Below are positions 1-64,000 of a stretch of DNA of 64,000 bases, piece after piece. The stretch comes from Setoptus koraiensis (Eukaryota > Animalia > Arthropoda). The translations under genes were made by a program, and so were the position numbers. The number at the start of each line of letters is the position of its first letter. The first letter of the stretch is position 1. The stretch spans positions 11,904,001 through 11,968,000 of the forward strand of contig CM106586.1 in the NCBI GenBank assembly GCA_048013815.1. Direction: 5' to 3'. The notes beneath the pieces are model-generated. The model searched no databases. It was not told the origin of the DNA and was given only the letters and a program-made list of their open reading frames with translations.

Positions 1-227
1 ATGTACAATCATCATACATGGAGAACACAATGAGTTCTACAACGACAGTATCGACACCCCAAGGTGAAGTTGACAATCTGATGCAACAGATAGCGGACGA
101 GGCCGGACTAGAGCTTAATCTAGAACTGTCTCACGGGGTAAAGTCATCTGTGTTGCCCTCCGCAACTATTGTCTCTCAGGAACAGGATGAGCTCACCAAG
201 AGATTGGAACAACTGAGGAATGCCTAA
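1..227 (+). CDS. CHMP1B: 3' end of charged multivesicular body protein 1 (ESCRT-III, Did2/Vps46 family), 5'-truncated by the window edge
   Basis: VQSSYMENTMSSTTTVSTPQGEVDNLMQQIADEAGLEL...EQDELTKRLEQLR matches the characteristic CHMP1 C-terminus (DEAGL motif, MIM1 'DELxxRLxxLR'). The frame is open from the window start. Confidence 0.9.
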   Translation, partial: VQSSYMENTMSSTTTVSTPQGEVDNLMQQIADEAGLELNLELSHGVKSSVLPSATIVSQEQDELTKRLEQLRNA

Positions 228-647
228 TCACCTTACACATATGAATGAGTGAACACCGTGATGTAGTAATCCAATATGATTGCTAAATTCTGTTGTTTTA
301 TAGCTTATTAAAACGAAGAAAAAACAATAAATGTATAGCTTATCGTTGTTAGTTTACAACAGTGCAAACTTCTAGATCGGATGGTCAGCGCGGATGAAGT
401 TGATATTTATCGTTCATTGTAGCTATATGATGGTAAATTTGACCTTCGGCACCTCTGTTGTTTGTATCTGTCATATATTGTTGCGGATTATCTGAATATC
501 TACTTGTCTTCGATCTAGGTGTAAACAGTTTGCTTTTCGTATGTAAGCCAAACAATTGACAAGTTTTCTTGATCAATCGTGCAATGGTGCTCATCGTTAT
601 CAGAAGCTCGTTGGTCTCTATTCAGAGGCGCCCTCCAGAATTCAAGT

Positions 648-2648
648 TTATAATGCGAAGTGTAGGATCAATATAATGCCAGATATAATCCACCCTACCA
701 GCTGCACAAGAGATTTGTGATGAAAGACAAAATACAAAGTCAGTCTGTTGTAGTGATGTGATCACTCGAAAATATTTCTTACATTTTTACCAACCATTGG
801 CAAGTTTTCGAGTGTCACTGGATATCTAGCTGCGATTAAAAATGTGATATTCCGGACATCGTGTAGATCATCCCTTACATAAATCAGTCGCTCTACGTTC
901 CAGGTAGTCATGAACTGCTGATGAATTAGCAGATTCTGTATGGCATGATATATTTTTGTGAACTGACATTGAGAATAATACAAATGGGGGTTGATATTGG
1001 TTGAAAGATGAAGATGTTCAAGTTGCACCCAGGATCGAAGGATAAAGTTCAATAGGCTTAAAGCTTGTACCAACATACTGACCCTGCTATGGATAACACC
1101 AACAGTGAAGCTTATATACACAACAGGAAACGAAAAACCAAGAAAAAGAGAACTTAATGCTGGGAGTTCTGGATCTTTAAAGTCTGGCATTCTCATGATG
1201 GTGGCAACAGTCAACATGACACACGGCATCATGAAAATAAGTTCTAAATTTAGATAGTCGTTGAAATTTCGCTTTAATTGACCAAAATCGCCGCGCAACC
1301 CAGATATCATTCTTATAAGTTTCTCAACATGGTTGGATATCTCAATCGAATTCTCAGTTTTATTCCTTCTGATTAAAACACTGACTGAATTGAATTCTCG
1401 GTGAAACAAATTTCTAGGATGATGGTTGAAAGTCTTGTCGTCCATGGCTGCCAGTATTTTCAGTCTATTTTTGTGAATTCTAGTTTGCTTACGATAGAGT
1501 TCATTCAATTCTCTGGCATATCTCAGTGTGCGCTTTGCTTTGCTAAAACAAACGAAACAATCCCAAATAAATGGTGTAATATCTAAAAATTGATGGAGTA
1601 TTATATGATTCAAGATAACGCCAAGCAAAATAGAAATGAGGCGCTCTGTCGTGAATAATTTCTCGGAATCTTGATAGTTATACACCTTACTGGATATTAA
1701 CATCGGGAAAACAGCCACACCCAAGAGAAAAAATAGTGATAACCACCCTAAAACTATCCAATGAGCTAAAAATCTCATTGACGCTTTATCGACCATGTGA
1801 GGACTGCCATTTTTCAGAAAATGTTTGGGAAATTTAAGCTGATAATTGATCTCCCGAAAATCATCGTTGAAATCAAACAATATTTCATGCCTCGCGTTGC
1901 TCGAATTTCCGGATTTCGCCGATTTCGCACTGGCGTCACATACATCTATGTAGCTACTTCTAGATTTATGATAACCGAAATTAGCTTCGATGCGATTAAA
2001 TGTGTCACTTTTCTTCTCTTGTGACATTTGAAACCCTCCAGATTTCGGCGCGACAACGTTGCAATTACAACTTTCTCTTTGTCTAGCTGTTCGTTCGCTC
2101 AACTTGTCCTTAGATTGGACTAAATTAGTGTAGCCCATGATATAGAGCCAGGCTCGTGGGGTTAATTTGAAACAATTGAAATAAGTCATAACTATATCAT
2201 ACTGTCTGGGGCGATAATTTGCACTCATACTTCTACGCAGATGTTTAACACGGAAAATGTAAGTTTCAATCAGAAGTATAGCTACAATTCTGTTCACCAC
2301 CTGAGAGTATCTATAATTAACATATGGGTCGGTTATCAAATTCCATTTACGCAGTTCCTGAATAACACTCTCATCACAGAAGCCAATTACTAATGAATTG
2401 ATCGCTATGTAGATTCCAAAAAGAAAATCAGATAGCATATAGAGCAAATAGTGTGGCTTTCGCTGTCTATTATTTAAGAAAATTTTTACTCTGCCGATTA
2501 ATATACTCATCCTTCTGTGATTCCTCTTGTCGTCGAACTGTTCCGATGATATTTCTTGCACTTCATCGGGCAGCAAATTCACTGAACCATTGACAATTGA
2601 ACAGGAGAAAATCAGTGGAAAGAATATGTTAATTCTGATGGAATCCAT
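648..2648 (-). CDS. Divergent gustatory-receptor-like 7TM protein, copy A (apparently intact, ~595 aa; exons 2648-1083, 962-795, 701-648)
   Basis: Multiple hydrophobic segments. Two phase-0 GT-AG introns (1082-963, 794-702) are shared with the paralogs. The spliced C-terminus ITFLIAARYPVTLENLPM|LVGWIISGIILILHFAL* resembles the GR TM7a/TM7b pattern. Confidence 0.7.
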
Positions 2649-2980
2649 TTCGTGATTTGTTGTGGCAAAAAATAGTTCTCTCTAAAATGCTGATGGGAGA
2701 CGGGTTTAAATATTTTAAACTTTAAGGTAGCATCATCTGAGACAAAATCGTATGCAACGTGTCTGTTCATTATTCACATTGCAGATCTTTTTCGATCATA
2801 AATCTCGATTGAATTTTTTTTTCTTGTCTTTTCAGGAAATTTGTTGCGAATATTCATTGTCCACCACGCATAGCCTAATAGCCAAGTAACATGTTATCTT
2901 TGTTTGATTAAGCGATCTAATGATCCAGACACCGGTCTAGAGCACGTCAACTCAACCGATTGACAATGTACCTTCTGACC

Positions 2981-3790
2981 TTAAGAGTGTACATAACGCA
3001 CGAATTGAGTGCACAATGATAAAAATGGCAAAACTCCAAGGTCGATCAAAACTACGAGCTGATCGAGGTGGAAACTCAATGGTTTGAACCACATCCAGCC
3101 ATTTGTGCTATTCCTTCCATTTGGCAGAAGCGTTAGAAATGGTTTTGTACTCTGGCGAAAGACCGTGTGGTTCAAACCACGAGCATACGACCATGTAACA
3201 ATTTCTATCGCCACACTGTAGAGGCGCCCTCCTAACTTCAAATTTATAATGATCAATATAGTGCCAGATATAATCCATCCAACCAGCTACACAAGAAATT
3301 CGTGATGATGATGAAGACAAAATACAAAGTCAGTCTATTGAAGGGGCTGTGATCACTCGGAATTTTTTTTTTATATTTTTACCAACCATTGGCAAGTTTT
3401 CGAGTGTCACTGGATATCTAGCTGCGATCAGAAATGCGGTATTCTGGACATCTCCTAGATCATCCGTTCCATCATCATCGCTGTACGTTCCAGGTAGTCA
3501 TGAACGGCTGATGAATTAGCAGACTCTGCAAGGCATGATATATTTTTGTGAACTAACATTTAGAATAATACGAATGGGGGTTGAAATCGGTTGAAAGATG
3601 CAGATGGTCAAGTTGCTCTGATTACAGATTCAACGGATGGCTTTGATAGGTTAAAAGCTTGTGCCAACATTCTGACCCTACGATGGATAACGCCAACAAT
3701 GTAACTTATATACACTATAGGGAGCCATTAACCGAGATAGAGCAAGCGAAGGGGTTGTCTCATTTTAGGGTGTTTTTATTTTTGGTCTAT
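2981..3790 (-). pseudogene. Gustatory-receptor-like pseudogene fragment, copy B (3' exons only)
   Basis: Homologous to the 3' exons of copies A and C with the same splice sites. It carries an in-frame TAA (~3728-3730), a 2-nt deletion in the penultimate exon (166 vs 168 nt) and an 11-nt deletion in the last exon that removes the normal stop. Confidence 0.7.
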
Positions 3791-4102
3791 CTTTCTTTTC
3801 CGGTGACAAAACAATTCAATCTTTGGTATAGTAGAAACAAGTGTCTGTAAGAACTTGCATGAAATAGGCAAAAGCCGGATCGAATTTTAACTCACAAAAA
3901 GAGGATGTGCTTTAGTTCCATCACAGAGAAACAATTGCAAGTCCGGTCGATACCAAGAGAAAAAACAATGATCAATGGGATTGCTAAAAGTTTGCTTTCC
4001 GAATATAAACCAAACAATCGCTTCTTGATCAATCGTGCAATGGTGCTCATCGTTATCAGATACTCGTGGTCTCTCTCCGAAAGCGCCCTCCTAAATTCAA
4101 AT

Positions 4103-6290
4103 TTATGATGCGAAATGTAGGATCAATATAATGCCAGATATAATCCATCCAACCAGCTACACAAGAGATTTGTGATGAAAGACAAAATACAAAGTCAGTC
4201 TGTTGTAGTGATGTGATCACTCGGAAATATTTCTTACATTTTAACCAACCATTGGCAAGTTTTCGAGTGTCACTGGATATCTAGCTGCGATCAGAAATGC
4301 GGTGTTCTGGACATCTCCTAGATCATCCGTTACAATCATCAATTGCTGTACGTTCCAGGGAGTCATGAACGACTGATGAATTAGCAGATTCTGTATAGCG
4401 TGATATATTTTTGTGAACTATGATTGAGAATCAAAAGAGCGAGGTTTGAAGTTTTCCGTAAGATGAACATTGTCAAGTTGCTTCGATTTCCGATTCAAAG
4501 GGTGATGTTCAATAGGTTTAAAGCTTGTGCAAGCATACTGACCTTGCTATGGATAACACCAACAGTGAAGCTTATATACACAACAGGAAACGAAAAACCA
4601 AGAAAAAGAGAACTTAATGCCGGAAATTCGGGTTCTTTAAAGCCTGGCATTCTCATGATGGTGGCAACAGTCAACATGACACAAGGCACCTTAAAGATAA
4701 TTTCCAAATTAAGATAGTCGCTGAAGTTTCGCTTTAATTGACCAAAATCGTTGCGCAACTCGGTTACCATTTCTATAAGGGTATCAACATGGCCGGATAT
4801 GTCAATCGAATTCTCAGTTTTGTTCCTTAAGACTAAAGCATCGACTGGATAGTATCCGGAATGGAACAATATTCCAGCATGATAGTCGAAAGTCTTGTCG
4901 TCAACGGCGACCAATATTTTCATTCCATTGTTGTAAATTCTAGTTTGCTTACGATAGAGTTCATTCAATTCTCTGGCGAATCCCAGTGTACACTTTGCTT
5001 TGCTAAAACAGACAAAACAATTTAGGATGAATGGTGCAACGTCTAGAAATAGAAAGATTGTTATAAGTATCGAGATAATGCCAAGAAAAAAAGAAACGAG
5101 GCGCTCTCTCACGAATAGTATCATGGAATCTTGATATTTATAATAATCCGTCAATATCAATATAGGAAAAATTGCCACATCCGAGATATAAAATAGCGTT
5201 AACCACCCGACAAACACCCAATGAGCTAAAAATCTCAGTGACGCTTTATCGACCATGTGAGGACTGCCTTTTATCAGAAAGTGTTTGGGAAATTTAAGCT
5301 GATAATTGATCTCCCGAAAATCATCGTTGAAATCAAACAATATTTTTCCACGCTCCGCCCGTCCTGCGTTGTTCGAATTTCCGATCGTTTCCGCCTTGTT
5401 ATCACACACACCTCTATAGCTAGTCCCACCAATATACGGTCTTTCAGATTTATGGTAACCGAAATTACTTTCGGTGCGATTAAATATGTCGCTTTTCTTC
5501 TCTTGTGACATCTCAAATCCTCCAGGTTTTGATCCTCGGGGGATCCCAAAATGTGTCACTAAATGGTCCCCCCGAATTCACCTGGTATATACTGAACACA
5601 CACACCCAGAGGGTGCGGGGGGGAGGGGGGGGCGGGTGGGGGGGAGGGCGGTGGGGGAGGGGGGTAGGGGCGGGGGAGGCGGATGGGGGTCGGGGGGGGG
5701 GGTGGGGAGACCATCGCACGTGAGGGGGGGGGGGGGGGGGGGGGCGTGATAATCGAGTCTGACCAATCTGCTACTACTTCACATACATGTCTTACGCAAG
5801 CTCTGTCTCGAATCAGTGGACGCACATGGTATATAAGCCAGGCATCGTGGAGAAGCTTAGATGCTTTATCAAATGTCAATCGAAATAATGTCATATTACA
5901 TAATCAATAACTGTCTGGGCCGATATTTGCTCACTACTTCTCTACAAACAGAATTATTTCTGACACGGAAAATGTAAGTTTCAAATCAGAAGTATATGCT
6001 GCGATTCTGTCCACCAGGGACGTTGAGAGCAGTATTTATTAATATAAACTGCAAGAAATGTCGTTCAGCATTATCATATTCTCATCTATCCAACATTACC
6101 TTCCTGCATCGTACACTCGCTCTCATTACAAAATCAATACTAAATGAAATTACATCCATCAGAATAAATTCAATGACAATCAACATAACTACTACTCCAT
6201 GGCAACGAGCGACAAATAATTATGGTTTGTCGGTCTATATCCACGTGTAACTCGACAAAACAAACCTCTACTTACTACAGGCATTATAAT
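4103..6290 (-). CDS. Gustatory-receptor-like gene, copy C (3' part clean: exons to 4543, 4417-4250, 4156-4103; 5' part corrupted beyond ~5545)
   Basis: The 354-aa ORF is clearly paralogous to copy A, with last exon LVGWIISGIILILHFAS*. Here the first 3' intron contains a stop, which confirms it is an intron. Homology to the N-terminus of copy A resumes at 5760-6290 with many 1-nt indels. Confidence 0.6.
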
Positions 6291-9200
6291 ATCATATCTT
6301 GTGGTTCCTCTTGTTAACTGTACTGTATCTCAGCACGACCTGAATCTATTCTTACTTGCAGTTCCACTTGCATACCAGGGGGCGAGGCAATCTTCACAAG
6401 TAGAACAACTGACCCAACTTGCACAGCCAGAAATGAAGCAGCGCAAAGAACTTTTCAACTCGGTATAACACATCCTGATTGTATCATACTCTTTCAGTAA
6501 AGGTGTGGTTGGTGCGATCATCGCCCACGTGTGCGCTTACTACCTATAGGATAGGAAATTGAAGACTAACAAGAGCCTAAACCACTATCGACTGTAACAT
6601 ACGGTCTAAAAGCACTTTAACGACTAACACTCACAAAAGAAGGCCCAATAATATTATATATGTGGTAGTCTGAACATAGCCCCACCCCCCCATCGCTCCC
6701 CCCAAGATAATTTCCCACCCACCACACACACACCCACAACATTGACGCGTCGCACTAGGATTTCGTTGGCAGTCTTTCTCTCCCTATCTAGAGAAATCAC
6801 GTGCCAACATTTTGTAAGTGTTTTATCATATTAGATTTGCCGAAGAATTGTGCGCCTTATTTCCGTACCAACAGCCGACGACACAGTCTAATGAAGGCAA
6901 CAGGTGAGCTAGCACGTCAATTTTTATTGATATTGTCAGTGATTTTTCAGGACCCAGAGCCTCGTCCGCGGCAGCAGCACCCAACGGTTTCCAACATTCT
7001 CAGCATGTTTCCTTTGGTTGAAGAAGTGATTCAGTCTCGGAACTACCACGATCAATTCTTATGATTATATATAAAGGCATATAGAAAGAGTAGCTCATCA
7101 ACACAGTGGGCTACTTAGCAGGCTAGGCGGGGGCCGGTAGCCCGGGAAACGCCCTCTCGAGGAATTGCTCCAGCATCATGGCAGTAAGGCGACCTCATAC
7201 GTCACGCAGCTTTCTTGGCGTCTAAATATAATCGCCTCATCCAAATATATCTCAAATAGTATATAGCGCTCTCCGTAATCTTAACGCTATATACGTAGGA
7301 ATGATCATACGACTCTATATACTAGCATACATGCTACAAAAACTATCTGCAAAGTCCATCACGCAGGCTTGGCTTCACACATGTATTGGATACACCAAGA
7401 TAATATACACTACTAAGAGAGGTGTGGCTATAACTCTCCCAACTCCTATCTCTAAGCTCAATACTCCTCTAGACCGATTCGGCAGGATACCCAAATTTCG
7501 TACTCGGCACCGATACAAGAACCACATAATAAATTGCACTCTGACGCCTGAGCAGTTGTAAAGCCTCGGACAAAGTGAGGCAGAGTCACCTCTCGAGATT
7601 GAGCGGTCAGATTAGGACATACACTCCGTAGAGCGCAAATATACTCAGTATCGCGAATAAATGCAACTAGCTTATATGGAAGGGAGGACATATTGTAGTA
7701 TTTACAATGATATAAGTTATATACAATTGAATGTTAGTGCTAGACGGTTCGTGGATATGCCTACCGTATTGTACTCCATCTGCCTACTTCCGCTACGTGT
7801 AACGTGTGACCTATCAGAGAGTTTCTCCTCTTCTGCTATTTGGACCCAACGATAGCCAAATCGTTGGCTAAATGCTTTGCAGCTATGCACCACCCGTGAC
7901 AAAGGCTACCAAGATCAGCGCGACAGTGATTATATATTGACGAGGTCGCATCCCCGCTTAAAGAGGCTTTCCAAGACATGGTTCTGATAGTTTGGCGTCG
8001 ATTCCTCATACATATTTATCAAGCCGAATTGTAGGCATCTAATCCATTCTATGTCAATATAATCACATACCAACTACTCTTGCGCAGCGAATTTAGTGAA
8101 TGATAGACACAAAGAGAGATGAGTAGTTCTATGATCCCGCAACGTGCTCAGTGAGAATTTCGGCTTTAATAAAGGGGATGCGGGGGTCTAAAACCATCAC
8201 AGCTCATAAGACACTGCTTTGTCTGAGCACTCGAGTAGCTCGTCAACTATAAGCGCAAACTCGGCAGATAGTCTCATGTGCATCCTTCCTAGATCATACG
8301 ATTATACAATTTCAGCCATTGCCATCGCTTCAGGTTCTCAATGAACGTCGTCGATGTTCCAGCAGATCTGTTAAGGCTTAGATAACATCAACAAGTACAA
8401 ATCATTTTTATTTATTGAGCTAGCAATAGATTCATTACAGGATGCAAGCGATTTAGACAAGTCCCAGGTATAGTCAGATGCAAGATGTTACAAGTGTGCT
8501 TCAGATTCTACTACGCTTTAGAAACAGCGTAGAATAGGCTAATTCCTATAGGTTTAGTCCACAAGCTTGTAGCCAAGACATAAATACTGGAGAACCTTGC
8601 TATAGGTAATCACCAACCAGTTGCTAACTATATTCTACATTACACTTACCCCACGGCGATGCCCAGTATTCGAAGAAAAGTAGACGACAACCACTAAATG
8701 CTCCAGCAATGAATTCTTTACACAATCATCCCGCATCTCCTATATAACGATCAAACTAGCCAATGGCCTCATCATTGACCAACAGGTTCACATCTTGAAC
8801 ACACATAACAGGTCCCGAAATAAACTCAGTACGTTTACTTGACCATCATTTACGCTTCAAATCGTTCGAAATAACAGTTGCCGCAAACACCATGTTCACG
8901 CATCTATAGGACTTCATGACATAGGTAAATAATGTACATCGAATCTGCACTAACAACATTTTATCCCTCAATCGTAACTTACAGCAGTAATTAACGAATC
9001 TCAGCGTCCACACACTACTGAATTGTTTTCTGCATTTACCAACAGATGCCCAACTCAGTCATGTACAGACCTAAGATCCACTCTCTGGCAAGTCACTCGC
9101 TCTTACCACGCCTGCTTAGAAAACTTGATTAACCTACATCTACAACAATATCGTTAAACACTCTCCGAAAGCAAGACTACGTCAAAATCATGCATTATGA

Positions 9201-10870
9201 TTCTTGTACTCGCAAATGATGTAGCACTCCACAGCCACGGCCATACTCGTTCAAGAGAATTTCTTCGTCAATCCACAATCACCCCACATCATATCTTCAC
9301 TCATATCATGCTGGCCTGAATCTCCAGTTACTAGTACTAACGTCGACCGTGACATGGCCAAAAACGAAGTCTAGAAGTTCTATTAAGTAACGCCCGATTA
9401 GCGCACTCGGATAGATCAACTAACGATTCGTTTCACATGTTTTTTCTGTATCGTATCGCCTTCGGGATGGGGAGGCAGGGGGGGGGGGGGCCATCGACAC
9501 GGGTTGTAATCTTTGGGGGGGGGGGGGGTCTGGTGGTCCATCTGTTGTTGAAGAGTGAATGACGTAGAGGAAATTTAGCTCTTGTCGGTTATCTCTGGAA
9601 ACCGATATCGTCGCCAGTTTAGTAAGAGATAAGTCTATTTGAATCATAAGTCAAGTTGTAATAGACTAACTCGCGGAATACGTACCAAGTACTCGCAACT
9701 CGTCCCAACAACGCAATGCACAACTATTTAACAGTCTTACCTAATGAAATCCTAACATCCATGAGCGCGTTACTCCTATTCCACGTCACGGAGGTGAAGC
9801 TTCTGACCCATCTACACTGTCCGAGGCGCCTACCAAAATCATCACACTATTAAACGTAAATTGTCGGATAAACTGCAGCGCGCCACATAACTCACGGCAC
9901 TGTTGCTCTCGATCAAATCATCGTTAAAGTGTATAGTCTGCTTATTTTAAGAGGGTGGGTACGTACGATACACAGAAGAGTTAAGGTAGTTCTGCGACAT
10001 TCTCACTTGATAATGCTCTGATGATCTTTTATTTGCCTGGCGATCGAATCCCTTATTCCGTTGGCTTCGTCGGCTGCGCGGTGGTACGCCGATTGGAAAA
10101 GCTAATCTCCTCTATTCGCCTTCGCGTGACCGTTCATTCTACTCGCCATAAACCCTCCGTCGTCGCATGTCGACAGTGTCTATGGATTGTGATATTATTG
10201 AAAAGGGGGGGGGGGGTGGTCGCGGTTGTGAGTTAGTTGTGGTGGGTGATTGGAGGTGGTTTAGGGTCAGATATGGATGGTGAGGGGTAAAACAGTTAAT
10301 TATTCTTAATATTTATAATATTATTTGAAAAAATAAAATTTTTAATATAGTTGTGATATGTATGGAGGTTAAAGTTCGTTGTTAATATTAGTATCTTTAC
10401 AGTTTGTATGATTTGATAAGATGATCGTTGAGAATATTATTCTGATTTATTGAGTTTGTTGATGGTGTATATGTTAGAGGTTAGATGTTGGGTAAGTTGT
10501 AGTTGAGTGAAGAGTGGGTATTAGATATCACTATAACTAGAAATATAAGGATCAAGTCTGTGAGGGGGGGGAATTTTTGTTGAGAAGATTGACGGGTAAT
10601 ATTTAGGCTTGTGTGATTATGTCTTTGAGGATATTACGCTGATGTCCTAGTAGACTGAAGGGTCGTAAATAAGAGTTATGTTTAATCGTGTTCATATCTA
10701 TATGTAAATATGGTTGAGCATTTTTTCTGCACATATTCTAGCATTATGGACTGATGTGTATATTGGTTCAACAGAGGGGGAAGGTGTCATGGAGTTGGGG
10801 TTTGTAGAAGAGGATGATGTTGTGTGTTGATGCTGAGAGTGTGTTGAGGGGAGGTGTGGAGTTGGAGGGT
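5545..10870. other. Probable low-quality / unpolished sequence
   Basis: Poly-G/C runs (5610-5745, ~6690-6740, ~9470-9530, ~10205), no credible ORF, a strongly G/T-skewed block at 10240-10870, and indel-riddled homology to GR copy A at its left edge. Confidence 0.6.
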
Positions 10871-10879
10871 GGGTTTGAA

Positions 10880-11030
10880 GAGAAGACAGATTTTTAGAAC
10901 TTTCGAATAATTCTTTATGCACATCACATCGACAGCAAATTCCTGAACCATTGACAATGTACAAATAATAATATTAAAGTGGAAAAAGAACCAACCTGTA
11001 TCTGATCTATTTACTCTCATTGTCATAAAG
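10880..11030 (-). pseudogene. 5' fragment of a fourth GR-like paralog
   Basis: cagcaaattcctgaaccattgacaat...gtggaaa at ~10930-10990 matches the start of copy A (2570-2630), with a frameshifting 1-nt loss. Confidence 0.45.
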
Positions 11031-11338
11031 TAATGAATAACCTCTACAAAATTAATTTGGAGGACTGAAAAAGCTGATGACGATCCGGGTCCAAAATTCA
11101 AACACTTACAACTTCGAAATGGAACATCTGAAGACGAAAATTCTAAAAACAACATCTTTTTGCATCTTTTTTCATCCCGCGCCGCTCCAATCATATTCCG
11201 ACTGAGTGCGTCCTTTGACGGTGAAAGTTGTTTGGTCCTCTTTTTTTTCCGTGTCTTATTTGCACTTACATGGCTGAGTAACACGACCTATCTTATATTC
11301 TCTTCTAGTATCTCTATCTGTTATATGGACAAACAAAT

Positions 11339-11838
11339 NNNNNNNNNNNNNNNNNNNNNNNNNNNNNNNNNNNNNNNNNNNNNNNNNNNNNNNNNNNNNN
11401 NNNNNNNNNNNNNNNNNNNNNNNNNNNNNNNNNNNNNNNNNNNNNNNNNNNNNNNNNNNNNNNNNNNNNNNNNNNNNNNNNNNNNNNNNNNNNNNNNNNN
11501 NNNNNNNNNNNNNNNNNNNNNNNNNNNNNNNNNNNNNNNNNNNNNNNNNNNNNNNNNNNNNNNNNNNNNNNNNNNNNNNNNNNNNNNNNNNNNNNNNNNN
11601 NNNNNNNNNNNNNNNNNNNNNNNNNNNNNNNNNNNNNNNNNNNNNNNNNNNNNNNNNNNNNNNNNNNNNNNNNNNNNNNNNNNNNNNNNNNNNNNNNNNN
11701 NNNNNNNNNNNNNNNNNNNNNNNNNNNNNNNNNNNNNNNNNNNNNNNNNNNNNNNNNNNNNNNNNNNNNNNNNNNNNNNNNNNNNNNNNNNNNNNNNNNN
11801 NNNNNNNNNNNNNNNNNNNNNNNNNNNNNNNNNNNNNN
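11339..11838. other. Assembly gap (500 N)
   Basis: A run of exactly 500 N, consistent with a scaffold placeholder. Confidence 0.99.
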
Positions 11839-11942
11839 GCCATCGAGCAGCGAGTTTGATTTGATTGGAGGCAGCGTAATTGTTCAATTGAAGAATATTC
11901 ATGAGCAGAAAAGAAATTCATTGATGAACTTGATGATAGTTG

Positions 11943-12170
11943 TTAAAGGGTGGTCGCAAATAGTTCGTTTTTTGAACTAAAAAGGCTACGCTAGCCTCCA
12001 CAGTTCATTTTTCGTGCAGCTGATTTCGACTTTCTGTGCAATTCTCACCGAAGACAACCGAAGATAAGGCGACACAATGTCGGCACAGTGAGCACACGAA
12101 AAATACAATGTGGAGGCGCTAGCGTAGCCTTTTTAGTTCAAAAAAAAAACTATTCGCGACCACCCTTTAC
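11943..12170. mobile_element. MITE (~220 bp) with ~70-bp terminal inverted repeats, Kolobok-like termini
   Basis: Left end TTAA|AGGGTGGTCGCAAATAGTT...GAACTAAAAAGGCTACGCTAGC.CTCCACA...TTTTTCGTG is mirrored by the right end ...GCGACCACCCT|TTAC. TTAA and a degenerate TTAC flank the AGGG...CCCT termini. No ORF. Confidence 0.8.
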
Positions 12171-12748
12171 ATGAAGTTGCTGATTGGTTGCGGCACGTAT
12201 TGGTGAGTTCAGTTCACAGGTGAACATTCACAGGTGAACATTGGTGCACATGGAGCACAAGTTACAGGGAGAGAGAAGGAACGCAATTTTAGAGCAGCTA
12301 GCGCTAGATAAAGAGAAGCTGGCTTTTTCGTCTGGCTCGTCTCGCAGAATGGTTTGCATTCGAAACAGCTGACTGTAAAAATAAATTATGTCTACCATGT
12401 AAGTGTGGCTGTTCGGCTTTTTGGCTCGCTGCTAATGGCTGCTATAATAGTTGTTTTCTCCTTTCAGTACTGTTCTGTTAATCACAATTAGTGTTTGTGC
12501 TATTATTATTATGTAACTAAATTAATTATGCATCCAACAATAATTGGTGGACCGGTGTACCGTTACAACAGAACTTGTCCAGCCCGCACAAGCGCCATTT
12601 GGGAAATTATTGTCCACCATTAGGCTATTTGTGGCACGTAAAAGAGATAGGGAGAGCAGCCGACCAAGGGGAGCTTTGAGAAACAAACGGCAACTCACCA
12701 GCAGCAAGCTAGTTAACAGCGCCCGTTAACAACCAGGGATAGTTGCAA

Positions 12749-13351
12749 ATGTCTATTATATTTCACGAGCGGCAGGAAGGCTCATTGTGCGCTGTACACG
12801 CCTTGAATGCACTGTTACAAGGAGAGTATTTTACGGCGGTCGATCTGGCCACTTTGGCCCATCAACTGGACGATCAGGAGCGCCAAACAATGGCCGAATC
12901 AGGTATCAACGGTAGAGATTATTTAAATTTCATTAGTAATCCCTCGCAGAATATGGACGATTCGGGATTTTTCTCTGTACAAGTATTAGAGAAGGCATTG
13001 AAGGTTTGGAGCCTAGATCTCATACCCTACAATTCAAATTGTGATATTTCCCGACATGTCAGGGCTAATCCAACGACATCGGCCGCGTACATAGCTAATT
13101 ATAGGGAGCATTGGTTCACTATTAGAAGATTTGGTCCACATTGGTTCAACTTGAACTCGTTACTTAATGAACCAGAATTGATATCAGACACCTTTTTGTC
13201 ATTGTTTTTGGCACAACTACAACAAGAGGGCTACTCAATATTTATTGTCAACGGCTTCTTACCCACATGCGACGCCGATCGCGTTCTACCGGACCTACCC
13301 AAAAACGAAGTGGAGACATTCTTAAAATTGGTCCAAGAGTCTCAGTCCTGA
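12749..13351 (+). CDS. ATXN3: Ataxin-3 deubiquitinase, Josephin domain only (200 aa)
   Basis: IFHERQEGSLCAVHALNALLQGEYF, NMDDSGFFSVQV, REHWFTIRRFG, WFNLNSLL; catalytic C/H/N present; intronless; stops shortly after the domain. Confidence 0.93.
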   Translation: MSIIFHERQEGSLCAVHALNALLQGEYFTAVDLATLAHQLDDQERQTMAESGINGRDYLNFISNPSQNMDDSGFFSVQVLEKALKVWSLDLIPYNSNCDISRHVRANPTTSAAYIANYREHWFTIRRFGPHWFNLNSLLNEPELISDTFLSLFLAQLQQEGYSIFIVNGFLPTCDADRVLPDLPKNEVETFLKLVQESQS

Positions 13352-13442
13352 GACATCCCCCAATATCGGTTCTCAAAAGTAATCATTTATAAACATATGT
13401 ATATATACATATATATACACATATAAAGCTTTATGAAAGCGA

Positions 13443-13611
13443 ACCATGTTTTTTATATTTAAATAGTTACACATAAATATACATTTATGTGTATATTTAT
13501 GAGTGTGTGTGTACCTTGGAGAGATACAAAAAGTTGATAATAGCCTCCCAATCATTTTTTTTTCTCGGTGCAAGAAGCAACTTCACCCCATCCAAGTCTC
13601 AGCTATTGCGT
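13443..13611. repeat. ~170-bp block also present in both arms of the palindrome
   Basis: accatgttttttatatttaaatagttacac...gtctcagctattgcgt recurs at 15359-15526 and inverted at ~16110-16285. Confidence 0.95.
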
Positions 13612-14643
13612 TGAGGAGATTCCTGATGAGATCAAATAATTGGGGCCGTCACAAGCTGGCGGGCATATAACATTTGGAGTCTCGTCAAGAAGTACTTCGG
13701 CCTCGCTGTAGCCAAATTTGTTAGCAGCTCTGCAAACATATACTCCATATTGTCTTTTCTCTATTTTTTTGACTCGCAAAGTCGTATGTGACAGCTCGTT
13801 AGAAGTATCAAATATTGCTACAGAATAATGTTGATTGTTATTCAACTCTTGACCATCCTTGAGCCAGATAATTGACGGTGATGGAAAGGCCTCTACAGTA
13901 CAGTGTAAGTCGGCATCATATTGCAAAGCTTGCTCGTACCGTGGCTGACCAACTCGAACATCAGGCTTGAATTCAACCTCGACACTAATACCTCGCCTAG
14001 CCCCTGGACTAACACCATTGTCTGCCACACAATAATAGGTGCCCCTGTCATGTTTTGTTACATTATTTAGATTCAATTGCCTCCCTCTGAATATTGCAAC
14101 ACCGCCGTTGATTGCTATTAGAATGTTTTTATTCCTGCGCCAACTAATGGTAGGTTTGGGATACCCGTTCGCGTAACATTGCATCTGTACGTCAAGTCCG
14201 ACAGAAGTGATAATACTTCTAGTGCTGTTGTCCGATATTGTTGGAGGTATTCTTACAAAGATATTTGTTCTTGCTGTCTGAGAACTACCAGTGCCAGAAA
14301 CTATTATTTGGCATTGATAGTTTCCAGCATCGTTCTCGTTGACTTGATTTATTTTTAACTGATATGATCCGTTTCGAGCATTGTAGTTGGCAGAGAATCT
14401 GTTGTCTGGCACATCTATACTCGCTCCACGAGCTATAGTTGTGGCCTGTCTGGTCTCAGAGTTCGGATGAGTTCTTGTCCAACCTATTTGGTAGCCTTCA
14501 ACATCAATGAGATTGCACTTGATTTCTATTTCATCTCCAATGTCGACTATCTGATCTTTACTAATATAGGTTATCGATGGATTAGCTAAACAGAATAGCG
14601 GTAAACTGATTAAGTATAAAGCATACACGAGTAGCAAAGTCAT
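13603..14643 (-). CDS. Lac: Lachesin-like cell adhesion protein (signal peptide + 3 Ig domains), hydrophobic GPI tail apparently absent
   Basis: Signal peptide; NPSITYISKDQIVDIG, VRIPPTISDNSTRS, DRGTYYCVADNGV, VEVEFKP, YGVYVCRAANKFG, CPPAC are typical of lachesin; intronless. Confidence 0.88.
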   Translation of the reverse strand: MTLLLVYALYLISLPLFCLANPSITYISKDQIVDIGDEIEIKCNLIDVEGYQIGWTRTHPNSETRQATTIARGASIDVPDNRFSANYNARNGSYQLKINQVNENDAGNYQCQIIVSGTGSSQTARTNIFVRIPPTISDNSTRSIITSVGLDVQMQCYANGYPKPTISWRRNKNILIAINGGVAIFRGRQLNLNNVTKHDRGTYYCVADNGVSPGARRGISVEVEFKPDVRVGQPRYEQALQYDADLHCTVEAFPSPSIIWLKDGQELNNNQHYSVAIFDTSNELSHTTLRVKKIEKRQYGVYVCRAANKFGYSEAEVLLDETPNVICPPACDGPNYLISSGISSTQ

Positions 14644-14720
14644 TATATTGCTCCAATGAGATCCCCCAAATCCTAGTGAAACCTAACTCCTTAGAGATTA
14701 GAAGGGTAGGAATCAGATGG

Positions 14721-16925
14721 AACTTTTCCAAATTTTCATTCCAAATTTCACTCAGCACATTCATGCATGCCAGCTCAGTTTGAATCCAAAAACAATGCCT
14801 GTTCTCTTTCGCATAAAAAGACAATTTTGAAAGTTACATCACCCAATGCTACGCGCAAGATGCCTTTAACAAACAATTATCACATACGCAGTTCAGAACG
14901 TCCAATAATCAATTTGCATGATGTAGCAAGACCATCAATTAGAGCACAATACAGCACGCAATACAATTTATTATTAAAAGGTTCAAATAATATTAGTAGA
15001 TTGAGACAAAATAAAATCTGTTTCTCTTCTATTCACACCATTGCAAATAATGTTAAATTTAGAACCATGGAAGGTATCCAAAGTCTCGCAACGAATCCAA
15101 CAAGAGAGCACATAGAGAATATTCAGCTCAATGAGCCGACTGCTCCCATAGATGATCACCTTGGTACTCATTATTATTGTTGTCATGATCGTGATACTGC
15201 GTGAATTTTGCCGAAATCACATGAGTTAGGGGAATTCAGCCAAGTTATGAATCATTATCTGCAATAGTCTCAGTATGTCTCTCCACTTTCGCTTCAAACT
15301 TCTAATTTCCAGTCGCTCGACTGTTATCCACTAAAAGACGCGTATATCTCTGACGCTCACCATGTTTTTTATATTTAAATAGTTACACATAAATATACAT
15401 TTATGTGTATATTTATGAGTGTGTGTGTACCTTGGAGAGATACAAAAAGTTGATAATAGCCTCCCAATCATTTTTTTTCTCGGTGCAAGAAGCAACTTCA
15501 CCCCATCCAAGTCTCAGCTATTGCGTCTGGGCAGAAACTTTCTATTCTTTTCTCTACATAAATTATGGTAGTGTTGCAAGTTGATTTTCGCAGAACGAAA
15601 AGATACATTACGTGCCCGCCAGAGTTGGACAACATATTGCACAAAGTCTGAAGGGAGACTTGTTGCTGTCGTTGTTGTTGTTATTATTGTCGGTGTCGTT
15701 ATCGTTGTCGTTATTATTGCCGCCTGTTGATCGAAAAAAAATGACAAGGGTGCCGGTTTCAAGATATGATCGCTATTACCGCATTTACACCACTTACGAT
15801 ACCACCCCGGCTTCTCGGCTTGCTTCCGAACAGTGCGACCACTTATATTGTTATCGATGGCGGTTGTAGCATCAGACCAAAGGTTGTGACAAAAACCTCC
15901 ATTGAAGCACCACAAGTACAACCGCAACAACTACAACAACACCATTGCAAAAACAACAACAATAACAACAACAACGACAGCAACAAGTCTCCCTTCAGAC
16001 TTTGTGCAATATGTTGTCCAACTCTGGCGGGCACGTAATGTATCTTTTCGTTCTGCGAAAATCAACTTGCAACACTACCATAATTTATATAGAGAAAAAA
16101 ATAGAAAGTTTCTGCCCAGACGCAATAGCTGAGACTTGGGTGGGGTGAAGTTGCTTCTTGCACCGAGAAAAAAAATGATTGGGAGGCTATTATCAACTTT
16201 TTGTATCTCTCCAAGGTACACACACACTCATAAATATACACATAAATGTATATTTATGTGTAACTATTTAAATATAAAAAACATGGTGAGCGTCAGAGAT
16301 ATACGCGTCTTTTAGTGGATAACAGTCGAGCGACTGGAAATTAGAAGTTTGAAGCGAAAGTGGAGAGACATACTGAGACTATTGCAGATAATGATTCATA
16401 ACTTGGCTGAATTCCCCTAACTCATGTGATTTCGGCAAAATTCACGCAGTATCACGATCATGACAACAATAATAATGAGTACCAAGGTGATCATCTATGG
16501 GAGCAGTCGGCTCATTGAGCTGAATATTCTCTATGTGCTCTCTTGTTGGATTCGTTGCGAGACTTTGGATACCTTCCATGGTTCTAAATTTAACATTATT
16601 TGCAATGGTGTGAATAGAAGAGAAACAGATTTTATTTTGTCTCAATCTACTAATATTATTTGAACCTTTTAATAATAAATTGTATTGCGTGCTGTATTGT
16701 GCTCTAATTGATGGTCTTGCTACATCATGCAAATTGATTATTGGACGTTCTGAACTGCGTATGTGATAATTGTTTGTTAAAGGCATCTTGCGCGTAGCAT
16801 TGGGTGATGTAACTTTCAAAATTGTCTTTTTATGCGAAAGAGAACAGGCATTGTTTTTGGATTCAAACTGAGCTGGCATGCATGAATGTGCTGAGTGAAA
16901 TTTGGAATGAAAATTTGGAAAAGTT
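14721..16925. repeat. Large inverted repeat: two ~970-bp arms (14721-15690 and 15956-16925), ~265-bp spacer
   Basis: The arms are reverse complements with only a few mismatches. The same peptide (MPAQFESKNN...HDRDTA) is encoded on + at 14767 and on - at 16442. Confidence 0.97.
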
Positions 16926-17044
16926 GCAACTTGTTGGGATTGACACAGAGGCTCGATTCTTTTGCTAATTGATGATAGCACACAAGTACCGTTAATGGGT
17001 TGCCAAGTACGCATAGAAAAGTTGAATCTATAGATTGATGCCAT
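16442..17044 (-). pseudogene. ECHDC1: Chimeric truncated ECHDC1 duplicate (5' coding part fused to unrelated sequence)
   Basis: Nearly identical to the 36556-36034 start of ECHDC1 up to HIENI, then switches to QLNEPTAP...DTA*; lacks the crotonase domain. Confidence 0.85.
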
Positions 17045-18098
17045 TGTCAAACTATTATTGATCTATCTCTTTTATCCAACAATATATCACTACTATATTT
17101 GTGCTAATTAGTGTGTGTGTGTGTGTGTTTGTGTGTGTGCCTCTGCAATTGTGTATATCGATATTATGTGACAGTCAAATATTAATGTGACTAGAATTCT
17201 TACTTTAGACTATTCTGTCTTGTTCTGTCATGGAAATAACAAAAATGTATGAAATAATCCTGTTAGGATTATATTGCAAGTTATCCTTATGTTGGCTGAC
17301 TGTGAGGATCTACTGGACAAGTATATTGCATATTCTTCTCCTTATATGTGTATGGATATTTATGGTGTCTTCATATAATACCTTCGTTTGTGGCTAGGCC
17401 AGTAGCAACGGGCAAAGCTCCAAGCCACGGGTGATTTTCGGTCAGACTCAGGTCGCTTGGGCGGACAGTTGTGGTCGATTGGACTATGTTTGGACTACGA
17501 TGTGTTCGAATGAGATTGTTTTGATGACGATGAATGTACTTGCCGATTGCTACCATTATATTGTGTGTATACTGATAGAGTCCGTCCAGGCTAAAATCTA
17601 GCTGCTTATGAGGATGACACGAAATAAAATTAAATCTCATCAAACTAAAGTTATATTGTATTCAAAGACATTGTGAGCACAGGTTTGAGCTGATGACCAT
17701 AATCATCATCATGGTGGTGACATCATTAGTAGTTAGCGTTTTATATAAACTACTAGTCTACTTGAGAGATACTGAGGTAGTTAGGTGTCTCAGCTGGGGA
17801 GGCATGAGTTGTTGTTGATGCGCATCAGCAGAACGGGATATATGATACACGGAGAAGAAAAAAAACAAACAAAAATAGTTTTGAATCAAGCGCCCTTGGC
17901 CGGCACGCATGCCCAATCTTTCTCTTGATCCTCAAGGAGATATTTTTCTACTTTTCTTCTTGACAAAAAACTGAAGCACCTAACCTTCGATTGAGGCATA
18001 TATAAATTGTCTTGACCAGGCATCCTAAACTATTGTTTACAGTTACTCAAGAGATAGTCGAACATTAATTAGTATTATTTATTAATTAATTTGCAATC

Positions 18099-18349
18099 AT
18101 GTCTCCTTTGTCACGAGTGGGACCATTGGCCTTAAGGTCAATTTATTTCCATCAGCAAAGAGGTATGGCCGCAGCTGCAATTGGAAACATCGATCCAGTT
18201 CAGAGATTGTTTGTTGATAAAATCAATGAGTTTAAATCATCTAACCGTGGCCTCGATTAACAATACAAAAAGAAGGAGCAAGAAGAATTGACTCGCTTGA
18301 AGAAGGTATATCAGGTGATATCGATGATAACAAAGAAAAAATTGTGGCT
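18099..18349 (+). pseudogene. ATP5PF: Disabled coupling-factor-6 half of the duplicated F6-b fusion
   Basis: Same start as 37594, but codon 54 is GAA>TAA (18258-18260) and there is a 67-nt deletion relative to the parent. Confidence 0.88.
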
Positions 18350-19306
18350 ATGATGTCTGGTGAATATTATAAACAACGGCAATTAAAACTCGCGGCTGAA
18401 GCTGCGGAAAACAAAAAGCCAAAGGTGGAGGAACATCATTCACCTTACCATTTACCTCCTTTGGATAGAGAATATTATCCTGAATTGTCACCTGCTTTGG
18501 GTAGAGCACCGGAGGCTCCAGAGTTGACTGAACCAGTGTCACTATTAGAGTCAGGACAAGAATATCTTGATCCCAAAAAGCTTGAAGATGCAGTTAATGT
18601 CAGATTCGGCCCAAACATGCCCACAATTAATGATGATAAGTCACCAGAGCGTGATGTCGTCAACTTCCCTCGTCAGCCACAATTGATGGATGTACCTCCT
18701 AGAGTGCTTCACGTCTTGCCCAAGAGCTGGTTCGATTTTTTCCACCCCAAAACTGGCATTACTGGAGGGTTTACATTTGCCGCCACATTTGGCGCGTTCC
18801 TCGTTTCTAAGGAATGGATAGTAATGGAGCACGAAATATGCACCGGACTTAGTCTTACTATTATTATCTCTTTGGTCGTATCAAAGGCAGGGCCTGCCGT
18901 TAACAAATACCTAGATGGTCTTATAAACAATTCTCTCAAAGGTTGGGATGATTGGCAAAAGAATAATATTCAACTTCTAGATAATGTGGTTGATCATTAT
19001 AAGACCCAAGAAAAAGTAGTTGATAGTTTACCCTTGGTCTATGACGCCAGAAGGGAGGATGTTCAAGTTCAATTGGAGGCCGAATATCGACGACGCCTCA
19101 AAGCCGTTCACGATTCAACGAAGAAGAAACTAAACTACTTGGTTGCCGTAGCCGATTCGAAACGTAACATCGCACACCAGCACATGGTCAACTGGGTTAT
19201 TGATCATGCAGTCAACTCAATTGGACCAAAACAAGAGGCTGATGTTCTAGACAATTGTATAAGCACCCTAAGAAGTTTAGCAGCTAAAAACGCTAATGTA
19301 ATCTAG
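18350..19306 (+). CDS. ATP5PB: ATP synthase subunit b half of the duplicate; ORF intact (318 aa from ATG)
   Basis: Uninterrupted ORF with several amino-acid differences from the parent. Expression and mitochondrial targeting are unknown. Confidence 0.55.
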   Translation: MMSGEYYKQRQLKLAAEAAENKKPKVEEHHSPYHLPPLDREYYPELSPALGRAPEAPELTEPVSLLESGQEYLDPKKLEDAVNVRFGPNMPTINDDKSPERDVVNFPRQPQLMDVPPRVLHVLPKSWFDFFHPKTGITGGFTFAATFGAFLVSKEWIVMEHEICTGLSLTIIISLVVSKAGPAVNKYLDGLINNSLKGWDDWQKNNIQLLDNVVDHYKTQEKVVDSLPLVYDARREDVQVQLEAEYRRRLKAVHDSTKKKLNYLVAVADSKRNIAHQHMVNWVIDHAVNSIGPKQEADVLDNCISTLRSLAAKNANVI

Positions 19307-19585
19307 TGTATTGTTATTATTTTAGACACAATTGCTGAAGCCATGTTTTCATTTACAAATAAAGAACAGAGAAGCTCATCCTAATTCACTGTCATAAAAA
19401 TCTTTTTTGTAAACGCTTTGTTGATTGTGATTATTCATCACAACTTCTTTCTTTCAAATCGATTCTTGAAATGAATTTCTAGGTATGTTACCAAGATAGC
19501 TCAAACTGCCTGAACTTATTATATGTTTCTATTTGTATGTAGACGATCAAAATGATAGTTGTATCATTTATGAGTGTGTGATGGT

Positions 19586-20198
19586 TCAAGAATCATCTCT
19601 GAGTGTTGAAAGGTGTCTTGTTATGAATCCACATCGATGGCTATTATCTACCCATTTTGACATCAAACTTTCCCCCAATCCAACAATTGACTCGTCGCGC
19701 AACAGTAGATTTGGCTGTTCAGTTATGATATTCTCTGCTGAAATTTCTTGTTTGATGGCATTTCCGTGAACACGCTGTCGCACATTGGATTCCGTTGTTT
19801 TGACGTACGGATCAAGACTGAATATTCTAGCTAATTGGATTCTATCATTTACCGGATCGTACGGCTTGAATGTTTTGTGGGCGAAAGCAAATGCTTTGGA
19901 ATTCAATGGAAAGATATTGGCTCTACCTGGTTTGGTCTCCTGTCTATCGTGGCTTGCTCCAATGGATAAGAGGGGTCTAGCTGGCCGCATGCGAATATGA
20001 TGTCTAGGTATCCCAATATGACCAGTTCGAAAAATGAAGGGAGTGACTCTGTCATCCTGAGATTTTTTTATAGGTTTGCGTTGATCCCTAGCATTCCTGA
20101 TACGTTGATTTACTCTTGCCGAGTCTCTAGTCTTTTTTCTGATACGATCAAGCTCCAATTTGGAATTGGTCTGAACTGTTAAATGTTGCTTGTTGAAA
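19586..20198 (-). pseudogene. 5'-truncated duplicate of the orphan gene at 39162-39995
   Basis: Begins at the duplication breakpoint mid-gene; the stop codon has changed TAA>TCA, adding STLRDDS. Confidence 0.75.
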
Positions 20199-20892
20199 CT
20201 ATTGCTTACTGAACACTATTATATGATTCGCAGAAGGAAGGCAGAAAACAAGCCGAGAGCAAGTGTGCGTGAATTTTAGCATTTATTATAGTTGAGTGTG
20301 TTGCAGGTGAGCTAGTTGGCGAGTCGGTGGCTATTTGTGTGAGAACTGAGGCCCCCCACATCAGATGATTCGTTGGCTGGCATATCGGCATCGGCCGGAG
20401 CTACAAAAATGATTGATTGCGTGCGATAAATTTGATGACAATAGCGTGTCAGACAAGAGACCTTTATCAAGCGGATGTGATATATGGTTACTTAATACCG
20501 ATGTATGTGGCCATTTAGTTTGTATAACTGTTTCCATAACGAATCCATGTTTGTCTGGCGACGGCGTATATATTGCAATATCTTGCACACACACTGTTGA
20601 TATAACATGCAAAATGATCGACGGTCAAACAGTGAACGGCCACCTTGATTAATCATTAATTGATTATGTATGTGAGGCCTTTGTTTCACTAGGCGTATCC
20701 CTATTTAGTGCCAGTAATAACAACAATATTTAACATGATGATGAGGTGAGACAACAAGCAAACAACGTTGCTCATTATTACATATTAATAACCAAACACG
20801 CTGCACTGACAAACAAAATCTCATCGAGATCACTCATTGTTCTCAAACAAACTGCTGCAACTAGCTCGCTCCTTGTTCAACAATTGTTGTAT

Positions 20893-21165
20893 GTACAACC
20901 GCAACAACTACAACAACACCATTGCAAAAACAACAACAATAACAACAACAGTGAGCGTCAGAGATATACTCGAGCGACTGGAAATTAGAAGTTTGAAGCG
21001 AAAGTGGAGAGACATACTGAGACTATTGCAGATAATGATTCATAACTTGGCTGAATTCCCCTAACTCATGTGATTTCGGCAAAATTCACGCAATATCACG
21101 ATCATGACAACAATAATAATGAGTACCAAGGTGATCATCTATGGGAGCAGTCGGCTCAGTGAGCT
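20893..21165. repeat. Internally deleted copy of the 15916-16521 segment
   Basis: 20893-20950 matches 15916-15975; 20951-21165 matches 16286-16521 minus a 21-nt stretch. Confidence 0.92.
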
Positions 21166-22450
21166 TCTCGAATCAGAGAAAAGAGAACGAGAGAGTGAGT
21201 TTCTTTCTCCAGACCATTCGACTTAACCATAATATGGTTAGTCTTATGCACTCATAAGCTGGCCGCTACTTGTTCTTGTCCGGTTTGATCAGTTGATTTA
21301 GAAGCAAAATTCATCGCTAACTCTCTTTATATAGAATGTAACGCAAGTAACGTATTAATTAATAAAACTTAACTATGTCAGCTATTTTTAGCTAACATCT
21401 CAGTACATTGATAGCTGTTTCTGATACAGGTAGTATGTGCATTTATTGCAGTATTGAGAGAGATAGAGCGAGAGAAGAGAGAAAACAGTTAGAAACGATT
21501 AGAAGGAGCGATTCAAGTGAGACAACCAGACAATCTATCGTACATAGAATCGTTATGCCTTTCGCATCGACCAACAGCAACCAATTTTGATGCTTGTATC
21601 TAGCAGTTCAATCTTGCTACACTTCTTGTTGGAGCTTGAGTTGAAGTGAAACTCTCCAGTAAGTTACTTTGTAGTTCGCTCTCTCCTCCTCACTCCTTAT
21701 TTTCTCTATTGAGTGCTACTTGTTCCAAAGGCACTGCTCTGGTTTAGCATTGTGGAACTGTGGAAGAGGGCATCTATTCGCGTTATCGTTTAATAGCTAG
21801 CCAACTGGCTTTGTTTGTGTGTAAGCAAGTGTAAGTTTAGTTTGTTAGTTTTGGTTTGTATCTGCAAGGAAAGCGCGCGAGAGAGAGGGAGGGAGAGAGA
21901 GAGAGAGTATATGTGAGTGTGTGTGTTTGTTTATTTATTTGCTAGCAAGGTATCAAGTGTCTAACCAATTTACTAACCTGTCCTGCATATTCAACTTATC
22001 CATACCCACCGTGAGTGTGAGTGTGAGTGTGCTTGTGTGTAGGGCTGTTCCAGGTTACCTGGTGGTGTTTGTGTACCAACTGCTTGCCATCATTAGAGCG
22101 GGTGCTACTATCATCTCACTATAGATAAATATGATGTACATGTTGACTTAACTCTACAAAAATCAGTGCCATCATTATTATTTGAATAGCATTAGTAGTG
22201 ATGATAGTGGTGACGGTGGTAGTTGTACTCTTTTTTTTTCCTTCTTGTAAATCGCTCTCTCTCTCTCCCTTCGCCCCTCTCTCGCTGCTCGACTGTCTCC
22301 CCCACCATCTCACCATTCTATTTGATCCCAATCTTACTATCCAATCCAAGTGTTTACCTTAGAGTACTGCCAACTATTATGAGAAGCAACTGGAAAGCAA
22401 CCGATGTGCCTATCTGGCTGGCTGGCTGGCTTACCGACTGACTGGCTGCA

Positions 22451-22481
<31 letters not shown>

Positions 22482-23012
22482 AAACTGACTGACTGACTTA
22501 CTGACTTACAAACGTTGCTATTACTATTGAGAGTAGCAGAAACACAAAACCAGTAGCTAGCTGATATGTGTAGACAGACAACTTATGTTCAAGCTCGCTC
22601 AAGAAATCCATCTAGCCATCTACAATTGATTGCCCGAAGAGATTATAGGCGAGACGCGTCACGGCAATGGTAATGTTCGCACCACAATGAGCAGCTAGCA
22701 ATGGATTAATTAAGTTCGTCTGGCTTAGTTTCTGAAGTTAATAGAGTAACAACAACAACAGCAACAACAACAACAACAACAAGTACAACAATAACAACCA
22801 CAACAACAAGTACCCTAGGACATCAAAGAAAACAAACAACTCACCTGGTATCGTTTACAACAGCGATATACAGTGACCACGAAGCTATTGGCGAGTGTCT
22901 AGCCATAGAGTAGTGGTATCAAAGTAGACGGGGCCGCTCTACAATTGTAGCCACTTAAAGTTTTATAATCGATTGGGGCCTGTAAAGCTTCCAATTGCAC
23001 ATATCAATCAAG

Positions 23013-25484
23013 ATGGCCATTGATGACGAAGAGTGCCCAGTGTATCATCCTAGTGAACATTATAAAAAAACAGCACACATATCATCATTAGAACAATACC
23101 ATGATTTATATAGACAATCAATAGAGAATCCAGAATTATTCTGGAGAGAAATAGCAATCAACGAATTTTACTGGAAGAAACCACCTAGTGAGAAAGACTT
23201 TCTTAAATATAATTTCGATTCATCAAAGAAAATTTATGTAGAATGGATGAAAGGTAATTTGTTCGAAATGATTCGCAATTAAATTACAGCTACTATCTTA
23301 TTTGAGCAACAACTATAACAACACTAGCAAGTGAGGGAAAGCTGCTCGCTTAATACAATATCTAATATGCATAATTTCCAATAACTACGCGATCATAACT
23401 GCAAGCCACTAATAGATACATGCTGTCATTATAGTTTAAAATAGGTGTCTAACTACTGTTATTACAACCCCTCCCTAATAATGAATGCACTATTTCTCCT
23501 CGCAATTAATAATCATAATAATCACTAAAACAACGCGTGACGCAAATAACAACAACAACAACAACAACAACAACGATTACATAATTGTTGTTGTTATCAT
23601 CTACTAATGACGACGATGATTATTCAACAGGTGCCATCACCAATATGTGCTACAATGCTGTCGACAGGATAATAGACCAAGGCTATGGAGATAAGGTGGC
23701 CTACATATGGTGAGTTTATTCGGGCCATGATTGATTTTATTTTGTTTTTATTATTTATAACCATACAACCACCATTAATAATAAATATGGTGATCTCAAC
23801 TGATCTGATATTCTCAGGGAAGGCAATTCGCCCAACGAGGAGAGAAAGATTACTTATAGCGAACTAAAAGTAGAAGTATCCAAATTTGCCAATGTTCTTA
23901 AAACGCGAGGGGTTCAAAAAGGCTCGAGAGTGGCTATATACATGCCAGTCACTATCGAGCTTGTTATTGCCATGCTTGGCTGCGCACGTATTGGAGCAAT
24001 ACATACTGTAGTGGTGAGTAGTTGCCGCTGTTGTTGTCTCATCCTACCAGTTATCCAACAAATGATAATGTAAACAACAACCCAATCTGATTATCCGATA
24101 ATTGACGCTAATCCTGTCTGCGAACGTGATCTTTGTTTAAAAAAAAACACTCTTTGGTGGGCTATTAAACAATTAACTTTGTATATGTTTTCTTGATTAT
24201 CGATCATTACGTAATTGATTATTCGTAGTTTGCTGGATTCTCAGCAGAGGCTTTAGCAGAGCGTATGGTAGACGCTAAATGCATTGCACTTGTTACCGCT
24301 GATGGATCTTACCGGGGAAGTAAACTGATACAATTGAAAGAGATAGCCGCTGAAGCTCTGGAAAAATGCCAAAAAAGGTTTGTACACACATCAATTATTT
24401 TCACTTTAGTTCCTTTCAAAACTAGCTTCTAGACTACTACAACTAATATGCCACCGTTTAGAAGCTCGTGTACCGATTCTTTTTAGCTTAGAACAAACAA
24501 ACACACACACAAATTAATTTTTGATAATTATTATTCTGATTATGTCAATCTTACTTACCTTGGCCTATTAATATATGCTTGATTGGTTGGACTAATATCT
24601 GGTGCTGGTGTTGCTCTTGGTACTTTTTGTGTCTTTATTGCGTTGACAACAACGACAACACTGCAAAACAACCTTGCTGACTAACTTATTGGGCCGACCT
24701 TAAAAATTATTTAAATGTCTATCTCATGTCATTCCGGAACTAATACTGTTAACTAAATCACATCTAAACATTATTTACGCTTTACTGATTGTCATGATTA
24801 TCGACAATATCATCGCCATTGAAAAAATCATCTAGAAATCACCATGTCTCTTTTTGTATAGTTCACAGAAGAATTGGGTTATCGGTAATTGTTACCGGTA
24901 ACGGATCGATAGCGAGCTCTCATCTTCCAAATGGCCAACTTTTGATTCAACGTCAAAACACTAGTGGTCTAACTACTATCGGCAATAGAAATATGCCATT
25001 CAAATCAATATCATGGAATTATGCTATCGACGTTTGGTGGGACAAGGCTATGGCTGAAGCAAGCAGTGAGTGTGAACCAGTATGGGTAGACGCCGAAGAC
25101 CCATTATTTATATTATACACAAGGTAACTCAAACATCTAATTATCAAGAAAAAAAAAGAGACAGCGAAAGAGAGACGGAGGGAAAAGATTGAGATAAGAC
25201 TAAGAGATGCAATCGTTTACTTGAGACCAGTCCAGTTTAGTTGCTAGTGTTCAAAACTAGTTTCTCCTAACAGACTCGATCAATTCAGTTCGACAAATAC
25301 CGCATCCAAGAGAGATCGTTAGAGAGAAAGAACAAAAGACGGTTAGCTGTTAACTCAAGCATAAAAAATAACAGACAGACCAGAGAGATATTAAGATCAA
25401 TATAACCATAGTACAACCCTTACTGTCGTAAATTTATATATATGAGTTAGATATTAATCATTGTGTCAATGACCTTAATCTATC

Positions 25485-25519
<35 letters not shown>

Positions 25520-26903
25520 CCCCTTGTCTCTTGTATTAACAAACAAGTGGATCTACTGGAAAACCGAAAGGTGTTGTTCACACAACAGGTGGCTACATGA
25601 TATACGCGGCCACCACCTTCAAGTATGTATTCAACTATCATCCTAGCGACGTATTCTTCTGTACAGCTGATTTAGGTTGGATCACTGGTCATACCGTTAA
25701 CGTTTATGGGGCTCTGTGTAACGGGACAACCATAACATTATTTGAGGGCACTCCATTTCATCCAGACCCTGGCAGATTGTGGCAGATAGTTGACCGGCAT
25801 CAAGTCAATACCTTCTACACTGCTCCGACAGCCATACGTTCACTTATGAAGTATAGCAATAGTTATGTAACAAATTACAAGAGAACCTCCCTCAAACTTC
25901 TGGGAACTGCAGGCGAACCCATTAATTCTGAAGCATGGAATTGGTATTTTGAAGTTGTCGGTAATGGGCGATGCCCAATTGTGGACACCTTTTGGCAAAC
26001 AGAGACGGTGAGTTTCGACATTTTTACATGCATGCGAGCAGAGCTACTTCATTAGTAATGAGATGATAATGAGAGATTCTCGGAATGGTTATTGTTACAC
26101 TCCATACAGTCAGCGCCTATGCTTACACCACTTCCTGGAGCAACCCCGCTTAAACCAGGATCAGCTACTTTTCCTTTCTTTGGAGTGCAACCGGCTGTTG
26201 TAGATGAAGATGGGCGCGAGTTAGAAGGTCCAGCTAAAGGACATCTCGTTTTCAAAGCACCCTGGCCAGGTATGATGCGAACAATTGATGGAGATCATGA
26301 CAGGTTTGAGATTACATACTTCTCTACTTTCCCAGGCTATTACAACACAGGCGACCGTAAGTATAGTCAACAAAATCAACTTTTAGTATATTATTAATTC
26401 ATTGGCTAACTCTAAATCTATCTCACATCACAGATGTAAGGAGAGATGCTGACGGCTACTATTGGGTGTTAGGCAGAGCGGATGACATGCTAAACGTCTC
26501 TGGGCATCTATTATCTACAGCAGAGGTAGAATCCGCATTGGCCGAACATAAGGCAGTTGCCGAGGCCGCTGCGGTCTCATTTCCACATGAAATCAAAGGG
26601 GAAGCATTGTCATGCTATGTGGTTCTTAAAGACGAATATAATTTTAGCGAGATAATAGAGCACGAACTCAAAATAATTGTCCGCTCCAAAATTGGACCAC
26701 TAGCCGCGCCAGATCGAATAAGATGTCTGAAGCAGTTGCCAAAAACAAGATCAGGGAAAACTATGCGCCGCATTCTGAGGAAAGCCTCATGTGGCGATGT
26801 AAATCTTGGAGATATATCAACTGTAGCTGAACAGTCTGCTTTAGATGAGTTATTCCCAAATGGGTATCACGGGAGTTGGCATCGGGCAATCGAGATACAA
26901 TAA
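23013..26903 (+). CDS. ACSS2: Acetyl-CoA synthetase (8 exons: 23013-23253, 23631-23709, 23818-24013, 24229-24377, 24836-25123, 25548-26007, 26110-26356, 26434-26903)
   Basis: EDPLFILYT|[66 protein letters not shown] introns join in consistent phase. Confidence 0.95.
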
Positions 26904-27045
26904 TACCAAATTAAATTACTACACTGGGAGTATGCCTTGACTTCACAAGAAGGTTTGCTCTCTATAGAGTCTGTAAAGCCTTAAAACTTCTAATAAAGAA
27001 CAAGATTTATATCGAAGAAGTAACAAAAATATTCTTAACTCACAA

Positions 27046-28410
27046 TCATTTGGCCAGTTCTTCTAATAATTGTTTCCGCTTGCGCTCTAGTTCATCTAAT
27101 TCGACGTTTTTCAGATCACGTTTGACTTTTTTTGGTTTTGTATGATGATGTAGACAAGTTTCGCTGATTGTATGAATGTAACGATTGAAAATATCTATTC
27201 TATCTTCTTCCCTGTATATGGCCTTGAATTCTAACTCCTCACATATAAGTGGTCGAACAGTTTCCCAGCTAATGTTGTCTTCTTCAACATTTGGATCTAG
27301 ATGTTTTGTTAGAATGGTTATGAAGCCGGCCTCCAATTTTCGACGTTCTTTAGCTATCTCTCTCAAACGGACTTTCTCTTTTTCTCTTTCTTTTTCTAAT
27401 AAACGCTCAAATATCATTTTAAGATTACCTCCATCTAAATTGGCGCTTCGTTCATCCTTGGCAACAAAAGTGGCGAAATTTTCCAACGTTGTCGTAAGAG
27501 TCACTTCGAAATTTCTTTGCTTTAGGATATCTTTAATAATTTGTTTTTCATCTTCATAACGCGCTTTGAGATCTTCAACGTAAAATTTAAATAGATCTAA
27601 TGCTGTTGAGCCACTCATTGGTTGATTAAGCAACGCCCTGTATCTAGGTTCGGCAGAAATTTCTGGATATAGATTCATCCATTTGGAAATAGAAGTCAAT
27701 TTACCGCAAGCATGCAATTCATCAAGATAACGCACAAACGCAATTCGATTGTCCCTCTCTAACAAGGCCCTCTGCTTTTTAGCTCTCTTTCTTTCATCCT
27801 CCTCTTCTGCCTCAAGCTCTTTAATGTGTTCAATGAATACCAAGAGAGCATCTTCTTTGTCCATTTTTAGAAGTCGGTCATCAGATGATGATATTGCATA
27901 GTCTAATAGTAGTTGCTGAGCTTCTTCCCATGTGCTGTGGGCATTTATAGATTCCATAGAATTGAGAACATCTCTTAACAAATTCATATTATGTTTCCTC
28001 AATTCACGTGCTTGCTCTTTCTCTTGTTTTACAATGGTAGAAAGAATATCCTCATATATATCTCTTCTGTCTTCCTCGGATATTGCTTTCCAAACGTCAA
28101 GATCCTTGAATAGTTCACATGCTTCCCGATACCTTAAGGTAGATTTAACTCTATTGTCGGTCTGTAAAAATTGTTCAAATTGCTCTTTGACTCTTTTTGA
28201 TCTTAGTCGTTGCTCTTCTTTATCTTCTTTAAGTTTTTGTACTTTATAATCATTAAAAACTTGTTTTCTACCACGAAATGATCTAACTTGTTCGAAGCGT
28301 GGATCGTTTTCCATCAATTTGATAGCATATTCCCAACTGGCATTACTAGGTACATTCCTCTCACGAAGCATATCCTTGAGACAAACCTCTGGATTCATGT
28401 TGGACGCCAT
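27046..28410 (-). CDS. PRPF40A: Pre-mRNA-processing factor 40 homolog (FF domains; no WW domains seen)
   Basis: LKDMLRERNVPSNASWEYAIKLMENDPR, LTSISKWMNLYP, GSTALDLFKFYVEDLK, and C-terminal ELERKRKQLLEEL match Prp40 FF repeats and tail; intronless. Confidence 0.9.
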   Translation of the reverse strand: MASNMNPEVCLKDMLRERNVPSNASWEYAIKLMENDPRFEQVRSFRGRKQVFNDYKVQKLKEDKEEQRLRSKRVKEQFEQFLQTDNRVKSTLRYREACELFKDLDVWKAISEEDRRDIYEDILSTIVKQEKEQARELRKHNMNLLRDVLNSMESINAHSTWEEAQQLLLDYAISSSDDRLLKMDKEDALLVFIEHIKELEAEEEDERKRAKKQRALLERDNRIAFVRYLDELHACGKLTSISKWMNLYPEISAEPRYRALLNQPMSGSTALDLFKFYVEDLKARYEDEKQIIKDILKQRNFEVTLTTTLENFATFVAKDERSANLDGGNLKMIFERLLEKEREKEKVRLREIAKERRKLEAGFITILTKHLDPNVEEDNISWETVRPLICEELEFKAIYREEDRIDIFNRYIHTISETCLHHHTKPKKVKRDLKNVELDELERKRKQLLEELAK

Positions 28411-30319
28411 GTTAATTTTTATTAGTGTGTTTCTATTTTTGTTTGTATATTTGTGACAAGCCAACGAATAGTGTTAATTAATGGTGTTTGTTTAAATCAC
28501 TGGCTATTACATTATAAACAATTGATAATGACATTGCCGATCTGGTATGATATGGTATGTATTTACGGACCTAAAGCTTATTGTTCTGTGTAATGTAGGG
28601 ATGTTGTTCCAATAATATTAATGATATTGCTGCCAGCACAATTGTAGTCAATAGGAATCATATGTTGTCGCTAGAGGCATTTGATACAAATCTGAATGTA
28701 ATAGTGATGAAAGCAATGATGTTGACGACTACGAAATATACGTTAGAATCCCTCATAATTAAGTGTGATTATTTTACCTAATATTATCACCAACGCATGC
28801 CTATCTCTTTACCATCGTTTAGTTTGTAGATGTTGTCAACAGTGAAATAGAGCAGGGTATATATTGTGCAATGGCATGGCTAAAAAGCGCAATAACTGGG
28901 TAAAATTAAATTAATCGTATAGCTTTCATATATTGAAGAAGTTAATGAGATCACAAACAAATCAGTGGTAGAGGCAAAAGAAAAAATGCGTTACGGTGAT
29001 GGCGGTGCCTAGTGTTGCCGTCAATAGACCAGGTGATGTGGTGAAACATTAAACGAAACACGGCACGCTTGTTACGTTGAATCATCAAATATCTGGCGCC
29101 CTCTAATGGCCAAGTTACCCAACCGTTAATTGAGCGTAATGTGTTGACAACGTCGAGAAGTTGTTGTTACAGAGAGCAGTACAGATTACGTCCAATATGC
29201 GGCTTGCAATATTTCAGAGTGCACCAACATCACATAGCCAACGCGCGCGACATTTGAATTGTTTGAGAAAAAATTGTGCTTGGGGGAGGTGGGGAGAGGT
29301 GCCTCCGCTGGAGATGGGAGAGGGTCTCCCGATCTGAAACGCACCAAATAATATATACGTTATACTTGTAGCTAGGTAAAAAGTAATATCAGCTATATTT
29401 GAATGTCGTTTTGTTGAGGCTATCACACTTTTTTGTCGCTTGTTTTAGTCGTTCAGGCAGCAAAAGTTGCAAGGCGGGGAGGCGGGAGCTGCGAGGCGGG
29501 AGCTGCGTCTCTCCCGATCACTAGATGAGAAAAAGAATTCTCCTGCGAAGAACATATATCCACGACAAGGATTTTCAAATCGAAGCGAAAATTTCCTCTC
29601 GCACTTGACAAGTTAGCCAAATAGATGGTAAATCACCACCAGTGGCAATTGCTGCTACTACTAGTGGTGCAAATATGGATGATGCGATCGGCTCTTGTAC
29701 CCTGACGATTGCTCAGTTAGGAGTGGTAGTAGTGGTGGTAATTGTTTAGGTTCGAAAAATAAACAACATCATAGCTATAGCTACTATAAACAACATCACG
29801 GCTACAGCATATCGCTCCCATCATCGCTTTGAAAGTTGGTTGGGTGAAATGAATTCTCATTATGCTCATTATTATGATAAGAAAATGGAGCATAGCATTG
29901 ACAATAGCCACCATGTTAATGTTAATGGTATTGAAGTTTATTGTGTGTAATCTTTTCTCGAGGATGGTGAGACAACAACGCTAAACAGACACATAGACAG
30001 TCAGAAGCTTTTCCTGTCTCGACTACTACTACTATTACTACTACTACTACGCAACATGCAACATGTACGACGGGTGCTTAGATCTTAGATACACACAATT
30101 ACTTCTGGCTAGAAGCCAAATTGCGCGATTGTTGCTTCTTCTCTCGTATATTTGTTAGTTGGATCGCATTAGACCATCCAAGAATCGCTATGCGATGTTT
30201 AGATGAATCGCTATAGCACTTTGAGAAACCACCATGGCGAATAGTTGCTGTGTCTGGCAGTAAACTTCCACTGTTGGCTTCCAACATTGGATTAGGATAT
30301 GGTGGTGGAATAGAAGCAG

Positions 30320-30372
30320 ACGGTTGTAGACGGTTGCAGACGGTTGCGGACGGTTCTAGGCGGTTGTAGACG
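30320..30372. repeat. 10-bp tandem repeat (GACGGTTGTA-like)
   Basis: gacggttgtagacggttgcagacggttgcggacggttctaggcggttgtagacgg. Confidence 0.85.
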
Positions 30373-31921
30373 GTGGAAGATGCCTGCTTGCGATCATCAG
30401 TTGTTGCATTGAGTGTCAGTTCGTAGTCGTCGTTGTCGTTGTTGTCGTCATCCTTGGAGCTGTTGTTGGCTTCGTTGGAACCCGCCCGACTTGGCTTTAG
30501 CAGCTTGCAAACTTTAACTCTCAATGAATCATATTGGCATCAACATGTCATCGTGGCGCATATAGCAGCGCCACAATTATGTTGGATGATGGTGATTATG
30601 AACACATGATGATTCGCGCAACATAGCTCGGTTTGTTGCACTTGTTGTTGTCGCTGTTGTCGTTGCTGTTGCTGTTGTCGTTGCTGTTGCTGCTGCTGTT
30701 GTTGCTGTTGTTGCCGCTGTTGTTGTGCCATGCAAATGACGCCACCGCCATCGGCATCACCGCCATCGGCATCACCGCCGCCACTAGCACCACCACTAGC
30801 ACCACTAGCACCACCGCCACCACCACTAGCGCTGTCAGTGCTTGCATGATGAGCACCACAAGTTGATCACAACTGTAGATCTGTTTTATTCGCATAACCA
30901 AATTTGGGCCTGGCAATATGCACATAGCAATATGCAAACGTCTCTATGTGCGTAGTAGATATAGGGGACGAGCATATAGGAGCACACATCTGCTTTGTGA
31001 CATATCCACCACGACTAACACTGTGACTATGACGGCGACGACGCCGCCGCCGCCGCTGCCGACAACAACAACAACAACAACGACAGTGATTCGACTTCAA
31101 AGTCAGCATCGCGGTGGTGCAATATCCACCGACATGACGAATCGTCTGCACCAACGCCACCACTGGCACCGCTAGCAGGCTGCTAGTAGCAGCCTGCTAG
31201 TAGCAGCCAGTGTGGCGTGGGCCTGAGTCGAAGATTCGAGTCAATTGGGAGATTCGAACAGAGAGCGAAGAATCCGACTACTGCCTGCAACGAAATGTAA
31301 TGAAGATGTACGGATACGCTCAATGCGTTTCGTTGTTGATTTAAGCTCCTTGAGATAATAAAATATAACACATTATAATTGCCATTTGAGCTACATTTGC
31401 GCACTAGCGCGATATAGATCGCCCTGAGTCAGTACAAATCAGTATAAATAGTTTGTTTTGTTTAATACACACACACACATACGAACGGTTGTTGTTGTTT
31501 ATAGTTGCAGTTTATAGTTCTCAAAGGAAATATTCAATTATTTAAATCGCGCGATTTACATCGCAAGTGCGTCTGCGCGCTTCTTGTGCTGCTGGCTCCA
31601 AAGCAAAGTCCGTTTACATGGGACTAATACACAGGGGATAGCAGTAGCAGCAGCAGCAGCGACAGAGTAATGAACTAATGAGAATCAAAATGTTGCTAGC
31701 AGCAGGTTGTTTGATGTTGAGTTGATCACTTGAAGCGGAATCGTCACTTGGTTCGTCACTCGCAAATTGAATGCAACCGACTCACACTGGTGCAGGCCCA
31801 GCGCACACAAGCAGCAACAATCAAATTTGATCCGACTTGATCCAATTTAATCAAATTCAATTAATTTCAGCCAAATTTAACCAAATTAACTCACAAGTTG
31901 AAGCTCGCATTTGGATCAATT

Positions 31922-33359
31922 ATGCCAAAATCATTTCTCATCAGCAATAGGCGAGCTATTAGCGCCAACGCAATGGCCACCAACGCCAACAACAATAACA
32001 CAATGCAAACGAGTGCGCTACCGTCGACCAAAAAATCAGCAGCCGCTCCAAGCGCAAAACCGCCATTCAAAGTGATTGCATCGTTAGAGCACCTGATTGT
32101 GCATCACAAGTATTTCTCGTCATCTCATCAGCACCATCAGCCAGCAACATTCGACAGTGAGGCCAATTTTGAGTCAGAGGACAGTGTCAACAATCGGCTG
32201 GATGAAGAGGATTTAGACGACGACGAGGCGCAAGAGGAGGACGACGACGACGACGACGATGACGTTGATTACGACGCCAACCAACCGATTGATGCAAGCC
32301 TCAAGAATCGCTCGCGTTTGCAAACAATACAACAGGCGTTTGCAGCAGTAACGGCAGCAACAGATAGTAGTGCTAGCAACAATATTGCAACTGTATTTGT
32401 TGACAAACCGACTCATCGGCATCACTTGTTGGTCAACAGCAACAACAACAACAACAACAACCATGTAAATGCAAATGTTAACGCGGCCAACAATATTCAA
32501 CAGTTGTTAAATGATAGTCTGAGCTTCACAAATAGCAGCACAAATAGCAACAATAGCAATAATACCACAATATGTAATAGTAATAATAGTAATAATAACA
32601 ACAACAGCAACAATATTAATAATAATCACACTAATACTAATAGTAACGTGCATATTTGTCACGAGTGTGGAAAACAATATTCAACATCAAGCAATTTAGC
32701 TCGTCATAGGCAAACGCATCGCAGTGTTACAGACAAAAAAGCCAAAAAATGTCCAGATTGCGATAAGATTTACGTATCCATGCCAGCATTCTCTATGCAC
32801 CTGAGGACTCACAATCAGGGATGTCTATGCAGTATTTGTGGAAAATCATTTAGTCGCCCTTGGCTCCTCCAAGGACACATGCGAACTCACACAGGTAAGT
32901 CGAGCGTTATTACGTTATATGGATACGACAAGCCGGTAGCTGTTGGCAACCGGCATTTAACTCATATGATTAATATCAAATTGACTACCTGTAGAGCGTC
33001 TTATCGTCCATCAAACATAACCAATCTAACTAATCAACACAATTGTATTTTGCATTATCACCATTAACCTAATTATGTTTACAGGAGAAAAGCCATTTGA
33101 GTGCAGTATATGCAACAAGGCATTTGCTGACAAGTCCAACTTGAGGGCCCACATTCAAACGCATTCGTCTATGAAACCCTATATTTGTAAGAGATGCAAT
33201 AAGGCGTTTGCATTGAAATCTTACCTATATAAACATGAGGAAAGCACCTGCATGAAAATGGAGGGAGGCAGAAAAGAACCATTGAATCTCAAGAATACGG
33301 CTTCAATAAGACGGAACAACAACAACAATCATCATTCATCAGCACGATCAATTCATTGA
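31922..33359 (+). CDS. scrt: Scratch, Snail-family C2H2 zinc-finger transcription factor (exons 31922-32894, 33085-33359)
   Basis: SNAG-like MPKSFLIS; five fingers with TSSNLARHRQTHRS, YVSMPA, FSRPWLLQGHMRTHTG|EKPF, FADKSNLRAHIQTH, FALKSYLYKHEES; phase-1 GT-AG intron. Confidence 0.95.
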
Positions 33360-35111
33360 ACATGCAACAACAACAGCAACAACCATTAATAATAAATACT
33401 GACTGTATATCATTTATGAGTCATAGTTCCCTTTTCAGCGTCTTTTTTCCGTTCTCGTCCCTCTCTAACAAACGAAGCAAGCGCTGATAAACGACAGCAA
33501 TAATTGGTTAGTTCAGCCAGCCAGATACAAGCGAAGACACAAACAACAACAACAACAACAACAACAATGATAGCAACCTTTGAGGCACCAATTCTTTCCC
33601 ACCGAGCTAACCAGCAATCAATACTCTAAACCAAATGATTCGAGCAAATAAATATCAACATCTAATGCAAACTAATGCCATGTCTCTTGATTGCTCTTGA
33701 CGGTGTCGCTCTCACTCAAGAGATTAAATTCACTACACCGACAGCACGACTACTACCAACTCGGTGACTGATGTTGTTGGCCGATCAGGATCCCGGGCTG
33801 ATTTTGTCGAAGAGCGTTCGAAAGACGGGTCGACTTTATCCGATAGGTTAGCATTGGATTTCGTATTGAGTTTGGCATGCAATGATTCTCTCTTTTCTGA
33901 CTGCTCTTGTACCGACACTTGTGGTATCACTTCGAGCCTTCAAATTCGAGGTACATCTAGATCAACTTTCACTGTCCCCGAAATCAGTGGTGAGTCAATT
34001 ATAGCTGTCGAGAATAGAACATAGAGAGTTCCCTTTGTGTCACTCTGCCGGCCAAAGTGTCGCCGTCAATCTCGTGAATCCTGATACTGAGTATGGTGGT
34101 TGTTGAATCTTAAACAGATGTATGCAAACGGCATAATGGCAAAATATGGAAGCCATTAGTAGATGAGCACATACAGATGTTGACCACTTGTCGCTTCGAC
34201 GTTCAACAGATGGTAATTCGCTCAGCAGCAACAACAGCAAACTATACTGTAGAAACATCATGCATACAAGTTAAACCTATATAGTCAAAAGATATTCTTA
34301 TCAGATAACTGCATCATTATGATGTACTGCCATCTATCTGTGCCTGTTGAGACACAATGCTCAATGGTAAACAAATTGATGGCTCTACTGTCATGGTTCA
34401 GCTTGATCAGTGCCGTCTACTCCGGCTAAAAGTTTCGAAGCGTTCGAATCAACATTGCAATGGTGTCGCAACCACAACCAACTACCATAATGTAATCCCA
34501 GAAAGTTTGACACGACGATTTTCTATCAGATAATCACAAGGCTATTATGATACCAGGCATGACCATATAGATATGAACAAATGGAATCTCATTTGAATAT
34601 TAGCATTATTACTAGGTATACATGTACATAACGTGCACAATGTTATTTAAATACATGTGAGAAGCTTATTAATTGATAATCTCATCATCATTATCACAAC
34701 CACCGATTTAGGGTGGCCATTATGATAGTGTTCATATTTAATTTAGGCTCTGTCAGTCTGTCTTCACGATCTCTGTCTTTGTACTGATAAGAAACATATC
34801 AATTTATATACATAAATTGATCGATGCTAACCAAAGTTGGTCGCATTGCATAGTCTTTATTACGCTCTTGGGTTTACATAGTAGGTTAGTAGGGGCGTTA
34901 CAATAGATTACAGCGCTTCGAACCTAATGGTCGCAACTTTTTGCTTGAATATAATTCGTTTATTTGTCTTTATATAGTAGTAGTGTTAAAGAAGGAAATT
35001 TCAATTTATAATTTGGAATAAATGACATAAAATCTGATTCGGTTAGGTTATAATCAACAATTGAAACCAAATCCTGAGGTTATGTTCATAATCACATGGC
35101 TAGTAACTGGA

Positions 35112-36556
35112 TCAAGCATCATTGTGTTTTATATTATTGTTTAAAGCAGCTAAATGAGCCTCTTTGCCCCAAGTTGACGCAAGAAGCTGACATTCAGCAA
35201 CCAAAGCCTGTTCCAAGGGTAGTGTTCTGGCAGCATTAACTATACCTTTCATCGCAATAATAGTGGTCTTGGCACCAATCAGATGGGCCTTCAGATATTC
35301 ATGAGCTTTAGCCATGATTGCTGCATCGTCTGTTTCATCACAATCTATTATATAATTCACCAGTCCCATTTGATAAGCTTCTTGAGCACTGACAAGACGA
35401 CCGCTTGCCATCATTTCTAATGCTCTGCCAGGTCCAACTAATTGGACAAGACGACTACCACCACCCCAGGCACTACATATTCCAACGCGTGCGTGAACAT
35501 AGCCTATTTTGGCTGTCTTAGTTATAATTCTTATATCGGTTGCCACAGCGATCTCAGCCCCACCACCAATGGCTTTCCCTTGAACCATTGCCATCGTTAT
35601 CATGGGAAGAGCCTGTAAACGAGATAAGTTATATTGCATTAGGGTTGCCATATTCAGACCATCTTCGTGATTGGCAAGCTCTCTAACGGAGACCAAGTCG
35701 CCACCTGAGCGGAAAAATTTCAGATTTGTGTATAAGAAACTCATTAACACTCAACCGTTATCATGGAGCTAATTTGAATTGTTCATACTTTTGTGTCATC
35801 AAAATTACCTGAACAAAAGAATCCACCATGACCGTAGATTAGGACACCCTTTCCTTCTTCCCAATTATACAGTTCTTCGATGACATCTAGTAGATCACTC
35901 ATCATCTTTGCCGATATGCCATTTTTACATCCGCTTTTAATACATACTGTTCCTATACCAGTGGTGTTATCTTTTTCAAGGGTTATCTGTTGATTATCAT
36001 TACATTTAGCATTCATATGGGCAAACTGGCTCCGAATATTCTCTATGTGCTCTCTTGTTGGATTCGTTGCGAGACTTTGGATACCTTCCATGGTTCTAAA
36101 TTTAACATTATTTGCAATGGTGTGAATAGAAGAGAAACAGATTTTATTTTGTCTCAATCTACTAATATTATTTGAGCTTCGTAATAATAAATTGTATTGC
36201 GTGCTGTATTGTGCTCTAATTGATGGTCTTGCTACATCATGCAAATTGATTATTGGACGTTCTGAACTGCGTATGCGATAATTGTTTGTTAAAGGCATCT
36301 TGCGCGTAGCATTGGGTGATGTAACTTTCAAAATAGTCTTTTTATGCGAAAGAGAACAGGCATTGTTTTTGGATTCAAACTGAGCTGGCATGCATGAATG
36401 TGCTGAGTGAAATTTGGAATAAAAATTTGGAAAAGTTGCAACTTGTTGGGATTGATACAGAGGCTCGATTCTTTTGCTAATTGATGATAGCACACGAGTA
36501 CCGTTAATGGGTTGCCAAGTACGCATAGAAAAGTTGAATCTATAGATTGATGCCAT
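35112..36556 (-). CDS. ECHDC1: Ethylmalonyl-CoA decarboxylase-like crotonase (exons 36556-35809, 35704-35112)
   Basis: GKGVLIYG..FCS|GGDL, MATLMQYNL, VQGKAIGGGAEI, WGGGSRLVQLVG; 104-nt GT-AG intron at 35808-35705. The true start codon is uncertain. Confidence 0.88.
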
Positions 36557-37593
36557 TGTCAAACTATTGTTGATCTATCTCTTTTATCCAACAATATATC
36601 ACTACTATATTTGTGCTAATTAGTGTGTGTGTGTGTGTGCCTCTGCAATTGTGTATATCGATATTATGTGACAGTCAAATATTTATGTGACTAGAATTCT
36701 TACTTTAGACTATTCTGTTGATATCATGGAAATAACAAAAATGTGTGAAATAATCCTGTTAGAACTATATTGCAAGTTATCCTTCTGTTGGCTGACTGTG
36801 AGGATCTACTGGACAAGTATATTGCATATTCTTCTCCTTATATGTGTATAGATATTTATGGTGCCTTCATATAATACCTTCGTTTGTGGCTAGGCCAGTA
36901 GCAACGGGCAAAGCTCCAAGCCACGGGTGATTTTCGGTCAGACTCAGGTCGCTTGGGCGGACAGTTGTGGTCGATTGGACTATGTTTGGACTACGATGTG
37001 TTCGAATGAGATTGTTTTGATGACGATGAATGTACTTGCCGATTGCTACCATTATATTGTGTGTATACTGATAGAGTCCGTCCAGGCTAAAATCTAGCTG
37101 CTTATGAGGATGACACGAAATAAAATTAAATCTCATCAAACTGAAGTTATATTGTATTCAAAGACATTGTGAGCACAGGTTTGAGCTGATGACCATAATC
37201 ATCATCATGGTGGTGACATCATTAGTAGTTAGCGTTTTATATAAACTACTAGTCTACTGGAGAGATACTGAGGTAGTTAGGTGTCTCAGCTGGAGAGGCA
37301 TGAGTTGTTGTTGTTGATGCGCATCAGCAGAACGGGATATATGATACACGGAGAAAAAAAAACAAACAAAAATAGTTTTGAATCAAGCGCCCTCGGCCGG
37401 CACGCATGCCCAATCTTTCTCTCGATCCTCAAGGAGATATTTTTCTACTTTTATTCTTGACAAAAAACTGAAGCACCTAACCTTCGATTGAGGGATATAA
37501 ATTGTCTTGACCAGGCATCCTAAACTATTGTTTACAGTTACTCAAGAGATAGTCGAACATTAATTAGTGTTATTTATTAATTAATTTGCAATC

Positions 37594-38868
37594 ATGTCTC
37601 CTTTGTCACGAGTGGGACCATTGGCCTTGAGGTCAATTTATTTCCATCAGCAAAGAGGTATGGCCGCAGCTGCAATTGGAAACATCGATCCAGTTCAGAG
37701 ATTGTTTGTTGATAAAATCAATGAGTTTAAATCATCTAACCGTGGTCTCGATGAACAATACAAGAAGAAGGAGCAAGAAGAATTGACTCGCTTGAAGAAG
37801 GTATATCAGGTAGAAAATGAGGCTAAATTGGCACAGATTGAATCCAATTTTCCCAAGACCTCGGATATTAGCTTAGGTGATATCGATGATAACAAAGAAA
37901 GAATTGTGGCCATGATGTCTGGTGAATATTACAAACAACGGCAATTAAAACTCGCGGCCGAAGCTGCGGAAAACAAAAAGCCAAAGGTGGAGGAACATCA
38001 TTCACCTTACCATCTACCTCCTTTGGATAGAGAGCCTTATCCTGAACTGTTACCTTCTTTGGATAGAGCACCGGAGGCTCCAGAGTTGACTGAACCAGTG
38101 TCACTATTAGAGTCAGGACAAGAATATCTTGATCCCAAAAAGCTTGAAGATGCAGTTAATGTCAGATTCGGCCCAAACATGCCCACAATTAATGATGATA
38201 AGTCACCAGAGCGTGATGTCGTCAACTTCCCTCGTCAGCCACAATTGATGGATGTACCTCCTAGAGTGCTTCACGTCTTGCCCAAGAGCTGGTTCGATTT
38301 TTTCCACCCCAAAACTGGCATTACTGGAGGGTTTACATTTGCCGCCACATTTGGCGCGTTCCTCGTTTCTAAGGAATGGATAGTAATGGAGCACGAAATA
38401 TGCACCGGACTTAGTCTTACTATTATTATCTCTTTGGTCGTATCAAAGGCAGGACCTGCCGTCAACAAATACCTAGATGGTCTTATAAACAATCATATCA
38501 AGGGATGGGATGATTGGCAAAAGAATAATATTCAACTTCTAGATAATGTGGTTGATCATTATAAGACCCAAGAAAAAGTAGTTGATAGTTTACCCTTGGT
38601 CTATGATGCCAGAAGGGAGGATATTCAAGTTCAATTGGAGGCCGAATATCGACGACGCCTCAAAGCCGTTCACGATTCAACGAAGAAGAAACTAAACTAC
38701 TTGGTTGCCGTAGCCGACTCTAAACGTAACATCGCACACCAGCACATGGTCAACTGGGTTATTGATCATGCAGTCAACTCAATTGGACCAAAACAAGAGG
38801 CTGATGTTCTAGACAATTGTATAAGCACCCTAAAAAGTTTAGCAGCTAAAAACGCTAATGTAATCTAG
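37594..38868 (+). CDS. ATP5PF-ATP5PB: Single-ORF fusion of mitochondrial ATP synthase coupling factor 6 (N-terminal) and subunit b (C-terminal), 424 aa
   Basis: Presequence-like residues 1-22; DPVQRLFVDKINEFK...EELTRLKKVY...NFPK is F6-like (aa ~32-98); PERDVVNFPR...SWFDFFHPKTGITG...SKEWIVMEHE...LEAEYRRR...HMVNWV is subunit b (aa ~205-424). No stop or intron is needed to join them. Confidence 0.88.
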   Translation: MSPLSRVGPLALRSIYFHQQRGMAAAAIGNIDPVQRLFVDKINEFKSSNRGLDEQYKKKEQEELTRLKKVYQVENEAKLAQIESNFPKTSDISLGDIDDNKERIVAMMSGEYYKQRQLKLAAEAAENKKPKVEEHHSPYHLPPLDREPYPELLPSLDRAPEAPELTEPVSLLESGQEYLDPKKLEDAVNVRFGPNMPTINDDKSPERDVVNFPRQPQLMDVPPRVLHVLPKSWFDFFHPKTGITGGFTFAATFGAFLVSKEWIVMEHEICTGLSLTIIISLVVSKAGPAVNKYLDGLINNHIKGWDDWQKNNIQLLDNVVDHYKTQEKVVDSLPLVYDARREDIQVQLEAEYRRRLKAVHDSTKKKLNYLVAVADSKRNIAHQHMVNWVIDHAVNSIGPKQEADVLDNCISTLKSLAAKNANVI

Positions 38869-39161
38869 TGTATTGTTATTATTTTAGACACAATTGCTGA
38901 AGCCATGTTTTCATTTACAAATAAAGAACAGAGAAGCTCATCCTAATTCACTGTCACAAAAATCTTTTTTGTAAACGCTTTGGTGATTGTGAGTAATTCA
39001 TCACAACTTCTTTCTCTCAAATCGATTCTTGAAATGGATTTCTATGTATGTTTCCAAGACTGCCTGAACTTATTATATGTTTCTATTTGTATGTAGACGA
39101 TTAGAATGATAGTTGTATCATTTTATGAGTGTGTGATGGTTCAAGAATCATCTCTGAGTGT

Positions 39162-39995
39162 TTAAAGGTGTCTTGTTATGAATCCACATCGATGGGTATT
39201 ATCTATCCATTTTGACATCAAACTTTCCCCCAATCCAACAATTGACTCGTCGCGCAACAGTAGATTTGGCTGTTCAGTTATGATATTCTCTGCTAAAATT
39301 TCTTGTTTGATGGCATTTCCGTGAACACGCTGTTGCACATTGGATTCCGTTGTTTTGACGTACGGATCAAGATTGAATATTCTAGCTAATTGGATTCTAT
39401 CATTTACCGGATCGTACGGCTTGAATGTTTTGTGGGCGAAAGCAAATGCTTTGGAATTCAATGGAAAGATATTGGCTCTACCTGGTTTGGTCTCCTGTCG
39501 ATCGTGGCCTGGTCCAATCGAAAAAAGGGGTCTAGCTGGCCGCATGCGAATATGATGTCTAGGTATCCCAATATGACCAGTTCGAAAAATGAAGGGACTG
39601 ACTCTGTCACCCTGAGATTTTTTTATAGGTTTGCGTTGATCCCTAGCATTCCTGATATGTCGATTTACTCTTGTCGAGTCTCTAGTCTTTTTCCTGATAC
39701 GATCAAGCTCCAATTTGGAATTGGTCTGAACTGTTAAATGTTGCTTGTTGAAATCGTGTACGCAAGATTTTTTCTTTAAATCTATTCCTGGTGATCCATT
39801 GTGGGACGAATCTAATAGCGGTGGAAGTTTCTGACAAGAATAAATACTTTTTGCTCGAGGTTCAGAAAAGTAGTGACTAAAATCACTAGCCTCTCTATTT
39901 TGTTGCTCCTGCTCTTCTTTGATACTTGTTCTAAGTTGATGCAGAAATTCTATAATCTTCTCCAATCTATCTGTAATCTCGGATTCGTCTTCCAT
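39162..39995 (-). CDS. Orphan 277-aa basic protein, no family recognised
   Basis: ATG-initiated intronless ORF in gene-dense context with ordinary amino-acid complexity; the frame is preserved in the duplicate. Confidence 0.55.
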   Translation of the reverse strand: MEDESEITDRLEKIIEFLHQLRTSIKEEQEQQNREASDFSHYFSEPRAKSIYSCQKLPPLLDSSHNGSPGIDLKKKSCVHDFNKQHLTVQTNSKLELDRIRKKTRDSTRVNRHIRNARDQRKPIKKSQGDRVSPFIFRTGHIGIPRHHIRMRPARPLFSIGPGHDRQETKPGRANIFPLNSKAFAFAHKTFKPYDPVNDRIQLARIFNLDPYVKTTESNVQQRVHGNAIKQEILAENIITEQPNLLLRDESIVGLGESLMSKWIDNTHRCGFITRHL

Positions 39996-40364
39996 TTTTC
40001 TAAGTGAGAACTTTTATTCAATTGAAATAATCAACAATTGAAGCCACTGACGCCTCATTCTCTCTCTGTGTTCTGGAGATTCGAGTCCGGTGAAGCACGT
40101 GGCTCATGACGCAACAGTAGCCAATGACATTCTAGGGCCAACATATTTCATTAGTCAAATCTCAAAGGTGAGTCAGTCAATAGAGTAAATAAAAAATTGG
40201 CAAAAATCTTTTGATTTCCTCGTTCATCAAAGGAGAAAAAGGAATAAGAAAAAGCATAATGTTTTAATATATCATACCAGAGTTTTATTCATTAATCAAC
40301 AAACTTGTTTTTGATTCTGGGTTGAATGTACAAACATGTAGATATAGCAGAATATCAAGATAAT

Positions 40365-41279
40365 TTAACTATTTTCGTTATTTTCATTTCCTTCAATATC
40401 CTGAATCCATTTCCTATAATCCACCATACTGAAAGACAATATTGATTGACTTTTATCTAATGTCTCACTTTGTGTAGCTGCTTGCTTGACAAATTTACAC
40501 GTCGGCTTTCCCTCACTTGATTCTTTTATGGCGACTTTATTTTCTTTCACTAGGAATGAGAAATGAAATAAATTTTCAACTGACTGACCGAATGATTTTT
40601 TGTCGAGGATATTTTCTAGCATGTTAATTTGTTCCATATTATTTTGTTTGGCTGTGACCTTCAATCTCTTGTATATTAGGTCCACCTCCTTTGGTGTTGC
40701 ATCTTCGTTAGTTTCTGTGGCTGAATTTTTCTCCGCCGCCTTAACAAAAACTTTTGGTTCAATCTTCTCTCTTTTCTCGACCTTTCTCACAGCTCTTGGT
40801 TTAAATTCAAAACCTTCAGGATTCATGGCTCCGTAGAGAAATTCAAAGACGGGCGGAGCGAGCAAACAATCATCAATGTCTTTACCTAAAGCACATCTGG
40901 CATGGGAAAGATCAACGGAAGAGTCTCCATGTCTTAAGGCCCGTCTAAGTTTGTTGCCAAAAACTACCAAATCAAGCAGTGCCGAGCCAATTTTAAATTT
41001 GCTGGTGGCCTCTGCTCCCAATGCAGCCAATTTCTTGAAATGTTCCGCATCTATGGGCGCCAAATCATATCTCTTGTGTATCTTGGGGTAGAGTTTTGCT
41101 GTTTTGGCGAGATGTGTGCTAATGAACTCGTTGGCCTCCTCCGTGCGCTCAGCTTCGGTAAAGGAATCAATCTCTTGAAGTAATAATTTATAATCGGCGT
41201 AGGCCTTCTCTTGTTCTTTTTTACGTTTGACAGTTTTTTGGCGGCTGCCGCTCGCCACTGATGGGCTATCCTCTGCCAT
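40365..41279 (-). CDS. NSMCE4A: SMC5/6 kleisin subunit Nse4 (NSMCE4A/EID3 family)
   Basis: TPKEVDLIYKRL...KSFGQSVENLFHFSFLVKENKVAI...GKP matches the Nse4 C-terminal domain. Confidence 0.8.
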   Translation of the reverse strand: MAEDSPSVASGSRQKTVKRKKEQEKAYADYKLLLQEIDSFTEAERTEEANEFISTHLAKTAKLYPKIHKRYDLAPIDAEHFKKLAALGAEATSKFKIGSALLDLVVFGNKLRRALRHGDSSVDLSHARCALGKDIDDCLLAPPVFEFLYGAMNPEGFEFKPRAVRKVEKREKIEPKVFVKAAEKNSATETNEDATPKEVDLIYKRLKVTAKQNNMEQINMLENILDKKSFGQSVENLFHFSFLVKENKVAIKESSEGKPTCKFVKQAATQSETLDKSQSILSFSMVDYRKWIQDIEGNENNENS

Positions 41280-41916
41280 TGGGGATAAAGTGCTTGCACA
41301 AAGTTTATGTATGTTTTAGTTTCGAATATATCAATGAATTGATGCGGCGCCCAATCAAGATTGCGTGCTTCTGCAATGATAGTCTATTGTTGACAAAAAC
41401 TATTTCAGCCTCATCTGAAGCCATTTTCACCGGAACCCGTTGGTAACCGCACGATTTCCGCGCTTACGAAACATTGCACATGGGCACAAATTGTATTTGT
41501 GTGCATGTACAGGGTGCGCGTCGAACTTTGCTCACCAGTGGCAGATCTAGCGGTGTATTTTCGTTTGTTAGCGAGATACAAAAGTTTACGCCCACCATGT
41601 ATGTATTGAAAATTGCTCATTAATGGTGTGAATCTCGAACAGAGACCGAAAAAACGCTTACATTGTGAAATCTACACACAGTAGATTCGCACACCAAATG
41701 CCGCCTCGTAAATGCATGCGTTTACTGCAAATCGATAAGTTGCATTTTGTTTGCTGCACTTACTATTGTTTTAAACACCCGTTGTTTTGAACAAACTTGT
41801 TATTACTCATGATTAATAATATTACCAGTAGAACATGAGCACAACCCAGTTATTAATCTTTGACGGGACCCCTCATTAGTAATATTTATTTAATTAGTTC
41901 GACAAACAAAACAAAC

Positions 41917-44853
41917 ATGGATTCGCCCGATTATATTGTGCTGTCGTCCGAGGATGAAGACATCAAGGATATCTTCATGGCGAAGGGTCCAGCCAAAGGG
42001 ACGAACATCAAAGGAGTACGTGATTATAAAACTATGAGAGCCAATGCCAAGCGCCAATCAGATGCTGGCGTCAAAAAGGAATTTGCACAATCTATCAATA
42101 CCTCAAATGCTCAGAATACCCCCTTAAGCGCGCCCATTCACAAACCAACTATCGGTAACAGCAGAAATACATCTAATCACACCAGTGTGAAAGTTAAGCA
42201 AAATGATGACAGCAACAACAATACAGTCAACTTTAGTAATTGTGGAATTCACACCGATGACGCACTCAATGTACCCGATGACCAAGGGCGAGTCTTGGTC
42301 AATGTTGATCACCCCGAAGAGGATCCTGATATTTTTGTGAAGCCACAACTTGCCAGAGCATTGAAGCCCCATCAGGTTGGAGGAATAAGATTCTTGTATG
42401 ATAACATTATTGAAAATTTTCATAACTTTAACAATACGCCAGGCAATGGTTGTATACTTGCTCATTCTATGGGTCTAGGTAAAACCATACAACTATGCAC
42501 TTTCATAGACGTCTTTCTCAGTAACCTAAAAGCACGCCACGTTTTGTGTATAGTCCCTGTCAATACCTTACAGAATTGGCTCTCAGAATTTGAGATGTGG
42601 CTACCTTTAAAAGAACAATACTCAGGCTTTGATACCAATATTCATTTTCGTGATTATAATATTTTCAAAATGACAACTGTGAAATCTCTATCCAATAGAG
42701 TGGAAGTTATTCAAAATTGGTGGGACAGCGGTGGTGTCCTTCTTATGGGTTACGAACTCTACAGAATATTAACTTTAAAAAATGAGACCAAATTGGAAAA
42801 AAATAAACAATCATCTAGTCATTCTGGGACAAATACATTGGATGCCGATGACGAGCTTTCAGACTCGGGAAGTAAAATGTACAAATCAACGAGCCATTCT
42901 GACAGAAATATCTCCGAAATGAAGGAAATAATTATGAAATGCTTAGTCAAACCTGGACCTGATCTTGTTGTATGTGACGAGGGTCACAGAATTAAGAATG
43001 ATAAGGCAGCTACCTCAAAAGCTTTAAAACAGATAAAAACTCAGCGAAGAATTGTTTTGACAGGTTATCCATTACAAAATAACATGATAGAGTATTGGTG
43101 TATGGTGGATTTTGTCAGACCCGACTATCTTGGATCTAAAAGAGCCTACACGCTCTACTTCGACAGGCCGATAGCGGCCGGGCAGTGTATCGACTCTGAC
43201 CCAATACAGAAAAGAACTATGAAACAAAGAGCTCACATCCTCCATAGAATACTTCAAAAATTTGTCCAGAGGAGGAGTCACTCTCTTCTGAAGAGTCAAT
43301 TACCCAAAAAGTATGAGCATGTGATCTTGGTCAGAATGACAGAGATTCAGCGCCAATTAATAACAGCTTTCATCGGCACCATCCTTCACCAGAATTCAAG
43401 AACAAAATTAGGTAAACTCAAAGTAAGCCCTCTCTTTCTGTTTGCTGTATGTTGTAAGATCTGGAATCATCCAGATGTTATTCGAGCAGTTGTTAAAGAT
43501 GGACAGATCGACTATGAACTAGATAACCTGGATGACTCAGATGAGGCAAAGCCTATCAAGCGCAAAGGACCAGGTTCACCGCAAATCGGAGGAGAAGCAA
43601 TGCTCGATACGGGCAAATGTTCAAAGGGTATTGATTATAGTTGGGCCGAAAGCCTTCTCGAAAATTACGAATGTGGAAAGATTGAAAATAGCTATAAGAC
43701 TGTCCTTCTAATGATACTTATTGAGGAAACTTTAAAAGTTGGGGATCGTATGTTAATATTTAGTCAGTCTCTTCTCACGTTAGACTTGATTGAAGAATTC
43801 CTCTCTAGACAGCATGTTCCTTTTTGTAGAAACAATCAAAGGTGGCGTAGAGATACAAATTACTTCAGGATAGATGGAAGCTCAAGTCCATTTGAGCGCG
43901 AACAATACATTGACATGTTCAATAGTAATCCAGATTACAAGTTATTTCTCATATCAACCAGGGCTGGCTCGTTAGGTATCAACTTGACTGGTGCAAACCG
44001 TATAGTAATTTTTGACTCCTCATGGAATCCATGTCATGATGCTCAAGCTGCATGTCGAGTTTATCGTTATGGTCAGACCAAAGAGTGCTACATATACAGA
44101 TTGGTATGTGATAATACTTTAGAAAAACGTATCTATGATAGGCAGATAAATAAACAAGGTATGGCCAACCGCGTGGTAGACGAGCTAAACCATGAGAGTA
44201 GGCTTACATGGGACGAGATAACTCAACTAGTTTTGGAGTTTGATGGAAAATCTGATCCCCCACTTCAAGACTTCGATGCTAATAGTGTAAAAGACATCTC
44301 AGACCCCTTAGTTAGAAAGGTTTGTTTGGATCAAAACCGATTGATAACCTCAAAGCCGTTTGAGCACGAGTCTCTTCTACTTGATCACGTGGATACCAAA
44401 TTAACGAAGGCCGAAATGGAAGCTGCCCAGAAAAACTATGAAAGTCTCAAGTCCAAAGGAGCGCTCAATGCAAACTTCAATCCTAATGACTTTGCAGAGA
44501 ACGGAATCTCTATGAATATAGACGATCTCGAGATTTATTTGGCATCAATCGGTTACATTGTCAGGAGGACTGATCTAACACAGGATTTGCCGAACCCAGA
44601 TACTGGGGATCCGTTTATTTTCGCGGGTGAGCAAGTTCTCTTAGCTGAAAATGAGAGAGGAGTCTTCATAAAAGCCACACAAGGAAGATCTGTTACCATA
44701 CGAGGTCCCAGAGGTAGAACGAACAATATGCTATCAGATCAGGTCATTCTCAACTGTCCCAGCATACCGCCCCAGGAAGCGAAAGAGAAAAAATGTATAC
44801 CACCACCGCCCTTGAGAAAAGTTGATCCTGAGGTCATCGAGCTCAGCGATTAA
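41917..44853 (+). CDS. RAD54L2: SNF2-family helicase ARIP4, intronless
   Basis: VLVNVDHPEE.PDIF..PQLARALKPHQVGGIRFLYDN, GCILAHSMGLGKT, PGPDLVVCDEGHRIKN, FLISTRAGSLGINL, WNPCHDAQAACRVYRYGQ. Confidence 0.93.
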   Translation: MDSPDYIVLSSEDEDIKDIFMAKGPAKGTNIKGVRDYKTMRANAKRQSDAGVKKEFAQSINTSNAQNTPLSAPIHKPTIGNSRNTSNHTSVKVKQNDDSNNNTVNFSNCGIHTDDALNVPDDQGRVLVNVDHPEEDPDIFVKPQLARALKPHQVGGIRFLYDNIIENFHNFNNTPGNGCILAHSMGLGKTIQLCTFIDVFLSNLKARHVLCIVPVNTLQNWLSEFEMWLPLKEQYSGFDTNIHFRDYNIFKMTTVKSLSNRVEVIQNWWDSGGVLLMGYELYRILTLKNETKLEKNKQSSSHSGTNTLDADDELSDSGSKMYKSTSHSDRNISEMKEIIMKCLVKPGPDLVVCDEGHRIKNDKAATSKALKQIKTQRRIVLTGYPLQNNMIEYWCMVDFVRPDYLGSKRAYTLYFDRPIAAGQCIDSDPIQKRTMKQRAHILHRILQKFVQRRSHSLLKSQLPKKYEHVILVRMTEIQRQLITAFIGTILHQNSRTKLGKLKVSPLFLFAVCCKIWNHPDVIRAVVKDGQIDYELDNLDDSDEAKPIKRKGPGSPQIGGEAMLDTGKCSKGIDYSWAESLLENYECGKIENSYKTVLLMILIEETLKVGDRMLIFSQSLLTLDLIEEFLSRQHVPFCRNNQRWRRDTNYFRIDGSSSPFEREQYIDMFNSNPDYKLFLISTRAGSLGINLTGANRIVIFDSSWNPCHDAQAACRVYRYGQTKECYIYRLVCDNTLEKRIYDRQINKQGMANRVVDELNHESRLTWDEITQLVLEFDGKSDPPLQDFDANSVKDISDPLVRKVCLDQNRLITSKPFEHESLLLDHVDTKLTKAEMEAAQKNYESLKSKGALNANFNPNDFAENGISMNIDDLEIYLASIGYIVRRTDLTQDLPNPDTGDPFIFAGEQVLLAENERGVFIKATQGRSVTIRGPRGRTNNMLSDQVILNCPSIPPQEAKEKKCIPPPPLRKVDPEVIELSD

Positions 44854-45041
44854 AATCAGCCAAAGAATTAAAGAAAACTCATGAATCCTGAATCGGTGAA
44901 CAACTTAATTCCTCGCAATGGAGCTTATTTATCAAAAGCTTGTACACGATACCTTTCTTTATTTTACACTATACTTAAATTCTCTCATCAATTTCGAGAT
45001 GCAAATCATTTTCACAATATATACAAACAAATTGGAATGAT

Positions 45042-46232
45042 TCAAACTCTTAGTATCTCCAAAGTTTTTCCGTAACATATTGAGATCCAATCGGGATGGG
45101 CCACCGACCAATCTATTTTGTTGACTTTGTCTTGAGCTTGGTAAGCCAATATGGGGTCTTTAACTGGATTTGGTAAATTTATCAAATCCCATATTAACGC
45201 CTGATTGCTATCAGAAGCGGTGCTTAGGTGACACGCCGAATGTGGTGCCCACGCAAAGCTATTGACATTAGCGTTATGGTTCAATAAGCAGGCGGCTGGC
45301 ATCTTGGGCTTTCGAATATCCAGTATAATCACTTCTTTACTGTCTATACCCAATGTTGCAATATAGTTTGGATTTTCCTTGTTACAGGCCAATCTGACTA
45401 TCGCTTGGCCTGATTTATCGTTAAGCTCTTGTCGGTTATCATAGAGCGTTACAAAATGCTTCAGATTCCTGAGGTCGAACATTCTTACAGAACCGTCACC
45501 ACCGGCGGTGGCAAATGAGTCTCGCCCAGAGCCGCAACGTGAAAAAGCAACGTCGTACACTTCCCGATCATGAGCTATCAATTGTGTTTCAACTCTACCT
45601 AACGAATTGGGAGAATTGTTCGAAGTTGAGCCATTGTTTGTAGAAACTTGCTGAGTTGCTTTGCCTAATTCTACATTCCATATTGTACAAGTGGTGTCTA
45701 TGCTAGATGTAGCTAACAAGTTGGGATCAATATCATTCCAATCAAACGAGGTAACGGGAGCGCAATAGCTGGATTCTCTACTGCCATTGAGTAGACGTTT
45801 TAATTCAACTGATTTTTGTTGGTTCGCACAGCCTATAGAGTTAGTCTGTTCCGACTCGCAGGTGTTTGGTATGTGCCATATTCTAAGAAAGTCAGCAGAA
45901 GTTGCCAAGAGTTCGGGATGGCAGTTATTAGGATCAGGTATAAATGAGATCTTCGTTGGAGGGTATGGATGATTAAATTGGATAGTTGGCTTGAGTTCGG
46001 ATGCACCATCCTCTAGTTGAACCAATTGTATTTTATTACTATATTCTTCGATAAAACTAGCAATTGCTAGTTTGAATACAGAGTTGGGTTTGGTGGACCA
46101 GCCTGAGGCGAATAAACGCCAATCGGCCTCAAATCTGTAGATTTCTTTTTTCTTGGTGCCTGAATTGTGTCCATTTGTCGCTCTGATAGGTTCAACATAA
46201 TCTAGCAGCGATTGTAAACGATTGTTTATCAT
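45042..46232 (-). CDS. DCAF7: DDB1- and CUL4-associated factor 7 (WDR68), intronless
   Basis: KEIYRFEA.W.LFASGWS, SFIEEYSNK, HPYPPTKI, TSSIDTTCTIW, TQLIAHDREVYD, SVRMFDLRNLKH, WAPHSACHL. Confidence 0.93.
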   Translation of the reverse strand: MINNRLQSLLDYVEPIRATNGHNSGTKKKEIYRFEADWRLFASGWSTKPNSVFKLAIASFIEEYSNKIQLVQLEDGASELKPTIQFNHPYPPTKISFIPDPNNCHPELLATSADFLRIWHIPNTCESEQTNSIGCANQQKSVELKRLLNGSRESSYCAPVTSFDWNDIDPNLLATSSIDTTCTIWNVELGKATQQVSTNNGSTSNNSPNSLGRVETQLIAHDREVYDVAFSRCGSGRDSFATAGGDGSVRMFDLRNLKHFVTLYDNRQELNDKSGQAIVRLACNKENPNYIATLGIDSKEVIILDIRKPKMPAACLLNHNANVNSFAWAPHSACHLSTASDSNQALIWDLINLPNPVKDPILAYQAQDKVNKIDWSVAHPDWISICYGKTLEILRV

Positions 46233-46642
46233 ATTCTAAAATATTCTAAAAACGTGATGATTTATCATTGAATTAATATATCAGCAACTATGGGACAGTA
46301 ATTGATTAAATGTAGTATAGGTGTAAAGGTTCAGCTACATCTACAAGATATAATAAATATCTTTATAATTTTCCTGCTCGTTAGGACCAGACAAACATGT
46401 TTTGATATTCCAAATCCAGATCTGATTGTTTGTGAGTGTGACCGTTGCACCTGGTTATGTACCTGTGGTTGGTTTATAACTGTTTGTTTGTAGAAGTGGT
46501 GCCGTGAGAAATGTTGCTCTCATCAGCTGATTGCTTACTTTGCAAGTGAAATGCATGTTGTTGATTATTCTTTTTTCGAAGCATCACCATCAATTGTATA
46601 TAAATTTAACAATAATAGTTATTTATCATTAGGCCATCAAAC

Positions 46643-49282
46643 ATGAAAGAACAAGAAAAACTGTTAAAAAAGCTGGAATTTAAGAAGAACTTCAAGATTC
46701 AAGTTAAGAATCACAAAGAACATGATCATATATTCAAGAATCTTCTCGGACAACATATCGAGCGCACGGTGCGCCACGATATTGTTGACACGTTTTGGGC
46801 CCATTTACCTGCCCAACCGACGGACAATTTATATGAGCCCCTCATGAAGGCAGTGGAATTCCTCTACAAATCAAGCAAAGCTATCTATCAGTCAGCCCAA
46901 TTTAAGCGAACTAACGATAATGAGAAGCTACGCGAGAAAATACGAAAACACATCCATGTCCATATACTATCTACTATGCCTCATCATACAAATATTTATT
47001 TATTGGAAACCTACTCACAGGCATTTAAGGCATTCTTAAATTTAGTCAAGATGCAAGCAAGGCAACAAAAGAGAGATAATTTAAAGCAACAACAAGATGA
47101 AGAAAACAGCCCTTCGCCATCTCCCTCAATGGAGGTGGACGAAAATACAGATCTATCCGCCTCAGTGATGAATACCTCCGTGGACGAGGACGACTACGAT
47201 GATTTCGCAGATAATTCTGCAGATGAAACTGGAAATGATGCAGAATTCATGGCGAGCAATAAGAATAGGAATATCTGTAGAGGGTGTGATAAAACAATAT
47301 CTGACGACAGAGAAGATTACAGTCAGTGCGTTTGTCAATCTATTTATGATCAATTCTGTCAGATGAATGATCAACTAAGAGATCTCGGCTTATTAAGTCA
47401 ACTAGTTGGTGACGCTGTTATATCAGTTGTGAAAAAATTCACCGAAAAGAGAATACGCAAAAAATGTAGCGCCAATTTTTCATCGTCATTCATAAATGAA
47501 TTGAGTGCTTGGGTCGAGGACACAGTTATTTGTTGGATAAGAGAGGTTTATGGTCAGCAGAAGCCCAGACTCTGTTCAAACGCAGCTTCAACAAATAGTA
47601 AAAAGCAGCATGGAAGGAACCAGGCAGCAAGTAATTGCTTGTTCAAAGAGTTTCGTGATAGCGAGGACAGTGGTAAAGCAATCAAATTGGTTGAGGAGCG
47701 TCTAAACTATTTCTTATACAACACCTACGCGGACATTCGTGTTCAGCAACTTTTTGACATCATGTTAGATTACCCATATTCTGAGGCAGCCATTCGAGAT
47801 TTGAGAAATTGTCTAGATCAATCGGCGTCACCTAGTTTTAGATTAAGTCTTATATCATCGTTAAAGCAGTCATTTGTCAAGCGGTTGTTGCACCCGGGTA
47901 TCAATACAACTGATATACTTACTGCTTATATATCGGCTATCAAAGCACTGAGAGCCCTAGATCCTAGTGGTTTGATTCTTCAGCTGGTGGCCGAGCCAGT
48001 TCGTAAATATCTCAAGTCGCGCGATGATACAGTCAGATGTATAATTACCGCTCTAACAGATGAAAAAGACTCAGAACTGAAAAAGGAAATGATCAAGTCT
48101 AGCTCACAAGCAAGCGACAGTTGTTCCGATGGTCAGGGTACATCTTCTGCGATGAACTATATAGACTGTGATGGTGAGAAGATAACTAGTGAGAATTGGC
48201 ACAAATGGAAACCAGACCCCATTGACATTGGTTCAACTATTGAAGAGCCACTTAAGACGAATAGATCATCAGATGTTGTGTCCATTTTGGTGAATATTTA
48301 TGAAAGCAAGGATCTCTTTGTAGAAGAATATCAGAAGCTATTAGGGCAACGTTTACTAACAAATTTCAAGAATGGCAATCTGTATCCAGAGATACAAAAT
48401 TTGGAACTATTGACATTAAGGTTTAGCGATTGTGAGCTGCATCGTTGTGAAGTGATGCTCAAAGATATTCAAGAATCTCATCGTATTAATAAGAGAATAG
48501 CTAGCGGAGAAATTGTTGGTTGTGAGTTGACAGATTTTAAAGACTTCGAGGCAATCATTGTTTCGTCATGTTTTTGGCCAGAAAAATCTGGACTTCATTG
48601 TTCCATTAATGACGACGTACCCAATATCAAATTTCCATCTAATATTGAGGCAGCCATAGAGAGATATACAAAGGCATTTGAGACTATCAAGGGTAGTCGA
48701 ACATTATTGTGGCGTCATCATTTAGGTGAGGTTGATCTCAATTTAGAGATTGGTGGACAAAGTTACAACTTTAAGGTATCGCCATTGCATGCCGCCATAA
48801 TATATCAATTCGAACAAAAGCCATCATGGAAGTTGAGTGAATTGGCTCAAACAATGTCCCTGCCAACATCCATGCTGAGATTCAAACTGACATTATGGAT
48901 TAGGAGTGGTATTATTAGGAAGCAAAAAGAGGACACGTATGAGCTAATAGATGAACAAGCATCAAACATCATAGCTCTCAACAATCAGAATGGTGCCGAT
49001 CTAATAAATCCCGATTTGAGCAATGATTTAAGTAGATCAAACGCTAATATTCAGGAGGTTCATAATGATGACTTTACAAATTCATGGATATTTATAATGA
49101 CTATGTTGAGAAGTATAGGCGGATTAGAATTGGATAGAATAGACAAATACTTGGACAGACTGGATACAGTGAGGAAGATGTCGAGAGAGGAATTGAAACA
49201 GCAGCTACAAGCGAAAATAGATGCGGGCCAATTGATGTTCGATAAAGAAGATTGTAAATATAAGCTAGTTGATAATAAATGA
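46643..49282 (+). CDS. ANAPC2: Anaphase-promoting complex subunit 2 (cullin-like), intronless
   Basis: RLLHPGINTTDILTAYISAIKALRALDPSG, VRKYLKSRDDTVRCII, WKPDPID, LVNIYESKDLFVEEY, CEVMLKDIQES; C-terminal WHB-like region. Confidence 0.93.
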   Translation: MKEQEKLLKKLEFKKNFKIQVKNHKEHDHIFKNLLGQHIERTVRHDIVDTFWAHLPAQPTDNLYEPLMKAVEFLYKSSKAIYQSAQFKRTNDNEKLREKIRKHIHVHILSTMPHHTNIYLLETYSQAFKAFLNLVKMQARQQKRDNLKQQQDEENSPSPSPSMEVDENTDLSASVMNTSVDEDDYDDFADNSADETGNDAEFMASNKNRNICRGCDKTISDDREDYSQCVCQSIYDQFCQMNDQLRDLGLLSQLVGDAVISVVKKFTEKRIRKKCSANFSSSFINELSAWVEDTVICWIREVYGQQKPRLCSNAASTNSKKQHGRNQAASNCLFKEFRDSEDSGKAIKLVEERLNYFLYNTYADIRVQQLFDIMLDYPYSEAAIRDLRNCLDQSASPSFRLSLISSLKQSFVKRLLHPGINTTDILTAYISAIKALRALDPSGLILQLVAEPVRKYLKSRDDTVRCIITALTDEKDSELKKEMIKSSSQASDSCSDGQGTSSAMNYIDCDGEKITSENWHKWKPDPIDIGSTIEEPLKTNRSSDVVSILVNIYESKDLFVEEYQKLLGQRLLTNFKNGNLYPEIQNLELLTLRFSDCELHRCEVMLKDIQESHRINKRIASGEIVGCELTDFKDFEAIIVSSCFWPEKSGLHCSINDDVPNIKFPSNIEAAIERYTKAFETIKGSRTLLWRHHLGEVDLNLEIGGQSYNFKVSPLHAAIIYQFEQKPSWKLSELAQTMSLPTSMLRFKLTLWIRSGIIRKQKEDTYELIDEQASNIIALNNQNGADLINPDLSNDLSRSNANIQEVHNDDFTNSWIFIMTMLRSIGGLELDRIDKYLDRLDTVRKMSREELKQQLQAKIDAGQLMFDKEDCKYKLVDNK

Positions 49283-49477
49283 TCAATGAAGCCTCTGCTT
49301 TCGATGCAAACAAACAGCCATTGCTCAGTGCCAACTGTTGCTGGTATAAAAAGAGAATTGATTCCTGAATGAAAGTTCAATTATCAAAATGTTTCTTCCA
49401 GTGACGTACAAGACTCTATATTGTGGTATACTCATTTTAGTTTATCATTTGTCGTATTGGAACACAGTAGACGGACT

Positions 49478-50013
49478 ATGTTTCGGTAAGTGCTGAGTTG
49501 GGCACAGTAGTCGCGGACAATAAACATACGAATGAACAAACAAATTCTATTTAAATAGTTTATTTAACATTATGAATCAATTTTAGGTGTCATGTGCACT
49601 TTATCACCTTTTGTGGCTAAATTTTGTTGCGAGAATTATAACAGATGCTGTCTGGAATTTCAAGAATGGTAAGTATCTATAAACTATAGGCGCGCGATAT
49701 CTGACATCAATCTCTATCCTGTGATCAACGGCTTACCAATAAAAACTTGCAACTTGTAAGGCTTATGCCTCTTCTCACCATGCCCGAGGGCCTAGCTGGC
49801 GGTCAGTATCCGGGCCCCATCGGAGGTCCCGGTGCCATTGGTGGATTTAACGGAATGGTTGGTCCGTCTTTTTCTAGGCGCAATTATTTTGTCGATGGAT
49901 TGCAACAGAGTTCGTCCCAGCCAGCAGGTAGCAAAACAATGCCAACATTGAGCAGTCCCATAGGTGGTCAACCGTGGCCAAGTGCAACCAACAATAGCCT
50001 TATTAAGATATAA
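49478..50013 (+). CDS. Putative 94-aa three-exon microprotein (49478-49485, 49645-49668, 49761-50013)
   Basis: Two consensus GTAAGT donors and AG acceptors join in phase to give MFRCCLEFQEWLMPLLTMPEGLAGGQYPGPIGG...IKI*. Confidence 0.5.
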
Positions 50014-51445
50014 CAACAACAAAAATAGCTTTTTGGAACAATACTACACTACCATTAGTTGGGAGCTGCGACCGGACTGGTGAATATCATCGGGTTGCGT
50101 CGTCGTTGCATCCGATGAAGTTATATATTTACAATTATTATTATCATATATTCAGCTACATCATCAGCGGTATTTATTTAAACAGATCTTATAAATTCAT
50201 AATGATACGTTATCAATCAATAGAAGGCCAACATGTTCTCGCATGACGCGTTTCGTGTATCCAAGCTGTTCGAGTAATCCTTTTGTGAGAAAGAATTGAG
50301 GCTACCAAAGGCTCTCTCTATCTGCTTGTGTCTCTTTCTCTGGTTGAACACTCTCGCGATTGTGCACTCGGCGTGCTACATGCCATATAGTGTGCTCATA
50401 TGCCATATAGTAGGCAAGACAAAGTGTTTCTTTTCTTATTATGTGTCTTATTATGTGTATCTTGCATATCTGCTACTTATCTGGCCGTATGATAAGACTT
50501 TATGAGCGAGTTAGATAAAGTTCATTGTGAAGCACTTTCACATGAGCGCACCGGTTCGTGTGTTTGTGAAAATTCTCACAGTAATTAGCCTAGATCTTCG
50601 CCGTATGAACCATATATACAGTTGAATAATATGCACAAGATATTTTTAGGATAGAGAGAGAGAGGGAGCGAAAAAATTACAAACAGTCTTGTTTATATGC
50701 TGGTCACCCATGGATTAGTCACTCAAAGCAACAGATACATCACACATAAACGATGTGTATGTATAAATATGCATGTAGCCATCATATGATAACTGTTTAA
50801 AACTGTCCAGTTATTCATCATTACTACATTACGTAATGCTGCTGCTGGCTGGCTGGCTGGTTAGATTTTGATGACAAGTGCAGTGAGAGCGTGACAATTC
50901 TAAATTTATTGTGTTGCTTATGTAAATGCACTTGTTGTTGCATTCGCACAACAACAGCAACAGCGGCATGTGTTTCAGAGCTGGCCAACGAAATGTTAGA
51001 AATGCCAATTGCTTGCTTGGTAAGTCACGAGTACCAGTGCATAATTAACTGGATCGTATGCATTACAATTTGGGTCATTCTGGCATCTGGTTGTGCCAGT
51101 GCATCAAGTGTCGCCAGAGAGAGGGAGGAAAGTTGTCCAAATTGAGTGCACTTGTTGTTTATATCCGTTCGCCAGCATCATGTTTTAGCTGAATGCATGT
51201 GTCACATGTGCGTTACCTTTCCAAAATAGACAACAAATGTGTATTTACCTAAATCACACTAACGCCGTAACGATGGGGTATACGTTTCAATTGAACCGAC
51301 ACAGTTGGTTTTGTATCAGCTGTGGCCAATAGTCGCATCGAGTGTATTTCACAAAATTCTCGTCAGCAGGCAAAGAAAGTTTACAGTTAAACAGTTACAT
51401 AATTCTCGTTTGGCCAGTCCGCATCAGGCATCAAATTAGCACCAC

Positions 51446-51486
<41 letters not shown>

Positions 51487-52837
51487 GCAGCGTAATAAAC
51501 GCGCGCGCAAATAATCAGATAAATCTAATGACAGCCTAGATCATTATCGTGGATCGTGTGAGCCACGGCGGCTATTATTGGCTTTAAACACTGCTCACTT
51601 GTGAGTGTGATATATGGCTGCAAATCGTTGTTGTCTCGTCTTGAATTGATTATTATTCTGTTCAATGTTGCACTATGCGCTGATTTACCGCAAAACTGGA
51701 CAACTCGCTGCCAGTTTTAAAACTGTTAAAAACTGTGCTCGCTAGCAAGTGCAACAAGTGTAAGAGCGAAGCGTTTTTTCTTTCTTTCGTCTTTTTTATA
51801 TTATTATATTTTATATTATTATGTAGTGGCCATGTAACATAAACACTAACGGTTGCATTGTGACGGATTGTGACGGCAAGCGGCGACGGTTCGTTGACCT
51901 GTGATGCTAATGTCACAAGTGTGTGCTGCAGTTGATATAAATACCGTGGTGATGATGATTGCTAAGAGCAATGTGATAAGAGGACCAATGACAATTAGAT
52001 ATATCCAGCAAGTGATCGCAACAACAACAGCGCCACTGTCACCTGTGCAATATGCGCAATATACGCAATATATGCAATTATATGCAGACCTCAAGATTGG
52101 CTCGTCGGCTGGAATGCAACATCGAGCTGTCGTTGTCGTTGCCATCAACGCCTTAAGTTGGCCATGAGGAAGAGAGGCGCCACTGTCGTTGTGTGTCTCG
52201 GGACGTTGCATTGACTGGACCAGTTTCTGTGGGCAGATTCTGTCAGACGATGCAAATTACTTTCACAGGTGAGTTGCGTAACAGCACTGTTGTTGGCCGA
52301 CGCTAACAAGTTGCAAGCGTGTTATGTAAGCTTATAAGCTTATGAGCTCATAAGTTTATAAGTTGCGAGCAGGCAAAAACAAAAGCTGGCCAGAGCTGGA
52401 GCGTTTTTGCAGCACGACAACATCGCTGCTGATGACAGACCGTGTTTAGCGATTGCATCACCAATACGTTAATAGCATGCCCGCGATGCCCAACAATCAT
52501 CTGCTCACCTGAGATTGCTCACTCATGTGTTGTTGTTGCAGATAGCGTTAGATTGATAGATTGACAATTTGGCATGGACGCAACACTGGCAGCGGAACAA
52601 TTTGCATCGCTTGTTGTTGTTCATTTATGCAGACAATTGGCATATTGTCTGCATAAATGTGCAATGGCGATGCAAACAATGGCAGTTACTGTTTGTTCAA
52701 GTTTGCCCGGGATGCCGCTGTCGATAATGTATGGTGTTGGCACTTTCTTCAATCAATTTGTGGCCAATTTGCATCTTGGCGACTCCATGGCTCCTGTCGG
52801 ATACAAACTGTAAGCCCCTAATCAGAGCTCATCACTC

Positions 52838-52927
52838 GCGAATCAGCGAATCAGCGAATCAGCGAATCATTGGCGAATCGGTGGCTCAGTCGCGAATCAG
52901 CGAATCTCTCGCGAATCGGAGAATCGG
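52838..52927. repeat. 8-bp tandem repeat (GCGAATCA)
   Basis: gcgaatcagcgaatcagcgaatcagcgaatca plus degenerate copies. Confidence 0.85.
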
Positions 52928-53306
52928 TAGAGGCTCAAATTCGAAATGAGCGAATGAAATAAAATGATGTGATCACAAGTGGCGCGTCACTTATCATTTT
53001 GTTTGTAATGCATTTTGCGAACAAAGCAACAGGCTAAATTGTTTCGCTCGGGCAGCGCACTTTTATTTTATACTTTTATATCACCTGACTAGTTTATATA
53101 GCTGGCGAGTAATTTATATAAGCCGTCAGCAGACACAATCAACACACTGATGATCGCGCACAAGCAACAGGTATCAATAGCGACTTGTACAGCGCAAAAT
53201 AGGCAAGGCATAGAAGGTATGTGTGTGCAATTAGCTGGCGAGCTAATGTCAGCTTGGCAAGACAAGCGGCAAGACGGCGGCGCAACAACAAGTGCTGCCG
53301 TGTGAC

Positions 53307-53400
53307 GACAATGTTGTGCAACAATGTTGTGCGACAATGTTGTGCGACAATGTTATGCGACAATGTTATGTAACAATCCTATGCGACAATGTTATGCGAC
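53307..53400. repeat. 13-bp minisatellite (GACAATGTTRTGC), ~7 copies
   Basis: gacaatgttgtgc / aacaatgttgtgc / gacaatgttatgc units in tandem. Confidence 0.88.
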
Positions 53401-55364
53401 GAGACAGCCAGAGGCACAGCTTGCATGTTAGCATCCTTCATTATGTTCGTCCGTTATATTATTATCATTATTACGCAACTGGCCAGTAGCCGGCTGACAA
53501 ACACATCGCTAGAGTGACAGACGGAGAGAGATTTATCCGCGAAGCATGCATACGCATATCGTATGGCGCGGCGTATGGCATCCCTCGCAGTGCGCAACGG
53601 TTTGCATCACACATTTTATTGGAGCGTTGAGAGTGTGTCCACTGTCATAACTCACCTGACGCTAGCTGCGAAAACATGAATAACTAACTGTCATTGAGTC
53701 ATTGGTAGTGGCGACAATTCACTGCTCGCATGACAACCGAGGCAGCCGAAACAGCCGAGACAGCGACAACAACGACAGCAGCAACAACAGCAACAGCGAC
53801 AACAACAACAGCAACAACAGCAACAGCGACAACAACAACAGCAACAACAGCGACAACGACAACATCAGAAGCAACAACAACATCAGAAGCAGCAGCGACG
53901 ACGACGAATAGTCGCGCTTATTTGCACAACAACGTTATAAAACAAACAACTGGACAACAATAATAATTAACTGAAAACAATCATTTAGTTTAGCCGAGTC
54001 AACAACAACAACAACAACAACAGGTAACTTTCTCATAGTTGTCATAGCTGGCGCATTGGTGGCGTCGCTGGCACCGGTCTCAGGTATCGCACTGGTCGCA
54101 GGTATCGCAGGTATCATTAGGGAGACAATGCCGCCCACCGAGTGTGTCGTTTTTTGATCCCGTTCGTTTTGGCCCGCATCGAGATTTAGATCAACAAGAT
54201 TAGGGCATGCGATGATGATTTCCACCACTGGACAGGTTTAGTGAGCAATTGTTTGTCGCGCAGAAGAAACAATTTCTTTATTTCGTCGTCTCGTCCACGG
54301 TGTTGCCTTGTCGTCGACGCCAACACTGCACCAACCAACCAACCGACACTCAACCAACACTCAACCAACACCGAACCAACACTGAACCAACTGTAAAATA
54401 ACGCTGAACAGTTAATAAGATCCGTCAATTAGACTGCACAACAATGCACTTGCAAACAGCCACCGTCCGATTCACGTCAGCGGCAAGTGGTCAGCAGCGC
54501 AAACACAATTAACGTCAGTGCAAGCAATTTTGACAATTAGCAATTTGATAATTGACAATTTGATAACTGACAATTGCATAATCAACAACAGTTTGACAAT
54601 TGTCGCATTCGTCTATTTGTGTGGCATACAACACAATACAACACAACACAATTCAATACACGAGCGGCCAATCAAATAACAGCCATCACTGACAGCAGCA
54701 AGATAAATGATCGCTCAACAGTGGCTCACAATAGAAAAAGTGCCCACAAAAGTATCCATCAACAACACACACCAAATCGCCACAGTTTGCACTGTCATCA
54801 CCGTAATAATACTGACAATCAGTGTTCACAACATAATCAACAACCAGCCACAACAACACAGTCGCTGTGAGGCAACTTTGAGCGAGCCCGTTGAAGTAAA
54901 ACTTGATGGCCTCTCAACAAAACCATCGGCCTCATTACATAAGCTGGCAAGCTGGGCCCCTGACAACCACGAGTTGTGCTGGCCAAAAACAACAACAACA
55001 ACACACACACGAGCAGAAGCGGTCTCGCTATTGCAACAGTCGGCCAGCAGCGTCTCTAGTGGCCAAAAGCAGCAACAATTCAACTTGTTTGGCCTCACCA
55101 TTAAATCGCCAACATCTGATCACAACAACAGAACAACAAGCCAAACAGCATTGTCAAATTGTCAGTCTGCCCATTCAGTCTGCCTCAACTATCAAGCGAA
55201 GAAGAAGAAAATTGCACTCATCGCATTGTTGTCCACTGCTGGCGTTGGAATCAAGCGAACCGGAAGTGGCGAGCAACAAATCACAGCAGCTTCAAAAAGT
55301 GACAGCGGCAAAGCATCAACAGCAAGCTTACACAACAAGTGTTCGAGTGTTTATAAACGGCACA

Positions 55365-58300
55365 ATGCTTCTAAATATCCTCTTACTTTTCATGTACCTT
55401 CCTCCTGGCTTGACGCTGACAGCCAACGCGCAGCATCTATCTCAGGCCCAACAATCGCCACAAATCCAATCGCAACCTCAGCAGCAATCGCAGCAATCAC
55501 AGCAGCAACAAACTACAAACTCGCCACAACTGTTGACGTCGGCCTCAAATCAGCTCGACTCAATAGCGGCCCAATTGGCCTCGCTGCAACAACAGCAACA
55601 GCAACAACAGCAGATCAACCAGAATCAGCAAGACATATTGACGAGCCAATATTTAAATACTCTCACCAGTCAATCGTTTTATCATCCGAATCACAATTAC
55701 CAGCAGCCAACAACAGCAACAGCGCCAGCATCGCCAACAACCACAACAACGCCGGCCAGCATCGCCACAAGCGCCCCTACTGGTCAACAGCAGCAGCAGC
55801 AACAACAATCCAGCTTGTTTGCATCATCAACTGGCTCAATTGGTTCGCCTGGTATCTCGGCGTCGGCCAGCTCGCTTCCGTCGTCTACTTCATCGTTGTC
55901 GTCGGGCGTGTTGCCGCGACAATCTCAGCAGCAGCAGCAGCAACAGCAGCAACAACAACAGTCAAACAACGATGACAAATTCTCCATCGGTTTGGGCATT
56001 CTGTCGCCCGGTTACACGCAGAAAATCGGAGCGGACGGTCGGTCAAAACTGGACTTCAACCAGGACAAAAATGGCTACTCGTTCACGCTGACCAATGCGG
56101 CCCACTCGCCGCAACAACAACAATTGCAACAACTGCTGGCCCAACAGCAACAACAATTGCAACAACTGCAACAACAACAGCAGCAACAGCAGCAGCAGTA
56201 TCCAGCGCTCGGCAACAATCAACAACAGGTACCATTGCTGACAAATCCCTTTGCCGCCGCTGCTGCCCTCTATCATCACCAGCACCATCACATGGGTGGT
56301 GCGGGCAATTCGCCGCTGACCGCCGGAAGCATGCAAACGGCCGGCTCGTCGCCAGTGCCCACCACTGTCAGCTTGAGAGGAAGCGCATTACGCAACGCCA
56401 TTGCCTCGTCGTTGTTTGCCGCTGGCTCAACAGGTGGCGGACAATATCTTAGAAAGGTTGGCCTCGAATCTCGATCTTCCAACTCTGACAATTCTGACAT
56501 TCTATTCGATGTTCGTATGCCCGTAACTGACCCCATTAACTGTCTGACCGTCACTGATTGTTCGCGAGTTCGTGTCGTTCGCTCGTGATTGTTGGCCTGG
56601 TTGTGATGCTCGTCGTTGTGGTGCCAACAGCAACAACAGCAACAACAACAGCAACAACCGCGACGACGACGACAAACTCATCTCTCTCTGTCTCTGTCTC
56701 TCGCTCTGACCAAGTCACTCGTCGACTAAAACTAATTGTAACGATCAATTTGCTTTGTTTCAACTTTTTGCCCATCGCAGCAGGATGACCCGAAGGCCTA
56801 TTCATCGCTCCTATTTTCCGTAAGTTTTCAAGTTTGCCCCAACGGGCGCCTTCGGTGCGCCCTCTACCTCTCGCAACGAGTCAGTCTCGTTTGACTGGCT
56901 CATTATGAGAGTGACTCTATCTCGTTTTACTGCCAATTTTGCTCACTGACCAACTCCAAATCTGCCCAAATCACCTGTTAACAACCCGTCGCCGTTGATC
57001 GCCGCTCATCGCCGTTAATTGATCACCGTGCCGCGTGATTGATCCATCAATCAGTCTGGCGCCAACTCCTCGCCCACCTATGCGAGCCTCTATTCGCCCT
57101 CATCGTCCGCCACGGGCTCCGCTTCCGCCACCGGCTCCTCAACGACATCTAACGGTGGCGCCACACAACAACAGGCCTCGGCGTCCACTATAAGTCAGCA
57201 GCAGCAACACGCCAATCACCAGTACCCGGTATCATCGTCACTCACCAGCTCCAACAGCCAACTCAATTCGCCCTCTACTGGCGCCTACACTCAGACCAAT
57301 CAGAACAGCCAAAATCAATTGGCCAGCCTGTTTGGAGCAACAAACAACAATTTGCTCATACCATCCACAGGGGGCGCCTCTCTATTTCAGCAACCCACCA
57401 CTGCCTCTCCTTACGGGCCGGCAACGTGGGCCCAATTGACCGCAGCGGCCAACCAATATCTCGCCGCCAATCCGACCCCAAACGGCGCACCGTCGCAATC
57501 GAACGCCCTGCTATCGTCGCGCCAATCGTCGCCCTATTTGGGCTCCGCCGCATTCAATGCGCTCAATCCGTACGCGGCCGCCTCCATGAGCTCGCCCTAC
57601 GCTGGAGGCGCCACCGGTACCCGTCAAGCAATGATTAATCCTTATTTGGCCATGGCCCAATTGCAAGCAGCAGCGGCTCAGGTTTACGGTACAAGTAGCG
57701 CACCCGGCCCGTACAGCGCCACAGGTACCCAGCAGGCAACTGGGGCAGCGCCACTAAGCGGTTCAAATGGTTCGGCGTCTACGGGCAACAGTTTGGCCAG
57801 CCAGTCGGCGCTGGCCGATTACGCAAGCCTGTTCTCGCCCCAATACAACCCGTTTGCAGCCTTTTACGGGGCGCGCAACTCGCAAACTGGACAAACCGGC
57901 GGCACCACGCCCCAATTGGGCTCGCTCGGATACTCGGGTAGCGGTTACAACAGTGTACCGTTTGATGCGGCCACCGCATCGTCGGTCTGGTCCAGCCTAT
58001 ACAGCCCGACCGGTCAAACCGGCGGCGGATACTCGCCCGGCGGCACCACATCCAGCTACAACGGCTACCTGTCGCCCTCGTCTCTGGCGGCTCTGTACGG
58101 ACTGGGCGCGTACGGCGACCCAAGCTCGTCGAGCTCGCTGTACGCGTCGGCATCGTCGCCCTACGGCTTGGGCTCTTACGGCTCGGGCTCTTACGGCTCG
58201 GGCTACGGCGGCCACTCCTCCAACCCGTACGCCTCTCTGTACGCGTCCGCTTCGTCGCCCAGTTACGCAACAAGTGGCGCCTACGGCTCGGGCTACTACG

Positions 58301-58695
58301 GAGCGGGCTCGTCGTTGACGGGAGCCTCATCGTTGTACGGGTCCGCGTCGAGCCCCTATTCGTCGTACAGTTCCCCGTATGGCTCGTCATCGTCGCTATA
58401 TTCGTCGCCGTCGTCGCTGTCGTCGCTATATTCGTCGTTGTATTCATCGCCGTCGTCGCTATCGTCACTGTACTCGTCGGCGGGCGCCGGCTACGGATCC
58501 GGATCATCGTCACACTCGGGCTCGTCGGGCGGCGGCACCCGTTACTCGATAGCGCCTCTGTTTGGCTCGTCATCGTCGCCCTACTACAACTATCTCAATC
58601 CGTACGGCTCAAGCGGGGGCGGCCTCAAGTCGAGCCTGTTGGGCGGCAAAGTGGGACTCGGACTGGGTCTGGCCGGACTGAGCTTGTTGGGTTAG
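55365..58695 (+). CDS. Large low-complexity secreted protein (~920 aa; exons 55365-56456, 56781-56819, 57055-58695)
   Basis: Signal peptide MLLNILLLFMYLPPGLTLTANA; Q-rich N-half; phase-0 joins through a 39-nt exon (QDDPKAYSSLLFS) with a GTAAGT donor; S/Y/G/A-rich C-half; hydrophobic end GLGLGLAGLSLLG*. Confidence 0.62.
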
Positions 58696-59037
58696 TTGAA
58701 CGGGTTGATTACGGGGTTCGCCTGGCGGGCAAAGTGTGCATCAATGTTTGGTCAATTGTCAGGTTGAATATGCGCCCCAATTGTCATGTTAATTGTCGAG
58801 CGACTTGAACACTAGACGGCGCACTGAGCTTGCAACGCGCCACGCAGGCCCCCGATTATTATACAATTAATTATTTGTGAGTGTGTGTGTGTGTTGTTCA
58901 CTATTCCTATATTATCATCTTCGAAACCAATCAATTGTCAGCCGGAGCACACACACACACCTATGATATAGGTCACCTATGATAGGAGCAGGATCTATGC
59001 GAATGTCGATGCGATTCATGCAGACATGACACAATCA

Positions 59038-59112
59038 CAATCACGGCGACACGACGCAATCACGGCGACATGACGCAATCACGGCGACACGACGCAATCA
59101 CGGCGACTCGAC
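59038..59112. repeat. 19-bp minisatellite (CAATCACGGCGACACGACG), ~4 copies
   Basis: Direct tandem units with no unique spacers. Confidence 0.9.
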
Positions 59113-61224
59113 AGACGCCACTGTCGCCGACAAGTGCAACAACTAGACGCAATGGACTATAGATAAGCTAATTATATTATATATGAATGTTATATGTAAG
59201 CTAAATGTATACAAATATTACGATAACTATTAATTGTTGTGAAATAACAAATAAACTTAGACGAGCTGTAATAGCTGAGACGAGACAAGACAATCGGCCC
59301 GTTGTGTGTGTGTCAGCAGTTTACTTGTTGGTCGGATTTGGCAACATTCGGCAACCTATAAGATTTGCAATGTGCGGCCGCGTTTGTCAAGCGGGTCGGT
59401 CAAGTGTCAACTGGGCCGGTCAGCTGTCAAACGGGTCGGCCAACTGTCAAATGGGTCCGTCTATAGATGCACCGTCGGAGACTGTCGGTGTTTGTTTAGC
59501 GGCGCACTGGCTAGGCGGCGCTTGAGCGACTCGGGCACTTGACTCGACTTGATTGGCCGCGTTCACTTGACGCGTTCAACTTGACGCGTCGGCAATAACG
59601 GTCTGGCGGTTGTTTGGCGGCGGCGGCCGCGGCCGCGACAACAACGTGCGTGACATTGTCTTGGGTGCTGCGCAAACTGTCTATTAAACCGGTCAGCTGC
59701 TGGCCGGAGCGACACCGCTGGCCAAGTGTCAATTGGCCAGTGATTTGATTAGTGTCAGTTGGCAGTTGATTTGGCTTTGTCGTTGGCTGTGTCGCCTGTC
59801 GGCGGGCGCATCGCTCATCGCGCCTCGCGGCAACAACGGCAACCGTTGTCGGCCAGCCAACGGCGGCAGCAGCAACGACAGCAGCAGCAACTGTTCGGGG
59901 CAACTGCAAACAACGCGCAAACGGCCCAACAACAACCAGTGGCCAGAGTGGCCAGTGGCCAGTGGCCAGAGCGAGCAGCGGCCACTGAGAGTGACACTCT
60001 GGCCAGAGACCGTTTGACAGCGGCTGGACAGTTTATATAAGTTGGCCGGAGTGGCCCCGTGCAAGCGCGGCGCGCAAGTGCAAATATCACACAACAGCAA
60101 CGACAACAAAGTCTATAATAATGATAATGATAATAAACAAGACGCTGCAAAAGTCATCAACGTTTGACGCGCTGACCAGTGGCCAGTGGCCAAACGACCA
60201 GTGGCCACAATCAACAAGTGAAGCGAGCCTTTTATTGGGCCCGCACAAAACGTACAACAGTTTGCATTATGTCGATGATGGACAAAAGTTGTGTCGTGTC
60301 GTGTCGTCCTGTTGACCATGAGCGCCGCTTGCTTGCGAGTTGTTGCCATACATTGACCATATATTGACCGTATATTGAATACGTCCAGTCGGCGCTGCCA
60401 GCAACCACAACCAGCCAACAACCAGCCAACAACCGGCCAACAACCAGCCAACAACCACGCCAACAATCACGCCAGCACCAGCAGCAACGCCAACAACAAC
60501 AGCAGCGCCAACAGCCGCAACAACGGCAGCCACAACGACAACGGCCGGGGAGAAAACAAACAATAATTAAAATCTGCCAGCCCGGCTCACTGGCTCACTG
60601 GCTAAAAAGTGGCCAAAAAGTGGCCAAAACGCACTAAAACAAGAGCTAAAAGCTAGATATAAAACAACAACAAGTAGCACTTGTCTGTTTGCGTCTCGTT
60701 GGCCACTCTCTCCCTCTATTTATCTGCGCGCCAGCATCTTTATCCTTATCTGGCTGAATTATATCGCTTTACTTCACGCGTTTTATATGCAAATTATCTC
60801 ATTTCGTCTCGTCATGGCGTCATCTCGTCACCGTGGTCTCGTTGTGCGCACGAGCTGCGTGTTGTGTAATGGCTTTTCGCCTCTGTGTAAAGTGCTTCTG
60901 TTTGCCGTACCGGCCGGCCGGCTGGCCGGCCGAGCTTCTCTGGTCAGTCCGATATTTCGGTCAGTTAGTATTTTTGGTCAGTTAGTATTTTTGGTCAGTT
61001 GTGTGGGTCTCGCTGGCGTATGGGCGCACAAAACTTGCTGCTAATCGCCGCTAGAGGCACTCACAGTGGATAGCCAGCGGTCTAATTAACGAGATTGCAG
61101 ACTGGCGCAGTTAATGACTGCGCCACGACATCACAGCGGCCAGCCTTGGGCAACCTTGAGCAGGCGAGCCAGCGGTCAGTTTCTGGCCACACTAACCGCC
61201 ACTGGCCGGCCTATAATGGGTCGT

Positions 61225-61320
61225 ATAGTCGGTATGGTCGGTTGTAGTCGGTTGTGGTCGGTTGTAGTCGGTTGCAGTTGGTTGTAGTTGGTTGTAGTTG
61301 GTTGTAGTTGGTTGCAGTGG
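61225..61320. repeat. 10-bp tandem repeat (GTCGGTTGTA / GTTGGTTGTA)
   Basis: About 9 units; related to the array at 30320. Confidence 0.85.
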
Positions 61321-62337
61321 CCCGATAGTGGTACAGATCTAACAAGTGACCAACAACAACAGCAACACCAACAACAATCGCCAGTCGCTGTTAGCTGAGC
61401 CCGGACTAAATCAACAACAACGAGCACTAAATTAACAATAGTTATATATATCCATCTATACAACAGTTGCAGTTTTGGCTGGCGCTGTCGTTGATGCTCT
61501 CGCTCGTCCTGGTCTGATTATTATTTTGATTTTGTGTGTGTGTGTGTGTGTATTATAATAATAATTACTTATCTTATCTTATTATCCTGTCCTCTGTGTC
61601 CACAGATCGGCTGTTGTGTGCTGGCCACAAACACTCAATTTGAGCACTCGACCAACAACAACAACAACAACAGCAACGCCAGCACCCTATCACAGTTGAC
61701 CGGTTACTTGTCAGTGGACTCGTCTGGTCGGTCGACCGTTTGGCCGCAGTTGGTCTCAGTTGGCCCAATTCAATCCGCTTCGGTCCGGTCCGGCCCGGCC
61801 CGGTCCAGTCCGGTCAAGCGATAATAAGCGATAATAAAACTACACGAGAACCAGCTATTGTTATGCCATTGTCTCAACTAACTTTAGTTTAGTTAGTTTA
61901 GTAACAGTGAGTGAGCGCAACTGTTGTGGCCAAAACTCATAACTAAAAGTCAACACTCTATAAAACAACAAAAACCAAAACTTGATCGCTGTCGCTGTCG
62001 TCATTATCGCTCACTCGTGGCTACTTTTGCATCGTTTGCCTAATTATAAATAATAAATTATAACTCTACCTTGTTGATCGAGCTGCTGCTGCAATTGATC
62101 CAATTGGCCAATTACAGCACGTGCAATTACTTTGCGACGTCGCTCAATATTATTTATGTATTATTTATATATTATTTAGTTCATATGAGCTCGTGTCGGG
62201 GTAGCATCGCATGCAACAAGTGATTAGTTGCGTCGACTCGTCAGAGATGTCGCCATCGGAGAGACAACTCGACTCGCTGGTCAGTCACGCCAGCTAGCTT
62301 GCTTCAGTTTTGTCCAGTTTTGTCCGGTCTTGTCCAG

Positions 62338-62469
62338 TTTATGTTTGCACGTGAATATCCGAGCTCGAATGCGACCGCGACACAGAACAAAGCCGGTGGA
62401 TTGATCCAGATTCTGGACTCCAGGGGGCAGTTTGTGACGGCTCGATGCGACCAATTGGGACAGAAAAAA
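62338..62469 (+). CDS. Putative internal exon of an unidentified gene
   Basis: ttgtccag|...|gtatgc, 132 nt, phase 0-0, complex peptide FMFAREYPSSNATATQNKAGGLIQILDSRGQFVTARCDQLGQKK. Confidence 0.3.
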
Positions 62470-63199
62470 GTATGCACCAAAAAGGCTAATAATACGAAGT
62501 GAGCGGCGCCCTGGCGGCAACGTCCGCCAGTTACATTTGTGCAGCATTGGCGTGACAGGGCGGCCAAAGTAATGAGTTGTTGCAGATTTGAGTTGTTTTC
62601 TTCTTCTTTTTGGCCAACTGTAACTGTAAGTATAATAATAAATTGAATTGTTGCCGTTCGGCCCGGATTGGCATTGATATAAATTATTCTAATTTATACC
62701 AATTGGGCGTTCGAGGGCACGTTTATTGGTGATTGGCTTAGTTTGAGTCAATGACAAAATGGGCCAATCAATTTATGTTGGCAGCCCGTGCGAGACGAGC
62801 GGCCGAGTGCGGCCAATGACGAGGGCAGACGCAAAATTGTAATTATAATTATAAATATAAATTATCTGTTGTTGGCCGGCTAAAAAGTGTGTGTGTGTGT
62901 GTGTGCACTGGTCAGTTTGAGGTGCACAAAGAGTTGCCATTTGGAACCATTTCAAACTCTTTTATCTCTCATCTGTCGCTGGCCGCTTGTCCATCACGTT
63001 GCTGCCAACAGCTAATGATCAATTTAAGTGACACTTGACGCCACCAGCATAATTAGTACACTGACGGGCTGGCCACTTGGCGTCGGGCGTCAATTTGCGC
63101 TCAAATGGCATGGCTCCCGGCTCGCTGCTCCATTGGCCCTTATTATCCTATCTTGTCACCAAATCTCTTGTCGCAAAATGCTCGCTCTTTACCTGAGCC

Positions 63200-63262
63200 A
63201 CGGTCGCCGGTCGCCGGTCGCCGGTCGCGCCGGTCGCCGGTCGCCGGTCGCGCCGGTCGCCG
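63200..63262. repeat. 7-bp tandem repeat (GGTCGCC)
   Basis: cggtcgccggtcgccggtcgcc... with 2-nt insertions. Confidence 0.88.
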
Positions 63263-64000
63263 GCCAATTTGCGGGCCGTCGCCCAGTCGGCGCACAATTG
63301 GCCGGCGTTCGGGCCGCACATTGGCCAGAATGGGCTCGAATTGGCGCGCTATGATAAAAAACGAGCCAGGCCAAAATAACAAACATGCCAACGGTCGATA
63401 CTTTTGGCCCCATACGTGCACATCATACACGTGTATGTCATGTACGTATATATCATATATGTATGCATCGTTGAGCTGGCACCGAGTCTGTGGCCCGTGG
63501 CTAGCCGCTGTCCGTGAGAGTCCGCAAATTGGCGACTTTCCGAGCGCACTTATACAGTAAAAGTTATACTCGTACTTGCCAGCCAGACGAGCCTCTATAA
63601 TGCTTGACCAGGCACTCATTATGGCCACCTCAAATGGCACAGAACACGACAGATTGTGAGCGCGCGCGTGTGAACAGGAGCAGAAAGCTCGCGCGCCATC
63701 ACGAAAGCAAACGAAGCGAAACCGGCTCCACATCGGCCCGCTTCGGCTCTGCATCGGCTCCGCTTCGGCTCCACTCCGCTCCGGCCCGCACCAAACCGAA
63801 CCGGTCCGGCCTGACTCGGCTCGGTGCGGGCCCAGCAGTCGACCGTCCGAGCGAGCACAGGCCGTGCTGCGCAGCAACCGAGCGGCCAGCGCATGAGCGG
63901 CCGGCGCATGAGCGGCCAAAGCTGGTCAGCGCCAGAGTGGTCAGCGGCATGATATCGTCGATATCCCCAGCCTGGCGCTAGCGATACGATAGAGCGTAAT

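Follow-up and report, generated by a model that had tools for sequence, protein, structure and literature searches.

In mouse oocytes, pseudogene-derived inverted repeats reportedly give rise to endo-siRNAs, as described by Watanabe et al. and Tam et al. in 2008. The hairpin-RNA (hpRNA) loci of Drosophila are defined by a primary transcript, by Dicer-dependent small RNAs, and by an increase in the primary transcript upon the loss of Dicer (PMC10317233). Young Drosophila hpRNAs arise near their progenitors and borrow existing transcription units, and the genes that they typically target are young, selfish testis genes (PMC10317233). In Aculops lycopersici, the one eriophyoid mite examined, the genome paper recognised no clear AGO2, R2D2 or RdRP (PMC7738191). 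Here, we describe a palindrome of gene fragments in the eriophyoid Setoptus koraiensis which a sequence-only reading had proposed as an hpRNA (endo-siRNA) locus, and we weigh that proposal against the alternatives.

The genome searched comprises 48.76 Mb in two contigs, C1 and C2, and the window, that is, the whole stretch of 64,000 nucleotides under analysis, corresponds to C2:11904001-11968000 of a 24.5-Mb contig. An inverted-repeat search of the window returned one long inverted repeat, with 991-nt arms and 99% complementarity, and base-by-base comparison resolved it into two arms of 970 nt each that differ by 3 mismatches (Table 1). The sequence-only reading had described a 2.2-kb palindrome with near-perfect arms of ~970 bp, and its outer coordinates proved exact. 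The length and identity of the arms rule out chance, and the inverted repeat is real. As a base rate, a local inverted repeat of at least 150 nt occurred in 1 of 20 random 10-kb samples of the genome (200 kb in total). A whole-genome search found the arms at this locus only, in single copy.

Table 1. Positions of the palindrome, its neighbours and the source segments within the window.
Feature	Position	Strand	Description
native block L	13443-13611		between convergent Josephin gene (12743-13351, +) and lachesin-like copy
lachesin-like copy	13603-14643	-	346 aa; three Ig domains, signal peptide, no GPI-signal tail
permuted piece	14665-14720	-	56 nt; abuts left arm directly, upstream of lachesin-like copy
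left arm	14721-15690		970 nt; E' 14721-15124, X' 15125-15359, L 15359-15526, U' 15527-15690
spacer	15691-15955		265 nt, GC 45%, non-palindromic; final 40 nt are the start of block C
right arm	15956-16925		970 nt; last 18 nt of C, U 15974-16119, L' 16120-16287, X 16287-16521, E 16522-16925
open frame	16442-17044	-	200 aa; from duplicated ECHDC1 ATG (17044) through block E into X
segmental duplicate	16522-20198	+	3.7 kb; copy of 36034-39753, about 97%
m1	20201-20506	+	non-coding copy, 89% to C2:11890537-11890833
m2	20510-20890	+	non-coding copy, 94% to C2:11887174-11887552
native C-X	20893-21165		contiguous with downstream flank; source of arm blocks C and X
parental ECHDC1 exon 1	35783-36556	-	ethylmalonyl-CoA decarboxylase; 36034-36437 is the block E source

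Each arm is a mosaic whose pieces can in large part be traced. Block E of the right arm is a copy of 36034-36437, and its counterpart E' in the left arm is ECHDC1 5' coding sequence lying sense on the plus strand. Block X (16287-16521) is a copy of 20951-21165 that bears 2 substitutions and a 21-nt insertion, for which no templated source was found within the window. Block L' (16120-16287) is an inverted copy of 13443-13611 (99% identity), and block C (15916-15973) is identical to 20893-20950 (100%). The spacer and block U occur nowhere else in the 48.76-Mb genome, CAA-rich low complexity aside. The two arms also have in common their departures from the source sequences: in block E, all 7 of the 7 sites that set them apart from the ECHDC1 parent, among them the YHIRSS and LKGS changes that had already been noticed as shared and absent from the parent; in block X, the 2 substitutions together with the 21-nt insertion; and in block L, a T-run altered by 1 nt.

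The sequence-only reading had assembled the arms from ECHDC1 5' coding sequence, the 20951-21165 block, a lachesin 3'-end block and a coding-like piece. The first two origins hold. The third does not, since block L is absent from the intact lachesin parent on C1 and is thus not lachesin sequence; judged by its position and homology, it is native DNA between the Josephin gene and the insert. The coding look of the fourth finds no support, as the SLPSDF... ORF matches 0 Pfam families and 0 homologues; the 138-aa ORF across U' and the spacer, which has no Pfam family and no homologue, was rejected as evidence of a gene. An Rfam scan of the region from 12 to 23 kb identified no family, and its sole match, to SCARNA7, was sub-threshold (27 bits against a gathering score of 65) and was dismissed.

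On its left side, the palindrome adjoins the lachesin-like copy, which is truncated and duplicates part of an intact lachesin-like gene of 377 aa on contig C1, to which it is 98.1% identical. Homology to the C1 parent ends exactly at block L, with the loss of the last 31 codons (the hydrophobic GPI-signal tail), and only 21 nt of parental upstream DNA are kept. The product of the copy would, by prediction, be secreted and not GPI-anchored. In the C1 parent the permuted piece is found 170 nt beyond the stop codon, but here it precedes the copy, a circular permutation. The 5' limit of the copy falls near an initiator-like motif, and a retrocopy origin was considered; it was rejected for a copy that is 3'-truncated and carries no poly(A), and a tandem-junction or circular intermediate fits the permuted piece better. 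The copy begins close to the left arm, as had been observed, although the distance is 77 bp and not 78 bp (ATG at 14643). Comparison with the parent yields 17 synonymous and 3 non-synonymous differences (pN/pS 0.05, p = 5e-9), a pattern indicating that purifying selection has acted on the copy during most of the time since the two separated. This signal may predate the present arrangement. The locus thereby shows a truncated, GPI-less lachesin-like gene surviving rearrangement under selection.

On its right side, block E continues without a break, at the outer end of the right arm, into the 3.7-kb segmental duplicate. The duplicate contains the ECHDC1 5' coding fragment, the intergenic promoter region between ECHDC1 and the F6-b ATP-synthase gene, a copy of F6-b itself, and a 5'-truncated copy of an unknown gene. 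In the F6-b copy, a stop at codon 54 and the deletion of 67 nt have broken the F6 half, and the b half is still open (pN/pS 0.21). The promoter-containing intergenic stretch has diverged by 1.9%, less than the 6.3% at F6-b synonymous sites (p = 0.0004), which hints that the regulatory DNA of the duplicate may still be in use. The copy of the ECHDC1 upstream region and start codon is 97-98% identical to the original and, in agreement with the orientation first proposed, faces the right arm, with the duplicated ATG 119 nt upstream of it.

The parental ECHDC1 ORF, together with its next exon, bears an enoyl-CoA hydratase domain, and its best named relative is the ethylmalonyl-CoA decarboxylase of the wheat curl mite Aceria tosichella. 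Homology identifies block E as true ECHDC1 coding sequence. What the arms have copied is a fast-evolving N-terminal extension of ~170 aa that is common to eriophyoid ECHDC1 orthologues; these matches support an eriophyoid mite, not a fly, as the host. When the ECHDC1 differences were polarised with the protein of a close relative (P0001, 81%), 4 fell to the parental lineage versus 1 to the other, a distribution that is not significant.

These neighbouring insertions are parts of a larger structure. By source matching, the stretch from 13611 to 20892 is a 7.3-kb patchwork whose segments were copied from six or more source loci. Segments m1 and m2 sit between the 3.7-kb duplicate and native C-X, and their sources lie 13-17 kb before the window; one piece derives from the other chromosome (C1). 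Because the identities of the pieces to their sources spread from 89% to 99.7%, the patchwork was built in several steps, and a single catastrophic event was rejected on the same ground. U and the spacer are unique, and second copies of native L (169 nt) and C (58 nt) border the insert, from which we infer that the locus before insertion probably read Josephin - L - U' - spacer - C - X - acetyl-CoA synthetase (22995 onward). When the Josephin protein was run against metagenomes, the hits were confined to short contigs of about 60% identity, of no use for synteny. Six proteins that span junctions or are encoded locally were looked up by exact match in a protein collection, which contained 0 of them. 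The right arm can be regarded as the original because its ECHDC1 block runs into the 3.7-kb duplicate, and the left arm as an inverted copy of a pre-existing mosaic because the internal junctions and the source differences are common to both arms.

On balance, we favour, with moderate confidence, the interpretation that the palindrome is a fold-back inverted duplication within a template-switch patchwork, either young or homogenised by conversion, and that it is a mutational by-product without selected function. The fold-back would have occurred at the left edge of the older 3.7-kb segmental duplication. A broken or stalled 3' end terminating in block C may have folded back on a TTG tract and copied its own strand, and the remaining pieces may have been joined by template switching or end joining. 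The turn-round junction C|U (15973/15974) carries 12 nt of perfect CAA/TTG microhomology, and the CAA-rich and TTG-rich tracts at the turn-round lie 225 nt apart and are self-complementary over 12 nt. Elsewhere, the pieces meet with 0-2 nt of microhomology or with a few bases of filler.

The distribution of differences bears on the age of such an event. Across blocks E and X the arms differ from each other at 0 of 638 positions and from their sources at 9 of 617 (Fisher p = 0.0016), and over their outer 790 nt they are identical, as would be expected either of a young event or of homogenisation by arm-to-arm gene conversion. All 3 arm mismatches fall within 52 nt in the inner part (P about 0.009), where the local rate of 3 in 180 nt (1.7%) equals that of E against its parent. 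This clustering is suggestive and fits an older palindrome whose outer 790 nt may have been homogenised recently by gene conversion; growth in two steps also fits. Perfect identity over 790 nt is equally expected from selection for a duplex.

The last of these points leads to the foremost alternative, namely that the locus is a functional hairpin-RNA (endo-siRNA) gene, in which the duplicated ECHDC1 promoter would transcribe both arms on the minus strand and the diced stem would repress ECHDC1 and transcripts bearing L or X. The predicted fold of the minus-strand palindrome RNA is a near-perfect stem of 968 pairs with a minimum free energy of -1864 kcal/mol. Perfect 21-mers shared with the arms amount to 299 of 383 for parental ECHDC1 (36034-36436), 148 of 195 for native X, and 136 of 149 for native L, and no other site in the window shares 21-mers with the arms. 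Under the favoured reading too, transcription probably enters the right arm because the duplicated ECHDC1 promoter and ATG, in the right orientation, stand so close upstream; a minus-strand RNA driven by that promoter would begin about 120 nt ahead of the arm. The setting is suggestive as well, as the palindrome directly follows an intact-looking duplicated promoter and ATG and lies 77 bp upstream of a selected ORF, and it recalls the way in which young Drosophila hpRNAs settle beside their progenitors in borrowed transcription units. In addition, the region looks transcriptionally alive, given the selection on the lachesin-like copy, the open b half and the conserved intergenic DNA, which makes transcription of the palindrome more likely. 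In the genome we find three Dicer-type open frames, each with a Dicer-dimer domain and paired RNase III domains and one with a PAZ domain, as well as at least 10 open frames of Argonaute/Piwi type (PAZ plus Piwi).

Other observations weigh against such a gene, and we regard it as unlikely, though it fares best among the alternatives. Recency or gene conversion would account for nearly identical arms just as well as selection for a duplex. The right arm itself contains polyadenylation-like AATAAA and ATTAAA hexamers on the strand that would be transcribed. As a conserved housekeeping enzyme, ECHDC1 also differs from the usual targets of Drosophila hpRNAs, which are young, selfish genes of the testis. 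The Dcr-2/R2D2/AGO2 route of Drosophila, whose Dicer-2 and Ago2 the sequence-only reading had invoked, lacks clear orthologues in the one eriophyoid examined, where AGO2, R2D2 and RdRP are all unclear (PMC7738191), and no RdRP is detectable in the present genome. That reading had also predicted ~1 kb of dsRNA directed against ECHDC1 and lachesin. The stem and the ECHDC1 21-mers uphold the former part, whereas the true lachesin gene on C1 has no sequence in common with the arms and so cannot be a target; besides ECHDC1, the duplex could hit transcripts that carry native block 13443-13611, which do not include true lachesin.

A more specific form of the idea, that ECHDC1 is self-limited by a co-expressed hairpin acting through a non-canonical Dicer/Argonaute route, with the fold-back copy placed behind ECHDC1's own duplicated promoter, is one that we would call doubtful. 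Under the favoured fold-back origin, read-through transcription, if any, would form 970-bp dsRNA as a side effect.

The selection on the lachesin-like copy suggests another role for the palindrome, since the copy is selected (17 versus 3 differences, p = 5e-9) and yet lacks its parental promoter. The palindrome could be part of its 5' leader, or an intron spliced out of it, with transcription driven by the duplicated ECHDC1 promoter 2.4 kb upstream, which is the nearest promoter on the same strand. Pyrimidine-tract-plus-AG motifs do occur within the 77-nt gap, but the splice sites are motif-level guesses, and a 970-bp stem retained in a leader would stop scanning ribosomes. Furthermore, the 21 nt kept from the parent include an initiator-like TCATTG, so that the copy may own a core promoter, and the selection signal may be older than the arrangement that it is called upon to explain. 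We consider promoter capture of this kind improbable.

An assembly or library artefact is, in our estimate, quite improbable. For mites of such small size, sequencing often starts from minute amounts of DNA, and the chimeras that amplification produces are as a rule inverted, with a short complementary stretch as their seed. A second arm could in principle have been added to a real chromosome that has one by a mis-join, by an amplification chimera or by a chimeric read folded back on itself, and both the short complementarity of chimera-seeding type at the C|U junction and the identity of the outer 790 nt would agree with this. The arms nevertheless carry 3 mismatches, the 265-nt spacer is unique and not adapter, and the flanks are unique, different from each other, and each continuous with a chromosome-scale contig (24.5 Mb). 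One chimeric read would create one junction and the palindrome needs two; at the outer junction, between the lachesin 3' piece and E', an inverted ECHDC1 block next to the lachesin copy would be required even so. The hallmarks of a fold-back chimera, which are perfect symmetry, a spacer that is absent or made of adapter only, and symmetry reaching the contig end, are not seen at the palindrome. Finally, although a mosaic of fragments of several genes between inverted ends is what gene-fragment-capturing transposons (Pack-type with terminal inverted repeats, or Helitron-like) look like, such an element can be put aside as a negligible prospect because there is no second copy in the genome and no target-site duplication at the arm ends, and further because the "terminal repeat" would be the entire 970-nt mosaic, the right arm runs seamlessly into the segmental duplicate, and almost every source is found within about 55 kb, as template switching predicts.

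The locus is of use under either outcome. If it is transcribed and diced, it would be a first concrete endogenous hpRNA candidate in gall and rust mites, and it would offer a natural test of long-dsRNA silencing in streamlined genomes that have several Dicers, many Argonautes, and no clear AGO2, R2D2 or RdRP. The question of a long-dsRNA pathway is relevant to controlling these crop pests by RNAi. Otherwise, the locus remains a cleanly dissectable case of fold-back and template-switching repair piling up gene scraps in a very compact animal genome.

Among known systems, the Drosophila hpRNA loci (D. simulans hp58, hp88, Nmy/Tmy and hp-ODox; PMC10317233, PMC10292708) are likewise inverted duplications of a protein-coding gene fragment. 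As in those loci, the palindrome lies near its progenitor (20 kb) and near an existing transcription unit, and it has long perfect complementarity to the progenitor mRNA; its arms, like those reported for hp-ODox, mix sequences of several origins. The Drosophila loci are defined by a transcript and Dicer-dependent small RNAs, whereas the palindrome is described here from its DNA sequence, in an eriophyoid host with AGO2, R2D2 and RdRP unrecognisable, and its putative target is a conserved metabolic enzyme. The mouse-oocyte pseudogene repeats offer a similar parallel, in that head-to-head duplicated, partly decayed copies could form dsRNA against a functional parent, a potential that at this locus is read from DNA.

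The palindromes of primate sex chromosomes likewise have near-identical arms, a unique spacer, arms that are closer to each other than to their sources, and clustered differences. They span from 10 kb to megabases and hold intact genes, whereas the mite palindrome is far smaller (1 kb) and consists of gene scraps, and conversion is here deduced from 3 differences in one genome. A further comparison is with the replication-based rearrangements of human genomic disorders (fold-back inversion, FoSTeS/MMBIR and DUP-TRP/INV-DUP). The mite patchwork differs in joining pieces of differing age (89-99.7%), which accumulated over time and not in one catastrophic event, and in having one piece from the other chromosome. 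It resembles these rearrangements in its inverted duplication, its spacer, its short templated pieces of nearby origin, its junction microhomology of 0-12 nt, and the second copies of native L (169 nt) and C (58 nt) on either side of the inserted blocks.

When compared with its intact parent on the other contig, the truncated lachesin-like gene in the window lacks a 31-codon GPI-signal tail. The two genes differ by 17 synonymous and three non-synonymous changes (pN/pS 0.05), and the truncated copy possibly represents a new secreted Ig-domain protein. Directly upstream of this copy lies a 56-nt piece that, at the parental lachesin locus, is found 170 nt past the stop codon. This circularly permuted arrangement suggests an origin through a circular DNA intermediate or at the junction of a tandem duplication.

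In the duplicated copy of the F6-b ATP-synthase fusion gene, the F6 half is interrupted by a stop at codon 54 and has lost 67 nt through a deletion; the b half is still open, with a pN/pS of 0.21. A 277-aa ORF, for which no Pfam family was found, has a pN/pS of 0.92 against its 5'-truncated duplicate and, given this ratio, may be unconstrained or no real gene. In an alignment of eriophyoid ECHDC1 proteins (A1), the conserved domain is preceded by a weakly conserved N-terminal extension of approximately 170 aa. Five ECHDC1 changes since duplication could be polarised with a close relative; four of them map to the parental, functional copy, a bias that is not significant.

Features and their counterparts (window coordinates unless stated; L010, stretch of contig C1 carrying the lachesin-like parent; G000, whole genome)
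Feature	Position	Strand	Counterpart or source
Lachesin-like gene, truncated duplicate	13603-14643	-	parent, L010 1522-2655
56-nt piece	14665-14720		L010 2725-2781
Fused F6-b ATP-synthase gene, duplicate	18099-19306	+	37594-38868
Two adjoining non-coding copied pieces	20201-20890		13-17 kb before window start
ECHDC1 (ethylmalonyl-CoA decarboxylase), parental copy	35783-36556	-	alignment A1
277-aa ORF	39162-39995	-	5'-truncated duplicate, 19586-20158 (-)
Dicer-type and PAZ+Piwi open frames, genome-wide	G000 C1:16.29 Mb, C2:6.39 Mb, C2:23.45 Mb and others		

Genome-wide searches recovered three open frames of Dicer type and at least ten with PAZ+Piwi, and detected no RdRP; in the two Dicer-type frames of 1740 aa, PAZ had no match above threshold. 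Another local inverted repeat is present in a random 10-kb genome sample (L035, G000 C2:5000001-5010000; arms at 2440-2877 and 5773-6205), with 438-nt arms of 93% identity and a 2.9-kb spacer.

The two adjoining non-coding pieces are 89% and 94% identical to their respective sources. Both predate the other fragments, which makes this spot a repeated sink for copied DNA.
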